This document shows positions 1 through 64,000 of a DNA stretch of 64,000 nucleotides, piece after piece. Under the pieces are notes generated by a model, which was given only the letters and a program-made list of their open reading frames with translations, had not been told where the DNA came from and made no database searches. Source of the DNA: an uncultured Gammaproteobacteria bacterium (lineage in GTDB: Bacteria; Pseudomonadota; Gammaproteobacteria; CAWCPV01). Positions within the stretch are counted from its first letter, which is position 1. Each line of letters opens with the position of its first letter. The DNA is taken from assembly GCA_963797555.1 (NCBI GenBank), contig CAWCPV010000005.1, positions 192,001 to 256,000 of the forward strand. Direction: 5' to 3'. Position numbers and translations under genes: made by a program.

Positions 1-112
1 TCGGGGAACTCACGACCTCCGATTGCTCGGACGCCGCTCCCCGGTGCTACCAAGGCGAACGGACAATTCCTCAGACGGGACTTCAACCCGCTAGATACAC
101 AGCCGTTATCGA
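1..112 (-). mobile_element. Group II intron 5' region (domain I), continuing off the window edge
   Basis: Minus strand reads ATAACGGCTGTGTATCTAGCGGGTTGAAGTCCCGTC...; GCGGGTTGAAGTCCCG resembles the GGGTGAAAGTCCC hairpin near group II intron 5' ends. Recognised by pattern only. Confidence 0.6.
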
Positions 113-169
113 AAGACCGTGCTCATTGGCGCAACAGAGTGGGTGGAATGCCTATCGCCGGGCGCCGCG

Positions 170-358
170 GAGCGATACGTGACTCTCGTGGAGGCGCTGC
201 TGCAGGAAGCAGCCGCCGAGGAGGTGGCCTCCAAGACCGCCAAGCACATCAGCATGCGCACCAGCCTCGCCCGCTTTCCGTTCGTGAAGAACCCTTGGAG
301 ACTTTCGATTTCGGCCACCAACCCTCGCTGGACAAGAAGCTAATCCACCAGCTCGCTG
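170..358 (+). pseudogene. istB: IS21-family IstB fragment (frameshifted)
   Basis: EEVASKTAKHISMRTSLARFPFVK then, in another frame, LETFDFGHQPSLDKKLIHQLA, matching the IstB N-terminal motif. Confidence 0.7.
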
Positions 359-655
359 CGTGGCTCCTGCCGTGCCCGGCCCAAGCAGGTGCTCGTCCAC
401 CCCTTCCATCCCAGGGCCCGTGAGTTCCTCTGCGACGCTCACCAGCCGGCACAGAGGCAGGATCTTTATTCTCGCGTGCGAGCCTCTGCCCGATGCTCGC
501 GCTGGGCGTGGCAAGCGCCATCGCATTGCGCGGTCACCGCCGATGCCTTACACACCCAACGCTAGACGGCACGCTAGCAACGAAACCGTCGATAAGGGCC
601 ACGCCCGCCCGGAAGTGCGGTGCCTGTCCACCTCCACCGAGACGGACCCAATGGC

Positions 656-684
656 TTGACAGAGGGGGTTATCTCCGATACTTT
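656..684 (+). promoter_or_regulatory. Sigma70 promoter for the rpmH operon
   Basis: TTGACA (656-661), 17-nt spacer, TACTTT (679-684), about 55 nt upstream of rpmH. Confidence 0.65.
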
Positions 685-737
685 TGCAGGTTTGCAGATC
701 CCGTCATCACCCACCATAGGGATCAGGGCGCACCCCA

Positions 738-872
738 ATGAAGAGAACGTTCCAGCCCAGCATCTTAAAGCGTAAACGCACTCATGGTTTCCGCGCCCGC
801 ATCTCTACCAAAGCCGGCAAGGCCGTGATCAGCGCGAGGAGGGCGAAGGGCCGCAAACGGCTTAGTCCGTGA
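738..872 (+). CDS. rpmH: 50S ribosomal protein L34
   Basis: Manual translation [44 protein letters not shown]; too short for the ORF track. Confidence 0.97.
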
Positions 873-882
873 CCGGTCCCCC

Positions 883-1248
883 TTGATTCAAGGCCGGCAG
901 CGTTTTTCCCGGCGCCTGCGTCTCTCAGGCGGGGTAGATTTTCGGCGTGTCTTCCGATGCCCATGCAAGGTGGGCGACGCGGCGGTTGTTGTGCTCGCGC
1001 GTCCCAATGGTCTTAGCTACCCTCGGTTGGGCTTGGCCGTTGGTCGCAAGGCCGTGCATGCAGCAGTGACGCGCAACCGTCTCAAGCGACTGATTCGAGA
1101 GAGCTTTAGACGCCACCAAAGGACACTGGGTCACTTGGATATCGTGGTGTGGGTGCGCAAAGATCTCGTCGATCCGGTGGCCACCACCTTTGGGCATACC
1201 TTGGACGGCTACTGGCAGCAGTTGGTCCATCGATGCGGCGGAGTGTGA
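883..1248 (+). CDS. rnpA: Ribonuclease P protein component
   Basis: [10 protein letters not shown]...[16 protein letters not shown] motif; follows rpmH. Confidence 0.95.
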
Positions 1249-1469
1249 TAGTGCTGCTGGAAGCCTACCGCCTCGGAATCAGCCCGTGGCTCGGTAGTCA
1301 TTGTCGCTTCTACCCCAGTTGCTCGCACTATGCCAAAAGTGCCATCGAGCGTTTTGGTCTGCTCCGTGGTGTGTGGCTAGCGTTGCGCCGCATCGGCCGT
1401 TGCCACCCCTGGCACGTCGGCGGCTACGACCCAGTCCCCGAGAACCATAAGAGCCAGAGCCATGGATAA
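1233..1469 (+). CDS. yidD: Membrane protein insertion efficiency factor YidD
   Basis: [19 protein letters not shown]...[14 protein letters not shown]; ATG at 1233. Confidence 0.95.
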
Positions 1470-3081
1470 CGTGAGGCTCCTGCTGTTCATCGCGCTGGCC
1501 TTCGTGCTGCTGATGATATGGCAGGCGTGGGACCAAGATTACGGGGCACGGCGCGCTGGGCCGGCACAAACGAGTGCACCGCCGGCAGCGAGTGCCGAAG
1601 TCCCTGCACTGCCCAAGGGGGCTCAGGCTGCTGGGACGAGTATTCAACAGTCGGAGTCTGAACAGACTATTCGGGTAGTGACGGACGTGCTGGACCTCGA
1701 GATCGGAACGCGCGGAGGCGACCTGCTCCGCGCGGAGCTACGGAAGTATCCCGTGTCCGTGCGGGAGCAACATCAGCCCGTTCGCCTCTTGTATGACCGC
1801 CCGCCCCAGTTGTTTATCGCGCAGTCGGGCGTACTAAGCGCGACCCCCTCTCCAAGCCATCGGGACCTGTATACGGTCGATCATAAGGAGTATCGCCTAG
1901 AGGACGGCCAGAGCGAACTGAAGGTCTCGCTGCATTGGCGCGGTCCCTCAGGTACGACGGTGGACAAGATTTACAGCTTTCGGCGGGGTAGTTATGTGGT
2001 CCGCTTGACGCATGTTCTACACAATGACGCGGTACAGCCCTGGTCAGCGAGGATCTACGGACAGTTTCAGCGCACCGAGGGCGCCGCGCAGTCGGATTCC
2101 GGCTTTATTCACACGTTTACAGGAGCGGCGTTCCACACCACGCAGGAGCGCTATCGCAAGGTCACGTTCAGCGAGATGGGCTCACACGAAGTCGACCTGG
2201 ACTCGAACGGCGGATGGGCTGCCATCTTGGAGCACTACTTCGTGACGGCATGGGTGCCGCCGGAGGGTGGCGACAGTCGCTTCTACGCGAGGGGCCTGGA
2301 CGGGGGTCGGTATCTTGTTGGTGTGATCGCGCCTTTGGTGACCGTACCGCCAGGCCAAACGTCCTCGCGGGAGATGAAGCTGTATGTGGGGCCGAAAGTG
2401 CAGAGCCGCCTCGATCATGTCGCGCCAGGACTTGAACTTACTGTCGATTACGGCATCTTTTGGTTTCTCTCGCAGCCCCTGTTCTGGCTACTGCAGCACA
2501 TTCACGGGGTGGTCGGTAACTGGGGTTGGGCGATCGTGATACTGACCGGCCTCATCAAGTTGGCTTTCTTCCACCTTTCGGCGACAAGCTACCGGTCCAT
2601 GGCGAAGATGCGCCGTTTGCAGCCCCGAGTAGCGGAGCTGAAGGAACGTTACGGCGATGACCGCCAGCGCATGAGCCAGGCCATGATGGAGCTCTACAAG
2701 CACGAGAAGGTCAACCCCTTGGGGGGATGCCTCCCGATCGCGGTCCAGATACCCGTATTCATCGCCTTATATTGGGTGCTAGTCGAGAGCGTCGAACTGC
2801 GGCAAGGTTCGTTCATTGGCTGGATCAAGGACCTTTCTGTCCCGGACCCGCTTTACGTCCTTCCGGTGCTCATGGGAGTAACCATGCTGGTTCAACAGTG
2901 GCTCAACCCCGCTCCCGTGGATCCCCTCCAGAAGAAGGTTATGATGGCCTTGCCGCTTGTTTTTACGGTATTTTTTGCGTTTTTCCCAGCTGGTCTAGTG
3001 CTTTACTGGACCACTAACAACGCGCTCTCCATTGCGCAACAGTGGCATATCACCCGTCGGGTCCAACACTCCGCGCGCTGA
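1462..3081 (+). CDS. yidC: Membrane protein insertase YidC
   Basis: [38 protein letters not shown] motifs. Confidence 0.97.
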
Positions 3082-4430
3082 CCGAGCAAGACACCATTGT
3101 AGCCGTTGCGACTCCCCGAGGCTTCGGAGGGGTGGGTATCGTGCGTCTCTCTGGGTCAGCGGCGGAGGCCGTGGCGAAGTCGATGCTGGGCCGCCTTCCG
3201 GCTCCGCGAATGGCCCTTTACGGGGCCTTTCGGGGCCCAGACGGTGCAGTGCTCGACTTCGGCATCGCTCTGTACTTTCCGGCACCCCGGTCCCTGACCG
3301 GAGAGAACGTTCTAGAGTTGCACGGTCACGGAGGTCCGGTCTCTCTGGATATGTTGGTGCGGCGGGCTGTAGAGCTGGGTGCCCGACCTGCTCGCCCTGG
3401 CGAATTCAGCGAACGTGCGTTCATGAACGGTAAGATGGACTTGGCTCAGGCCGAGGGCGTGGCGGACCTGATCGCGTGCACATCGGAGGAGGCGGCGAAG
3501 AGCGCCATGCGCTCGCTCAGCGGCGAGTTTTCGGGACGGATCCGCGCGATGGGGCAGAGCGTGCTTGCGTTGCGGGCGGAAGTGGAAGCCAACCTGGACT
3601 TTCCTGAGGAGGACTTGGATACCGGGTGGGTCCAAAAGTTGGCAGAACGCCTAAAGGCCTTTCAGGCCAGTCTGGGGCGACTGCAGGCGTTGGCCGGACA
3701 GGGGGCCCTGTTGCGCGAAGGCATGACCGTGGTCATCGCCGGCCCCCCGAATGCTGGAAAGTCAACGCTGCTGAATGCCTTGGCGCAGCGGCAGACGGCC
3801 ATCGTGACGGAAATCCCCGGGACGACGCGCGACGTGCTTCGGGAGTGCATCCACATCGATGGGATGCCGCTGCACGTGCTGGATACGGCGGGTCTGCGGG
3901 ACACGTCGGATCCCCTGGAGAAGGAGGGCGTTCGCAGGGCTTGGCAGGCGATTTCGGAAGCTGACCGGCTCCTGTTGGTAGTGGACGATACGGTTGGGGC
4001 TGGGGACAATGAACGGGAAATTTGTGAACACTTACCGCCGAGGCTCGGGGTGACGGTAGTGCGGAACAAGGTTGACCTTAGCGGGCGTCCGTGCGGTCGA
4101 TCCCGTGGGCCGGTCGGGGTCGGGGAGGAGGTGGCGCTCTCAGCAGCCACTGGAGAGGGACTGGGCTTCCTGCGGCAGCATCTCAAGGAATGCGTTTCAT
4201 ATCAGGGCGCCGACGAAGGGGTGTTCATGGCACGGCGGCGGCATTTGGAGGCGCTCGACCGCGCCCAGGCTGCTGCTGCCGCCGCGTGCGATCTGGCGGT
4301 GGCGGGATCTTGGGAGCTAGTCGCGGACGAACTCCGCCTGACGCAGCAGGCGCTGGGCGAGATCACTGGTGAGGTGAGATCGGAGGACGTCCTGGATCGC
4401 ATCTTCTCGACGTTCTGCATCGGGAAGTAG
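3078..4430 (+). CDS. mnmE: tRNA modification GTPase MnmE
   Basis: DTIVAVATP, GPPNAGKS, GTTRD, DTAG, NKVD and C-terminal FCIGK; start inferred at CTG 3078. Confidence 0.95.
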   Translation: MTEQDTIVAVATPRGFGGVGIVRLSGSAAEAVAKSMLGRLPAPRMALYGAFRGPDGAVLDFGIALYFPAPRSLTGENVLELHGHGGPVSLDMLVRRAVELGARPARPGEFSERAFMNGKMDLAQAEGVADLIACTSEEAAKSAMRSLSGEFSGRIRAMGQSVLALRAEVEANLDFPEEDLDTGWVQKLAERLKAFQASLGRLQALAGQGALLREGMTVVIAGPPNAGKSTLLNALAQRQTAIVTEIPGTTRDVLRECIHIDGMPLHVLDTAGLRDTSDPLEKEGVRRAWQAISEADRLLLVVDDTVGAGDNEREICEHLPPRLGVTVVRNKVDLSGRPCGRSRGPVGVGEEVALSAATGEGLGFLRQHLKECVSYQGADEGVFMARRRHLEALDRAQAAAAAACDLAVAGSWELVADELRLTQQALGEITGEVRSEDVLDRIFSTFCIGK

Positions 4431-4537
4431 ACTTCTCAAAAGCGACTAGCGACTCGGTTAATGGAGTTGTGTCGGCGCGTTGGCTGTCCCTGGACACTGA
4501 AAGTCCTAAGCAATTGCTGTGCAGCGACAGAGCGGAC

Positions 4538-6535
4538 TCAGGGGCGAAAAGCGCGAACGAGGCGCCCCAGCCGTCGCTGCCAGAGAGGGCGCTGAACGCA
4601 CCTATAACGTAGGGCGACGTAAATGCGGATAATCAACTGCACCATACGCGCATGGCGGGGGACAGTTTGACCGACGCGGCGGGCATAGGCCAGAGGACCC
4701 TCGTTTGGAGAGCGCGGGATCCCTCTGCGCGCCAGCTTCGCGCAGAACTGCCGGTACAATTCCCCAAGGGGGTCCGGCGTTTCCCGGACGGGCGAAAAGC
4801 GGGCGACCAGTACGGCGAGCCCGAGGGTCATAGCGAGCACCAGCGCTATCGTTAGACCCTGCCACGTCACATCGGGCCAGCCGAGACTGCCGAAGAGTTC
4901 CCGCTGCAACTGAGGACCGTAGCCCAGGATCCAATGGTTCCAGCCGTTGTTTACGGCATCCCAACCAAGGCGGAGATTGTCCGCCGCCCACTGCCAGAAG
5001 ACCATTTCGGGCAGGCTACCCCGTGCGGAAACCCCCTGAAACCGCTCCATGCCGAGCTCGATGCGCTCGGGGGCGACGGCTGCCGTGGGGTCGACACGGA
5101 CCCATCCTTGGCCGGCAAACCAGACCTCCGACCAAGCATGCGCGTCACGTTCCTGAACGATGAGGTAGCCACCCAGGGGATTATAGGTTCCGCCTTGATA
5201 GCCCGTGACGACGCGGGCGGGAATCCCGGCGGCGCGCATCAGCACTACGAAGGCTGTTGCGTAGTGCTCGCAATATCCACGGCGAGTATCGAAGAGGAAC
5301 TCGTCCACGGGATTGCTCCCCAAACGCGGCGATTCCAGCGTGTAGACGAAGGACTGGCGGCGAAAGTAGGCGAGGGCCTCCTGAACCACCGCGGTTGGCT
5401 GCACCCAGGTCCGTGCCCACAGGGCGCCCAGTTGGCGCGCGCGCGGGTTGTAGCCGCTGGGCAGTTCAAGGCCAAGAGAACGTTCCGAGGGGGTGAGCGA
5501 ACCGGTTGCGTGAGATAGTCGGGAAACGAGTTGATAGAGGGAGCGTTGCTGGACCGCGTTTCGCGCGAGGAGCTGCAGATCGGACGTGATCTCGGTACCC
5601 CGCGGCGCTGCGACGGGTAGCTCGAGCGGGAACAGCCACCGTCCCTCGTGAGGCTCGATGGTCACCGTGTAGTGGATAACGGGTGCGGAAGGATCGACGG
5701 GTGGGGGGGTGCCTTTGGGAGTTGAACGTGTCCAGCGACGACCATCCGTGCGCCAGAATACGGGACCGCGCCAATAGAGCATGGCAGGGGACGGCGTGCT
5801 CTCCGTGAATTCAACCCGGAAGGCGACGGCATCCGATTGGCTCAGTCGGCTGATTTGCCCCGGGGCGAGTTCGTCGCTCAGTCCTGTGAGCCCGCGGTAA
5901 GCATCTGTCGGTAAGCCCCAAAGGGGGCCCGTGACCCGAGGGAAAAAGAGAAACTGGGTGCAGGCCAAGGGGATAGCATAGAGAAGCATACGTGCGGCGA
6001 GCCGGACGGCGCCCGCAACTCCCAGTACCTGACGCAGGTCGTTGGCGGAGACGAGGGACGCCGTAAGCAGCAAGACCGGTACGGCCATGTAGATAGCCAT
6101 CAGAATCGTCTGGGAATAAAGAAAATTGGTAATGGCCAGGAAATATCCCAGAAACACCGCGACATATAGGTCTCTTCGCGCACCGACCTCCAGGAGCTTG
6201 AGCCCGACCATCAGGATGAGAAGCGCAACGCCAGCGTCCCGGCCCGTGAGCGTGTGGAAGTTGGCATAGACGGCGGCGAGCGTGACGCTGACTAGTAAGA
6301 CGCGCGTGAGCCGTCGGGGGAGCGGCTTCCGGTACCGGCCCAGGATGGACCGCCAGACGCCGGTGACTAGGGCAAACAGCGTCACCCACCACGGCAGATG
6401 GGCTGCGTGCGGTGCCACCACGGTGGTTAGAGCGCAAAGCAGACCGGCCAACGTCGGCGGCCTCGTTACGTCAGGGGCGTCAGCGGCCAACGGGGCTGTC
6501 GAAGAGGGCGAGAACCCGGAGACATCTCGAACCAT
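4538..6535 (-). CDS. TgpA-like DUF3488/transglutaminase membrane protein
   Basis: N-terminal TM helices; GYCEHYA, RVVTGYQGG, DAHAWSEVW, VDPT; start approximate. Confidence 0.9.
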   Translation of the reverse strand: MVRDVSGFSPSSTAPLAADAPDVTRPPTLAGLLCALTTVVAPHAAHLPWWVTLFALVTGVWRSILGRYRKPLPRRLTRVLLVSVTLAAVYANFHTLTGRDAGVALLILMVGLKLLEVGARRDLYVAVFLGYFLAITNFLYSQTILMAIYMAVPVLLLTASLVSANDLRQVLGVAGAVRLAARMLLYAIPLACTQFLFFPRVTGPLWGLPTDAYRGLTGLSDELAPGQISRLSQSDAVAFRVEFTESTPSPAMLYWRGPVFWRTDGRRWTRSTPKGTPPPVDPSAPVIHYTVTIEPHEGRWLFPLELPVAAPRGTEITSDLQLLARNAVQQRSLYQLVSRLSHATGSLTPSERSLGLELPSGYNPRARQLGALWARTWVQPTAVVQEALAYFRRQSFVYTLESPRLGSNPVDEFLFDTRRGYCEHYATAFVVLMRAAGIPARVVTGYQGGTYNPLGGYLIVQERDAHAWSEVWFAGQGWVRVDPTAAVAPERIELGMERFQGVSARGSLPEMVFWQWAADNLRLGWDAVNNGWNHWILGYGPQLQRELFGSLGWPDVTWQGLTIALVLAMTLGLAVLVARFSPVRETPDPLGELYRQFCAKLARRGIPRSPNEGPLAYARRVGQTVPRHARMVQLIIRIYVALRYRCVQRPLWQRRLGRLVRAFRP

Positions 6536-7397
6536 GGACCTCCCCGAGGTTCGGGGAAACCATGATGCCCGGCAACCGCAAGCCGTAGCGCGTCGACGCG
6601 GCCTCGGCTTGTAAGACCCAGCGGCAGAGGGCGGAGAGGCGTTGCTCTGTGTCACCGGAGAGCATGTCCCAATCGAGCCACAGCTCGTCCTGGCGGCCGG
6701 CAGCAAAATGTTTGACCAGAACTTCGTCGCTTCGCGCGAAAGCCTTCCAGCAGATGCGACGAGGGGAGTCGCCGGGACGGTATTCCTGGAGCCCGGCGAA
6801 ATCCTCGTCGCGTCTCTCGGTTGCTCTGGAAGCCTCGCTGCTGGAACTGCTATGAGGCAACGGTGACGTGCCCTCGGGCCGGGGGTAGACCACGCAGCGG
6901 AGGTCTAAATCGACGTTTGCCCAGGCGCGAAAGAGCCCCAATGGGAAGGTGGTACAAAGGGTAATTGGTCCTGGGCAAAGGTATCCGCGTGCGGATGTTG
7001 GGGCAGCGGCTGTGAGCCAGGCGGTGGCGTCGGCGGGGACGTCGGTTGCGACAAGCTGGTCGGTGGGGAATCCTACGCGCAAGGCATAGTGAGGAGCGCG
7101 ACCGAAGTTTTGCAGGAGGATCGGAAAGTGGGCAGTTTGCCCAGCATACACCGGGGATGCGGCGCCTTTCCCCACGGAGAGGCCCACGAGGTTTCGGTAG
7201 GTCGAGATCATGGTTGTGAGGCCAAGGCTGGCCAGCAGGAACGTGAGGAGGTGTCCGAGGCTGCTGTTGTAGTTAATGGAGCCGACGAGCATAACCAAGA
7301 GGAGCCCGCCGTAAAGCAGCCCCTGGGACGTTGGGACGATGAAGATCTGTTTGCGCGAAAGGTGTACGGTAAGTAGCGAAGTCGTATAGTCCTCCAT
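6480..7397 (-). CDS. DUF58 family protein
   Basis: FPLGLFRAW, DFAGLQEYRPGDSPRRICWKA; lies between moxR and tgpA. Confidence 0.88.
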   Translation of the reverse strand: MEDYTTSLLTVHLSRKQIFIVPTSQGLLYGGLLLVMLVGSINYNSSLGHLLTFLLASLGLTTMISTYRNLVGLSVGKGAASPVYAGQTAHFPILLQNFGRAPHYALRVGFPTDQLVATDVPADATAWLTAAAPTSARGYLCPGPITLCTTFPLGLFRAWANVDLDLRCVVYPRPEGTSPLPHSSSSSEASRATERRDEDFAGLQEYRPGDSPRRICWKAFARSDEVLVKHFAAGRQDELWLDWDMLSGDTEQRLSALCRWVLQAEAASTRYGLRLPGIMVSPNLGEVHGSRCLRVLALFDSPVGR

Positions 7398-7434
7398 TTG
7401 GGGGGCTCGGACGGCACCGGCCCGGCCTTATTAG

Positions 7435-7450
7435 CGTTCCACGTGGAACA
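7435..7450. promoter_or_regulatory. parS: parS-like ParB binding site
   Basis: CGTTCCACGTGGAACA, 15/16 match to TGTTCCACGTGGAACA; intergenic; parAB in the same window. Confidence 0.8.
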
Positions 7451-7471
7451 TCTGCCTCTCGATCCAACGGG

Positions 7472-8392
7472 TCACGGCACGGCTACTTCGTTCAATAACA
7501 TGGCCGGTGAACTACGGTGCGTCCCAGCACCCGTCTGATGCACTGGGACCAAGCGGTGCGTGACTATGCTTGAAAGGATCGCCTGCACATCCTCCGGTAC
7601 CACATAGTCACGCCCGCCCAACAGAGCCCATGCCTGAGACGCCATGCGCAACGCTAGGCCGGCCCTCGGAGATAACCCGCGACGGAACTGCCCGGAATAT
7701 CTGCTGAAGTCCAGTAGTGCCCTAATATACCGAATCAGCGCGTCACCGACGTACACCTGGCTGACCGAGCCCTGCAGTTCCATTAGGATCTGTGGGTCCA
7801 GTGCTGATTCAAGACCCGCCAGCAGGGCGCGACGTTCTTGACCGGAGAGCAGGGTACGCTCGGCCTCTGTGTCGGGATAACCCAGCTCAATCCGCATGAG
7901 GAACCGGTCGAGCTGGGAATCCGGAAGCGGAAACGTACCCGCGTGGTCGGATGGATTCTGCGTTGCAATCACGAAGAAGGGATTAGGCAGAGGGCGGGTC
8001 TGCCCCTCGATGGTTACCTGACGCTCCTCCATTGCTTCCAGCAGCGCACTCTGGGTCTTGGGCGTGGCCCGGTTTATCTCGTCGGCAAGGACTAAGTGGG
8101 CAAAGATCGGTCCGGGATGGAACCGGAAAGCTCCTGCCGTTCGGTCGTAGATCGAGACCCCAAGAATGTCGCTGGGCAGCAGGTCGCTGGTGAATTGTAC
8201 CCGTTGAAAACTCAGACCTAGCACCCTAGCGAGGGTGTGTGCGAGAGTGGTCTTGCCCATCCCGGGAAGATCCTCGATCAGCAGGTGACCGCCGGCCATG
8301 ACGCAGGTCAGGGCTAAGCGGAGTGCCTCCTCTTTGCCGAGGATGATCTGACCGGCTTGGGCCAGTGCCCGATTCAAAATGGCTGCGGACAT
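7472..8392 (-). CDS. MoxR-family AAA+ ATPase
   Basis: EDLPGMGKT, RVQFTSDLLPSD, LADEINRATPKTQSALLEAM, ATQNP. Confidence 0.95.
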   Translation of the reverse strand: MSAAILNRALAQAGQIILGKEEALRLALTCVMAGGHLLIEDLPGMGKTTLAHTLARVLGLSFQRVQFTSDLLPSDILGVSIYDRTAGAFRFHPGPIFAHLVLADEINRATPKTQSALLEAMEERQVTIEGQTRPLPNPFFVIATQNPSDHAGTFPLPDSQLDRFLMRIELGYPDTEAERTLLSGQERRALLAGLESALDPQILMELQGSVSQVYVGDALIRYIRALLDFSRYSGQFRRGLSPRAGLALRMASQAWALLGGRDYVVPEDVQAILSSIVTHRLVPVHQTGAGTHRSSPAMLLNEVAVP

Positions 8393-8548
8393 GAAGAAAG
8401 CACCGCGAAAGCCCGCGCACAGGCTACTTTAAGCAAGGGACGCCAAAAGAACCAACGCAGGGCAGGGCGGAAGCAACGGCGTAGGGTTACCGTAGTCGCG
8501 CCACGGCATGAGACGGGAGAGCAAGACTTGTGGTCCTGCCGGTGTTGG

Positions 8549-9728
8549 TTAGGCGCGCGTAAGGCTATACCCTCGCAGGTTGCGCGCAAATTCTCCGAGT
8601 GCGCCGACACCCGTCGCCTCGGCTTGACGACACCAGTCATGCAGGGATTGCACCATGGCCTCGTGTGTCGTCGCGGAACGCTGCCACAGCGCCTGGAGCC
8701 GCTGCTTGAAATGATAGACGGTGCGCAGCTTGCTGCTGGACGCCAACACCGTCTCCAACTCCGCCTTGCTCTTCTCGTCGAGGAGCGCTTCGCTGCGGAC
8801 CAGCCAGCTACGGGCACGGCGATACACCTCGCGACAGGAGTCGTCCGCCCGCCGTAACTCCTCCTTGAGCACCGGGACGATTACGTGGCGGGCATAGGTC
8901 GCCATGACCTGAAACCGGTGGGTCGCGATGGCTGCGACCGCGTCGGTGTCCAATATGCCTTTGTGAGGTAGCACCAATGGGTCCGGTGCGACGCGCTTGA
9001 CGTGGGCGAGTCCGAATGCCTGCAGTATCCGGATGTAGAGCCAGCCGATATCGATCTCCCACCATTTGGAGGAGAGGCGGGCAGAACTGGCATAGGCATG
9101 ATGATTGTTGTGGAGTCTCTTCGCCCCCGATGATGATGCCCCACGGAACAATGTTGGTGGATGCGTCCGCAGTTTCGTAGGTGCGATAGCCCCAGTAGTG
9201 ACCGACCCCGTTGATGACACCCGCGGCCCAAAAAGGGATCCACGCCATCTGCGCTCCCCAGATTAGGGCGCCGGGAAGCACGCCGAACAGCACCAAGTCA
9301 ACAAAGAGCATGAGGAGGATCCCGGCCATCTGATGCGCAGAGTAAAGGTTGCGCTCCAACCAGTCGTCGGGCGTCCCGCGGCCATATTTTGCTAGCGTTT
9401 TCTCCTGCGCAGCGGTCGCCTGATAGAGACTTACCCCTCCCCATAGGACCCGATTGAGCCCGAGGATTTGAGGGCTGTGGGGATCCTCCGCAGTCTCACA
9501 TTTGGCATGGTGCTTGCGGTGGACAGCTACCCACTCGCGCGTGATCATGCCTGTGGTCAGCCATAGCCAGAAACGGAAGAAGTGGCTTGCTAGCGGGTGT
9601 AGCTCGAGGGCCCGATGCGCCTGGTGACGGTGAAGAAAGATGGTGACGCTGGCGATGGTGATATGGGTTAGGACTAGACCGACGACGACGTAGCCCCACA
9701 GGGACAGGTCGAGAATACCGTAAGCCAT
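8549..9728 (-). CDS. desA: DesA-type acyl-CoA/fatty acid desaturase, +1 frameshift near 9116
   Basis: His boxes HRHQAH, HRKHH, HNNHH; removing one A from GAGACTC restores GGEELHNNHH. Confidence 0.88.
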
Positions 9729-9951
9729 GCAGTTTACCTTCTTGGATGCAAGACTGAGTGGAACCAAGTGTTCTCTGGCGAGTGCTCGGCGGCTCCCAGA
9801 AACTCTGGGCACAGCCAAAGGACGCGGCTATATTACGGGAAAGGCAAAGGTTTGTCGATGTGGTGTTGCGAGGAAATAAATTGTCTGGACTTGTAGCACG
9901 CGATCACGTGATCTGTCCGGTTGGTCGACCTCCCGGCAGGCGACAGAACTG

Positions 9952-11094
9952 CTAGTGCAGTGTCTCACAAATAGCTATGCACAGATCTGCTCCATCCGGT
10001 TTCGGGCCGCGACGATCTTGCGCAGGATGTCCTCGCCCTTGGCGTTCCAAACATAGCGCTTGGGGTGGGCGTTACGCTCAGCGAGAAAGGCGATGATAGC
10101 CTCGGCGAGCGCCTTGACGGAGCCAAAGCTGCCTTCGGCGAGAAAATCGCCCAGATCGCGGAAGAACCGCTCGACCAGATTCATCCAGGACGAAGAGGTG
10201 GGGGTGAAGTGCAGGTGCATGCGCGGGTGCTTCGCGAGCCACGCCTTGACCGCCTGATGCTTGTGGGTGGCGTAATTGTCGAGGATAAGATGGAGGTCGA
10301 GGTCCTGGGGGGTTTCCCGGTCGATGCGGCGCAGAAACGCGAGCCACTCCTGATGGCGGTGCTTGCGCGCCAGGGCGGTGGTGAGCTTGCCCTCCAAGTA
10401 GTTGAGCGCCGCGAACAGGGTGAGCGTGCCGTGACGGATGTAGTCGTGGGTGCGCGTCCTGAGGTGACCGATGCCGAGGGGCAGCCCTGGCTGGGTGCGC
10501 TCCAGCGCCTGCATCTGGGTCTTCTCGTCGCAGCAGAGCACGACCGCCTTCCAGAATTTCGCCTCAAAGTGCTTGTCCTTGGACAGCTTGAACTGGCGGT
10601 TCAGGTGCGGCTTGATGTCATTGGCCGCCCACAGCCGCTGCACACTCGCCTTCGAGATGCCCGCGGCGGCAAGCCATGGTGCGGCAGCTCCAGCGCCCCA
10701 GATGCGCCGGCGGCTTACCGACCGTCTCCAGCACCCGCCTCACCTTCGCCTGCGAGAGCCTGGGCTTGCGCCCTCGTCCGGGCGCATCCGCCAGCCCCGC
10801 CAAGCTCCGCTGCCGATAGCGCCGGCACCACTGCCCGACGCTCGCCCGCGTGGTGCCCAGCTTCGCGGCGATGGCCTTCTGATCCAGTCCTTCAACAGCC
10901 AGCAGAATGATTCTCGCGCGCTGCCGATCCCGAACTGCCACCGTGTGCGAACGCACTCGACGCTGCAGCTCTTGCGCCTCTTCTGGCAATACCTCCAGGG
11001 ACATCCTCCTCATGGCTCCCGCCTCCCAGTGCCCGTACTTCCAGTATGGCACCAGTCCGGCATAAGTAAAGGCATTTGTGAGACACTGCACTAG
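9952..11094 (-). mobile_element. IS630-family element with degenerate transposase
   Basis: Perfect 21-bp inverted ends CTAGTGCAGTGTCTCACAAAT (9952-9972 / 11074-11094); DEKTQMQALER, DNYATHK, SSWMNLVERFF; split ORF with short deletion. Confidence 0.92.
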
Positions 11095-11108
11095 AGGAGA
11101 TCCGGCCG

Positions 11109-11334
11109 ATGAGGTTCGAGGAAGCGTATGGAGGTTGGCGGCAGGGGGCGGCTGAGGCAAGAGGAGGGGGCCAGGCTCCAGCGTTTTCGCCGTTACATTG
11201 ACCGATGTGAGGATGAAGGGCTGGACGGACTCATCGGCAAGCGGCTGTCGCAAGTCTCCCATCGTCGGGCGCCGGTCGATGGGGTCCTGAGGCTGACTGA
11301 GCGCTATGCCAGGCGGCATTTGGGCTGGAACGTC
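11109..11334 (+). pseudogene. ISNCY/IS481-like transposase N-terminal HTH fragment
   Basis: MRFEEAYGGW...FRRYIDRCEDEGLDGLIGKRLSQVSHRRAPVD; frameshifted and truncated. Confidence 0.7.
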
Positions 11335-11447
11335 ATCGCGCCGGGCCAAGCTCGGCGCATCTTGCGGGGTGAGAGATGACGCGCACCCTGAAGTGCTGGT
11401 AAAGCTTGGATAGCGGATGCCGAGGGTTTTAGCGTGAAAGAAGCCCG
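11335..11447 (+). mobile_element. Internally deleted remnant of the group II intron 5' end seen at 27787
   Basis: Collinear blocks ATCGCGCCGGG, TGACGCGCACCCTGAAGTGCTGGTA and GCGGATGCCGAGGGTTTTA are shared with 27786-28010. Confidence 0.8.
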
Positions 11448-11501
11448 TTTTCGGCGCACGGGGCCTGACCGATGAAGGGATCTGGGTGAGGCGGCGCGCG
11501 G

Positions 11502-12147
11502 TCAGTACTCGACGATGCCCCATCCCTCGCGCAACGCCATCTGGCGCAGACGCCGGTCGGGGTGCACGGCCACTGGTATGCCCACACGGTCGAGTAGCGG
11601 CAAATCATTGTAAGAGTCCGCGTAGGCCACGCACTCTTCCAGCGGTACCTTCAGCTCGGCGCACAGTGCAAGCGCGCTCTGCAGCTTCCCATCGCCGAAG
11701 GGATGGACAAGGGGAGGACAGCCGATGAAAACCTCGTCCTGCTGGGCGCACTGCGTCGCGCTGAAGGCCGCCACGCCCAGTTGCGCGGCCAATGGGCGGG
11801 CGATAAAGTCCGGCGTGCCGGTCAACAGCGCCACCGGCTGGCCCGCCCGTTGGTGCCTTCTGATGCGTTCCAGCATGCTAGGCCGCACCCGCTTGCTGAG
11901 GTCTTGGTGCACGAACTTGGCCGCCATCTCCTCGATTGGCCCCACGTCCAAGCCCGCGAGGTAGGCCTTGTTCTTTTTGCCCACCTGCGTCCCGTACTTG
12001 GGCCACCACAGGGCATAGAAGGCGAGCGCCGACGCGACCTGCTGTGCGCCCAGGTAGCGGGCCTGAATGAGGTATCTTACGAACCGGCGTTCGGAGCTAG
12101 AATCCCTCCAGCAAGGTGCCGTCAACGTCCATCAGGACGCCGCCCAA
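11502..12147 (-). CDS. HAD-IB family hydrolase/phosphatase, +1 frameshift near 12102
   Basis: Motif I MDVDGTL in an upstream frame; then LLTGTP, K, AYADSYNDLPLL, VAVHPD. Confidence 0.82.
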
Positions 12148-12148
12148 T

Positions 12149-12782
12149 CTAACGGGTTCCGCGCGACGGCCTGGACGAGACCAGTATTCCCTCGGAGAGC
12201 ATAAATTCGAGGACCACCGGTACGCCCCGCAACAGGCAGACGGCGACCGACGCGGAGACCAGAGTGAGAGTCACCGCGTGGAGAAGGGGCGCCAAGTCGC
12301 TCCAGAAGAGGGGAAACAGCGCGGGCCACGGTTGGATCAGGAAGACCCAGCCGAATGTGACCGCCTTGATCACGCCGTACAGCGCACGCATGAGCCGCCC
12401 CGAGACAAGAAACCGGCCCACAGGGGTGCGCATCATGCTGAACGCGCTCTGCCCTTGGGCTGCGCCCTGACAGCGCACGGAGTCGACGACCAGACTGCGG
12501 GTGATGAAGACGATGGCCACCCACACCGGGATGAGCCCCAGGTGGGCCAGTACGACCCACAGCACATTTTCCACCACGCGGTCCACAGCAATGTCGAAGA
12601 TAGAGCCGAAGACCGATGATTCCCCGCGTCTTCGGGCTACATATCCATCCACTGCATCCAAGCCGATGATGAGCACCAAAAGCGGCATGTCGAGGAGTTG
12701 CCAGAGAGGGGGGGCTTGGTAGGCCATAATCACCAGAACGAACAACAGCAGGAAGCGGCTAAGCGTGACCAGATTGGCCATA
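12149..12782 (-). CDS. CDP-alcohol phosphatidyltransferase
   Basis: ANLVTLSR and DAVDGYVARRRGESSVFGSIFDIAVDR signature. Confidence 0.9.
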
Positions 12783-12926
12783 TCTACACGGGGTCCCGGT
12801 GCGGCGTGACGCTGATTATATTGGTTTCGCCTTGGAGCCGACAAACGACGTACTAACGCTTGCCATCCTCGTTGCTCGCTGGTTACGGGTATGATTCATG
12901 ACCAGATCTCTGTGACGGGGTGTTCG

Positions 12927-13241
12927 ATGAACCAGTCCTACTACCGGTATCACGTCTTCTTTTGCACGAACCAAAGGCAGGACGGGTCCCAGTGCTGCCA
13001 GAACCGCAATGCGCGGGCCATGCGCGATTATGTCAAGCAGCGGGTCAAGGCGCTAGGAATGGGTCGGGCGGGCGGTATACGCATCAACATCGCAGGCTGC
13101 ATGGACCGTTGCTCCGAGGGGCCGGTGCTCGTGGTGTACCCGGAAGCGGTCTGGTATACGTACGTGGACCGAGAGGACATCGACGAGATCGTAGAGGAGC
13201 ACCTTGTCCATGGACGTGTCGTCGAGCGGCTCAGGATCTGA
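12927..13241 (+). CDS. Thioredoxin-like [2Fe-2S] ferredoxin
   Basis: HVFFCTNQR...CC...AGCMDRCSEGPVLVVYPEAVWY. Confidence 0.92.
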   Translation: MNQSYYRYHVFFCTNQRQDGSQCCQNRNARAMRDYVKQRVKALGMGRAGGIRINIAGCMDRCSEGPVLVVYPEAVWYTYVDREDIDEIVEEHLVHGRVVERLRI

Positions 13242-13395
13242 GTGCCCAAGCGTCCCGGAGGCGATGGGCCTCACCAAGTCCTACCAGCGGGCGCTAGGAA
13301 GTTGGGGAAGACCGTCCTGGGTTATGGGGCGCCCGGCAATCTTCTGTTGCGGGATCTGGCCGAACAGACGATGCCGTGCTTCCTCCACCGCCCCG

Positions 13396-14597
13396 TCAAC
13401 CTGGGGGAGTGGCAATGGCACGGAGCCGTCGCTCCGAGCGCCGGCGATGCCGCCTCAGGCGCTTGTATTTCGCCTGTGCCCAACAGGCCAAACGCTCGTC
13501 GAGATAGCGAAGCGTCGGGTAAAGCGCCGATGGGTAGTAACGACCGTAGTACGTCAGCCAACCCCGGATGACGGGATTGAACATCCGAGCCAGGTCGTCA
13601 ATCCGCTTGTCCACCCGGCAACCGAGCTGCCAGTCACGAATCGCTTGACGCATGCGTTTTGCGGCCCGGTTGCTGACCGCCGGGCTGAAGTTGACGAAGT
13701 ACTTTCCCCAGCGATTCTTCGAACGCCGCGACCGGAACGTATAGCCGAGGAAGTCGAATTTCTCGTTGGGGTAGTGGCCCCGTCGGTCGTCATCGTTGCA
13801 GTAGACAATCTGCGTCTTCTGCGGATGCAGCTCCAGCCCGCACTCCGCAAACCGCCCCTGCAGCACACGCTTCAGCCATTGCGCCTGCGCTTCGCTCACA
13901 CAGTGGCAGAGGATATCATCGGCAAATCGCTCGAACGGAATGTGCGGATGGTGTTTCGCCATCCACCGGTCGAACGCATAATGCAAGAAGAGGTTCGCAA
14001 GCAAGGGGAAATCACGGACCCCTGCGGCGTCCCCCGCTCCCGGGGCTCCAGGGTGCCATCAGCCAACTGCACGGGGGCTTTCAGCCACCGCTCGATGTAC
14101 AACAGCACCCAGCGACAGTCGGTGTGCTTCTTCACCGCCTTGAGAAGCAGGTCGTGCGGAATGGTGTCGAAATAGGCCCGGATGTCCAGGTCGAGCACCC
14201 AGTCATAGCGCCAGCAACGCTCACGCGCCACGCCCACGGCGTCCAACGCCGACTTCCCAGGCCGGTACCCATAGGAGTCCGAATGGAAATGCTTCTCCAA
14301 CTCGGGCTCCAGGTACCCCTTCACCACCGCCTGCGCAATGCGGTCCGCGACCGTCGGGATCCCCAACGGCCTCGTCCCACCCTCTCGCTTGGCGATCTCC
14401 ACACGCTTCACCGGTGGCGGAAAGTAGCTGCCTGACGACAATCGATTCCACAGCTTGTAGAGGTTGTTTTCCAAATCCTCCTCAAACACCTCTATCGACT
14501 GCTCGTCGACACCAGCCGCTCCCCGGTTTGCCTTCACCCGTTTGTACGCTTCCCAAACCCAACGCTTGGGAATACAAAACGGCTTTGCTTTATCCAA
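13396..14597 (-). pseudogene. ltrA: Intron A reverse transcriptase/maturase (frameshift near 14005, C-terminus clipped)
   Basis: RPLGIPTVADR, SYGYRPGKS, LDLDIRAYFD, GTPQGSVISP, ERFADD, FDFLGY; one C missing in a C-run. Confidence 0.9.
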
Positions 14598-15150
14598 AAG
14601 GCTCCTCCCGTTTCCGGTTGACCTTCCGATAAGACCGGACAGTGCCGCCCCTTTGCTCCAGCCCCATTACAGGACCTTCAACGCTCCTACGGGCGGCTCC
14701 GCCCCTGTGCCCCGCCTCGGTACTCTGGCTCTCGTGGGGCTGCCACTTGAGCGGCTCCCTTCACATCGGGGCGACAGGTTCCCACGTTCCACACAAGAGC
14801 CTGAACCAAGGTCACGCCGCCTTCGTGCCGGAGGCCATCTGGCCAGTCAACAGGCTCCCGCCAGACTCATCCCAGGTTAACGACTACCCCCTGGTTTCGA
14901 CCTCGTCCCTACGCTTTCGACAGCTCATCGACGGTTCGCTTGCGCTCGTCTCCTTGGCCCACACCTGACAAAGTCTCGCCCTGCCTTTTCCTCGACGCTC
15001 ACCACCCGGACTCTTGACCCGCGCAGCTCGAGGCGGTTTGAAGCCTGCACCTGCATGCCGGCTTCGAGGGGCCTGCCCTCATCTCTCGTGCAGCATGGCT
15101 GCTCCAGTGTGCTCAATTCATAAGCACTCCTTCGCGCCTTCGTGGCGCAC
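13410..15150 (-). mobile_element. Group II intron A (class D-like), 3' end (DV/DVI) lost
   Basis: 5' end GTGCGCCACGAAGGCGCG at 15150; domains I-III similar to intron B at 29167; no domain V after the RT. Confidence 0.9.
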
Positions 15151-15223
15151 TGTCGTCGATGTAGCGCACCAGGTAGGCTTCGCCCCGCAACCGGGACTTG
15201 ACCACCCGCTCGAACCACAGATC
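15151..15223 (-). pseudogene. Host group II intron RT fragment forming the 5' exon of intron A
   Basis: Translates DLWFERVVKSRLRGEAYLVRYIDD plus one base, then GTGCG. Confidence 0.88.
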
Positions 15224-16808
15224 CGGAACGTGTCAACAACTTTGAGACACGGGTGGTTGGAAACTAAGTTGTCCATTGCCGCCATCTCGCATTGGCCGAG
15301 CGTGTTGGCTTGCTCGAGGAGCAGGGTACTGGTCGTGGGCAGATCCTGCTCGGGGACTATCGGGTTGATGGCGACCAGCTTGGGGGGCTGGGCTGCGACT
15401 GGGCGCCCCCGCACGAAGCGCTCGGGATGTGCCTGGTGGGCGGCATCGAGCGCCGCCTGGCGCACCGCCAAGAGCTCCTTGACCCGTCCGTGAAACACAT
15501 CAGCCGGCGTGAACAGGGCGAGCCCCGAATGCTGATGGTGGTGGTTGTACCAGTCGAAGAACTCGGTGCACCAAGCCCGCCCCTGCTCGAGACCTCGGAA
15601 GCGACCGGGAAAGTCCGGCTGGTACTTGAGGGTCTTGAACTGAGACTCGGAGAAGGGATTGTCGTTACTCACCCTGGGGCGGGAGTGAGAGGGCTCCACC
15701 TTCAGCTCCGCCAGGAGGTCGAGAAAGCCCCGTGCGGTCATGGGGGCACCGCGGTCCTGGTGGACCCGCAGGCTGCGTGGCTCGATGCCATGGCGATGGA
15801 TGGCTTCTGCCAGCAGTTGTTTGGCGAGTGCACTGTTCTCGCGGGCCGCCAGCCAAGCCACCACGAAGCGGCTGTAGAGGTCGAGCACCACGTAGAGATT
15901 CAGGAACACCCCTCGGCTCAGGGTGGCGAGCTTGGTGATGTCCCAGGTCCAGACTTGGTTGGGGGCGCTTGCCTCCAAGCGCGGCACGGGATGGTGAGTT
16001 TTGGGGCGCACGGCGCGCCGCTCGCCCGACTCTGCGGATTCGGCCAACAGCCGATGCATGGTGCGAACAGAACACAGATACCGCCCCTCGTCCAGAAGCT
16101 TGGCGTAGACCTCAGCCGGGGGCTGGTCGATGAAGCGCTCCTCGTGGAGCACCTCGAGCACTTCCCGGCGCTGCGCCTCGCTCAGGCGCCGTGGGCTACA
16201 CCGTGGACCGCTGGCAGGCCGAGTAACCCGCGGTCGGTGCCGATAGAGTGTCGCCCGCGCAAGCCCCAGGGCCGCACAGGCGGACTTGAGCGGCACCACC
16301 GGGTCACGCGCTTCGAGTGAAGCGCACTCATGGCACGTGCTCGCTCTCGGTGGCCGCCAACAACTCCTGGGCTTTTTTTGGAGCTCAAGGAGCTTCTCGG
16401 CGATGAGGAGCTTGCGCGTGAGGATCGCCTTGTCGCGCTCCAGCGCCTCGATGCGCGCCGGTCCTTGGCATCCTTGAGCGCCTTGCGACCCGGCTTCCTG
16501 GGTGCGAGCCCGGCCTCGCCTTCACGCTCGAGCTGCACACGCCAGGCCGCCAATTGGGAGCTGTACAGCCGCTCTCGACGCAGCAGCGCCGCCAGTGCTC
16601 CACGCTCAGTGCAAGCCTCGGCCTCGGCCAAAAGACGTTGCTTGTCCTCGGCCGAGAAGCGCCGATGCAGCCCCCGATCATGCTCAGGGTTGGCTACCAC
16701 CTCAGTACCACTTCCAACTGAAACAGGCTTGGGCATGACATCCTCCAGTCCGCCCTCGAATCATCCTAACGATCATTGCGTCTGGCGCCACCCCAGAGGA
16801 TGAAAGAA
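15224..16808 (-). mobile_element. IS3-family element (orfA/orfB) abutting the host RT fragment
   Basis: orfA RRFSAEDKQRLL; CAAAAAAAG slippery site near 16375; orfB NQVWTWDITKL, HQDRG, DNPFSESQFKTLKY; upstream end approximate. Confidence 0.88.
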
Positions 16809-16914
16809 GCTGTGGGGTGGGAGACGGCGGGAAGAGGTCGCGCAAGTTTTTGGCGGCTCGACCCCGCAACCTAACGTGACCCGCCGGACCGACTCGTACC
16901 CCGGATTGCTTCCC

Positions 16915-17814
16915 TACAGAGCGCACGTTAAACAGGCCGTCGGCGGCTTGCCGCCTTCAGGCTCACTGGGGTATGGACGCTGGTCGGGAAGCCCCGCGGG
17001 CGCGCCGCAGGATTCGGAAACCCGGCGGTGGGCGTAAGCGACAAAAGGAAGCAGGACGAGACGCTGCTTTCGGATCTGGATCGACTGCTCGATCCGGTGA
17101 CCCGAGGCGATCCGATGTCGCCGTTGCGCTGGACTTGCAAGAGCACGACCAAGCTGGCGGCAGAGCTTCGGGACAGGGGGCATCGGGTATCGCAGGCGAC
17201 GGTGTGGAGACTGCTCGATGAGCTCGGCTACAGTATGCAGTCCAATCGCAAGACCCGAGAAGGCTCGGACCATCCCGATCGCAACGCGCAGTTCGAGTTC
17301 ATCGGTGCGAGCGTGAACGATTTCCTGGGCAGGGGTCTGCCCGTGGTCTCGGTCGATACCCAAAAGAAGGAGCTCATCGGGCGGTTCAAGAACAGTGGCC
17401 GAGAATGGCAGCGCAAGACTTTGTCGACCAAGAACTCGGCAAGGCCATCCCCTACGGGGTCTACGACATCGCTCGCAACGAAGGCTGGGGAAGTCGCGGC
17501 ATTACCCACGACACGGCGGAATTCTCCGTCGAGACCCTGCGGCGTTGGTGGTACCGCATGGGCAGCCAAGTCTATCCCCGGGCCTCGGAGATGCTGATCA
17601 CCGCCGACGGGGGTGGCAGCAATGGCGCCCGAGTCCGGTTGTGGAAGCTGATGCTGCAACAGCTTGCCGACGAGCTAGGCATCGCTATCCACATCAGACA
17701 CTTTCCGCCTGGAACGAGCAAGTGGAACAAGATCGAGCACCGCATGTTCTGTCACATCACCGAGAACTGGCGTGGCCGTCCCTTGACCAGTCAACTGGCG
17801 ATCGTGTCCTTGAT
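16915..17814 (+). pseudogene. ISAzo13-family transposase, fragmented
   Basis: RKPGGGRK, TRGDPMSPLRWTCKS, SVDTQKKELIG, ITADGGGSNG, PPGTSKWNKIEHRMF; frameshifts and deletions; cut by an IS21 end. Confidence 0.9.
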
Positions 17815-18975
17815 TGCGTATTCCACGCAAATCGATCGCCTGGTCCACGGCAAAGTGATCACCCAGACCGGTGAAACCGATCGGTGGTCGGAGCGAAGCG
17901 ACGCAGGGCCGTTCACTTTTACTGCAACTGAGCGGTTTGGGTCAAGGGTGAGCGTTTCTTTCGCATCGAGTCTCCTTTGAGAGTGAGCTTGTAGGCGTTG
18001 TGGACCAAGCGGTCCAGGATGGCATCGGCGAGCGTGGGGTCGCCGAGGCGCTCGTGCCAGTGCTCCACGGGGAGCTGACTGGTGACCAGGGTGGAGCGCA
18101 GGCCGTGGCGGTCATCGAGTAGCTCCAACAGATCGCGGCGGTGCTCCTCGGTCAGCTTGGCGAGCCCCCAGTCGTCGAGCACCAGGACATCCACTTTGGC
18201 AAGGCTGGTAAGCAATGCTCCGTAACGCCCATCGCCGCGGGCGAGCGAGAGGTCCTGGAGCAGTCGCGGCAGACGCTGGTAGAGCGCGCTGTGGCCTTCT
18301 CGGCACGCCTTGTGGGCGAGTGCGCAGGCGAGATAGCTCTTGCCCACCCCCGTGGGACCGGTGATCAGCACATTGAGGTGCTCGTCCACCCAGCGGCAGG
18401 AGGCGAGAGTGGCCATCAGCGCCTTGTCCAGCCCCCGCGGGGCGCGGTAGTCGATGTCCTCCACGCAGGCGCTCCTCGAAGCAGAGCGCCTCGATGTCCG
18501 GGGTATGCTGTTGGTCCTGCCTTCAGCATGCCGTTGAGCCGCAGGGCGGAGAGTTTCTCTAGGGTGGGATGAGTGAGCATCTCGGAGGTCCTCTTCAGTG
18601 GTAGTACTCGGGGCCGCGCAGGTTGGGATGCGCAGGCGTCGCGGCGGAGCCTTCGCAGGCGGGCAGGCCCTGGCGGTCCAGACCGTGGTGCAGGATGGCC
18701 TTGAGGCTCTTGAAGCTCAGGCCCCCGATGGCGAGCGCCCGCCGGCAGGCGGCCTCCAGGCGCTCGGCGCCGTAGTCTTTGCCCAGGCGCATGATGCCCA
18801 GACACGACCGAAAGCCCTGTTGGGGGTGGGGGCGGCGGGCGAGGATCGCCTCCACCACCTGGGCGGTCGCCGGTCCGGTCTTGGCCGCCCAGCCGATGAG
18901 CCGCTGCGGGCTCCAGCCCGCGTATTGCCGATGGGCCTGGGGCATGTGCTCGGACAGCGTGGTGTGGCGGCCTGG
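17815..18975 (-). mobile_element. istB: IS21-family remnant: terminal end, istB (17919-18580, disrupted) and istA C-terminus (18595-18975)
   Basis: End TGCGTATTCC followed by repeated GATC-containing sites; [25 protein letters not shown]; IstA tail [11 protein letters not shown]. Confidence 0.9.
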
Positions 18976-18999
18976 GTGGGGACTTCGGCGATGGCTCGG

Positions 19000-19690
19000 G
19001 TCGGGGTGCGGTATTGGATGCGCACATGGGTGTAGTGCCCGTCGATGTGCCGTTGGAAGTGCCGGGCGAGGAAGCTTGAGCCGTTGTCGGTCACCAAGAA
19101 CGGGGGCTTCGCCAGGGGTCCGTGCAGCCGCTCGGCTTCGGCGCGGGCGCTATCGAGGGCGGCGGCGACCTCCGGCGCGCTGTAGCTGGCCGTGAAGTGA
19201 CAGGCAAGCAGGTAACGCGAGTAGTAGTCGATGACGGTGACCGCGTACCACCACCCGTGTCCCGGGATGTGCAGATAAGTGACATCGGCCTGCCACAGCT
19301 CGTTCGGCTTGGAGGGCAGCAGCTCGAACAGACGCGCCGCCTGATACAGTGCCGCTTCGCGTACCCGGCGCTTTTGCAACAGCCCGGCGGCCTTGAACAC
19401 CCGGTAGACCACCTTGTTGCTCACTGCCAAACCCTGGCGACGCGCGACTACTGCGATACGCTTGTATCCCCACCACGGGTAGCGTTCGGCCAGGGCTCTT
19501 CAGGCACTGGCTTCGGCTTGCGCCCAGGCTTTTTGGGCTCGGTGGCTCGCCCTGCATACCACACCGAGCGGGCAATGCCCAAGGCTCTCAGCACCCCAGA
19601 GAGCCGAGCCACAGGATTCGCCGCGCAGGCCTCCGTGACCATGGTGCGCACCGCCTCGGTCAGCTCGAGCCGCCCGAGAGTTGTTTTAAA
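19000..19690 (-). pseudogene. IS3-family orfB fragment
   Basis: YPWWGYKRIA, PNELWQADVTY, VIDYYSRY, TDNGSSF; truncated before the last catalytic Glu. Confidence 0.85.
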
Positions 19691-19774
19691 ATCCGGTTGG
19701 CGATGGTGGAGCTCGCACTACAGCCTCGCCCCTCATCCCACTCTCGCCACTTGAGACGTTCATGTTATTGTGCA

Positions 19775-19841
19775 TAGGTGCCTAAGCTCTACCAGGGCAG
19801 CCCTCTCAGGCTGCTGAATTCCATGCGCTTGCAAGGTGCAA
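19775..19841 (-). mobile_element. Putative 5' stub of a further group II intron
   Basis: TTGCACCTTGCAAGCGCATGGAATTCAGCAGCCTGAGAGGGCTGCC with a GCAGCC/GGCTGC hairpin, resembling TTGCG-type intron starts. Confidence 0.5.
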
Positions 19842-20075
19842 CTCCCACAGCACCCCGCATGCGGATCCGCACGGGGCGCTTCCTTCGGATGGTAAAGGGT
19901 CACCCGAGGATGACGACCTCCAACGCTGGCTACGGCACGAACCGCCAAGACCGTTTCACCCGGTCGGGTGCGCCTACGGCCGTTGAGGCCCTCCCGTCTC
20001 TCTCGTTGCCGAAGGTTCGGGCCTTCACCGTGTCCTACCCATGACGGGGGCGTTTGGCGTTACGCCCTCGACTGA
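19842..20075 (-). ncRNA. ORF-less group IIC-like intron, domains II-V
   Basis: DIII end GAAGGCCCGAAC; DIV closed by CCTTCGG/CCGAAGG; short DV AGCGCCCCG-TGCG-GATC-CGCA-TG-CGGGGTGCT then GTGGGAG. Confidence 0.72.
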
Positions 20076-20189
20076 GAGCCTGTGAATTTATCGAATCTCG
20101 GCTGCTCGGGTGAGAAAAATCGCTGCTCACGGGGAAGATGCCGAGAGAATATTAGCGAACCATGATACAGCTCTTGATGTGCTCGGGGG

Positions 20190-22142
20190 TCAAACTTTGA
20201 CAGGAGCTACGCACATGGGTGCTGCAACACGAGGCGCGACAAGGGTTTGCCGCATTGCAGCAAAAGAGGCGTGTATCTAGGCCCTCAGCGCAGATCGAGG
20301 ACCGGTGGGGGATTCTTGATTCCGAGTGCTTTCAGGCGCTTAGCGGCTGCCGGAGTCGGTTCGGTGACCTGCCAGACGGTGCCATTGGGGCTCAACAATT
20401 GTGCGAGCTTGATGTGCTTGAGGTCATCGCGGAGGTTGCGCCAGGTGTCGGCGCAGGCGTGCTCGGCCACCCGCTCGAGCAGCAGGGCCAAGACGCTCAG
20501 GGCCACGTGGGCATGGATGCGGTGCACCGCCCAGTGGTAGACGGGCCGAAGCTTCAGCCCGCTCTTCAAGGTGCGCCACGCCTCCTCCACCCGCGCGAGC
20601 TGCTTGTAGCCGAGCGCCAGGTCTTCGGGGGAGAGCGTGTCGTCGTTGCTGGTGACCACGAACTTGCCATCCAAGCGCGCCTCGGCCTTGATCCTGGCGG
20701 GGTCGAGCAGGGGATGGCCGGTGGCGCTACGCTTCAAGTAGCGACCGAAGCGCCCACTGTTGAGCAACGCACAGGCCCGCTTGCTCTGGCCCTCGCCTGG
20801 ACTCTCGCGCAGGCTCGCGAGCTCTGCCTCCAGTTCCGTCAAGAGCTCGGCGCGGTGCGCTCGGCTGCGCTCGGCCTCCTGCGGGTTGTGGCAGACGATG
20901 TAGCGTCGGCGCTGCTCGCCGACCACGACCTCCTTCACCCGCAGGTTCTGCGCGACCGGATGGTAGCGCCCGGGACGGGCGAGCACCTCGCGGGTGACCT
21001 CATCGCCGCGGCGCATGGGCACGCACACGATGTACTTGCCCCCACCGCGGGCGAGCGCTTGGAGGTTGGCCTGCGAGACCATCCCGGCATCGCCCACGAA
21101 CAGACAGCGCGAGAGCTGCCAGCCCTTGAGATCGCGCTTCACCTGCTCGACGGTGCGGACATCCACCGTGTTGCCGGGGAACACCCAGTGGCGCACCGGG
21201 AAGCCGTCGCGGGTGACCGCGAGCCCGACCACGATTCTCGCGCGCATCGCCGCGCCCGTTCTTGCTGTTGCCGCGCTTCCTCGGCGCCGCGTACGGCTTG
21301 GCCCCTCTGCCGCCGCGGATCCTCGCACAACATCGTCCGGCCCCACCCCTCGGTCCTCCTCATCGACCTCGAAGTGCAGGCTGGTCGTGTCGTAGAAGAC
21401 GAGATCGACATCGAGGTTCAAGAGGTCCGCCAAGCGGAAGTAGATGGCCCGCTCGATGGTCGCCTTCTCGGTTTCCAGGAAGTCCATCGCCCGGTACAGA
21501 TGCTGCAACTCCAGTCGCTCGGTCTGTCCGATGCGCACCTCCTCGGCTAGCCACTGGCTGAAGCAGTAGAGCTTGGAGGCCGGAGCACAGGCGCGGTTCG
21601 CCACCATCGCGAACAGCGCCCGCTCCACCGAGAAGTCGAAACGGCGTCCTCCGACGACCTCCTCGATCACTTCGGCGATCCCAAGGCGTGCCCACAGCGC
21701 CTCCAGCACGTAGACCTCCCCGTAAGGCCAGGCGTTGACCACCTGCCAGCCCGGGTGCTCGGCCACGATGTCCTCGGGCGCGGCACGGCGCAGGATGCTC
21801 CGAGCGAGCCGGCGCAGCCGCTCGGTCACCTCGGGGGCTTCGGCACGCCCACAGTTATAGACGATGCGCGTCTCGGAGCGGCCCTTGTCCGGGTTCCAGA
21901 CGCTCTCGGCGAGCTGCAGGTGGGTGATCACCGAGCCGTCGGCGCGCTTCTGGTGGGTCTCGCGCAAGTACATGTGCGCAACTATACATGCATCACTAAG
22001 TACACATCAATGACAAGCTAACATTCCATGTATCTATGCATTTGGCGGCATGCGAGCGCCCGCTCACCGCTAACCCGTTGATCCGCGGAACCCCGAACTC
22101 AACGTCCACCCCATCGATGTATTGGTAACTGTCAAAGTCGGG
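20190..22142 (-). mobile_element. IS1634-family element, transposase 20285-21973
   Basis: Imperfect inverted ends with core ACTTTGACAG; VFYDTTS, VGDAGM, VEEAWRTLKSGLKLRPVYHW..RIHAH. Confidence 0.9.
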
Positions 22143-22505
22143 CCTGGGCAAACGGTTGGGGAAGTTCGGCCTGAGTCTGGAGCCGAGCAAGACCAAGCTC
22201 GTCGAGTTCGGTCGTTATGCCAGTATGCGAGCAAGCGGGGGAGGAGGCGTCCTGGGCTTCACCTTCTACTGCACGCGCAACCAAAAGGGCCACTTCAAGG
22301 TGGGGCTGCGGACCGAGAAGACTCGGCTGCAGCGCAGTCTGACCCGCCTGCGCGACCTGATGCGCCGGATGTGGCACTTGCCGGTGCACGAGCAGGTCGC
22401 CAACTCAACCGGGTGTTACGGGGCCACTTCGCGGACTCAGACATCGCCGGGAACTTCCGGGCCTTGCAGCAAGTGCATCGGTTCGTCGAACGGTACTGGC
22501 ACAAG
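22143..22505 (+). pseudogene. Group II intron RT/maturase C-terminal fragment
   Basis: LGKRLGKFGLSLEPSKTKLVEFG, LGFTFYC, LNRVLRGHF, AGNFRALQQVHRFVERYW; homologous to 33950-34330. Confidence 0.85.
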
Positions 22506-22641
22506 GGGTCACCCCCACCCGGTCCAACTCCTTCCTGCTCACACTCAAGACCTCCTCTGCCAACGCCTAACCCCCACGGTTGCCACCAAAAGGGGACATT
22601 TCTACCTTGCACAGGGGGGACATTACTACGTTGGACTAACG
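22506..22641 (-). mobile_element. ISNCY (IS1202-like) left end with the first transposase codons
   Basis: Tandem GGGGACATT repeats; GAGGAGG RBS then TTG-SVSRKELDRVGV. Confidence 0.65.
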
Positions 22642-22824
22642 CCGGCGCCGGAGGGTCTTGCCGCTTGTACGCGGCTTTGGTATAAAGATCAACCCGCGGT
22701 TTGTTCGCGGTGGGTCTCCGTGGTGGGGAAGACCCTGACGAGACGATCACCGGGTCGTGGTGTTATGTTTTTCGCCGAAAAACTCGACGATCCTGAAACG
22801 GATACGGTTGGAGAGGAGCACACT

Positions 22825-23010
22825 ATGTCACTGGGCATCTATCTCTACCTCACAACGACGGTTCTGGCGGGCAACTTCATCCTGTCTACGATGTGCAGTC
22901 CGTTCTGTTCTCCCAGACAGAGGAACGTCCTGCGCAGCCTGTTCGCCCTAGGGCTTGTCGGCGTGACTAGCCTCGGATACTCACTGTACGGGGCAGATCT
23001 CATGCACTGA
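22825..23010 (+). CDS. Small hydrophobic hypothetical protein (61 aa)
   Basis: GAGAGGAG RBS before ATG; two hydrophobic segments. Confidence 0.55.
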   Translation: MSLGIYLYLTTTVLAGNFILSTMCSPFCSPRQRNVLRSLFALGLVGVTSLGYSLYGADLMH

Positions 23011-23123
23011 TCATCTCACCCCTGCGCCACGGACGGCTCTCGACATCTCTTGGGGGTTGTGAAACCGAGCCCCGTTACGTGCCGACTGTGGGTGCGGGCC
23101 GAGGAATGAACGTCGGCGCCGGC

Positions 23124-23678
23124 TCAGTGGGTATCCAGGCGCCCAAGTTCTTCTACGATCATAAGAACCAATTGTTTGCCCTGAGCCGTCATCCCCTTGG
23201 AGAGTCTGTCGGGGTCCCGCTCCCCGTTGATCAGGGGCCGGATGGCGGCACCCAGGCGGGACATGTCCCCAGGCACCTTGCTCGTCTGTTCTGCCATTCC
23301 GGCAACGATTTGCAGGGCTTTGCTGTTACCGCGCGCCGCCGCGTGGATCGCCGCGGCCAAGCCGGGCGCGGCGAGTGCGGGATCCGGCTCGAAGCGGGGG
23401 TCCGGCAGCGCGGATGGATCCTGCAAGCCCTGCAGGATCGCCTCCGCGATGACGGTGTCCTCTTCATCCAGTCTGCTCAGGACTGTTCGATCCCTCGTGC
23501 CAGCGAGGATCAGGCGGATCGCCCCTACCAGTTCCGTCCAGCCGTTGTCCGCGGAGAACTTCAGCGCCTTTTCGATCTCTGGCCGCAGTTCGGGTCGGTG
23601 ATACGCCATGACTACGCCGTGGACCAGCCAGGCGTGGGCTTGGAGTATCTGCTGCCTCTTGTCAGGGAAGTGCGGCAT
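23124..23678 (-). CDS. Hypothetical protein (184 aa, helical)
   Basis: Intact ORF with protein-like composition, co-oriented with the heat-shock cluster. Confidence 0.75.
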   Translation of the reverse strand: MPHFPDKRQQILQAHAWLVHGVVMAYHRPELRPEIEKALKFSADNGWTELVGAIRLILAGTRDRTVLSRLDEEDTVIAEAILQGLQDPSALPDPRFEPDPALAAPGLAAAIHAAARGNSKALQIVAGMAEQTSKVPGDMSRLGAAIRPLINGERDPDRLSKGMTAQGKQLVLMIVEELGRLDTH

Positions 23679-23767
23679 TCACGGGTTGTCTTTGGCAGGT
23701 CGATGGCAACATCGAAGGCCCGGATGCCCGGAGACGACGGTGCCCCTCAGTGCGCCTCCGCGGGTAG

Positions 23768-24871
23768 CTAACTCCGTGACCCGCGCAGATGCGTGACGGA
23801 TACCAACGCTCGAAACTCCAACGACTCGCCGTTACGCCATACCTCTAACTTGACCTTGGTACCGATGTTGGACAAACCGATCCGATTACGGAGATCGGCT
23901 GCACCACGCACTGCGTGTCCGTTAACTGCAAGAATAACGTCACCGATGCGCAGCCCGGCCTGAGCACCCCCGAGCCCGCTCTGAACTTGGGTGATGACGG
24001 CGCCCTGCGCTGGTCCGATGCCGAGCGAGCGGGCCATATCCGGCGTTACGGAACGTACCGCGATGCCCAGCCGACCGCGGCGCACCGTACCGTCCGTGGC
24101 CAACTGCCCTACTACCGCCCGCACCATATTAATCGGTATGGCGAAGCCGATGCCCACGTTGCCACCCGCCGGAGCCAATATCGCTGCGTTCAGCCCCACC
24201 AGGTTACCACGCAGATTGACCAACGCACCGCCAGAGTTCCCGGGGTTGATCGATGCGTCCGTCTGAATGAAGTCCTCGTACCCATCGAGCCCGAGCCCAC
24301 TGCGACCAAGAGCGCTGACGATCCCGGAGGTTACAGACTGCCCTAGTCCAAAGGGACTGCCGATGGCGACCACGAAATCCCCGACTCGAAGACTGTCCGA
24401 ATCCCCAAGAGGAATGGCAGTCAGTCTATCGGCTCGGATCATAAGCAGGGCGATGTCTGTGTCCTTGTCCTTGCCGACGAGCTGAGCAGGGAGCTTCCGC
24501 CCGTCCTGCAATGTGACAGTGATGTCACGGGCATTCTCCACGACATGGTAGTCGGTGACAATGTAGCCCCGCTCGGTATCTACGATGACGCCTGACCCCA
24601 GACTCTGGGAGTTGAGTTCGCGGCCCCGCTCGGGGGCATACGGATAGCCGAAACGCGGACTCCCAAACATGGGATACTGTGGCAGCGCAACATACTCCCA
24701 GTCTCGGGCTGCTACATTGACCACCGCCGGCAAGACTTTTTCCAGCATCGGGGCCAGGGTGGGCATCTCCGCGCCGGAACTGGCGGGTACCGCGCCCAGC
24801 GCCGCGTTGGTCGACATCCCCGCCGGCAGGGCCGTCACCAAGGCGACGACCAATGCAACGAGTCGGTTCAT
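23768..24871 (-). CDS. HtrA/DegP-family serine protease with a single PDZ domain
   Basis: Signal peptide; GSGVI, HVV, DIALL, IQTDASINPGNSGGAL; one PDZ. Confidence 0.93.
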   Translation of the reverse strand: MNRLVALVVALVTALPAGMSTNAALGAVPASSGAEMPTLAPMLEKVLPAVVNVAARDWEYVALPQYPMFGSPRFGYPYAPERGRELNSQSLGSGVIVDTERGYIVTDYHVVENARDITVTLQDGRKLPAQLVGKDKDTDIALLMIRADRLTAIPLGDSDSLRVGDFVVAIGSPFGLGQSVTSGIVSALGRSGLGLDGYEDFIQTDASINPGNSGGALVNLRGNLVGLNAAILAPAGGNVGIGFAIPINMVRAVVGQLATDGTVRRGRLGIAVRSVTPDMARSLGIGPAQGAVITQVQSGLGGAQAGLRIGDVILAVNGHAVRGAADLRNRIGLSNIGTKVKLEVWRNGESLEFRALVSVTHLRGSRS

Positions 24872-24878
24872 GGCAGCG

Positions 24879-25382
24879 TCAGCCCCGTTCCACCGGTATG
24901 CGTCGGAGGCCCGCCTCCTGCGCCTTGGGTAAAGTAATCTGGAGCACTCCGCGCTTGTAGCTGGCACGTGCGCCTGTCTCCCGCACTACCGTCGGCAGAG
25001 GAATCGCGCGCTCGAACCTGCCGTATGCGCACTCCAAGACGTGGTAGCGGCCGTCCTCGGCGCTTCGCTCCATGACCTTCTCTCCGCGGACCACCAGCAT
25101 ATCGCCCGCCGTCTGGATCTCGAAATCGTCGCCCCGCATTCCGGCGATCTCGAGCTTTACCACGATGTCCGAGCCCTGCTCAATGACTTCCGCCGGCAGC
25201 AGTCCCCAGCGCACCGCGCTCTGCGTTACTTGGTCGTTCGCGGATTGTGCTGCGCTGCGGCGGTTCGAGGGCTGGAAGTGCGTGAGAGCATGAGCAGCCC
25301 GGGATCGGAGATGGCTCCAGCCCTCCGCCAGCGTCTCCCAGGCCCGTGTCAACCCCTCCCGCAACTGACTCAAGGTTGCCAT
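24879..25382 (-). CDS. Hsp20/alpha-crystallin small heat shock protein
   Basis: LVVRGEK, YGRFERAIPLP, ASYKRGVLQITLPK. Confidence 0.92.
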   Translation of the reverse strand: MATLSQLREGLTRAWETLAEGWSHLRSRAAHALTHFQPSNRRSAAQSANDQVTQSAVRWGLLPAEVIEQGSDIVVKLEIAGMRGDDFEIQTAGDMLVVRGEKVMERSAEDGRYHVLECAYGRFERAIPLPTVVRETGARASYKRGVLQITLPKAQEAGLRRIPVERG

Positions 25383-25566
25383 TGCGCTCTTCCTTCTGTA
25401 CCGATGCAGGCACCCGGTCGGTGTGCCTATGGGCCCCCGCTCCACGCTCGCATTGCGTGCGTGCGATGCCCTCTCGCTTATTCAGTATAGCCCACTGCAG
25501 CGCGGCTGCCCGAGGTTCCCGCGGCAAGGGCACAGACGCTCGCGCTGCGTCCGCCAGCGCACCCAG

Positions 25567-25878
25567 TTACCCCTCATCTTCCAGTGCACTCAACCGGCTC
25601 CTCAAGACCCGCAGCTCGTCCAGCAGTTCCAGCGCCAGGGCGACACCAGCCAGGTTGATGTGTAGGTCACGCTGCAGCCGAATACTCATGAGTAAACGCG
25701 GCAGCTCATTGGCCGGAAAGTGCCACGTCATCGGTGAGGAGCCGAGCGGGTCGAGCAGGCCTTCCTCCACCATGGCGATGAGGTCCTCGGCACAAAGACC
25801 GCTGATGCGGCACATGTCGGCCAGACTGAGGACTACGCCCTCGTCAAGGACCACACCGGTTATGAGCGTAGTGGTCAC
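25567..25878 (-). CDS. cbpM: Chaperone modulator CbpM
   Basis: RLQRDLHINLAGVALALELLDEL; directly downstream of cbpA. Confidence 0.9.
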   Translation of the reverse strand: MTTTLITGVVLDEGVVLSLADMCRISGLCAEDLIAMVEEGLLDPLGSSPMTWHFPANELPRLLMSIRLQRDLHINLAGVALALELLDELRVLRSRLSALEDEG

Positions 25879-25879
25879 G

Positions 25880-26827
25880 TTACTCGTCAAGCTCGGCTCG
25901 CGGGTTGAATGGCATAGTACGGGCCATGGTCCGATAGAACTCTCGCTTGGCGTCGCTGTCGGCCGGTGGGGTGACGATCTGCAGGACGACATACTGGTCG
26001 CCCGGTGTTCTGCCGGGCAGCCCACGGTGGCGCAGCCGCAGCTTCTGCCCCGAGCGAGCGCCCGGTGGAATCCTCAGGTGCACCTGTCCTCCCAGGGTGG
26101 GAACTGCAATGCGGGCGCCGAGCGCGGCCTCCCAAGGCGTGACTGGAAGCTCGAAGCGCAGGTCCCTCCCGTCCACACGGTACTGAGGGTGGGGTTGGAG
26201 GTCGACTTCCAGATAAAGGTCGCCCGCGGGTCCGCCCCCGAGCCCCGGACCGCCCTGGCCCGGCAGTCGGATTCGTTGCCCCTGTGTGACGCCGGCAGGG
26301 ACACGGATCTGCAACGAACGGGGACGCATGATGATCCGTCCCTGATCGTCCATCTCCGGAACCTGTAAGTGCACAGTCCGGCTAGCCCCGTGGTATGCGT
26401 CTTCCAGAGTGAGGGAGAGCTTCGCGTGCTGGTCATCGCCCGGTGCCCTGAAGTGCGTGCGTCGTGCGCCTCCATGGGCAGTATCTGCGTCCCGTCCGAA
26501 CAGCGCTTCGAAGAAATCGCTGAAATGATGCGCCCCGCGAGTGAAGCCCCCTCTGCCGAAGTCGACCTCGGCCTCCCATCCCGGCGGGGGCCGGAACTCG
26601 TGGCCCGCCCTCCACTCGGTGCCCAGTTGTTCATAGGCGGTGCGTTTCTGCGGGTCCTTGAGGACCTCGTAAGCCTCCGCGACCTCTTTGAAGCGAGCCT
26701 CCGCGTCCGGTTCCTTGCTGACGTCGGGATGATACTTGCGCGCAAGCTTCCGGTAAGCTCGCTTGATTTCGTCCGGCGAGGCCTCGCGAGGTACGCCCAG
26801 TATCTGGTAGTAGTCCTTGTATTCCAT
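25880..26827 (-). CDS. cbpA: DnaJ-class chaperone CbpA
   Basis: J domain [24 protein letters not shown]; no zinc finger. Confidence 0.93.
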
Positions 26828-26856
26828 TGAACGGTATCAGCGGGCGCTTCGTGCGA

Positions 26857-26999
26857 GAGCCTCTGAATACACCTGCCGCGCGCCCTGATGGCGGCGTCGC
26901 GCGACGCTCGCTCGTCGCCTATCTACATTCATAATGTCTCGGCCCTTTGCCCCTGCAGCCTCGCTTTCCGCCCGCTCGCGACGATTTCACCACAGGCTC
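26857..26999. repeat. Palindromic MITE-like element, degenerate copy
   Basis: GAGCCTCTGAA...CCACAGGCTC flanked by CGA/TGA; shares TCGCCTATCTAC and CCGCTCGCGACGATTTC with 36120-36260. Confidence 0.8.
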
Positions 27000-27049
27000 T
27001 GACATAGAGGGCGGCATGGCCGCCGCCCCCTGCTGCCAGCCGCAGTTTG

Positions 27050-27502
27050 TTAGTCAGACGACTCGACGGAGATCTTTCGGGGCTGCACCCGCTCATGCTT
27101 GGGGATCACGACCTCCAGTACGCCGTTCCTAGTCTTTGCGCTAATCCGGTCAGCTTCGGCCGTGTCCGGAAGCGTAAAACGCCGATAGAAGGTCCCGCGC
27201 ACCCGCTCCATACGCGTGTAGCCCTCGCGCTCTTCAGTGGCCTCTTCGGCGCGCTCACCCTTGATGGTCAGTACTCCGTTCTCCATGGTGATCTCGACGT
27301 CCTTGGGATTGACCCCAGGGACGTTGGCGAATAGGACGAAGCGGTCGGACTCTTCTTTGATGTCGACCGCCGGGACCCACTCGCTGGTCACCACGTTCGA
27401 GACATCACCCCCGCCGCGTGCCAAGCGACTCTCGAATACCTTATTCATCTCGTCCCGGAGTTGGTCGAGCACGCGAAACGGGTCATAGGGGATCAATGCC
27501 AT
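27050..27502 (-). CDS. Hsp20/alpha-crystallin small heat shock protein
   Basis: WVPAVDIKE, LTIKGER, GTFYRRFTLP, NGVLEVVIPK. Confidence 0.95.
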   Translation of the reverse strand: MALIPYDPFRVLDQLRDEMNKVFESRLARGGGDVSNVVTSEWVPAVDIKEESDRFVLFANVPGVNPKDVEITMENGVLTIKGERAEEATEEREGYTRMERVRGTFYRRFTLPDTAEADRISAKTRNGVLEVVIPKHERVQPRKISVESSD

Positions 27503-27586
27503 GACATACCCTCCATACTAGTAGACAAGAATGGAATGCGACACGACCTTAGACGGCGCCATGACTGCTCCAGGTCGTTGAGCGTC

Positions 27587-27615
27587 AAATGGAGTCGTGT
27601 CGCTGGCGTTTCAAG
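27587..27615 (-). promoter_or_regulatory. Sigma32 (RpoH) promoter
   Basis: CTTGAAA-14 nt-CTCCATTT, 85 nt upstream of hsp20. Confidence 0.75.
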
Positions 27616-29166
27616 GCCCCGCGACGACGAGCATCGGCCGCTATATTTGTGCACCTCACGGAACCGGTTATCATGTTGCCAGCAGTGCTGTTTACGCTGA
27701 CTCCCGGCGGCGGCGCCGAGTTGGCTTGGAACGACTGGCCGTTCTTTCCCGCCTCATCTCCAGGAGCGACGTGGAGCTATTCGCTATCGCGCCGGGATAA
27801 GTTCGGTGCGTCTTGCAGGGTGAAAGTCCCCGTCGGGTAAGGGCTAGCCACCCGCCCGTATCGAGTCTTGCGTCTGTGGCGGAGCCGAGGGAGCGGCGAA
27901 CAAGACAGGCGAAGCGTAGACAGAGCATCCTGTAGGCCGTAGGGGTGACGCGCACCCTGAAGTGCTGGTACAGCTTCGAGATAGCTTGTTGCGGATGCCG
28001 AGGGTTTTAACGTGCCCGAAGGCCACACGAAGCAGCCGTGTTGGCGAGGCTGTGGAGGTCCGCCGGAGTCCTCAGGCCGCGGCATGCAGGACGAGATGCG
28101 TCAGAGAACCCGGGAGGCCCCAACGGCTCCTACCGGAGGGAAGCATGGGTGTATGGCATACCGTTATTGAGGCACGCAAGGGGAAACCCCGACACAGGGT
28201 TAGACGGGAGCCTAAGCGCGTATGTGGAAGTCCGGTGCAGGCAGGCGGAGGAGTACTGTCAAAGGGAAAGCCCGCCGCATGCCGTTGGGGAGTCTTATCA
28301 GGCGTAGTACTCTGAGCATGGGAGAGCCATGTACCTGGGGAAGGACCTGACGGAAGTACGTAGCCTGCACAGGCCCCTCGTGCCGGACGGAGTCGGGCCG
28401 GGTCCACACGAGCCAACCTTCTTGCGGGCGATAGCCACCAAGGCGCAAGCCTGTCAGCAACATCGGTTTCAGGACCTCTGCCGGTGCCTGGACGCCGAGT
28501 TCCTGCGGCACTGCTGGGGCGACCTCAACCAGGATGCGGCCAGTGGGGTGGACGGGGTGACGGCGGCCGAGTATGCGCAGGACCTGCATGCCAATATCCA
28601 GGCCCTGGCGGAGCGACTGAAGACCAAACGCTACCGTGCCCAGCGGGTACGGCGTGTCTATATTCCCAAGGAGAACGGAACTGAAAGGCCGTTAGGCATC
28701 CCGGCGCTGGAGGATAAGCTGGTACAGCTCGCCTGTGCCAAGCTGCTCGTCGCCATCTACGAGCAAGACTTCCTCGCATGCAGCTATGGGTACCGACCAG
28801 AACGTGGCGCATTGGATGCGGTGCGAGAGTTGACCTTTGACCTGCAGTACGGGGTCTATGGCTATGTGGTAGAAGCCGACGTCAAAGGTTTCTTCGATAA
28901 TCTCGACCACGACTGGCTGTTGGAGATGCTGCGGTTGCGCATCGACGACCGGGCCTTTTTGGGACTGATTCGTCAATGGCTGAAGGCCGGTATTCTGGAG
29001 ACCGACGGAGTGGTCATGCATCCCGAGACCGGCACGCCGCAGGGCGGCATTGTCTCGCCGGTGCTGGCGAACGTGTACCTGCACCATGTGCTGGACCTGT
29101 GGTTCGAGCGGGTGGTCAAGGCCCATTGTCGTGGTGAGGCACTGCTGTGCCGCTACGCCGATGATG

Positions 29167-30996
29167 GTGCGCCGCGAAGGCGCGAAGGGGTGCTTATGAA
29201 TTAGGCACACTGGAGCAGCCATGCTGCACAGGAGATGAGGGCAGGCCCCTCGGAGCCGCCGTGCAGGCGGAGGCTTCAAACCACCCACTGTTGCTGCGTT
29301 CAAGAGACGTGGTGGTGAGCGAGTGAGGAAACGGCAGGGCAGGACCCTGTCAGGTAAGGACCGAGCAGTCGAACGCAAGTGAACCGCTGATGACGTGTCG
29401 AAAGCTTGAGGCGCGACGTCGAAACCGGGGGGGAATCGTTACTCCGGGATGAGTCTGGGGGGCACCTGTCTACTGTCCAGACGGCGTCCGGCATGGAGGC
29501 GGCGAGAGTTCGGTCCAGGCTCTTGTGCGGAACGCGGGAACCTGTCACCCCGATGCCAAGGGAGAAACGCGAGTGGAAGCCCCACGAGCGTGAGAGTACC
29601 GATGCGGGGTACAGGGACGGAGCAACCCGTAGTAGTGATGAAGGTTCTGTAATGGGGCCGGAGCGAAGGGGTTGCCCTATCCGGCCTGAGACGGGGGAGC
29701 AACCAGTGATGGGAGGACTTCTTTGAATCGGGCCAAGCCATTTCCCATTAGCAAGCGTCAAGTGTGGGAAGCCTATCAACGGGTGAAAGCCAACCAGGGA
29801 GGGGCGGGCGTGGACGAGCAAAGCCTGGCTGAGTTTGCGGAGGAGCTGGAAGATAACCTCTACAAGCTCTGGAACCGGCTGGCGTCCGGGAGCTACATGC
29901 CCCCACCGGTCAAGCGCGTGGAGATCCCCAAGGCGGGCGGTGGAGTCCGGCCGCTGGGGGTGCCCACCGTAGCGGACCGGATCGCCCAGACGGTGGTCAA
30001 GCAGACCTTAGAGCCGGTGCTGGAGAGCCATTTTCATCCTGACTCCTACGGCTACCGGCCGGGCAAGTCGGCGTTGCAGGCGATTGGGCAGGCGCGCAAG
30101 CGCTGCTGGCGCTACGATTGGGTGGTTGACCTCGACATCAAGGGCTTCTTCGATAGCATCGACTGGAAGCTGCTGATGCGCGCGGTGCGCCACCACACTC
30201 AGGAGGCTTGGGTGCTGCTCTACATCGAGCGCTGGCTGTGCGCCCCGGTGCAGATGCTGGATGGGACGCTGCTCGCGAACCTGTTCCTGCACTGTGCCTT
30301 CGACGCGTGGATGCAGCGGCACTACCCGCACATCCCGTTCGAGCGCTACGCCGATGATGGTCTGTGCCACTGTCGAACCAAGGACGAGGCTGAACACCTC
30401 AAGGCCGCGCTCAAGCGGCGCTTTGCCGCGTGTGGGCTAGAGCTGCATCCGCAGAAGACCCGCATCGTCTATTGTCAGGATGACGACCGACGGGAGGCGT
30501 ATTCGGACACCGCCTTCGATTTCCTGGGGTACACGTTTCGTCCCCGGCGCTCGAAGAACCGGTGGGGTAAACCCTTCATCAACTTCACCCCGGCCATCAG
30601 CAACCCGGCCGCGAAGGCGATTCGCCAGCAGGTGAGGCGCTGGAAGTTGCATCTGCGCAGCGACAAGGACTTGGAGGGCTTGGCGCGGATGTTCAATGCG
30701 GTGATTCGCGGCTGGGTCAACTACTACAGCGCCTACTACAAGTCGGGGCTGTATCCGACCCTGAAGCATTTGGAGCGCAAGCTCATGCTGTGGGCGACGC
30801 GCAAGTTCAAGCGCTTGCGTGGCCACCGCCGGCGGGCGGCTCAATGGTTGGCGCGCGTGGCGCGTCGGCACCTCGGGCTGTTCGCCCATTGGCTGCTGCT
30901 CTATGGGCAGGCTGGATAGGAAGAGCCGGATGAGCGGAGACGTTCACGTCCGGTTCCGTGAGCGCCCAGGGGGGCGGTTCCCTTGGGCGACTCGAC
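29167..30996 (+). mobile_element. Group II intron B (class D-like), complete RNA, nested
   Basis: GTGCG start; DV GAGCCGGATGAGCGGAGACGTTCACGTCCGGTTC (30923-30956); DVI ending CGACTCGAC. Confidence 0.93.
29723..30919 (+). CDS. ltrA: Intron B RT/maturase with an in-frame deletion of the PQG block; no endonuclease domain
   Basis: RPLGVPTVADR, DLDIKGFFD, RYADD, FDFLGY, X domain; DGTL is joined directly to LANLFLH. Confidence 0.9.
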   Translation: MNRAKPFPISKRQVWEAYQRVKANQGGAGVDEQSLAEFAEELEDNLYKLWNRLASGSYMPPPVKRVEIPKAGGGVRPLGVPTVADRIAQTVVKQTLEPVLESHFHPDSYGYRPGKSALQAIGQARKRCWRYDWVVDLDIKGFFDSIDWKLLMRAVRHHTQEAWVLLYIERWLCAPVQMLDGTLLANLFLHCAFDAWMQRHYPHIPFERYADDGLCHCRTKDEAEHLKAALKRRFAACGLELHPQKTRIVYCQDDDRREAYSDTAFDFLGYTFRPRRSKNRWGKPFINFTPAISNPAAKAIRQQVRRWKLHLRSDKDLEGLARMFNAVIRGWVNYYSAYYKSGLYPTLKHLERKLMLWATRKFKRLRGHRRRAAQWLARVARRHLGLFAHWLLLYGQAG

Positions 30997-31360
30997 GGGT
31001 GTGCGCCTTCCGCTACCGGGACGATGCCGGGCGGTTCTACCGGGTGCTGCCGAAGCGGCTGGAAAAATTCGGCCTGCAAGTGGCGCCCGAGAAGACCCGG
31101 CTCTTACGCTTCAGCCGATTCCACCCGAGCAGGAAGCGACCCTTCACCTTCTTGGGGTTCGAGTTTCTACTGGATGCCTGACCGACAAGGTGTAGTGCGG
31201 GTGAAACGGCGCTCCGCCCGCAAGAAGTTGCTGGCGGCGTGCCGGCGCATCAAGACATGGATCAGGGACCACCGGCATCCGCCGGGGCGCGAGTTCTTTG
31301 CCGGCCTGAACCGCAGGCTGCGGGGGCACTACCACTACTATGGTGTTCGGGGCAACTCGG

Positions 31361-32365
31361 CTAACCCTCCTGAGCAACCCAATCCCGCGCGCGGGCCAGG
31401 TGTTCTGGAAGAAACGCCGATGAGGTACAAGGTGAGCGGCAGCGCCGAGATGACCGACACGTCATGGGTGCGAGCCCGCGGCGTTAGCCGACGCCTTGGT
31501 GCGAGCTCGTCTCTGAGCATGGTCCGGGAATCGTCGGTGACATGGGTGAGCGGCGCGAGCCGCATCCCGTTTGAGAGATCGAGGCCGTTCCTCAACGATA
31601 GTGGAGCAGGCCATGGCGATGCGCAAGCGAGAAGAGGAGGTTTTTCCCAACGCGGCGGCGGTGGAGGTAGGGGCATCGAGTCACTGGGTGGCAGTGCCTG
31701 CGCATCGCAGCGATGCCCCGGTGCGCGAAGTCGCTACGATGACCGATGACCTCAACGCCCTGGCCGACTGGCTACTCGCCTGCGGGGTCGATGGGGTGGC
31801 GCTGGAGTCCACTGGGGGGTACTGGGTCCCGGTGTACGAGGTGTTGGAGAGCCGCGGCTTGAAGGTGTGGCGGGTTGATGCGCGGCAGGTGAAGTACGTG
31901 CCGGGGCGCAAGAGCGACGTGCAGGACTGCCAGTGGCTGCAAAAGCTCGTGAGCCATGGGCTGCTGCGCGCAGCGTTGCGACCCGCGGCTCACCGAGCAG
32001 GCCAGTTGGGTGCAGCGCATGCAAAAGGCGCTAGTGCAGATGAACATCCAGCTCACCGAGGTCATCAGCGACGTGACGGGCCAGGCGATCATCGGCGACA
32101 TTGTGTCCGGCCAGCGCGATGCGCGGGTGCTGGCGCGGCACCGTCAGCCGGCGCATCCGGGCCAGCGAGCAAGACATCGCGCGAGCGCTGACGGGCAACT
32201 GGCGCGAGGAGCACCTGTTCGTGCTCAAGCAGGCGCTGGGGATGTATGAGGACATCGCGCAGCATCTTCGAGAGTGCGATCTCAAGCTGCAAGCGCTGCT
32301 CGCCGAGCCGTCAGCGTCGATTTGGGTAAAGCGCCGCGAGCCGGTAGCAGGGCGCGAGCGCAGTT
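31361..32365 (+). mobile_element. IS110-family remnant: ~250-nt 5' noncoding end plus degraded recombinase (ATG 31613)
   Basis: PNAAAVEVGASSHWVAV, ALESTGGYW, VPGRKSDVQDCQWL, MQKALVQMNIQL; frameshifted; C-terminal domain missing. Confidence 0.85.
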
Positions 32366-32368
32366 AGC

Positions 32369-33727
32369 ATGCACATCCACGTCCTCGGAGCTGGCGGCAC
32401 CTTCATGGCGGGTGTGGCCATCCTCGCCAAGGCCCTCGGCCACCAAGTCACGGGCTCCGATAGCCGGGTCTACCCGCCGATGAGTACACAGCTCGAGAGC
32501 CAAGGTATCGCGATCTGCGAGGGGTATGCGGCCGAGCATCTGCGCCCGCCGCCCGACCTAGTAGTGGTCGGCAACGCAATGAGCCGGGGAAATCCCGCTG
32601 TGGAGTACCTCCTGAACGAGGGTCTAGCCTACACCTCGGGTCCGCAGTGGCTGGCCGAGCATGTCCTGGAGGGGCGCTCCGTGCTCGCCGTCGCGGGGAC
32701 GCACGGCAAGACCACGTCCGCCAGCCTTCTCGCCTGGATCCTGGAACGCGCGGGGCTCGCCCCCGGGTTTCTCATCGGTGGCCTGCCCCGCAATTTCGGG
32801 GTCTCGGCGCGTCTGGGCAACGGGTCCTGCTTTGTGGTGGAGGCAGATGAGTACGACACCGCGTTCTTCGATAAGCGATCCAAGTTCGTCCACTACCGCC
32901 CGCGAATCCTTCTGCTGAACAATCTCGAGTACGATCACGCGGATATCTTTCCGGACTTGGAAGCCATCAAGACGCAGTTCCATCACCTCATCCGCACCGT
33001 CCCGAGTGCAGGCGTCATCCTGACGGGCCACGGCGAGAGGCACCTGGATGAAGTGCTTGCCCGCGGGTGCTGGACCCCGAGCGAACAGTTCGGGTCCGGG
33101 GGGCGTTGGACAGCGCGGTTGGAAAGCGCCGACGGGACTCGCTTCACAGTGCTGTGCGACGGCCAGGTGCTGGGGCAACTGACATGGGATCTCACAGGAC
33201 GACACAACGTAAACAATGCCATGGGTGCGATAGCGGCAGCTAGCCATGCCGGTGTGTCACACCACTTGGCGCTGGCTGCACTCGCAGAGTTCCGCGGCAT
33301 CCAGAGACGACTGGAGCAACGGGGTCGGGTGAGGGGGGTTACGATCTACGATGACTTCGCCCATCACCCCACCGCCATCGCGTCAACCCTCGCGGGACTC
33401 AGGGCACGGGTGGGACAGGCCCGCATCGTGGCCGTCCTGGAACCTCGTTCCAACACCATGCGCCTCGGGGTTCACCGGGATGCATTGGCGCCGGCGTTGA
33501 CGCTGGCGGACGAAGCAATCCTCTATCAGCCACCTTCGCTGGGGTGGGATGTAGCCGAGGTGGCTGGCGCTGTCGGCTCAAGGGCGAAGGTGTTTCGCGC
33601 CGTGCCAGACATCATCGAGTACCTGGCCGGGACCGCGCGACCGGGCGATCACGTGCTCGTCATGAGCAACGGTCCGTTCGAAGGTATCCACGAGCGGCTG
33701 TTGCAGGCGCTGCAAGGTGCTTCCTGA
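32369..33727 (+). CDS. mpl: Murein peptide ligase Mpl
   Basis: MHIHVLGAGGTFM, AGTHGKTT, EADEYDTAFFDKRSKF, DDFAHHPTAI, EPRSNTM. Confidence 0.96.
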   Translation: MHIHVLGAGGTFMAGVAILAKALGHQVTGSDSRVYPPMSTQLESQGIAICEGYAAEHLRPPPDLVVVGNAMSRGNPAVEYLLNEGLAYTSGPQWLAEHVLEGRSVLAVAGTHGKTTSASLLAWILERAGLAPGFLIGGLPRNFGVSARLGNGSCFVVEADEYDTAFFDKRSKFVHYRPRILLLNNLEYDHADIFPDLEAIKTQFHHLIRTVPSAGVILTGHGERHLDEVLARGCWTPSEQFGSGGRWTARLESADGTRFTVLCDGQVLGQLTWDLTGRHNVNNAMGAIAAASHAGVSHHLALAALAEFRGIQRRLEQRGRVRGVTIYDDFAHHPTAIASTLAGLRARVGQARIVAVLEPRSNTMRLGVHRDALAPALTLADEAILYQPPSLGWDVAEVAGAVGSRAKVFRAVPDIIEYLAGTARPGDHVLVMSNGPFEGIHERLLQALQGAS

Positions 33728-33742
33728 GCCCATCGTCCTGGC

Positions 33743-34440
33743 CCTGACAGGCACGCCTCCGGCGCCCACCCAGTGTGCCTGCCCGGCATGGGACGAGACT
33801 TGTGACCTGCGAGGAGGACAGCCCGGAAAGAGTGACGACAACCGTAGTGAAGCGCAAGGCGAAAGCCGCGAGGCCAACACGGCCCCGTCGAAGTCCCGCC
33901 GGCGGGAGGGATGTTGAGTGGCGTCGAGCATCGAGTCGGAGATCCGCGCCTGTTGGGCAAACGGTTGAGCAAGTTCGGCCTGCGTCTGGAGCCGAGCGAG
34001 ACCAAGCTCGTCGAGTTCGGTCATTATTGTATGCCCAGAAGTCCGCGGGCAAGTGCACGCGCAACCAGAAGGGCAACTTCTAGGGCGGGGCTGCGTGCCG
34101 AGAAATCTCGACTGCCGCGCAGTCTGAATCCACTTGGGCGACCTGATACGGCGCATGCGGCGCTTGCCGACGCGCGAGCAGGTCATCAACCTCAATCGGG
34201 TGCTGCGAGGCCACTTCGCCCACTCCAGTATCGCTGGTAACTTCCGGGCCTTGCAGCAAGTGCATCGGTTCGTCGAATGATACTGGCACAAGATGCTGTG
34301 TAGCCGCAGCCGTGACGGGCACATGACGTGAGAGGTTTTCCGCCCCTGTTGCGCCCTTACCGGGCGCTGCAGGCTATCGCTGTGCCGTAAATCTTTCACT
34401 CTTCGAAGAGCGTAGTGCAGGAAATCCGCTCGCTACGTAC
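33743..34440 (+). mobile_element. Internally deleted group II intron remnant (putative DI piece, RT C-terminus, DV)
   Basis: LGKRLSKFGLRLEPSETKLVEFG and LNRVLRGHF with stops; DV-like GAGCGTAGTGCAGGAAATCCGCTCGCTACGT at 34408-34438; DI assignment less certain. Confidence 0.75.
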
Positions 34441-34531
34441 CTCGACCCGCTCCGCGGAAGCACTTCCGCAAGCTTGTAGCAACGTCAACGGGGTGGATGC
34501 AGCTCCAGAGGCTGAACCCGCGCGTCTTGCT

Positions 34532-35425
34532 TCAAGCGCGGCTCGTGTAGTCCAAGAGGACGCCCGCGAAGATGGCTGCCCCCATCCAGTTATTGTTGAC
34601 GAAGGCCAGGAAGCAGCCGCGGGGAGAGCGCTGGCGTACTAGGTACTGCTCGTAAACGGCGAGCCCGGCAGCCGCTGTAAGACCCGTGAAGTAAAGCCAG
34701 CCTCGGTTCAGGCTAGCGCCGGCCACGGCCAGGACTGTTAGCATGGCCGCATGCGCGAGACCGACCACAAGGCGATCGTGACGCCCGAAGAGGATGGCGG
34801 CGGACTTGATGCCGATGCGTAGGTCATCGTTTCGATCCACCATCGCGTACAACGTGTCGTAAGCGACCGCCCACAGGACGGCGGCCCAGAATATTGCCCA
34901 CGCGACCGCCGGCACCCTTCCGGTCTGGGCGGCGAACGCCATCGGGACGGCCCAGCCGAAGGCCACGCCCAGATATACCTGCGGAAGATGGGTGTGGCGC
35001 TTCGTAAAAGGATATGTCACAGCCAGGAATAGGCCCGCCACCGACATCAAGACCGTCAGGAGGTTGGTGAGAAGTGCCAGGCCGAAGGCGGTGACGCTGA
35101 GCACCACGAACACAGCGACAGCCTCCTCGGGGTGGATGCGCCGGGCGGCCAACGGGCGATCCCTGGTACGGCGTACATGGGGGTCGAAGTTGCGGTCGGC
35201 GTAGTCATTGACGGCGCACCCCGCCGAGCGCATGAGGACCACACCCAGCACAAACACGGTGACGACCCGCGGGTAGGGGTGACCGTCGCCGGCAATCCAC
35301 AGCGCCCAGAGGGCGGGCCATAGCAACAGCAGGATCCCGATGGGACGATGTAACCGTACGAGCAGAGCATACTGACGCACCTTCTCGACCCAAGCAGGTC
35401 CGTCGGTGTCCCACCCCCACCTCAC
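34532..35425 (-). CDS. ubiA: 4-hydroxybenzoate polyprenyltransferase
   Basis: RLHRPIGILLL, MRSAGCAVNDYADRNFD..V.RT..RPL, YDTLYAMVDRNDD. Confidence 0.96.
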   Translation of the reverse strand: MRWGWDTDGPAWVEKVRQYALLVRLHRPIGILLLLWPALWALWIAGDGHPYPRVVTVFVLGVVLMRSAGCAVNDYADRNFDPHVRRTRDRPLAARRIHPEEAVAVFVVLSVTAFGLALLTNLLTVLMSVAGLFLAVTYPFTKRHTHLPQVYLGVAFGWAVPMAFAAQTGRVPAVAWAIFWAAVLWAVAYDTLYAMVDRNDDLRIGIKSAAILFGRHDRLVVGLAHAAMLTVLAVAGASLNRGWLYFTGLTAAAGLAVYEQYLVRQRSPRGCFLAFVNNNWMGAAIFAGVLLDYTSRA

Positions 35426-35991
35426 GGGGTCAGCTCCTCCAGCAATGCCGGAAGGAAGATTTCGCTAACCAAAAGGACGTGCCGTTCTACATAAAATACA
35501 GAGCGGCGTGCCCACACCGTTTGTGGCACGGATGGAATGAGACGGCTCGCGAGCCTGAACAGGGGCTGACCGCCGTTGAGGCAGGCAACGTGAACCGCGC
35601 CGCGCCGTAGGGTTGGGTCCGCGAATAGGACGGCACCGAGGGACCGCGTTCCCAGGCGCCCCAGGCGTTGATGACGGCCGGCAAGGGTTGCGCGCGGAAA
35701 CACGGTGCGGGCGAAGACCCACGGGGCTTCGCCGCAGCCTAGACTGACCTGACGCACCAGGGCAAGTTCTTGGTGGGAAAGACCGAGCTGCCTCGCTTCA
35801 TCCAATAGGGGCCGTTCCCAGGACTGCTGCAGTGGATGCACGCGGACCTGTCCAGCACACAGCTGGCGCAGCCGCCGAGTCAGGGACGACGGGTCTCTCA
35901 GCCAGCGGCGCACAGACTCCGGCGTCTCAAGCGCGCGAAGCCTCCCGTACGGGAGCCAGTGAGGTGTTCCACATCGGACCTGCCGCTTCAC
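35422..35991 (-). CDS. ubiC: Chorismate pyruvate-lyase
   Basis: WLRDPSSLTRRL, PWVFARTV, LGTRSLGAVLF, WARRSVF, LLVSEIFLP; start uncertain. Confidence 0.9.
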   Translation of the reverse strand: MKRQVRCGTPHWLPYGRLRALETPESVRRWLRDPSSLTRRLRQLCAGQVRVHPLQQSWERPLLDEARQLGLSHQELALVRQVSLGCGEAPWVFARTVFPRATLAGRHQRLGRLGTRSLGAVLFADPTLRRGAVHVACLNGGQPLFRLASRLIPSVPQTVWARRSVFYVERHVLLVSEIFLPALLEELTP

Positions 35992-36119
35992 CCTGCGCTG
36001 AAGCTGTGCCCTGGGCTTGTGGGCAACGGCGCGCGAAGCCGAGCTTGCCCCAAAGCCGCCGGAGGAGGCATAGATGGGCGTCAGATGCGTTTCAGGTTCC
36101 AATGCCATGCCAGCACTGA

Positions 36120-36260
36120 GAGCTCGTGAATAAATCTGCTGCGCGTCCCGATAGCGGCGTTGCGCGGTGCTCGCTCCTCGCCTATCTACTTGATATGTCT
36201 CGTCGCTGCGCTCCGTGCGCCTTGCTCTCGGGCCGCTCGCGACGATTTCTTCACAAGCTC
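36120..36260. repeat. Palindromic MITE-like element with TGA target duplication
   Basis: TGA-GAGCTCGTGAA...TTCACAAGCTC-TGA; 141 bp. Confidence 0.85.
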
Positions 36261-36545
36261 TGAGGACACGATACTCGGGTTGGACTTTCTCCGCCGGCGG
36301 GCCCGACACGCGCCGTCCTAAAACACTGCCGCACGGCTCCAAGGCGTAGCCGTTCCTGATAGTAGCTGCCGAAGTGGACCAACCGAACAGTTAGTCTACC
36401 GGTGTCGTCCTCCAGGCAGCGCACCGAGATCCGGCGGCCGGGCCCCCAAGCGCGCGAGGTGCTCGCTCAAGGGTGGTGAGAGGCATCCGCGAAAGAGTCT
36501 TGGGCTGGACGCCGACCGCGGAATTCCCGCAGGCACACCTTCGCG

Positions 36546-36938
36546 TCAGCGCCGCAACTCCAGGACGGCATCAATCTCGACGGCGGCGCCGCGCGGCAGC
36601 GCCGCAACGCCGACGACTGCACGTGCGGGGTACGGCTCCTTGAAGTAGCCGGTCATGACCTCATTGACCTTTGAAAAGTGGGCGAGATCGGTCAGAAATA
36701 CGGTCAGCTTAACCACATCGTCCAGGCTGCCACCTGCTGCCCGAGCGACTGCCTGCAAGTTGTCCAGGGCCCGAGCGATCTGCATCTCCGTGCTGCCATC
36801 CACCAGATCCATGGTGCTCGGGTCCAGCGGAATCTGCCCCGACACATACACCGCGCTTCCGACCTTGACAGCCTGCGAGTAAGTGCCAATGGCTTGCGGT
36901 GCGGATTCCGTGTGGATGGCTTCGCGCCGCACGCTCAA
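36546..36938 (-). CDS. ridA: RidA family protein
   Basis: APQAIGTYSQA, SGQIPLDP, PYPARA, LPRGAAVEIDA. Confidence 0.93.
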   Translation of the reverse strand: MSVRREAIHTESAPQAIGTYSQAVKVGSAVYVSGQIPLDPSTMDLVDGSTEMQIARALDNLQAVARAAGGSLDDVVKLTVFLTDLAHFSKVNEVMTGYFKEPYPARAVVGVAALPRGAAVEIDAVLELRR

Positions 36939-39131
36939 CCCTTCGTGCGATTGATGCGCATCACCAAGCGGTTGCTACGGATCCTGCGCATGATACGGGC
37001 CAAGTGCTGCCGGCCCTTCACCGCAACCGTGAAGTTGAGGGTAGTGTAGAGACCGTCCCGCTCGGTGATGCTGACGTTCTCGATGTTCGCCTCCATCTCG
37101 GCGATCGCCGCCGCGACGCTGGCCAGCACCCCCCTTTGGTTGGCCACTTCAACCCGCATCTCGACCGAGAAGTCACCGGCCACCGTGGGCTCCCACTGAA
37201 CGTTCAGGCTCTTGTCGGGCGCGTCCCGGAATTCCGCGACGTTCTTGCAGGACGCTGCGTGGATGACGATCCCACGCCCCGCGCTGACGAAGCCGACGAT
37301 GGTATCCCCGGGGATGGGACGGCAGCACTTTGCGAAAGCGACCACCATCCCCTCGGTCCCCTGAATGGCCAGCGGTCGAGCCAAGGAGGACTCGATCTTG
37401 CGGTCTCTGACCTCCGGCTCCGGGGCAAGCCGGCGCGCTACCAGCGGGGCTAGACGCCTTCCCAGCCCGATGTCTTCGTAGAGCGCCTCTGTCGCGGGGA
37501 CATTGAGTCTCTTGCAGCAGCCCGGTCATCCGCTCCTGGGGCACTTGTGCGAGCGATAGGGAGAGCACGCTCAGCTCCTTCTCCAAGAGACGTCTGCCGA
37601 GCGCGATCGCCTCGTCCTGCTGGAGGTTCTTCAGGTACTGACGGATATTGGCGCGCGCCTTGGCGGTGACCACGCAATTGAGCCAGGATGGTTTGGGCCG
37701 AGCACCCGGTGCCGTCAGAATCTCGACTTGCTGGCCGTTGTGGAGTGGGGTGTGCAGCGGCGCCCACCGCCGGTCGATCTTCGCGGCCACGCAGGCGTTC
37801 CCAATGTCGGTGTGCACCGCGTAGGCGAAATCCACTGCGGTGGCTCCTCGCGGCAGCACCTTGATCTCACCCTTGGGCGTAAAGACGTATACCTCCTCCG
37901 GAAACAGGTCTACCTTTACGTTTTCGAGGAATTCTAGAGAGTTACCCGCACTCTTCTGCATCTCCAACAACCCGCGCAGCCACTCCCGCGCTCGCTGCTG
38001 CGTGGTGTTGGGCGCATCGCCCGTCTTGTAGAGCCAGTGTGCAGCGATGCCGGCTTCCGCCACCTTGTCCATCTCTTCGGTGCGGATCTGCACCTCCAAA
38101 TGCACGCCGTAAGGTCCGATTAACACCGTGTGCAAGGATTGGTAACCGTTCGCCTTGGGGATCGCGATGTAATCCTTGAACCTGCCGGGGACAGGTTTGT
38201 AGAGATTGTGCACCGCGCCGAGCACGCGGTAGCAGGTATCGACCTTGTCGGTGACGATGCGAAAGGCATAGATGTCAAACACTTCTTCGAAGGACAGCGT
38301 CTTGCCACGCATCTTCTTGTAGATGCTGTAGAGGTGCTTCTCCCGTCCCGACACCCGTCCGTCGAGGACCTCTTGGCGGAGGCGCCGCTTGAGTGCGGTC
38401 TCGATCCTGTCCACTATTTCCCTGCGGTGCCCTCGGGCCCGCATGATGGCGGCGCGTAGCACGCGCGCCCGCGTCGGATGGAGAGCAGAGAACCCGAGAT
38501 TCTCCAACTCTAGGCGGATGGCATTCATGCCCAGACGGCTGGCAATAGGGGCATAGATCTCAAGGGTTTCCCGCGCGATTCGCCGGCACTTGCTGGCTGG
38601 CATGGCGCCCAAGGTGCGCATGTTGTGCAGGCGGTCTGCGAGCTTGATGATGATGACTCGGATGTCTCGCGCCATGGCCAGCAGCATCTTGCGAAAGTTC
38701 TCCGCCTGGGCCTCCGCGCGGTTCTCCGCGTTCAGCTGGGTGATCTTGCTGACCCCATCCACCAGTTCCGCCACTTCCTCACCGAACTTTCGGGCCAGCA
38801 CCTCCTTGGGCGTCCCCGTGTCTTCGATTACGTCATGCAGCACGGCCGCGACCAGCGTGTGATGGTCCATCCGCATGTCTGCGAGGATTCGCGTAACCGC
38901 GATAGGGTGGTAGATATAGGGCTCTCCGGTCAGCCGATGCTGGCCTTGGTGGGCCTCGGCGCTGAACAGATAGGCTCTGTACACCTCCTGGACCTTGTTA
39001 GGCGGGAGATATGTCTCCAGCAGAGCACACAGGTCACTGATCAGGAAAAGGCCTCGACTCGCCCGCGCCTCAGGGGCGAGGGTCGGGATCTGAGCTGCCG
39101 GCGCGGGAAGAGTGCTCACAGGGGTGGTCAA
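36935..39131 (-). CDS. spoT: (p)ppGpp synthetase/hydrolase SpoT, +1 frameshift near 37508
   Basis: LHDVIED, FKDYIAIPKANGYQSLHT, TGS, CCRPIPGD and ACT regions; deleting one A joins the two ORFs. Confidence 0.93.
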
Positions 39132-39165
39132 TCGGGCTACCGCCTCGCGTTAGGCGCGGAGCGCT

Positions 39166-39423
39166 TCAGGATCCCATCTCCGGAGGCAGGCCGAGGGCGG
39201 ACTGCGACTCCCTCACGACGCCATCCAAGTCATCCAGGATGGATGGCCCGACCTGCCCAGCCGCGACCTCACGCAGCGCCACGACAGTCGGCTTGTCGTT
39301 CTCCCAAGGGATCTGTGGCTGGGCACCCCTTTCCAGTTGCCGGGCGCGCTTCGCCGCCACCAGCACGAGTTGAAACCGGTTATCGAGGTGCTCCAGGCAA
39401 TCTTCGACGGTGATGCGAGCCAT
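39166..39423 (-). CDS. rpoZ: RNA polymerase omega subunit
   Basis: [36 protein letters not shown]. Confidence 0.97.
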
Positions 39424-39486
39424 CCTTAATCAGTCTCCGTGCAAGGCGTTTCGGTTAATCGGTCAAGTGTACTCATAGCGACGATC

Positions 39487-40095
39487 TCATACCAGCAGCG
39501 TATGGAGCAAGGGCCCCAGCGCCTCGATCTGCGTCTCGGTGCGAAGGCGTCGCGCCCGCAGGATCGCCTGCAGGTCGGTCAATGCCTCGTCGAACGCCGC
39601 GTTGACCACGAGATAATCGTATTCGTCGTGATGACACATCTCTTGCTTGGCTCCGTCGAGACGCCGCTGGATAACCTCCGGGCTGTCTTGGCCTCGATGG
39701 ACCAGCCGCTCCTTGAGTGCTTCGATCGACGGCGGCAGTATGAAGACGCTGACCGCGTCGGGCCAGCGCGCACGCACCTGACGGGCGCCCTGCCAATCGA
39801 TCTCCAACAGAACGTCACTGCGCCTGAGGCTTTCCTCAACCATCTGCCTGGATGTCCCGTAGTAGTGGTCGAACACTCGTGCGTGCTCGAGGAATTGCCC
39901 CTCGCGTAGCATTGTCTCGAACCGCGCTCGCTCGACGAACTGATAGGCGACGCCCTCGCGCTCCCCCGGACGCGGCGCGCGGGTAGTGAACGACACAGAC
40001 ACTCGGAGGTTGCGCGTACTGCAGACGAGCGCCCTGACAAGGCTCGACTTGCCCGCGCCGGACGGCGCAGAGAAGATATAGAGGGTACCGAGCAT
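39487..40095 (-). CDS. gmk: Guanylate kinase
   Basis: [31 protein letters not shown]. Confidence 0.97.
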
Positions 40096-40117
40096 CGTGC
40101 CTCGGACGCTGATGCCG

Positions 40118-40984
40118 TTACTCGATGTTCTGCACCTGCTCCCGGCTCTGGTCCACGAGAACCTTTAGCTCGAGGGCCGCGCGGACGGTGTCCAGGTCGG
40201 CGGCCTTGACGCCCAGCGTATTGGCCTCGCGGTGCAACTCCTGCATCAAGAAATCTAGACGCCGCCCGACTGCGCCGACGCTCTCCATGACGTTGCGTGC
40301 TTCCTGCGCATGAGCGTCCAATCGGTCCAGCTCCTCAGCGATGTCCGCCTTCGTTAGCAGCACTCCGATCTCTTGCTGCAACCGCTCCTCGTCCACCTCC
40401 ACTCTGAGATCCGCCAATCTGCGCACGAGCTTGTCGCGCACGCTCGCGAGGGCTGCGGGCAAATGCGTGCGGACCTTGGCGACCCAGGACTGCATCCCAT
40501 CCAGGCGCTGCTGGACGAATGCCCGCAGCCGGGCCCCTTCGCGCTCGCGACATGCCACAAGCTCCTGCAGTGTGCTCTCCAACAGGGCGAGCGCGCGATC
40601 ACGCAGGGGCTCAATTGACGGATCGCCGGCCGCGATGATGCCCGGCCATCGAAGAATATCCATTGCGTTGACCGGGGCCGGGTTGTAGAGGAGACTGTCG
40701 ATCTGCCGGGTCGCTTGCGACAGTCGCCGGACAAGGTCCTCGTTGAGGACGATTTCCTGTGCCATGGTGAACGCAGGTTGGAAGCGCAGGCGGCATTCGA
40801 CCTTTCCGCGCTGGATGTGACGAGCCGTCCGGTCCCTCACCCCCGCCTCGATCTCCCGTAGCTCCTCCGGCAGCCGAACGCTCACCTCGAGATAGCGATG
40901 GTTTACGGATCGGATCTCGCAGGAGAGGGTACCCCACTCGGTGGCGTCCTCGCGGCAAGCGAAGGCGGTCATGCTGCGGATCAT
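40118..40984 (-). CDS. yicC: YicC/YloC family endoribonuclease
   Basis: [41 protein letters not shown]. Confidence 0.95.
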
Positions 40985-41085
40985 CTTGGCTGCTCCGGCG
41001 TAGGACTTCCTGACGCCATGGTAACCGTTCTTGGGGCCAGTCGAACAGGTTATAATGTCCGCGTTCGATCCCGACAGGAGCAGCC

Positions 41086-41803
41086 ATGCGCCCCAGCGGC
41101 AGAAGCGCTGATGAGTTGCGGCGCGTGTCGATCACCCGCCGCTATACCAAGCACGCCGAGGGCTCTGTGCTGGTCGAGTTCTCCGATGCCAAGGTGATCT
41201 GCACCGCTTCGGTGGACGAAAAGGTGCCACGGTTTCTCAAAAACAGCGGAAAGGGTTGGATTACGGCTGAGTATGGCATGCTTCCCCGTGCGACCTCAGA
41301 GCGGAAAGCCCGCGAAGCGGTGCAAGGTAGACAGGGTGGTCGTACCATGGAGATTCAGCGACTGATCGGCCGCTCCTTGAGGGCCGCGGTGGACCTCAAG
41401 ACGCTAGGGGAACGGACCATCACCGTAGACTGCAACGTCATCCAGGCGGATGGCGGCACCCGCACCGCCTCGATTACCGGCGGTTTCGTGGCCATGGTGG
41501 ATGCGATTCGGCCGCTCCGTGCTCAGGGCCTGCTGACTACGGACCCGATCACTGCCTACGTCGCGTCCGTATCGGTCGGTATCTATTCAGGGTAATCCGG
41601 TGCTGGATCTCGACTACGCGGAGGACGTTGATGCCGAGACCGATATGAACGTGGTCATGGATGAACGGCAGCGTTTCATCGAGCTGCAGGGGACGGCCGA
41701 GGCGCAGTCCTTCAGCATGGACGAACTGCTGGGGATGCTGGCGCTCGCTAGAAGGGGAATTAACCAGCTCATTGAGCTGCAGAAGGCAGCCTTGACCCAG
41801 TGA
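41086..41803 (+). CDS. rph: Ribonuclease PH, +1 frameshift near 41587
   Basis: [29 protein letters not shown]; continues [17 protein letters not shown] in the next frame. Confidence 0.93.
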
Positions 41804-42399
41804 CGCCTGTGGTGCTGGCCAGCAACAACGCTGGCAAGCTGCGCGAGTTTGCCGAGCTGTTGTCCGGCGCGAAGTTCGAGGTCTTACCCCAGTCCCGGTT
41901 CGGCATCGCGGAGGCGGAGGAGACCGGCGCCACTTTCGCGGAGAATGCGGTTTTGAAGGCGCGTCACGCATCATCTGTGGCGAGTCTTCCAGCCATCGCG
42001 GATGATTCGGGCTTAGAAGTGGATGCCCTCCACGGGGCCCCTGGAGTATATTCCGCCCGGTATGCCGGGGCTGCGGCCTCCGATCGGAACAACATTCAAC
42101 GGCTGCTGCAGGAGTTGCGCGACGTCCCGGAAGGCAAGCGCAGTGCCCGATTCCGATGCGTCATCTGTTATCTGGAGCACGGGCAGGACCCGAGCCCGGT
42201 GATCTGCCGAGGCACATGGGAAGGACGCATCCTGATGGCGCCCCGCGGGCGGTGTGGCTTCGGCTATGACCCGATTTTTCTGGTGCCGGCGTACGGATGC
42301 TCCGCCGCAGAGCTTTCCCCGCAAGTCAAGAACCGCATCAGCCATCGCGCTCAGGCGCTGCGCACGCTCCTCGCGACCCTGCGCCATGCGGAAGCCTGA
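41800..42399 (+). CDS. rdgB: dITP/XTP pyrophosphatase
   Basis: [38 protein letters not shown]. Confidence 0.96.
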
Positions 42400-42834
42400 C
42401 GAACCCGAAGAAGGCCGCAAAGACGCTGCTGGTGAGGACCGAGCCGAGCAGCATGGCCGGCAGACCTTGCGTAGGCAGAGGCGGGCGTGATGCAGGCCGA
42501 CGGGATGCGGGTGCTGCAGGTGCGCTCTCTGCGCTAGAAAAGCCTCTCAAGCCCGGCAATGGGCTGCCGAGCTTTCCCAGCGTCGGGATCACGGCCGCCC
42601 CTGCGGGCGAGCACGCTCTGCCATGCATAGGCACGGCCCGGGGTGATCTCCGAGGCCATACGGGTGGGCGCCCGGACGATCGCCACCTCGACCCGCAGGC
42701 GCGCCCCGCGCCCCTGCTCGTTCACGAGGGGGGTTGGGGCGCCGCGCGGCTGATGCGCTCGGAACACGTCGCCTACCCTCCTACCGGCGTACGCTACAGC
42801 GGCGGGACGACGACGCTGCTCAGCTTCGTGGCTG

Positions 42835-43146
42835 TCAGCGCTGCAGGCGTTTGAGGAACACCCGCATCTCCTTGGCCGCCTGCACGTCGCCTCGGGCCTC
42901 GGCCACCCTGATTCCGTGCTCGTATGCCCGGACTGCGTCCTCGGTCTTACCCACCGCTCCAAGGGCCTTGCCGTAAAGCTTCCACGCAGCGGAATAAGCG
43001 GGGTCGTGTTCTACCGCCCGTTGCAAATGAGCCACGGCCTTCTCCGGATCTCCCCGCTGCAAGTAAGCACTGCCCAGGCCGTAGCGCAGCGGGGCAGTGT
43101 CCTGGCCGCGCGCGAGCAGGGTCTCCAGATTGGAGATCACGTCCAC
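42835..43146 (-). CDS. Small tetratricopeptide repeat protein
   Basis: LRYGLGSAYL, DPAYSAAWKLYGKAL, AAKEMRVFLKRL. Confidence 0.85.
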   Translation of the reverse strand: MDVISNLETLLARGQDTAPLRYGLGSAYLQRGDPEKAVAHLQRAVEHDPAYSAAWKLYGKALGAVGKTEDAVRAYEHGIRVAEARGDVQAAKEMRVFLKRLQR

Positions 43147-43182
43147 GGTCTATCGCTCTTCCGGGCGACCAGCAGCGCTTCG

Positions 43183-43605
43183 TTACGCGAGCCCCGCCCC
43201 ATATTCCCCACTCGCTTCTCCTCGCGATAGGCCACGAGGCAAAGTGATGCGAGCATCCGCGAGCAAACCATGGTCGCGCAGCAAGAAGCCTGCGTTGAGC
43301 GGGCCACCGTCATCAACGTGGCACCGGGTAAAGGTCTGGTAGAACAGGAGCCCGTCCGGCCGCAAGGCTGCCGTCAAGTGCCCGGCCAGAGCGCATTCCA
43401 GGAAATGACTTACCACGATAACGTCGAAGCCGTCCACCCTTCGGCGGTCGGCCATCACGTTCCGCTCCTCGGTGAGAACCGTGAGCCCGAGCCCGCTCGC
43501 TGCCTGCCGCCAACGCTGCAGCGCGATGGAAGACCAGTCCCAGGCGTGGGTCGCCCGGTCGCGAGCCTCCCATTTCTGCCGAGCTGTCTCGATCGTCTCT
43601 TCCAT
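43183..43605 (-). pseudogene. Degraded class I SAM methyltransferase (TehB-like)
   Basis: FDVIVVSHFLE and LRPDGLLFYQTFT remain; the glycine-rich motif I is absent. Confidence 0.6.
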
Positions 43606-43871
43606 GGAGGTCACCGGCACCTGCGAAGCAGCGTGGACATAACGGAAGGGCTGAACGGCTCCAGCGGCTATGGCGCAGAAGCCTCCGCGAACGGTTGCGA
43701 GGACGAGGCACGTCACCGTTGACTTTGCGGCGATCCCGATAAAGACACCGGCTCAGCGTGCCTTGATCCGGCGTGCCAGCGACCGAAGCGCCGCGCAGGA
43801 TACGAGGCAAGGTCAATCCAAGACGCGGAACCGCACCGCACATCCGGGAAAGAACCGCCGTGCAAGCGGCA

Positions 43872-45248
43872 CTACAGGAACGTGACGCCGACCTGAAACA
43901 GCCGCTCCACATCCTCGACGTAACGCTTGTCCACCAGGAACAGGATCACGTGGTCTTCTGGCTGTACCACCGTATCGTGATGACAAATGATGACCTCGTC
44001 GCCCCGCAAGATCGCCGCGATGATGGTGCTTGCCGGCAGTCGAATGTCTTCGATGGCGCGGCCCACCACCTTGGAGGTCTTGGGGTCGCCGTGGGCGACG
44101 GCCTCAATGGCCTCGGCTGCGCCGCGGCGGAGGGAGTGGACCACCACAACGTCGCCGCGACGCACATGGGTCAGGAGGCTGCCAATCGTTGCTTGCTGGG
44201 GCGAGATGGCGATGTCGATGATGCTGCCGCTCTCCACCAACTCTACGTAGGCGGCACGATTGATGAGCGCCATCACTTTCCGTGCCCCTCGCCGCTTGGC
44301 GAGCATTGCGGACAGGATGTTGGCCTCGTCGTCGTTGGTGACGGCGCAGAACACGTCTGTGTTCTCGATGTTCTCCTCGATCAACAGATCCTCATCGGCA
44401 GCATCTCCGAGTAGGACGATAGCCTTGCCCAGTTGCTCCGAGATTAAGCGCGTGCGCTCTGGGTCGCGCTCAATGAGCTTGACCTGATAGTCGGTCTCCA
44501 GTGTCTTGGCGAGGTGCGTGCCTATATTGCCTCCGCCCGCAATGATGAGGCGCTTGACGGCCTTGTCGAGCTTGCGCAGCTCGCACATGACCGCCCGGAT
44601 GTGCTTCTTGGCGGCAATGAAGAAGACCTCATCCTCTACCTCGATGAAGGTTTCACCGGAGGGGATGATGGGCTGACCGCGCCGAAAAATAGCCGCAACG
44701 CGGGAATCGATGTTGGGCATGTGCTGCCGGAGTGTGCGCAACTGATGGCCGACCAGTGCCCCTCCCTCCACCGCCTTGACGGCAACTAGCTGGACTTTCC
44801 CACCGGCGAAGTCGAGCACTTGGAGTGCTCCCGGGTACTCGATCAACCGGCTGACATAGTCGGTAACGACTTGCTCCGGGCTGATCAGCACGTCGATGGG
44901 GATGGCCTCCTGCACGAACAGCTTGGGATAAGCCAGGTATTCCGATGCCCGGATGCGCGCGATCTTCGTAGGGGTGTGGAAAAGGGTGTAGGCGACCTGA
45001 CAGGCCACCATGTTGGTTTCGTCGCTGTTGGTGACGGCCAGCACCAAGTCGGCATCCTCGGCCCCGGCGCGTGCCAGAACCTCAGGGTGGGCCGCGTGGC
45101 CGACCACCGTGCGCAGGTCTAGTCGCTCGTGCAGAGCCTGGAGTCGGCGTGCGTCGGTGTCCACCACCGTAATGTCGTTGGCCTCGCTGACCAGGTTGGC
45201 AGCCACCGAGGCGCCGACTTGCCCCGCACCCAGGATGATGATCTTCAT
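43872..45248 (-). CDS. trkA: Trk potassium uptake NAD-binding subunit
   Basis: [31 protein letters not shown]. Confidence 0.97.
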
Positions 45249-45312
45249 GACTGTCGGGGATCGGACGCGGTGTGCCGCATCGCTTGAGGTGGGCGCGGCA
45301 GCGGAAACCTCG

Positions 45313-46692
45313 TTAGAGCCGATCGCTGGCCACGTGTTTGGCGTCGATACCGAGCGCGCGCAATTTGCGATAGAGGTGGGTGCGCTCCATTCCCGCCAGC
45401 TTCGCGACCTTGCCCACACTCCCGCCCGTTTGCCGCAACTGGTGCTCCAGATAGGCCTTCTCGAATTGCTCCCGCGCCGCCCGCAGCGGCAAGTCAAAGC
45501 TGCTGGCGGTCTCCGGAAGCTCCTTGCCCGGACGCTGAGCACCCAAGGCGGCGTCGACCTCGTCGAGATCGATGTCCGGACCTGCACCGAGGATCAGCAG
45601 CCGCTGTACCAGATTCTTGAGTTCGCGGACGTTCCCAGGCCAGGAATAGTGGCGCAGCCGATTCTGGGCGGCCACGCTGAAGTTGCGGTAAGGCAGGTTC
45701 TCCTGGGTAGCGAAGATGTTTACGTAGTAACCGAGCAGCTCCGGAACATCTTCGCTATGCTCGCGCAGCGGCGGTACCCGCAGCGGCACGACGTTCAGAT
45801 GGTAGTAAAGGTCCTCGCGGAAGCGCCCGGCGCGCACCTCCTGCTCCAGATCGCGGTGTGTGGCAGCGATGATGCGGGCATTCAGGCGCACCGACTCCTT
45901 GCCACCCACCCTTAGGAACAGGTGGCTCTGCAGCACACTCAGCAAACGTGCCTGAGTGACGGGATCCATGTCGGCGACCTCATCCAGGAACAAGGTCCCG
46001 CCGTTGGCCTGCTCCAGGCGTCCGAAGTAGACCTTGTCGCCTCCTTCTGCCCCGAATAGCTCCCGCGCGGAGTTCTCGCCGGCGATGCTCGCTACGCCAA
46101 CCACGACAAACGGGCCGTCGCGGCGCACGCTGGCGGCATGCAGGTAGCGAGCGAAGACCTCCTTGCCACTGCCCGATTCACCACTGATCAACACCCAGGT
46201 GTCGTGCTGGGCGATGCGCTTCACCTGCTCGCGCAGTCTCTGCATGACGAGACTCCGACCGATCGGCTCGTTCACGGGCAGGGCCTGGCGCCGAAGACTT
46301 ACGTTCTCGCGCTGCAGCCGGGAGCTCTCGAGGGCATTCTTCACTGTGACCAGAAGCTTACCCATGGACAGCGGCTTCTCGATGAAGTCATACGCGCCGA
46401 GCCGTGTCGCTTCCACTGCGGTTTCGATGGTGCCGTGCCCGGAAATCATGATGACCGGTACCCGCGCGCCTCCCTCCTCCTCCGACCATTCCTTGAGCAA
46501 AGAGATGCCGTCGATATCAGGCATCCAGATGTCCAGCAACACCAGATCGGGCCGATGCCGACGCCGCGCCTGCCGGGCCTCTTCGCCGTTCGCCGCGGCG
46601 CTGACCTCGTAGCCCTCGTCCTCGAGGATCTCCTTGAGCAGATTGCGGATGTCGGGCTCGTCATCCACGACCACGATGTGCTCCGCGCTCAT
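45313..46692 (-). CDS. ntrX: NtrX-like response regulator (REC-AAA-HTH)
   Basis: [46 protein letters not shown]. Confidence 0.9.
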
Positions 46693-48905
46693 GTAGTCTC
46701 CTCCTTGGATTGGGCGGTGTCGGTGCTGGGTGATTCTGGCTGTTTAACCGCAAAGCGTATAACAACGGATGTCCCGCCGCCAGTGAGGTTCTCGGCCCAG
46801 AGGACGCCGCCATGTTCCTCGACGATCTTCTTGACGATGGCGAGGCCGAGTCCGGTTCCCTTGGGCTTGCTGGTCACGTAGGGCTCGAAAACGTGGGCGA
46901 GAAGACTGTCCGGAATGCCGGGGCCGTTGTCTTCCACCCGTAACTCCGCGAACCGACAATGGAGACCCGGGATGCAACGAGTGACCACCTTGAGCATGGC
47001 GGCGTCACGGCCCTCCAGCGCTTCTAGGGCATTCTTCACCAAGTTGTGGAGCACTTGCCTCAGTCGCCCGGGGTCGGCCTCCACCGTGGGTGACTCGCTG
47101 GCCAGCTCAGTGAGCAAGCTGACTTGGCCTGCCTGCTCTTGGTAGAGGTCCAGAACCTCCCTCACGAGGTCATTAAGATCGACGGGTTGCCACTTGAGCT
47201 GGGGGGTGCGTGCGTAATCGGAGAAGGCGTTGACCATTTCCTTCAGCACTTTGACCTGCTGGACGATGGTATGGGTCAGGCGGTCCAGCAGCTCGCCTTC
47301 ACCCGCTTCTAGCCGCTTCAGGTACTTGTGCCGCAACCGCTCCGCCGAGAGCTGTATGGGGGTCAAGGGATTCTTGATTTCGTGGGCGAGGCGGCGCGCC
47401 ACCTCGCTCCAAGCGGCATCGCGCTGGGCCTGCACCAGGGCCGTAATGTCGTCGAACACAATCACATAACCGGCGCTCATCTCACCGACGCCCGGCAGGT
47501 ACGAGCCGCGACACAGCAGCACTTGGTGCTGGCGTCCCAACAGCACGACCTCGGCCGCCCAGTCTTGGATCATACGCGACAGCTGTGGCAGCGAGGTCTC
47601 CACGAATGGCTGCAGGTGAGGCTGCAGACGGGAGAGATGCCCGAGCGGCTCGTCCAGCCTTGCGTGAAGGTCTACGCCGAGGATTTGGCTGGCGGCAGCA
47701 TTTGCCGTGCGTAGCACGTGCCGCATGTCGACGGTTACCACGCCGGACGAGAGGTGCGCAAGGATGGCTTCCAGATAGGCGCGTTCCCGCTCCAGCTGTT
47801 GCTGGCTGCGGCGGGCGTCGTCCCGCGCCCGGGCAAGCTCGCGCGTCATGACGTTGAAAGACTGCACCAAGAAGCCTAGATCGTCACGGCTCGAAACGGG
47901 AAGCTGAGTGTCATAGTCCCCGGCGGCTACGGCGCGCGTTCCCTGCGCTAGGTCGCCGATGGGTGCGACCAAGCGCCGGGCGGCGAAGAACGCTACCCAG
48001 ACCGCTGCCAACGCGCTGAGCAACAGGACCAGGGATAGCGTGAGCGTAAAGCTGAACTTCAGTGGCTCGCGCAGATACACCAGCTCCCGATACTGCGCAT
48101 AAGCCGACTGGACATTCTCCGCCAGGGTGCTCATACGCTCCGCGATGGGGTAAAGCGCCTGCAGCAGAAGCATGTCGCCGGACGGTTGGGCACGCCCTAC
48201 CGGCACCACGACACGCACATTCAGGCCAGCGCCACGGATCAGATCCAGGCCGGCGTATGTGTGCCCTTGGCGAAGCTGCAGTAGTACGGCGTCGGGTGTG
48301 CGGTCAGGGACGATGCGCGTCGGATCGGCCAAGCTCGAGGCGATCACCCGCCCCTTGTCCGTCAACAAAGTGAGCTCGTAGACCTCGCTACGGCTGCGCA
48401 ACTCGTTCAAGGTGAGGGGGGCCAGGTCCTCGGACGTGCCGTCCAGCTCGGCGGCCATGCCCTCGGTCTGCTTCAATGTTTCCCGCATACTCATGTCCAG
48501 GGCAGCACGGCTCAGATCAAGTGCGTCGGTGAGCGAGCGGTCGACCTGCACATCGAACCAGCTGTCTATCGAGCGCTGCAGGAACTGCAGGGAGAAGTAA
48601 TACACGACGCCGACGGGGGCCAGCGCGATAAGCGCGAAGACCAATACGAGCCGGGCCGTGAGGCGCGAGCCGGGCGCACGTCGCCGGTAGTCGCGTACGG
48701 TCTGGTAAAGGTTTGTTGAGATGAGACCGAGCAGGACGACGAGGCCGAGGAGGTTGAGGACCAGCAGGTAGGAATATAGGCGCCCGAAACGGGCCGAGTT
48801 CTGCGTCGCGTCGCCCATAAGATAGAGCAACGTCAGCAGCAGCCCGGTCAGGGCCAGGAAGGCAACGAAGCCGCGCAGATGCGGTCTTAGGGTTGCAGAG
48901 GCCAT
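46689..48905 (-). CDS. ntrY: NtrY-like sensor histidine kinase (HAMP-PAS-HK)
   Basis: AWSEVARRLAHEIKNPLTPIQLSAERL, DNGPG, GTGLGL. Confidence 0.92.
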   Translation of the reverse strand: MASATLRPHLRGFVAFLALTGLLLTLLYLMGDATQNSARFGRLYSYLLVLNLLGLVVLLGLISTNLYQTVRDYRRRAPGSRLTARLVLVFALIALAPVGVVYYFSLQFLQRSIDSWFDVQVDRSLTDALDLSRAALDMSMRETLKQTEGMAAELDGTSEDLAPLTLNELRSRSEVYELTLLTDKGRVIASSLADPTRIVPDRTPDAVLLQLRQGHTYAGLDLIRGAGLNVRVVVPVGRAQPSGDMLLLQALYPIAERMSTLAENVQSAYAQYRELVYLREPLKFSFTLTLSLVLLLSALAAVWVAFFAARRLVAPIGDLAQGTRAVAAGDYDTQLPVSSRDDLGFLVQSFNVMTRELARARDDARRSQQQLERERAYLEAILAHLSSGVVTVDMRHVLRTANAAASQILGVDLHARLDEPLGHLSRLQPHLQPFVETSLPQLSRMIQDWAAEVVLLGRQHQVLLCRGSYLPGVGEMSAGYVIVFDDITALVQAQRDAAWSEVARRLAHEIKNPLTPIQLSAERLRHKYLKRLEAGEGELLDRLTHTIVQQVKVLKEMVNAFSDYARTPQLKWQPVDLNDLVREVLDLYQEQAGQVSLLTELASESPTVEADPGRLRQVLHNLVKNALEALEGRDAAMLKVVTRCIPGLHCRFAELRVEDNGPGIPDSLLAHVFEPYVTSKPKGTGLGLAIVKKIVEEHGGVLWAENLTGGGTSVVIRFAVKQPESPSTDTAQSKEETT

Positions 48906-49447
48906 GAGTACCAGTCGCTGCTGAGGTGCCAGTCCCGCGACAGATAGGCGAGCGGCCGCAGCGGAGCCGGCAGCGATTCGATATCCAGCAGCACCCGCAG
49001 GTGAGCGTGATAGTCTTCTCCGGGGCGCAAGACACTGTGGTCGAGCATCGGGAAGTCCCTAAGCTGACCCAAGGCTTGCAGGGCCGCCCGAAGCGTGGGG
49101 TAGCCTTCAGACACGCCGGTATTCAGGTTGTTAACCAAGTACTGCTGGGTCAATGGGTGATAGCGGATCTGGTAGCGTTGCTTAAGGGCCGCAACAGTTT
49201 CGTCCCAGAGGAAACGGCGTGACCGTGTGACCTCGATCTTCAGCTCCAGCGTCAGGGGCACGCCGTTATGCAGCGCGTCCAATGCCTTCGGGGTCAGCGC
49301 ATAGTCGATGTGGGCATCCAGGAGGTATACATTACCGACCAGCCGGGTGCTGGCACGGTCAACAGTCAGTTCTTGGCAGTGGACCGCAGAGGCATACGCC
49401 CACAGGCAGCAAAGCAGTGCACCGCACTGGGATAGCCACCGCGTCAT
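48887..49447 (-). CDS. DUF4390 family exported protein
   Basis: Signal peptide; ALHNGVPL, LDIESLPAPLR; lies between rsmB and ntrY. Confidence 0.85.
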   Translation of the reverse strand: MTRWLSQCGALLCCLWAYASAVHCQELTVDRASTRLVGNVYLLDAHIDYALTPKALDALHNGVPLTLELKIEVTRSRRFLWDETVAALKQRYQIRYHPLTQQYLVNNLNTGVSEGYPTLRAALQALGQLRDFPMLDHSVLRPGEDYHAHLRVLLDIESLPAPLRPLAYLSRDWHLSSDWYSWPLQP

Positions 49448-50769
49448 GTCTTCTCCAAACGGGCGTAGTAAAAACCGTCCATGTCGTCGTCGCCGGGCAG
49501 GATTTGACGACCCACGGGGCCCGCCCTCCCCCACTCCGCCACGATGGGAACCTCCTTGGCATCTGGGTGCGTTCGCAGAAATTCGGTTACCTGGCCCACG
49601 TTCTCCTCTGGCAGGATGGAGCAGGTCGCGTAGACGAGCCGCCCCCCCCGCCTGAGGAGGGCCCAGACCGCGTCCAGCAGATCCCGTTGCTGCCGCACCG
49701 ATGCCGCAATGTCACTGGGCCTTCTCAATAACTTGATGTCTGGGTGACGCCGGATGACCCCGGTGCCGGAGCACGGGGCATCGAGCAGTATGCGGTCAAA
49801 GGTGCGACCGTCCCACCAGCCAGCGGGGTGGGCCGCGTCGCCTTGTACGACCGTTGCCTGCAGGTTCAAGCGCCTGAGGTTTTGCTTCAGCCGCTCGACT
49901 CTGACTGCGTCACGCTCCACCGCCCACAGCTCCCCGAGCCCGGCCTGGGTCTCCAGGATGTGGCAGGTCTTGCCCCCGGGGGCCGCGCATGCGTCCAGGA
50001 CACGCTCCCCCCCCTCGGCCGCGAGGAGCTCCGCCGCCAGCTGTGAAGCCCCGTCTTGGACCGACACCAGACCGTCCCTGAAGCCGGGCAACTCCTGTAC
50101 ATCGACTGGTCGGACCAACTCCAGTGCCTGGGGCGCTTCGGCGAGTGCCCTGGCCTCGACCCCGGCGGCACGCAGCTTTTCCAGGTAATGCACGCGGTCC
50201 TGGCGATGCGCGGCCACCCGAAGCGTCATGGGGGCCTGCTCGTTGTTGGCGTGCAGCACCGCTGCGGCCGCCTCCGGCCACGCAGCGCGGATGCGCTCGA
50301 CCAACCACGCAGGATGGGCCGTTGCACCCTCCGGTTGTGAGCGGACGGCCGAGAGAAGGCGGTCCCGGTCACGCAGGTACGCGCGCAAGACGCCGTTGAC
50401 CAGCGTTGCTGCCCAGGGTTTGGCAAGCTGAGTCACCGCCGCCACTGTCTCAGACACCGCCGCATAAGTGGGTATCCCGGTGTGAGCGAGTTGGTAGAGC
50501 CCGACCAGCAACAGACCGTAAACATCGCGGTCCCGAGCCCGCAGCGGCTTGGGAAGCAAGAGTGCGAGCAGCACCTGCAGCTGGGGGTACCAGCGTAGGG
50601 TACCGTACGAGAGGGCGGTCGCTAGGGGACGCCGAGCCAACGGGACGGCCGGCAGCGCGGCAGCCAGCGCCGCGTCCAGGGACTTCCCGTTGCCGAGCAC
50701 CTCCACGATCACCACAGCGGCTACAGCGCGCTCGCCGGGTGCTTCGGGGCTCCGTCGCTGCGACTGCAA
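49444..50769 (-). CDS. rsmB: 16S rRNA m5C967 methyltransferase
   Basis: LDACAAPGGKT, DAPCSGTGVIRRHPD, YATCS, DGFYYA; start uncertain. Confidence 0.95.
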   Translation of the reverse strand: MQSQRRSPEAPGERAVAAVVIVEVLGNGKSLDAALAAALPAVPLARRPLATALSYGTLRWYPQLQVLLALLLPKPLRARDRDVYGLLLVGLYQLAHTGIPTYAAVSETVAAVTQLAKPWAATLVNGVLRAYLRDRDRLLSAVRSQPEGATAHPAWLVERIRAAWPEAAAAVLHANNEQAPMTLRVAAHRQDRVHYLEKLRAAGVEARALAEAPQALELVRPVDVQELPGFRDGLVSVQDGASQLAAELLAAEGGERVLDACAAPGGKTCHILETQAGLGELWAVERDAVRVERLKQNLRRLNLQATVVQGDAAHPAGWWDGRTFDRILLDAPCSGTGVIRRHPDIKLLRRPSDIAASVRQQRDLLDAVWALLRRGGRLVYATCSILPEENVGQVTEFLRTHPDAKEVPIVAEWGRAGPVGRQILPGDDDMDGFYYARLEKT

Positions 50770-50810
50770 CGAAATGCACGCACGCGGCGCGCGTCCTGCT
50801 GCCAAACGGA

Positions 50811-51767
50811 TCAACCTCCAGTGCCGCCCGTCGAGGCGAGCCGACGGGTTCGCAACAACCTTCCATCGAGAAACTCTGCCGCAGTCATGATGCGGCCTCC
50901 CGACAGCTGGACCTTCAACAGGCGCAAAGTGCCCGCGCTGGTAGCTACGTCTATCGCGCGGCGGCTGACATCGACGATGGTTCCAGGCTCCGCCGCAGGT
51001 CCTTCCGCTTCTTCCGCCTGCCACACGCGCAACGTCCGATCGCCCATCTCGGTGTAGGTGACCGGCCAGGGGTTGAAGGCCCGCACCTTCCGCTCCAGGT
51101 CCGCGGCCGGCCGCTTCCAGTCTAAGCGGGCTTGGTCTTTGGTGATCTTGGGGGCATAAGTCGCCCGCTCCCGATCTTGGGGGATCGCGGTGAGAGTCCC
51201 ATCCGCCAACTTGGGCAAGGCAGTCAGCAACGTTTCGGCACCAAGGCGCGCCAAGCGGTCGTGCAGAGTCCCTGCAGTGTCTTCAGGCAGGACCGGGCAA
51301 CGGGCCTGGGCCAGGACCGGGCCCGTATCGAGGCCGGCATCCATCTGCATCAGGGTAATGCCGGTCTCGGACTCCCCTGCCAGCAGCGTGTGTTGTATCG
51401 GAGCAGCGCCCCGCCAACGCGGCAATAGGGATGCATGAACGTTGATGCACCCCAAGCGAGGGGCCTCGAGCACCGGAACCGGCAGAAGGAGTCCGTAAGC
51501 GGCGACCACCATGAGGTCGGCGGCCAGCTCGCGCAGTCGACGCTGCTCCGCCGCCGACTTCAGGGAAACGGGCTGAAATGCCGGCAGACCACAATGCGTC
51601 GCCAGTTGCTTGACAGGACTTGCCTGCAGGCGGCGGCCGCGGCCTCCGGGCCGATCGGGCTGCGTATAGACGGCGCAGATTGCGTAGCCGGCCGCGAGCA
51701 AAGCATCCAAAGACACAGCCGCAAACCGGGGTGTGCCGGCAAAGATAAGTCTTAGGGGTCTGGGCAC
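50811..51767 (-). CDS. fmt: Methionyl-tRNA formyltransferase
   Basis: FAGTP, YTQPDRP, NVHASLLPRWRGAAPI, GLDTG. Confidence 0.97.
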   Translation of the reverse strand: MPRPLRLIFAGTPRFAAVSLDALLAAGYAICAVYTQPDRPGGRGRRLQASPVKQLATHCGLPAFQPVSLKSAAEQRRLRELAADLMVVAAYGLLLPVPVLEAPRLGCINVHASLLPRWRGAAPIQHTLLAGESETGITLMQMDAGLDTGPVLAQARCPVLPEDTAGTLHDRLARLGAETLLTALPKLADGTLTAIPQDRERATYAPKITKDQARLDWKRPAADLERKVRAFNPWPVTYTEMGDRTLRVWQAEEAEGPAAEPGTIVDVSRRAIDVATSAGTLRLLKVQLSGGRIMTAAEFLDGRLLRTRRLASTGGTGG

Positions 51768-51803
51768 CGCTCGGATACGGACGGGAGGGGATGACGGATA
51801 GGC

Positions 51804-52314
51804 CTACAACGCCACCGGGCCCTGCCGCCGCCGCTTCTCCAGCTTTTTGCGGATGCGGCCTGCCTTCATCGGGGAGAGGTAATCCACGAACAGCTTGCCG
51901 TTCAAGTGGTCGACCTCGTGCTGGATACAGACCGCGAGGAGTCCGCTCGCCTCCACCTGGAAGGGTTTGCCGTTAACGTCGAGAGCCCGCACCGTCACCC
52001 GCTGCGCACGGGTGACGGGCTCGAAGATCCCGGGCACCGAGAGGCATCCTTCCTCCGTCTCCTCCACGCCGTCGCGGCTCACGATCTCTGGGTTGACGAG
52101 GCACAACGGTGCGTCCCTGCCCTCGGAGACGTCGATGACCACCATGCGCTTCGCGACGTCTCACCTGGATGGCTGCGAGACCGACCCCCGGCGCATCGTA
52201 CATGGTCTCGAACATGCTATCGATAACGTGCCGCAGCTCTCGGTCCACTTCGGCGACCGGTTCAGCCTTGCGTCGAAGCCGTCCATCGGGAAACTGCAAA
52301 ATTTCAAGTAGCAT
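51804..52314 (-). CDS. def: Peptide deformylase, +1 frameshift near 52162
   Basis: GVGLAAIQV in one frame; EGCLS and QHEVDHLNG in the next. Confidence 0.93.
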
Positions 52315-52439
52315 ATTCCTGAGCTGGACCCTGGATGGTGCGCAAAAAATACTGGTATAGTCATAATGATACTTATACCAGGCAGGTTGTGCCATCCCTG
52401 GGGGGCGCGTTCCTTTTCAACACACGGGGGAGAGGGGAT

Positions 52440-53462
52440 ATGGCAGTGCGAAAGTGGTGGGGATTGCTGTTGGGCTGCGTGCTTGCCGTAGCGTATGGGC
52501 AACAAGTGGTGCTTAATCCGGACCATCCTGACCGGTATGTGGTGAAGCAAGGCGATACGCTGTGGGATATCGCCGGGCGGTTCCTCAAAGAACCTTGGCG
52601 TTGGCGTGAAATCTGGCGTGATAATCCGCAGATTGCCAACCCGCACTGGATCTATCCCGGAGACACCCTGGTGTTGCGCCAAGGGGCTTCGGGGCCCTCC
52701 GTGGAGCTGCAGCGGGGACGGAGCGAGGTCAAGCTGTCTCCGCAGGTCCAAGCGATTCCGCTCCCACGACCTATTCCCACGGTTCCCCTGGACGTGGTGG
52801 GCCCGTTTCTGATTCAGCCGCTGGTGGTGAGCCAGAGCCAGCTGCACCGCGCCGCTTACGTCGTCGGAAATCCTAACGGTCGGCTTGTAGTTGGGACCGG
52901 CGACAAAGTCTACGTGCGCGGGATAGACGAGTTCGAGGGAACTAACTTCCGCATCTTCCGCGCGGGCGACGTGTTCCGAGACCCCTCGACTCGGGAGGTA
53001 TTGGGCTACGAGGCCGTGCACGTTGCAGATGGCAAGCTGGTCCGTTCCGATGGTCTGGCGAGTCTCGTCATCACGGATGCGTTAATGGGTATACACCCCG
53101 GTGACCGGGTCCTACCGGCCGATGAGACCGAGCCCGACACCTCATTCCTGCCGCGACCGCCCGCCATGCCCGTGGAGGGGCGCGTCATCGCCATTCCCGA
53201 CGGGAGCCCGTACGTGGGGCGGTACGGCGTCGTAGTAGTAGATTTGGGGCAGGGCGATGGGGTGGAGGTGGGTGACGTGCTGGCGGTCGACCAATCCGGC
53301 GAGACCGTGCATGACCCCGTCAGGGGGGGCCGAGTGAGGCTCCCCGATGAGCACGCTGGACTCGTAATGCTCTTTCGGGTCTTCGACCGGGTGAGTTACG
53401 GTCTGGTGATGCAGGCGACGCGTGAGATGAGTGTGCGGGACGTCGTCACGAATCCAGACTGA
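52440..53462 (+). CDS. LysM domain exported protein (TsaP-like)
   Basis: YVVKQGDTLWDIA...NPHWIYPGD; lies between def and dprA. Confidence 0.9.
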   Translation: MAVRKWWGLLLGCVLAVAYGQQVVLNPDHPDRYVVKQGDTLWDIAGRFLKEPWRWREIWRDNPQIANPHWIYPGDTLVLRQGASGPSVELQRGRSEVKLSPQVQAIPLPRPIPTVPLDVVGPFLIQPLVVSQSQLHRAAYVVGNPNGRLVVGTGDKVYVRGIDEFEGTNFRIFRAGDVFRDPSTREVLGYEAVHVADGKLVRSDGLASLVITDALMGIHPGDRVLPADETEPDTSFLPRPPAMPVEGRVIAIPDGSPYVGRYGVVVVDLGQGDGVEVGDVLAVDQSGETVHDPVRGGRVRLPDEHAGLVMLFRVFDRVSYGLVMQATREMSVRDVVTNPD

Positions 53463-53469
53463 ACCTGGG

Positions 53470-54573
53470 GTGCAGGACCTCGCCTATTGGGTGGCCTTGC
53501 ACCGGACACCGGGGGTCGGCCCGCGCGCATTCGGGCGCCTCCTGGAGCGTTACCGGGTTCCACGGGCCGTTTTCGATGCGGGCGACGCGGAGCTGGCGCA
53601 GGCGGGTGTCGGTGACCGTTCGCTGGCCTACCTGCGTCATCCGGACTGGCGCGCCGTGGAGCGGGCCCTCGCCTGGTCGGAGGCACCTAACCAACACATC
53701 GTACATCTGCGGCACGCGTCCTATCCGGCGCTGCTCGCCGAGATAGTAGATCCGCCGCCGTTGCTCTACGTTCGGGGTGACGTGACTGTCCTGGCGAGGC
53801 CGCAGCTCGCGATGGTGGGGAGCCGGAATCCCTCCCCGTCTGGCGAGGAGAATGCGTACCGCTTTGCCAGGAGCCTGACGCAGGCCGGCCTAACGATTAC
53901 CAGTGGGCTGGCCGTAGGAATAGACGGTGCCAGTCATCGCGGAGCGTTGGCGGGGAACGGGGCCACCATCGCGGTTGCCGGTACCGGTGTGGATCGGGTG
54001 TATCCCGCGTGCCACGCCGACCTGGCGGAGCAGATCACCCGCCGGGGAGCGATCATCTCCGAGTTGCCGCTGGGGGCCGCACCGGCCGCGCGCAACTTCC
54101 CGCGGCGTAACCGCATCATCAGCGGACTTTGCCTCGGTGTGCTCGTGGTCGAAGCCGCGCGCCACAGCGGCTCTCTCATCACCGCACGCTTGGCGGCGGA
54201 ACAGGGGCGGGAGGTGTTCGCCATCCCCGGCTCTATCCACAACCCGCTGTCGCGCGGCTGCCATGCCTTGCTCCGCGAGGGCGCCAAGCTGGTTGAGACG
54301 GCTCAGGACATACTCGAGGAGCTGCCGGGTTTCCGCGAGAATGCGGTGCCCGAGGAGACCGCTCCCTCGGGGAACGACCGCGAAAGATTGCCGGTCGAAT
54401 GGCAAAGCCTGCTCGACCAGATGGGTTTCGACCCCGTTCCCGTGGACGAGTTGGTGGAGCGGTGCGGATTGACGGCGGAGACCGTTTCCTCCATGCTTTT
54501 GGTGCTTGAGTTACAGGGCCATGTGTCCTCCATGGCAGGTGGCCTGTACGCCCGCCGCGGCAAGAGGGCCTGA
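53470..54573 (+). CDS. dprA: DNA processing protein DprA
   Basis: VGSR, SGLAVGIDG, FPRRNRIISG, SGSLITA, GREVFAIPGSI. Confidence 0.96.
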   Translation: MQDLAYWVALHRTPGVGPRAFGRLLERYRVPRAVFDAGDAELAQAGVGDRSLAYLRHPDWRAVERALAWSEAPNQHIVHLRHASYPALLAEIVDPPPLLYVRGDVTVLARPQLAMVGSRNPSPSGEENAYRFARSLTQAGLTITSGLAVGIDGASHRGALAGNGATIAVAGTGVDRVYPACHADLAEQITRRGAIISELPLGAAPAARNFPRRNRIISGLCLGVLVVEAARHSGSLITARLAAEQGREVFAIPGSIHNPLSRGCHALLREGAKLVETAQDILEELPGFRENAVPEETAPSGNDRERLPVEWQSLLDQMGFDPVPVDELVERCGLTAETVSSMLLVLELQGHVSSMAGGLYARRGKRA

Positions 54574-54574
54574 A

Positions 54575-55051
54575 ATGAAAGAGAATGTGATCGACGTGCT
54601 GATGTATCTGTTCGAGAATTACATGGACGACGAGACGGAGATGGACGGAAACCAAGAGGCCCTGAAGGCGGAGCTGGTGGCGGCGGGGTTCCCGGAGGCC
54701 GAGATCATCAAGGCCTTCTCGTGGCTCGAGGGTCTCGTGCAGGCTCAGGAGAACCGGTTGGAAACGTGTTCCGCGAGTCCCTCAATGCGGGTTTTTACGC
54801 GGCAGGAAGCTGCCCGACTGAACATCGAGTGTCGGGGATTCCTGGTGTTCCTGGAGCAAGTCGGGGTCCTCGACCAGGCGACCCGCGAGTTGGTTATCGA
54901 CCGGGTGATGGCACTGGAGGCCGAGGAGATCGATCTGGAGCAACTGAAATGGGTCATCCTTATGGTCTTGTTCAACCAGCCCGGGCAGGAAGCTGCGCTC
55001 GCATGGATGGAGGACTTGGTGTTCAATGAAGCGGCGCGCAACCTGCACTGA
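54575..55051 (+). CDS. smg: Smg (DUF494) protein
   Basis: DVLMYLFENY, RELVIDRVMAL, LKWVILMVLFN. Confidence 0.93.
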   Translation: MKENVIDVLMYLFENYMDDETEMDGNQEALKAELVAAGFPEAEIIKAFSWLEGLVQAQENRLETCSASPSMRVFTRQEAARLNIECRGFLVFLEQVGVLDQATRELVIDRVMALEAEEIDLEQLKWVILMVLFNQPGQEAALAWMEDLVFNEAARNLH

Positions 55052-55105
55052 TCGTGCTGCGCTGTTGATGTACGCCCTTCTCAGACGGGCTTGACGGTAA
55101 CCAAG

Positions 55106-57404
55106 ATGAGCAGGCAGTTGGTGGTTGTCGAGTCGCCGGCCAAGGCGCGCACCTTGAAGAAATATCTGGGGCATGACTATCAGGTCCTGGCCTCCTACGG
55201 ACACGTACGCGACCTTCTCCCAAAAGAGGGCGCGGTGGTTCCCGAGAACGACTTCAGGATGACGTACGAGCTCGATCGACAAGAACGCCAAGCATGTGGA
55301 CGCCATCGCCAAAGCGATGAAGGGCGCCGACGTGCTCTACCTTGCAACCGACCCGGACCGCGAGGGCGAAGCCATTTCATGGCACCTGCGCGAGGTCCTT
55401 GCTGAACGTCGGGTGCTGAAACAGAAGGATGTTTATCGCGTGGTGTTTCACGAGGTCACTCGCCGGGCTATCGAAGAGGCGGTCAAGCACCCGCGCAGCC
55501 TGTCCATGGATCTCGTGAATGCACAACAGGCGCGGCGAGCCCTGGACTACCTAGTGGGGTTCAATCTGTCGCCGTTGCTGTGGAAGAAAATCCGTCGGGG
55601 CCTGTCCGCGGGCCGGGTGCAGAGTCCGGCGCTACGCATGATCGTGGAGCGGGAGGAGGAGATCGAGGCCTTCGTCCCTCAGGAGTATTGGACCATAGAG
55701 GCGGAGGTCGCCAAGCAGGGGCAGCCGTTCGGCGCGCGGCTGATCCAGTATCGTGGCTCCAAGGTCGAGCAGTTCAGCATCGGTCGTAGCGACCAGGCCG
55801 AGGCCGCCATTGCGGAGCTCCGCTCGGTGGCTGACGGCAAGCTGCGCGTCGAGAAGGTGGAGCGGAAGCAGCGACGCCGTCAACCGCCTCCGCCCTTCAC
55901 CACTTCTACGTTGCAGCAGGAAGCCGCGCGCAAGCTCGGTTTCTCGGCTCAACGCACCATGCGCGTCGCCCAGCAGCTCTATGAGGGCGTGGACCTGGGC
56001 GGTGACCGGGTGGGCCTCATCACCTACATGCGGACGGACTCGGTGCATCTCGCTCAGGAAGCGATCGCCGAGATCCGAGGCTACGTCGCGGAACGCTATG
56101 GTCAGGGCAGCCTGCCGGAGCGGCCCCGAGCCTACAAGACGAAGTCGAAGAATGCTCAAGAGGCCCACGAGGCGATTCGCCCGACCTCTGCGTACCGCGA
56201 ACCCCAAACCGTCAGGACACAAGCGACCGCCGACCAGTTCAAGCTGTACGACCTGGTCTGGCGGCGTGCCGTCGCATGCCAGATGCTGCATGCCACCGTC
56301 GATACCGTCGGAGTCGACCTCGCATGCGGCTCGCCGGAGCACCTGTTCCGGGCCACTGGTTCCACGGTGGCCGATCCCGGCTACATAGCCGTTTACCAGG
56401 AAGGCCGAGACGACGCCAAGAACGACGAAGACAACGTGCCCCTGCCACTCCTCGCGCTCGGGGAGTCCGTGGACTTGCTGGACATCGCCGGGCACCAGCA
56501 CTTCACGGAGCCCCCGCCGCGCTATAGCGAGGCGACGCTGATCAAGACGCTCGAGGAATACGGTATCGGGCGGCCTTCCACCTATGCGGCCATCATATCC
56601 ACCCTGCTGCAGCGCGAGTATGCGGTGTTGGAAAAGCGTCGGTTCCGGCCGACGGACGTCGGACGGATCGTCAATCGCTTTCTTACCCAGCACTTCGCTC
56701 CGTACGTAGACTACGAGTTCACCGCGCGCTTGGAGGACGAGTTGGATGCGGTGTCGCGCGGCGAGAAACAGTGGGTCCCACTACTGCACGAGTTCTGGCA
56801 CCCGTTCAAGCAACTCGTGGATGCGAAGGAGGAAACGGTGAGTCGCAGGGACGTTACCCACGAGGCCCTCGATGAACCCTGCCCCAAGTGCGGTAGCCCG
56901 CTCTCCATTCGCCTCGGACGCCACGGTCGCTTCGTGGGCTGCACGGCCTACCCCGGGTGCGACTACACGCGCAACCTCGAGGACGAGAAGGCGCGAGCCG
57001 AGCCGGAGGTCGTGCAGGGGCGGGTATGTCCGCAATGCGGTGGCGAACTTTACGTCAAGCTGGGGCGCTACGGTCAATTCGTCGGATGCAGCAACTATCC
57101 GCGGTGCAAACACATCGAGCCCTTGGAGAGGCCGTCGGACACCGGAGTGCCGTGTCCTGAATGTCACGCGGGCACACTCCTCAAACGCCGGTCCAGGCGC
57201 GGCAAGGTCTTTTACTCTTGCTCCCGCTATCCCGCATGTGCCTATGCTGTTTGGAACGAGCCGGTCGCCCGGCCGTGCCCCAGATGTGCCTGGCCGATCT
57301 TGACCGTCAAGACGACCAAGCGTCGCGGCACCGAGCTCGCCTGCCCGCGGAAGCAGTGCGGCTACGTTCAGCCCTCGGACTTGCGAGTCGCTGCGGCCTC
57401 CTGA
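55106..57404 (+). CDS. topA: DNA topoisomerase I, +1 frameshift near 55274
   Basis: VVESPAKA, GHVRDL; then ATDPDREGE, SAGRVQS, ITYMRTDS, EAHEAIRPT and C-terminal zinc ribbons. Confidence 0.95.
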
Positions 57405-57523
57405 GGATCGGCGGGGCGGGCCGGTCCCGCCGTGCGGTACCCCCCGTATACGCGAATGGTGTGCGGAGCCATCTGCTCAATATGCTCTATGCCTGCCGAG
57501 CGGCGCCGCTGCTATAGCCGACC

Positions 57524-59019
<1,496 letters not shown>

Positions 59020-59074
59020 GCGAGCGGGGCGAGCCTCCGCCTCGAGATCCTGGGAGCAGGTGCGGAGATCGGGT

Positions 59075-59482
59075 GTGGCCGCGAGTGTGGGAGAGGACCG
59101 TGTCCGACTCGACAAGTGGCTTTGGGCGGCGCGTTTCTATAAGACACGGGAGCTGTCGGCGGAGGCCATTAGCGGCGGTAAGGTCCATTACAAGGGGCAG
59201 CGCGTGAAGCCGGGGCGTCTCGTGGAGGTGGGCGCCGAGGTCGCCATCCGCCAGGGGCCTGTGGAACGGGTCGTGGTCGTGCGTGGGTTGGCCCGGCAGC
59301 GGCGTCCCGCGTCAGAAGCGAGGTGTCTGTACGAGGAGACGCAGGAGAGTCGTTGCCGATGCGAGGCGCTGGCGCAGGCCTTGAAGGAGCGGCCGGCGGC
59401 TCCGGCCGCCGTGAAGGGGCGACCCACCAAGCGAGCCCGGCGGCGGCTTGAGCGCCTGTTTGACAAGGGATTCGGCGGCTGA
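59075..59482 (+). CDS. hslR: Ribosome-associated heat shock protein Hsp15 (S4 domain)
   Basis: RLDKWLWAARFYKTR, LYEET, GRPTKRARR. Confidence 0.93.
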   Translation: MAASVGEDRVRLDKWLWAARFYKTRELSAEAISGGKVHYKGQRVKPGRLVEVGAEVAIRQGPVERVVVVRGLARQRRPASEARCLYEETQESRCRCEALAQALKERPAAPAAVKGRPTKRARRRLERLFDKGFGG

Positions 59483-59830
59483 GCATCCTCGTTGCCGTTT
59501 GCTGGGTGACGGACAAAGCGTGGTATCATGCGCAACTTCCTGGCTGCGTCCTTGCGCTTAGAAAACTCCGTCGGGACATACCGCTTGTCGCCTGCTGCTT
59601 GCGGCCCTGGCGCGTTGACGCGGCTACAGCAGTACTTGGGGGTGAACGGTCGCCCCGTTATGCAGGGGCCCCCACGAAGCATCGTGGTCGGGTCTGCCAG
59701 ACCACTTCGCCCCATTATTCGGAGGACCACTTCACGCTGCCCAAGACGGCACTTGCCGGGCCGAGCGAGGGTTTCCCATTGGGCATCGGAACTTGGGGTG
59801 AGTTGAGGCAACTTCGAGGGACGGAGCAGT

Positions 59831-60364
59831 ATGAAGCTTCCTATACAGATCACAGCGCGCAATGTCTCCCTTTCAGATGCAGCCAAGGGCCTGATCCGGG
59901 ACAAGGCGGAGAAGCTGGATTCCTTTTACAGCCACGTCATGGGGTGCCGTGTAGTGGTGGAGGCTCCGCACCGACACCAGAACAAGGGCATCCTGTATAA
60001 CGTGCGCGTGGACATGACCGTTCCGGGCGGCGAGCTCGTGGTCAAGCGCGAGCCCCATGAGGATCTCTACGTGGCTATTCGCGACGCATTCGATGCTGCG
60101 CGGCGCCAGCTCCTAGAGTTTGCACGGCGCCAACGCCGCGAGGTCAAGCTCCACGAGGCAGCGCCGGAAGCGCGCGTCAGCAAGCTGTTCCCCGAGGAGG
60201 GGTACGGTTTTCTGGAGACGACGGACGGGCGAGAGATCTATTTCCATCGCAACAGCGTCGTCAACGGTGAGTTTCAGAGCTTGCACGTTGGAACAGCGGT
60301 GCGCTTCGTCGAAGAGCAAGGTGTGGAGGGCCCGCAGGCAAGCGCCGTGAACATCGTCGCCTGA
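59831..60364 (+). CDS. HPF/RaiA family protein with C-terminal cold-shock domain
   Basis: LQITARN-like start, [12 protein letters not shown]; then [21 protein letters not shown]. Confidence 0.9.
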
Positions 60365-60424
60365 ACCATGCGCCATGTCCTTGGCCGGGGCGTTGTTGTG
60401 CCTCCAGACTGAAAGTATGCAGCG

Positions 60425-62318
60425 ATGTGGTATCAGGACGCGTTCGAACGTCATCGTGGTGGGTGGCGGCCATGCCGGGACCGAGGCCGCCCTCGCGGCC
60501 GCACGCATGGGCGTCCGCACCCTGCTGCTGACGCACAATTTCGAGACCTTGGGCCAGATGAGCTGTAATCCCGCCATCGGCGGGATTGGCAAGGGCCACT
60601 TGGTCAAGGAGATAGATGCTCTCGGTGGCTTGATGGGGCAGGCCGCCGACCGAGCCGGGATCCACTTCCGTGTACTGAACGCCAGCAAGGGACCAGCGGT
60701 GCGCGCAACCCGCGCACAGGCCGACCGCCAACGGTACAAGGCCGCTGTGCGGGACGCTCTGGAGCGGCAGCCCCGGCTATCGTTGTTTCAGCAGGCTGTG
60801 GATGATCTTGTGGTGGAGAACGGCCGAGTGAGGGGTGTCGTGACCCAGATCGGGCTGTGCTTCCAGGCGCCCTGTGTGGTCCTCACAGTGGGGACGTTCT
60901 TGGGTGGCCGACTACATGTAGGCCTCAATCACCATCCGGGTGGGCGTGCGGGCGACCCGGCCTCGAACATGCTGGCAAAGCGGCTGAGGGACTTGCCTTT
61001 CCGGGCGGGTCGCCTGAAGACGGGGACGCCGCCGAGGCTGGACGGGCGCGCCATCGATTACTCCAGCGTGGCCATGCAGCCGGCTGACGCACCCGCTCCG
61101 GTTTTCTCGTTCCTGGGGCGTACTGAGGACCATCCCCGGCAGGTCCCTTGCCACATCACCCGCACAACCTCCCGCACCCACGACATCATCCGCCGTGCCC
61201 TGGACCGATCACCCCTGTACACCGGTGCTATCGAGGGCGTGGGTCCCCGCTACTGTCCGTCTATCGAGGACAAGGTAGTGCGCTTCTCGGAGAAGGGCTC
61301 ACACCAAGTTTTTCTCGAGCCCGAAGGTCTGCACACCACGGAGGTGTATCCGAACGGCATTTCCACAAGTCTGCCGTTCGATGTGCAACAGGCGGCCGTG
61401 CACTCCATCCCGGGTCTCGAACGCACCCCCATCACGCGGCCGGGTTACGCTATCGAGTATGATTACTTCGATCCTCGGGACCTGCACCCGTGGCTCGAGA
61501 CGAAGTACGTTTCGGGTCTATTCTTCGCAGGACAGATCAACGGCACCACCGGTTACGAGGAGGCTGCCGCGCAGGGCCTGATGGGCGGGGCGAATGCCGC
61601 GCTTCGCGTCCAGGAGCGGGAACCGTGGTGGCTGCGTCGCGATGAGGCTTATATCGGGGTCCTCATCGACGACCTGGTGACCCAGGGTACGACCGAACCT
61701 TACCGGATGTTTACCAGCCGAGCCGAATATCGGCTTCTGCTACGGGAGGACAATGCCGACCTCCGGGTCACCCCGTTGGGGCGACGCCTTGGTCTCGTTG
61801 ATGACGAGCGCTGGCGGGTGCTCGAACGCAAGCAGGAGGCGGTCGAGCGTGAGCAGCGGCGTCTGCGGGATATTTGCATACGGCCCGATACCGACGCCGC
61901 ACGGGCAGTGGCGACCACGCTCGGTGTGCCGGTCGCTCGCGAGACGACGCTATTCGAGCTGTTGCGCCGACCGGGAGTCGGGTACCGTTCGTTGCTATCC
62001 GCCGCCTCGGCCGAGTCGGCCGCCTGCGAGCCAGAGGTGGCGCAGCAGGTGGAGATTCAGGCCAAATACACCGGTTACATCGAGAGGCAACACGCCGAGG
62101 TCCGGCGCCAGCGGCGTAACGACGAGACTCCGTTACCCGTGGACTTCGATTACCAGGCTGTCCGCGGACTGTCGACGGAAGCGCGTGAGAAGCTGGCCGC
62201 GATCCGGCCGGTCACGGTGGGACAGGCGGCGCGCATCCCCGGCGTCACCCCCGCCGCGGTCTCACTGTTGCTCGTGCACTTGAGAAAGCATTCCCATGGC
62301 TGGCGACAATCGGCATGA
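60425..62318 (+). CDS. mnmG: tRNA uridine modification enzyme MnmG; probable +1 insertion near 60448
   Basis: [40 protein letters not shown]; ATG 60425 gives MWYQDAFDVIVV if one A is removed. Confidence 0.95.
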
Positions 62319-62964
62319 GCGCCAGGGCCTGCAGCGACAACTCGGCGATGGGCTCGCCGACCTGGGAGTCGTCCTGGATCGCGAGACCCAGGATCGACTT
62401 CTGGCATTCCTGGAACTCCTGCGGCGGTGGAGTAGAGTCTATAATCTGACCGCAGTGACCAACCCCCGCGAGATGCTCGTCCGGCATGTGTTGGACAGCC
62501 TCTCCATCGCGGCTGACCTGCAGGGACCGCGCATCCTGGACGTCGGCACGGGCGCGGGTCTGCCGGGAATTCCCTTGTCGCTGGCATGTCCGGAGTCGGA
62601 GTTTATTCTTCTGGACAGCAGCGGGAAGAAGGTGAGGTTCGTGACGCAAGCGGTGGCGGAGCTCTGCCTGCGCAACGTTGCCGTGGCGCATGCACGTGTG
62701 GAGGAATACCGCGTACCCCCCGTGGACACCATAGTTGTGCGCGCCTTTTCGAGCCTGTCCGAGCTGCTGCCCCGCGTCGCACACTTGACCCACCGGCGCA
62801 CCCAGTTGCTGGCGATGAAAGGCCGTTTTCCGGACGAGGAACTGGCCGCATTGCCCTGCGGGTTCGTGGTCGACGGAGTCCGCCGGGTCCGTGTGCCTGG
62901 CCTCCTCGCGCAAAGACACGTGGTGCGCTTGAGCGCGGGGCGGGATCGGGCGACCGGCCCATGA
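62296..62964 (+). CDS. rsmG: 16S rRNA m7G527 methyltransferase
   Basis: [31 protein letters not shown]. Confidence 0.96.
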
Positions 62965-63788
62965 CGCGCACCATCGCCATCGCCAATCAGAAGGGTGGCG
63001 TAGGGAAGACCACCACCGGCATCAATCTCGCGGCCTCCATTGCCGCGTTCCACCGCCGCGTGCTGCTGGTCGACTTGGACCCCCAGGGGAACGCGACCAT
63101 GGGCAGTGGCGTGGACAAACACCGCCTGCAGCACAGCAGCTACGACGTGCTGATCAAGGGGCTGCCGGTCGCCGAGGCCACCGTGACAGCCTTACATGCT
63201 GGTTATTGTCTGGTACCGGCAAACGGCGACCTGATCGCCGCAGACGTGGAACTGCTCCAACTGGACCAGGGGGAACACCGCCTGCGGCTGGCTCTTGAGC
63301 GCGTGAGCGGGGACTATGACTTCGTCCTTGTGGACTGCCCGCCGGCGCTCAATATGTTGACCGTCAATGCGCTGGTGGCGGCGCGCGGGGTAATCATCCC
63401 CGTCCAGTGCGAATACTATGCTCTGGAAGGCTTGACCTCACTGCTGGACAGCGTCGAGACTGTGCGTGCGACGCTGAACCCTCAGCTCGAAGTGCAGGGG
63501 CTGCTGCGTACCATGTATGACGTTCGGAATAGCCTGGCGGATCAGGTCTCGGCGCAACTGTTGGAGCACTTCGAGAGCAAGGTCTACCGCACCTTGATAC
63601 CGCGCAACGTGCGCTTGGCCGAGGCCCCCAGCCATGGCATGCCGGTTCTGCTGTACGATCGAACCTCGCGCGGCGCGCAGGCGTATCTCGCCCTGGCTGG
63701 GGAGCTTTTGCACCAGGATACACGGGCCCGCGTGGCAGGGTTGTTGAACAACGTGAGCCACGGACCGGCCGCGGTGGCTGGGAGCTGA
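62961..63788 (+). CDS. parA: Chromosome partitioning ATPase ParA
   Basis: NQKGGVGKTT, DLDPQGNAT, DCPP, QCEYYALEGL, RLAEAPSHG. Confidence 0.97.
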   Translation: MTRTIAIANQKGGVGKTTTGINLAASIAAFHRRVLLVDLDPQGNATMGSGVDKHRLQHSSYDVLIKGLPVAEATVTALHAGYCLVPANGDLIAADVELLQLDQGEHRLRLALERVSGDYDFVLVDCPPALNMLTVNALVAARGVIIPVQCEYYALEGLTSLLDSVETVRATLNPQLEVQGLLRTMYDVRNSLADQVSAQLLEHFESKVYRTLIPRNVRLAEAPSHGMPVLLYDRTSRGAQAYLALAGELLHQDTRARVAGLLNNVSHGPAAVAGS

Positions 63789-63799
63789 GGCGCCACGCC

Positions 63800-64000
63800 A
63801 TGGCGGTCAGGAAGCATGGGCTCGGCCGAGGACTGGATGCTCTGTTGGGGGCCGCGGCGCGGGCTCAGGCCCCGGAAGCCTCCGCCGGGGAGGTACACGC
63901 GCTGCCGGTGCACAAGATTCGGCGCGGGCGCTTTCAACCGCGGGTCGACATCTCGGCACAGAGCCTCCAAGAGCTGGCCGACTCGATACGTGCTCAAGGT
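63800..64000 (+). CDS. parB: ParB partition protein (partial)
   Basis: MAVRKHGLGRGLDALL...FQPR...LQELADSIRAQG. Confidence 0.93.
   Translation, partial: MAVRKHGLGRGLDALLGAAARAQAPEASAGEVHALPVHKIRRGRFQPRVDISAQSLQELADSIRAQG

Follow-up and report, generated by a model that had tools for sequence, protein, structure and literature searches.

Nested group II introns are said to have been described in Methanosarcina acetivorans by Dai and Zimmerly in 2003, and the group II intron RmInt1 of Sinorhizobium reportedly targets ISRm2011-2. Two other Sinorhizobium class D introns also reside in IS elements, RmInt2 homing into the inverted repeats of ISRm17 and Sr.md.I1 into an IS66 ORF (PMC4615759, in part). 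In the TeI3/TeI4 twintrons of Thermosynechococcus elongatus the outer introns have diverged but their inner copies are identical, which was taken as a sign of independent insertion; the site lies in domain IV, between the first and second ATG of the outer ORF, and involves one family in one genome (Mohr et al. 2010, in part). Here we describe two introns, A and B, found in a 64,000-nt stretch of DNA from an uncultured Gammaproteobacteria bacterium (the window). Like RmInt1, RmInt2 and Sr.md.I1, their lineage has an RT and maturase IEP that lacks D/En, and many of its members bear a class D-like C-terminal motif. Described RmInt1-type members home into IS elements, whereas the present lineage resides mostly in RT motif-5 codons. 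Its members are site-specific, their EBS are complementary to and covary with the IBS, insertions occurred independently, and the exons rejoin in frame. We regard it as highly probable that A and B are members of a widespread class D-type lineage whose ancestral homing site is the DNA of the (R)-Y-A-D-D motif 5 in the RT genes of other introns.

Two introns at YxDD codons in the window

As the earlier note had claimed, both introns start with GTGCG one base past (R)YxDD codons, intron A at 15150-15146 (-) after cgc tac atc gac gac a and intron B at 29167-29171 (+) after cgc tac gcc gat gat g (table 1). The 21-nt motif at the 5' end has exactly two copies in the window, compared with a chance expectation of 0.02 (two or more copies in 0/100 shuffles). 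Both introns match group-II-D1D4-2 (RF01999, gathering score 36), with 110.6 bits at 14963-15080 (-) in A and 112.7 bits at 29237-29355 (+) in B. Intron B has all the parts of a group II intron, namely a 5' GUGYG, the D1-D4 core, D5/D6 and an RT and maturase ORF, and a bulged A, the domain VI branch point, is readable 7 nt from its 3' end. Homology of A to B begins at 15150 and extends to about 13661; the IEP of A, which is broken into two ORFs (13896-14597 and 13396-14004), fades at its C-terminus near 13400-13440. D5/D6 were searched for in intron A and are absent, the copy being truncated 3' at that point.

Table 1. Positions in the window of introns A and B, their guides and target sites, and the surrounding host sequences
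Feature	Position	Strand	Description
Intron A	13400..15150	-	Group II, class D-type; 3' end missing; homology to B, Rfam RF01999
EBS1 of A	14879..14885	-	5'-AGUCGUU-3'; 13-nt hairpin loop; pairs with GACGAC (-7 to -2)
EBS2 of A	14909..14914	-	5'-GCGUAG-3', the lineage consensus; complements C-UAC-GC of RYADD
Target site of intron A	IBS1 15157-15151, IBS2 15164-15159	-	
Host RT A remnant	15151..15232	-	About 70-80 nt; ..LWFERVVKSRLRGEAYLVRYIDD plus 1 nt
IS3-type transposase	15233..16299	-	rve, rve_3, HTH_32; truncates host RT A
Outer (host) intron B, 5' part	27806..29166	+	GTGCG at 27806; RF02005 D1D4-6 at 27823-28078
Outer RT B exon 1	28329-29166	+	Ends ..EALLCRYADD plus g
Target site of intron B	IBS2 29153-29158, position -8 29159, IBS1 29160-29166	+	
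Intron B	29167..30996	+	Complete inner class D-type intron, 1830 nt
EBS2-equivalent of B	29404..29409	+	GCUUGA, within GCTTGAGGCG; consensus would be GCGUAG
EBS1 of B	29434..29440	+	5'-AAUCGUU-3'; pairs with GAUGAU (-7 to -2), two G-U pairs
Intron B IEP ORF	29723-30919	+	398 aa; RVT_1 2.3e-33, GIIM 7.9e-16 (Pfam)
Intron B D5/D6	30921-30996	+	RF00029, 54.6 bits; ends ..GACUCGAC
Outer RT B exon 2	30997..31362	+	..GVCAFRYRDDAGRFY..; host ORF resumes in frame past the junction

The flanks of A and B had been read as parts of two different foreign RTs. RT sequence is present at both, but at A it is a remnant and the two stretches are related, with homology reaching about 74 nt into the 5' flank (53/72 identical). 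The remnant of about 80 nt, which is all that is left of the outer element at A, is 65/72 identical to the host RT of the relative L031 and 100% identical over 69 nt, up to -2, to uninterrupted paralogues in the same genome (L217/L221); the open frame of the adjacent IS3-type transposase (15118-16299) extends into it. Intron B is the inner member of a twintron, with the outer D1D4-6 upstream and RT exons on both sides of the insert. An uninterrupted paralogue of its host in the window's genome (L211) matches it at 99.5% identity over 1379 nt, and its 3' exon is contiguous. Relative to L211, the second exon of outer RT B has a 1-nt insertion near 31164 and homology stops near 31362; no outer D5/D6 was found, and the outer intron is thus truncated. 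The ORF that follows the exon is an apparent IS110-type transposase, a name based on its translation alone.

Both window copies are decayed relics: intron A is truncated at both ends, and intron B has a degenerate EBS2 and sits in an outer intron that is frameshifted as well as truncated. At least five empty RT sites in the window's genome pair fully with the consensus guides, and the lineage is therefore not active there now.

Insertion sites across the lineage

Relatives were collected by IEP similarity, blind to their flanks, and the best 80 of 343 were kept. Together with A and B these gave 82 sources, of which 63 had a mapped 5' junction, yielding 57 distinct flanks. In this IEP-based sample (best 80 of 343), 38 of the 57 distinct 5' junctions end in [Y/F]xDD plus one base, and the site is a group II-type RT gene in 34 of these 38, as judged from RT homology in an exon. 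These counts support the claim that the lineage is guided to YxDD codons in the RTs of other introns. Because 19 of the 57 distinct junctions among the best 80 of 343 relatives lie elsewhere, YxDD specificity is the ancestral state of the lineage and not a trait of every member. Homologues of the 5' end itself provided a second sample, in which metagenomes were scanned with the 17-mer of the intron 5' end and 80 of at least 120 loci were examined; among the 80 loci shown, 16 of the 26 intron-like matches are at YxDD, compared with 0/41 non-intron chance matches as a negative control.

The hosts are group II introns of several kinds. In an NCBIfam scan, TIGR04416 (group II RT/maturase) is top-scoring in 23/23 RT hosts, and the GIIM domain is present in 6/6 RT 3' exons scanned. 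The outer ribozymes at 20 loci (Rfam) are D1D4-6 in seven, D1D4-3 in five, D1D4-4 in two and the lineage's own type, D1D4-2, in one, with none detected in five, and the host introns span at least four ribozyme types. Some members have invaded the RT gene of the lineage itself (L016, L034 and L048), and cellular genes (GH94 and sulfatase) serve as sites too. Homing across RT families, as put forward in the earlier note, holds among group II introns of four Rfam D1-D4 types; its suggested reach to non-intron RTs finds no case among the 23 RT hosts tested (0/23).

The earlier note had also proposed that insertion disrupts rival retroelements, which raises the possibility that targeting is the same as we describe and that its selected function is interference: the catalytic codons would be split, competing retroelements silenced, and the host might even benefit. 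The insert parts YADD from the remainder of motif 5, and an unspliced transcript would therefore give no active RT; among the invaded outer RTs, many are broken or chimeric, that of B having its 1-nt insertion and truncation; L055 and L042 have mismatched exons; and repression of a mobile element by an intron inside it has been raised as an idea (Waldern et al. 2020, in part). However, in loci having both flanks the exons rejoin in frame to an ordinary ..YADD-F/Y/C/W-V.., and splicing would thus be expected to restore the host RT. Invasion of the lineage's own RT gene and of cellular genes is likewise at odds with a weapon against competitors. The disruption claim is not supported by these data, and we consider interference as the selected function unlikely.

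Class assignment

The IEP of intron B has RVT_1 and GIIM as its only Pfam domains, and no DNA-binding/endonuclease domain. The class D C-terminal motif, LX3AX3PXLF[V/A]HW (PMC4615759, in part), is exact in 28 of the 82 IEPs and has its P replaced in 22 more, including B (LARVARRHLGLFAHW); the motif patterns missed the other 32, and the P-x-LF-x-HW core is present in 9 of the 14 of those inspected. Judged by domains, motif and fold, the lineage probably is bacterial class D, RmInt1-like, IIB-type and En-minus. A member in a Sinorhizobium meliloti plasmid (IEP 63.9% identical, site LIRYADD+t) provides the sole, tentative link to RmInt1. Membership in group IIE/IIF was ruled out: the hallmark of that group is a 5-nt domain V loop in place of the usual 4 nt (PMC3753933, in part), and domain V of B has a 4-nt GAGA loop (GAGCG-GAGA-CGUUC).

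Guide sequences covary with the exons

The hexamers that had been picked out as candidate guides are located as claimed, GTCGTT at 14884-14879 and GCGTAG at 14914-14909 in A and ATCGTT at 29435-29440 in B, and both the fold and exon covariation identify the candidate loops as the true EBS1 and EBS2. In a fold obtained with RNAalifold from 22 sequences, with compensatory changes in 16 of 27 pairs, a 13-nt hairpin loop contains EBS1, and EBS2 is just 5' of it, in the adjoining internal loop between two helices, a placement that matches IIB-type domain I. EBS1 does pair with the Asp-Asp codons as proposed, and it is 7 nt long rather than 6, reaching the position opposite exon -1. The lineage consensus is AGUCGUU versus GAY-GAY-U for EBS1 and GCGUAG versus C-UAY-GC for EBS2; the noted complementarity of A's EBS2 to CTACGC, the codons of YADD, holds and represents this consensus. 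At its own YIDD site (CTACAT), A's EBS2 pairs at 5/6 positions with a G-U wobble included, and the equivalent of B pairs with its own exon at 4/6.

Over 53 sequences and 13 EBS/IBS pairs, 87.6% of cells are paired, compared with 76.6% in shuffled sets, and none of 500 shuffles reaches the observed value. The covariation score is 0.361 (0.172 in shuffles), slid partners pair in 29-56%, and 11 of the 13 pairs have changes on both sides. The EBS1 helix is paired in 94.2% of cells and the EBS2 helix in 79.8%. Thus, neither of two outcomes that would speak against guided targeting, homologues at diverse non-RT sites or loops away from the EBS positions, came out.

Synonymous variation of the target is met by wobble pairing. 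The exon-guide pairs at the wobble sites are U-G (24) and C-G (23) at -5, C-G (22) and U-G (15) at -2, and U-G (25) and C-G (17) at -11, and the four-fold wobble base of the Ala codon (-8) sits in the unpaired linker between IBS2 and IBS1. The covariation at -2 noted between A and B is not general, since a G normally faces either base there, C or U, and A faces C at -2 in three other introns. Position -12 is unpaired in 17 of 51 sequences, F-ADD sites being mismatched to EBS2 there.

At -1, pairing is missing from 15 of 52 sequences, among them the window copies, in which the exon base mismatched to EBS1 is A for intron A and G for intron B. Counted by eye, the base at -1 in the 38 YxDD junctions is T in 23, A in 8, G in 6 and C in 1. 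We rejected non-T at -1 as a general mark of an imprecise junction: among 151 genomes of the phylum, 13 hold uninterrupted relatives, in which YADD is followed by F, I, S, A, M, W or Y, so the residue varies naturally and a non-T base is not abnormal in itself. A search of two other genomes for empty paralogues recovered nothing beyond the query. For EBS3/IBS3, mutual information of every alignment column with exon +1 to +3 gave no convincing partner, the best candidate column pairing in 70% of 46 sequences (MI 0.34).

Retargeting and independent insertion

The covariation extends to members outside the YxDD sites. EBS1 has been retargeted to gatgaaa in an IS66 transposase gene (UUUCGUU) and to gatgaag in an IS6 transposase gene (CUUCGUU); other retargeted sites are gtggtg with CACCAC, tctgcta with UAGCAGA and atccgtaa, which is matched by UUACGGAU. 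Variant RT sites show the same for EBS2, with GUGUAU at YIDD and UGGUAG at YQDD. In the IEP tree (midpoint-rooted, no outgroup) every main branch includes YxDD sites, among which the IS66, IS6 and other sites are nested.

These data bear on whether the site might be set mainly by the IEP or by RT-RT recombination, with EBS/IBS complementarity a mere requirement for splicing afterwards. RmInt1-type IEPs do recognise distal exon positions such as T-15 (PMC4615759, in part), EBS2-IBS2 is dispensable for self-splicing of IIE/IIF introns in vitro (PMC3753933, in part), and the intron carries an RYADD-coding stretch of its own. However, the non-RT sites (GH94, sulfatase, IS66 and IS6) share with RT genes only a short IBS-like string, retargeted members have altered precisely those EBS bases that face altered exon bases, and the junction is at the 5' end of the intron, outside its RT gene, where RT-RT homologous recombination would not yield it. 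We therefore regard this explanation as very improbable.

A further alternative is a single ancient twintron, in which outer and inner introns diverged and spread jointly, YxDD+1 being inherited and not targeted. The identity of the A and B flanks over about 74 nt noted above is similar to that of the introns (439/547), as joint descent would predict, and seven Bryobacterales loci have one flank in common, indicating that a composite copy does move or become duplicated as a whole. In contrast, four Rfam D1-D4 types are represented among the outer introns, and inner-intron and host relationships are discordant. Among the best 80 of 343 relatives, intron A is nearest to L055/L056 (82%), and L031, the host of which is 90% identical to A's host flank, carries an intron with just 77.5% identity to A. 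The nearest relative of intron B is L086 (87%, among the same best 80 of 343), the host of which is of a different ribozyme type, and within a single genome identical introns occupy different RTs. The junctions in GH94, sulfatase, IS66 and IS6 genes follow the same logic, with EBS that have changed to match. Because the relationships are discordant and uninterrupted host paralogues, such as the 99.5% identical L211, persist in the same genome, a single inherited twintron is excluded as the source of the pattern, and we give that explanation next to no credence.

Proposed mechanism and significance

Guided homing into motif 5 thus remains the preferred explanation. The excised intron RNA would recognise the top strand, EBS2 pairing with -14 to -9 and EBS1 with -7 to -1, and would reverse splice exactly one base past the second Asp codon. 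Synonymous changes would be tolerated through the G opposite each C/U wobble base (-2, -5 and -11) and the unpaired -8. By analogy with the class D paradigm, reverse splicing would be into DNA at replication forks, with the nascent lagging strand as primer. The target would be the least mutable stretch of the RT, carried on multicopy, dispensable elements that move between genomes. Since it is conserved on such elements, one guide set opens many intron families, its own RT gene included. Twintrons and nested or tandem arrays would be the outcome, and the benefit may be a safe, inexhaustible landing site together with hitch-hiking on the outer intron.

Several extensions are more tentative. Most of class D could be an obligate hyperparasite of group II introns with synonymous-proof guides, of which RmInt1 would be a derived, IS-targeting escapee, a reading that we find plausible but somewhat doubtful. 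Its corollary, that any R-Y-A-D-D RT is a landing pad, is a reasonable conjecture that we hold with less than even confidence. We would likewise only tentatively propose that changes of 2-3 guide bases repeatedly shifted the lineage onto the codons for the catalytic D-E of DDE transposases (IS66, IS6). In the lineage's own RT gene the DD codons are followed by G or A, never T, which may be a mark of partial self-immunity, as the 5' A of EBS1 pairs with T at -1.

If motif 5 is indeed the ancestral site, a mobile ribozyme takes the unchangeable polymerase active site of its competitors as a universal address, a parasite of parasites. This would account for group II introns as the commonest neighbours of group II introns, and predicts the origin of nested intron arrays and of intron-mediated rearrangements. 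Natural guides that tolerate synonymous variation would also provide a design principle for targetrons against conserved protein motifs.

Comparison with known systems

No description of YADD-directed homing was found in the main texts of the literature searched. According to parts of PMC4424553, lineages CL, D and E have reached archaea. Should the class D introns of M. acetivorans prove to be located at YADD+1, one archaeon would already furnish a precedent for the core observation. The RmInt1-type introns share with the present lineage EBS1 and EBS2 guides, presumably EBS3 as well, a short linker around -8 and head-to-tail double insertions, and some of them also lie in IS66 transposase genes. 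The IS-targeting forms of the present lineage look derived in the IEP tree, which would give the RmInt1 family an evolutionary context. Unlike the TeI3/TeI4 site, the present site consists of catalytic codons and is shared by at least four ribozyme types in many phyla. Group IIC introns (terminator/attC) and the groEL stop-codon IIB1 introns are likewise specialised to one recurring kind of site (PMC4424553 and PMC12584367, both in part); they are directed to a DNA structure or to one cellular gene, whereas the target of the present lineage is a protein-coding catalytic motif common to a class of retroelements.

The logic of the site is shared with other intervening elements. Inteins and group I introns are found at the best-conserved codons for the active sites of their hosts, where the target is unable to mutate without loss of function and precise removal restores the product. 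They differ from the present lineage in using a homing endonuclease instead of an RNA guide, and in residing in cellular hosts instead of selfish elements. The strategy of inteins and group I introns would here be turned on selfish elements themselves and executed by an RNA guide.

Two Related Introns Interrupt RT Genes

Introns A and B both start with GTGCG, as had been read from the sequence before: A at 15150 (minus strand), right after cgc tac atc gac gac a, and B at 29167 (plus strand), right after cgc tac gcc gat gat g. Their common 21-nt 5' motif is found at these two places and nowhere else in the window (0.02 occurrences expected), and both introns match Rfam group-II-D1D4-2 with about 111 bits each (gathering score 36). 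The complete intron B ends in ..GACUCGAC and carries an ORF of 398 aa with RVT_1 and GIIM and without an endonuclease domain; the exon 3' of it (gg gtg tgc gcc ttc..) is in frame with the host RT (..RYADD-G-VCAFRYRDD..). The outer intron around B is decayed. Compared with the uninterrupted paralog, its RT has 1 extra nt near 31164, the homology of the 3' RT exon (30997-31362) to this paralog stops near 31362, and a search for an outer domain V found none, even with E up to 5. A putative IS110-type transposase ORF (31590-32360), named by its translation, lies 3' of this outer RT.

Intron A is a relic. Between 15150 and about 13661 it can be aligned with B (~78% identity), and it fades out near 13400-13440; its ORF is split, and a search for its domain V/VI found none. 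The "foreign RT" described 5' of A in the earlier note is RT sequence, but a mere remnant of about 70-80 nt (..LWFERVVKSRLRGEAYLVRYIDD), which the frame of an IS3-type rve transposase enters from upstream. The region near this host RT is a graveyard of mobile elements. A and B are the only copies of the lineage in the window's genome.

Locations of the introns, their hosts and neighbors, and tandem copies in relatives
Feature	Location	Strand	Remark
Intron B	29167-30996	+	complete
Domains V/VI of intron B	30921-30996	+	Rfam
Outer group II intron hosting B	GTGCG 27806; Rfam D1D4-6 27823-28078; RT exon 1 28329-29166	+	
IS3-type transposase ORF (rve, rve_3, HTH_32)	15233-16299	-	abuts and truncates host RT of A
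Head-to-tail tandem copies at YADD site, L023 (Bryobacterales)	2453-6194		
Head-to-tail tandem copies at YADD site, L088 (S. meliloti plasmid)	1463-5200		

Most Relatives Lie One Base Past the Catalytic Codons

Relatives were sampled by the IEP of intron B, blind to their flanks, in contigs of one genome per species; the best 80 of 343 (59-78% identical to the B IEP, from many phyla) were used, and their intron ends were mapped via alignment to B. With A and B these make 82 sources; in 63 of them a 5' junction was mapped and the flank covers 17 nt or more. Of the 57 distinct flanks of these junctions, 38 place the intron one base after a [Y/F]-x-D-D motif, so the targeting of YxDD codons earlier proposed for the lineage holds in a sample drawn without regard to it. 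RT homology is found in an exon at 34 of the 38 YxDD-type junctions, and two others (L013 and L068) have flanks too short to classify. The last two lie in cellular look-alikes, a GH94 glycosyl hydrolase (..RYGDD, L035) and a sulfatase (..SFADD, L045); the Pfam family is unchanged across both junctions and both introns bear consensus guides. They look like ectopic insertions in non-mobile genes.

The 19 non-YxDD junctions comprise three in IS66 transposase genes (..LHADE^TPV), three in IS6/IS240 transposase genes (..WYLDE^VF), one head-to-tail tandem copy, five with a degenerate motif (QGADD, RFADG, RYAGD, RNADD and AGDD), six at unrelated sites and one with an unrelated 5' flank. A 17-nt pattern of the intron 5' end served to draw another sample, from metagenome contigs. 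Among the 80 of at least 120 stretches examined, 26 are intron-like; 16 of these lie at YxDD, one at SHADD and one at RWADD, whereas none of the 41 testable non-intron chance matches is at YxDD.

Guides Pair with the Catalytic Codons in Register with the Reading Frame

In a consensus domain I fold of 22 diverse members, with compensatory changes in 16 of 27 pairs, the two loops earlier proposed as EBS1 and EBS2 take up the IIB arrangement: a 5-bp hairpin has the AGUCGUU block (EBS1) in its 13-nt loop, and the GCGUAG block (EBS2) is in an internal loop between two helices, immediately 5' of that hairpin. We aligned 53 contiguous exon+intron stretches (IBS2, -14 to -9; IBS1, -7 to -1). In the two proposed helices 87.6% of the cells are paired, against 76.6% after shuffling (0 of 500 shuffles reach 87.6%) and 29-56% when the partner is slid by 1-3 columns; the EBS1 helix is 94.2% paired, and in 11 of the 13 EBS/IBS pairs both partners vary.

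The decisive evidence that these loops are exon-binding sites comes from members at other sites, which have matching EBS sequences. EBS1 is UUUCGUU opposite gatgaaa in the IS66 residents and CUUCGUU opposite gatgaag in the IS6 residents; at other sites it is CACCAC opposite gtggtg, UAGCAGA opposite tctgcta, UUACGGAU opposite atccgtaa and AUACUGG opposite ccagtat. EBS2 is CGUGG in the IS66 residents, AAUAC in the IS6 residents, GUGUAU in a YIDD resident (L031) and UGGUAG in a YQDD resident (L079).

The EBS1 hexamer first given was correct but lacked a seventh base, the consensus 5' A opposite exon -1. This A pairs with T at -1, where the 38 YxDD sites have T 23, A 8, G 6 and C 1 (counted by eye). 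The covariation at -2 seen between A and B is not general, as G is the rule, opposite C in 22 cases and opposite U in 15; in three further introns with A at the EBS1 base facing -2, that A is opposite C. Pairing is in register with the reading frame, and all three two-fold (C/U) wobble positions are opposite G (U-G 24 and C-G 23 at -5; U-G 25 and C-G 17 at -11). Because G pairs with either base, the C/U wobble is tolerated. Between IBS2 and IBS1 a single base is left unpaired as a linker, the four-fold third position of the Ala codon (-8); in RmInt1-type introns the linker is at about -8 (PMC4615759). We infer that the guide arrangement was selected for tolerance of synonymous changes.

Repeated Homing into Group II Introns of Several Classes

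TIGR04416 (group II RT/maturase) is by far the best model in all 23 RT-type 5' exons scanned, with retron and Drt models 150-250 bits below it, and all 6 RT 3' exons scanned have a maturase domain. The reach to non-intron RTs once considered possible was thus seen in none of these 23 exons. The outer ribozymes of 20 loci (Rfam) are D1D4-6 in 7, D1D4-3 in 5, D1D4-4 in 2, D1D4-2 (the type of the lineage itself) in 1 and undetected in 5; one of the seven D1D4-6 loci, L055, is chimeric, and the outer intron of B is one more D1D4-6 beyond the 20. These several types indicate that the host range spans group II intron classes.

A single inherited twintron could also account for the shared position, by descent. 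The ribozyme of A, however, is nearest to L055/L056 (82%) among the loci compared, and the host remnant of A is 90% identical to the L031 host, whereas the L031 inner intron is just 77.5% identical to A. Intron B is nearest to L086 (87%), whose outer intron is of the D1D4-3 type rather than D1D4-6. Moreover, identical intron 5' ends occur in different RT genes of single genomes, and uninterrupted paralogs of both hosts are present in the window's own genome: L211 is 99.5% identical to the 5' exon of B over 1379 nt upstream, with its 3' exon contiguous (..EALLCRYADD-W-VCAFR..), and L217 and L221 match the host remnant of A at 69 of 69 upstream bases (..EAYLVRYIDD-F-VLCFQ..). We therefore reject common descent of one twintron; the YxDD+1 position instead reflects repeated homing. 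Composite copies of outer plus inner intron have spread as units as well; one flank is common to seven Bryobacterales loci. In an IEP tree of 55 sequences, midpoint-rooted without an outgroup and read without regard to branch support, YxDD sites are on every main branch and IS66, IS6 and other sites are nested within; this suggests that RT targeting came first and that the other targets are derived.

Both window copies differ from their uninterrupted paralogs at exon -1 (15151 and 29166), with A at the intron A site, G at the intron B site and T at the empty sites. An imprecise 5' junction, gene conversion halted at the insert, or chance are possible reasons. In 53 IEP genes (L007-L086 plus A and B), the base after the lineage's own RYADD/RFADD codons is G in 46 and A in 7, never T. 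This may be a mark of partial self-avoidance, or simply a class feature. Despite it, the lineage's own RT gene has been invaded at L016, L034 and L048.

Two loci are chimeric: L055 joins the 5' exon of L074 to the 3' exon of L056, all three being in the same genome, and L042 joins an RT 5' exon to a DNA-methylase (N6_N4_Mtase) 3' exon. Such joints point to recombination among scattered copies of the inner intron.

Effect of Insertion on the Host

At loci with both flanks the exons rejoin as a normal motif-5 continuation (e.g., YADD-FVILC, -YVVAAQ, -CNVYVRS, -WVILC), so splicing would restore the host RT. Interference with rival elements is for this reason the less favored benefit of insertion; the favored pay-off would be a landing site that is safe and inexhaustible, with hitch-hiking on the outer intron as a further gain.

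The window's own genome has 22 TIGR04416 matches (L209-L230), with many group II RT genes and fragments; its RT-like genes include YVDD, YMDD and YIDD active sites, several of which would be good matches to the consensus guides. At least five unoccupied RT sites there (L211, L213, L216, L222 and L227) match the guides at 7/7 and 6/6 positions, yet only two decayed copies exist, and the lineage therefore looks extinct in this genome.

Intron Class, Mobility and Comparison with Known Systems

The IEP lacks a D/En region. The class D C-terminal motif, LX3AX3PXLF[V/A]HW (PMC4615759), is exact in 28 of 82 sequences scanned; in 22 more, B included, the P is replaced, and 9 of 14 inspected sequences missed by the motif patterns have the P-x-LF-x-HW core. 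Judged by this motif and the missing D/En, the lineage is probably a class D group II intron. Membership in IIE/IIF (introns characterized in Nagy et al. 2013, PMC3753933) is disfavored, the domain V loop being 4 nt here and 5 nt in IIE/IIF. By analogy with class D introns, the RNP would reverse-splice into the target strand, and the nascent lagging strand at replication forks may then prime; a strand bias of that kind is reported for RmInt2 and Sr.md.I1 (PMC4615759).

A tblastn search against plasmids matched 609 records, including 97 Sinorhizobium ones. Among the S. meliloti plasmids, the best match (L088) is a member of the lineage (63.9% identical) in two head-to-tail copies at ..LIRYADD+t, with EBS2 GCGUAU and EBS1 AGUCGUU. 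On a Shigella sonnei large plasmid (L087, 2438-3810), a frameshifted lineage IEP (67% identical) adjoins an IS2 transposase; a pattern search for the intron 5' end at this locus found none, and plasmid records of Shigella (124) and Escherichia (51) match the element.

The finding is real. For the lineage as such, the main inference of the earlier note is supported; the window copies A and B themselves are relics. No mention of YADD codons as a target was found in the main texts of the literature searched, and a precedent is possible in Dai and Zimmerly 2002/2003, Simon et al. 2008 or the group II intron database. Methanosarcina introns home repeatedly into other group II introns (Zimmerly and Semper 2015, PMC4424553), the insertion site of ORF-less introns in TeI4 ORFs lies between the first and second ATG (Mohr et al. 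2010), and the commonest neighbors of group II introns are other group II introns (Waldern et al. 2020). Class D introns target ISRm17 repeats (RmInt2) and an IS66 ORF (Sr.md.I1), and RmInt1 relatives form head-to-tail double insertions (2014 paper, PMC4615759); the tandem copies in L023 and L088 match the double-insertion product reported for RmInt2. The behavior is of an already known kind, in which a class D group II intron retrohomes site-specifically into another mobile element; new are the target, which is the catalytic codons of RT, the range across intron classes and the wobble-tolerant guide.
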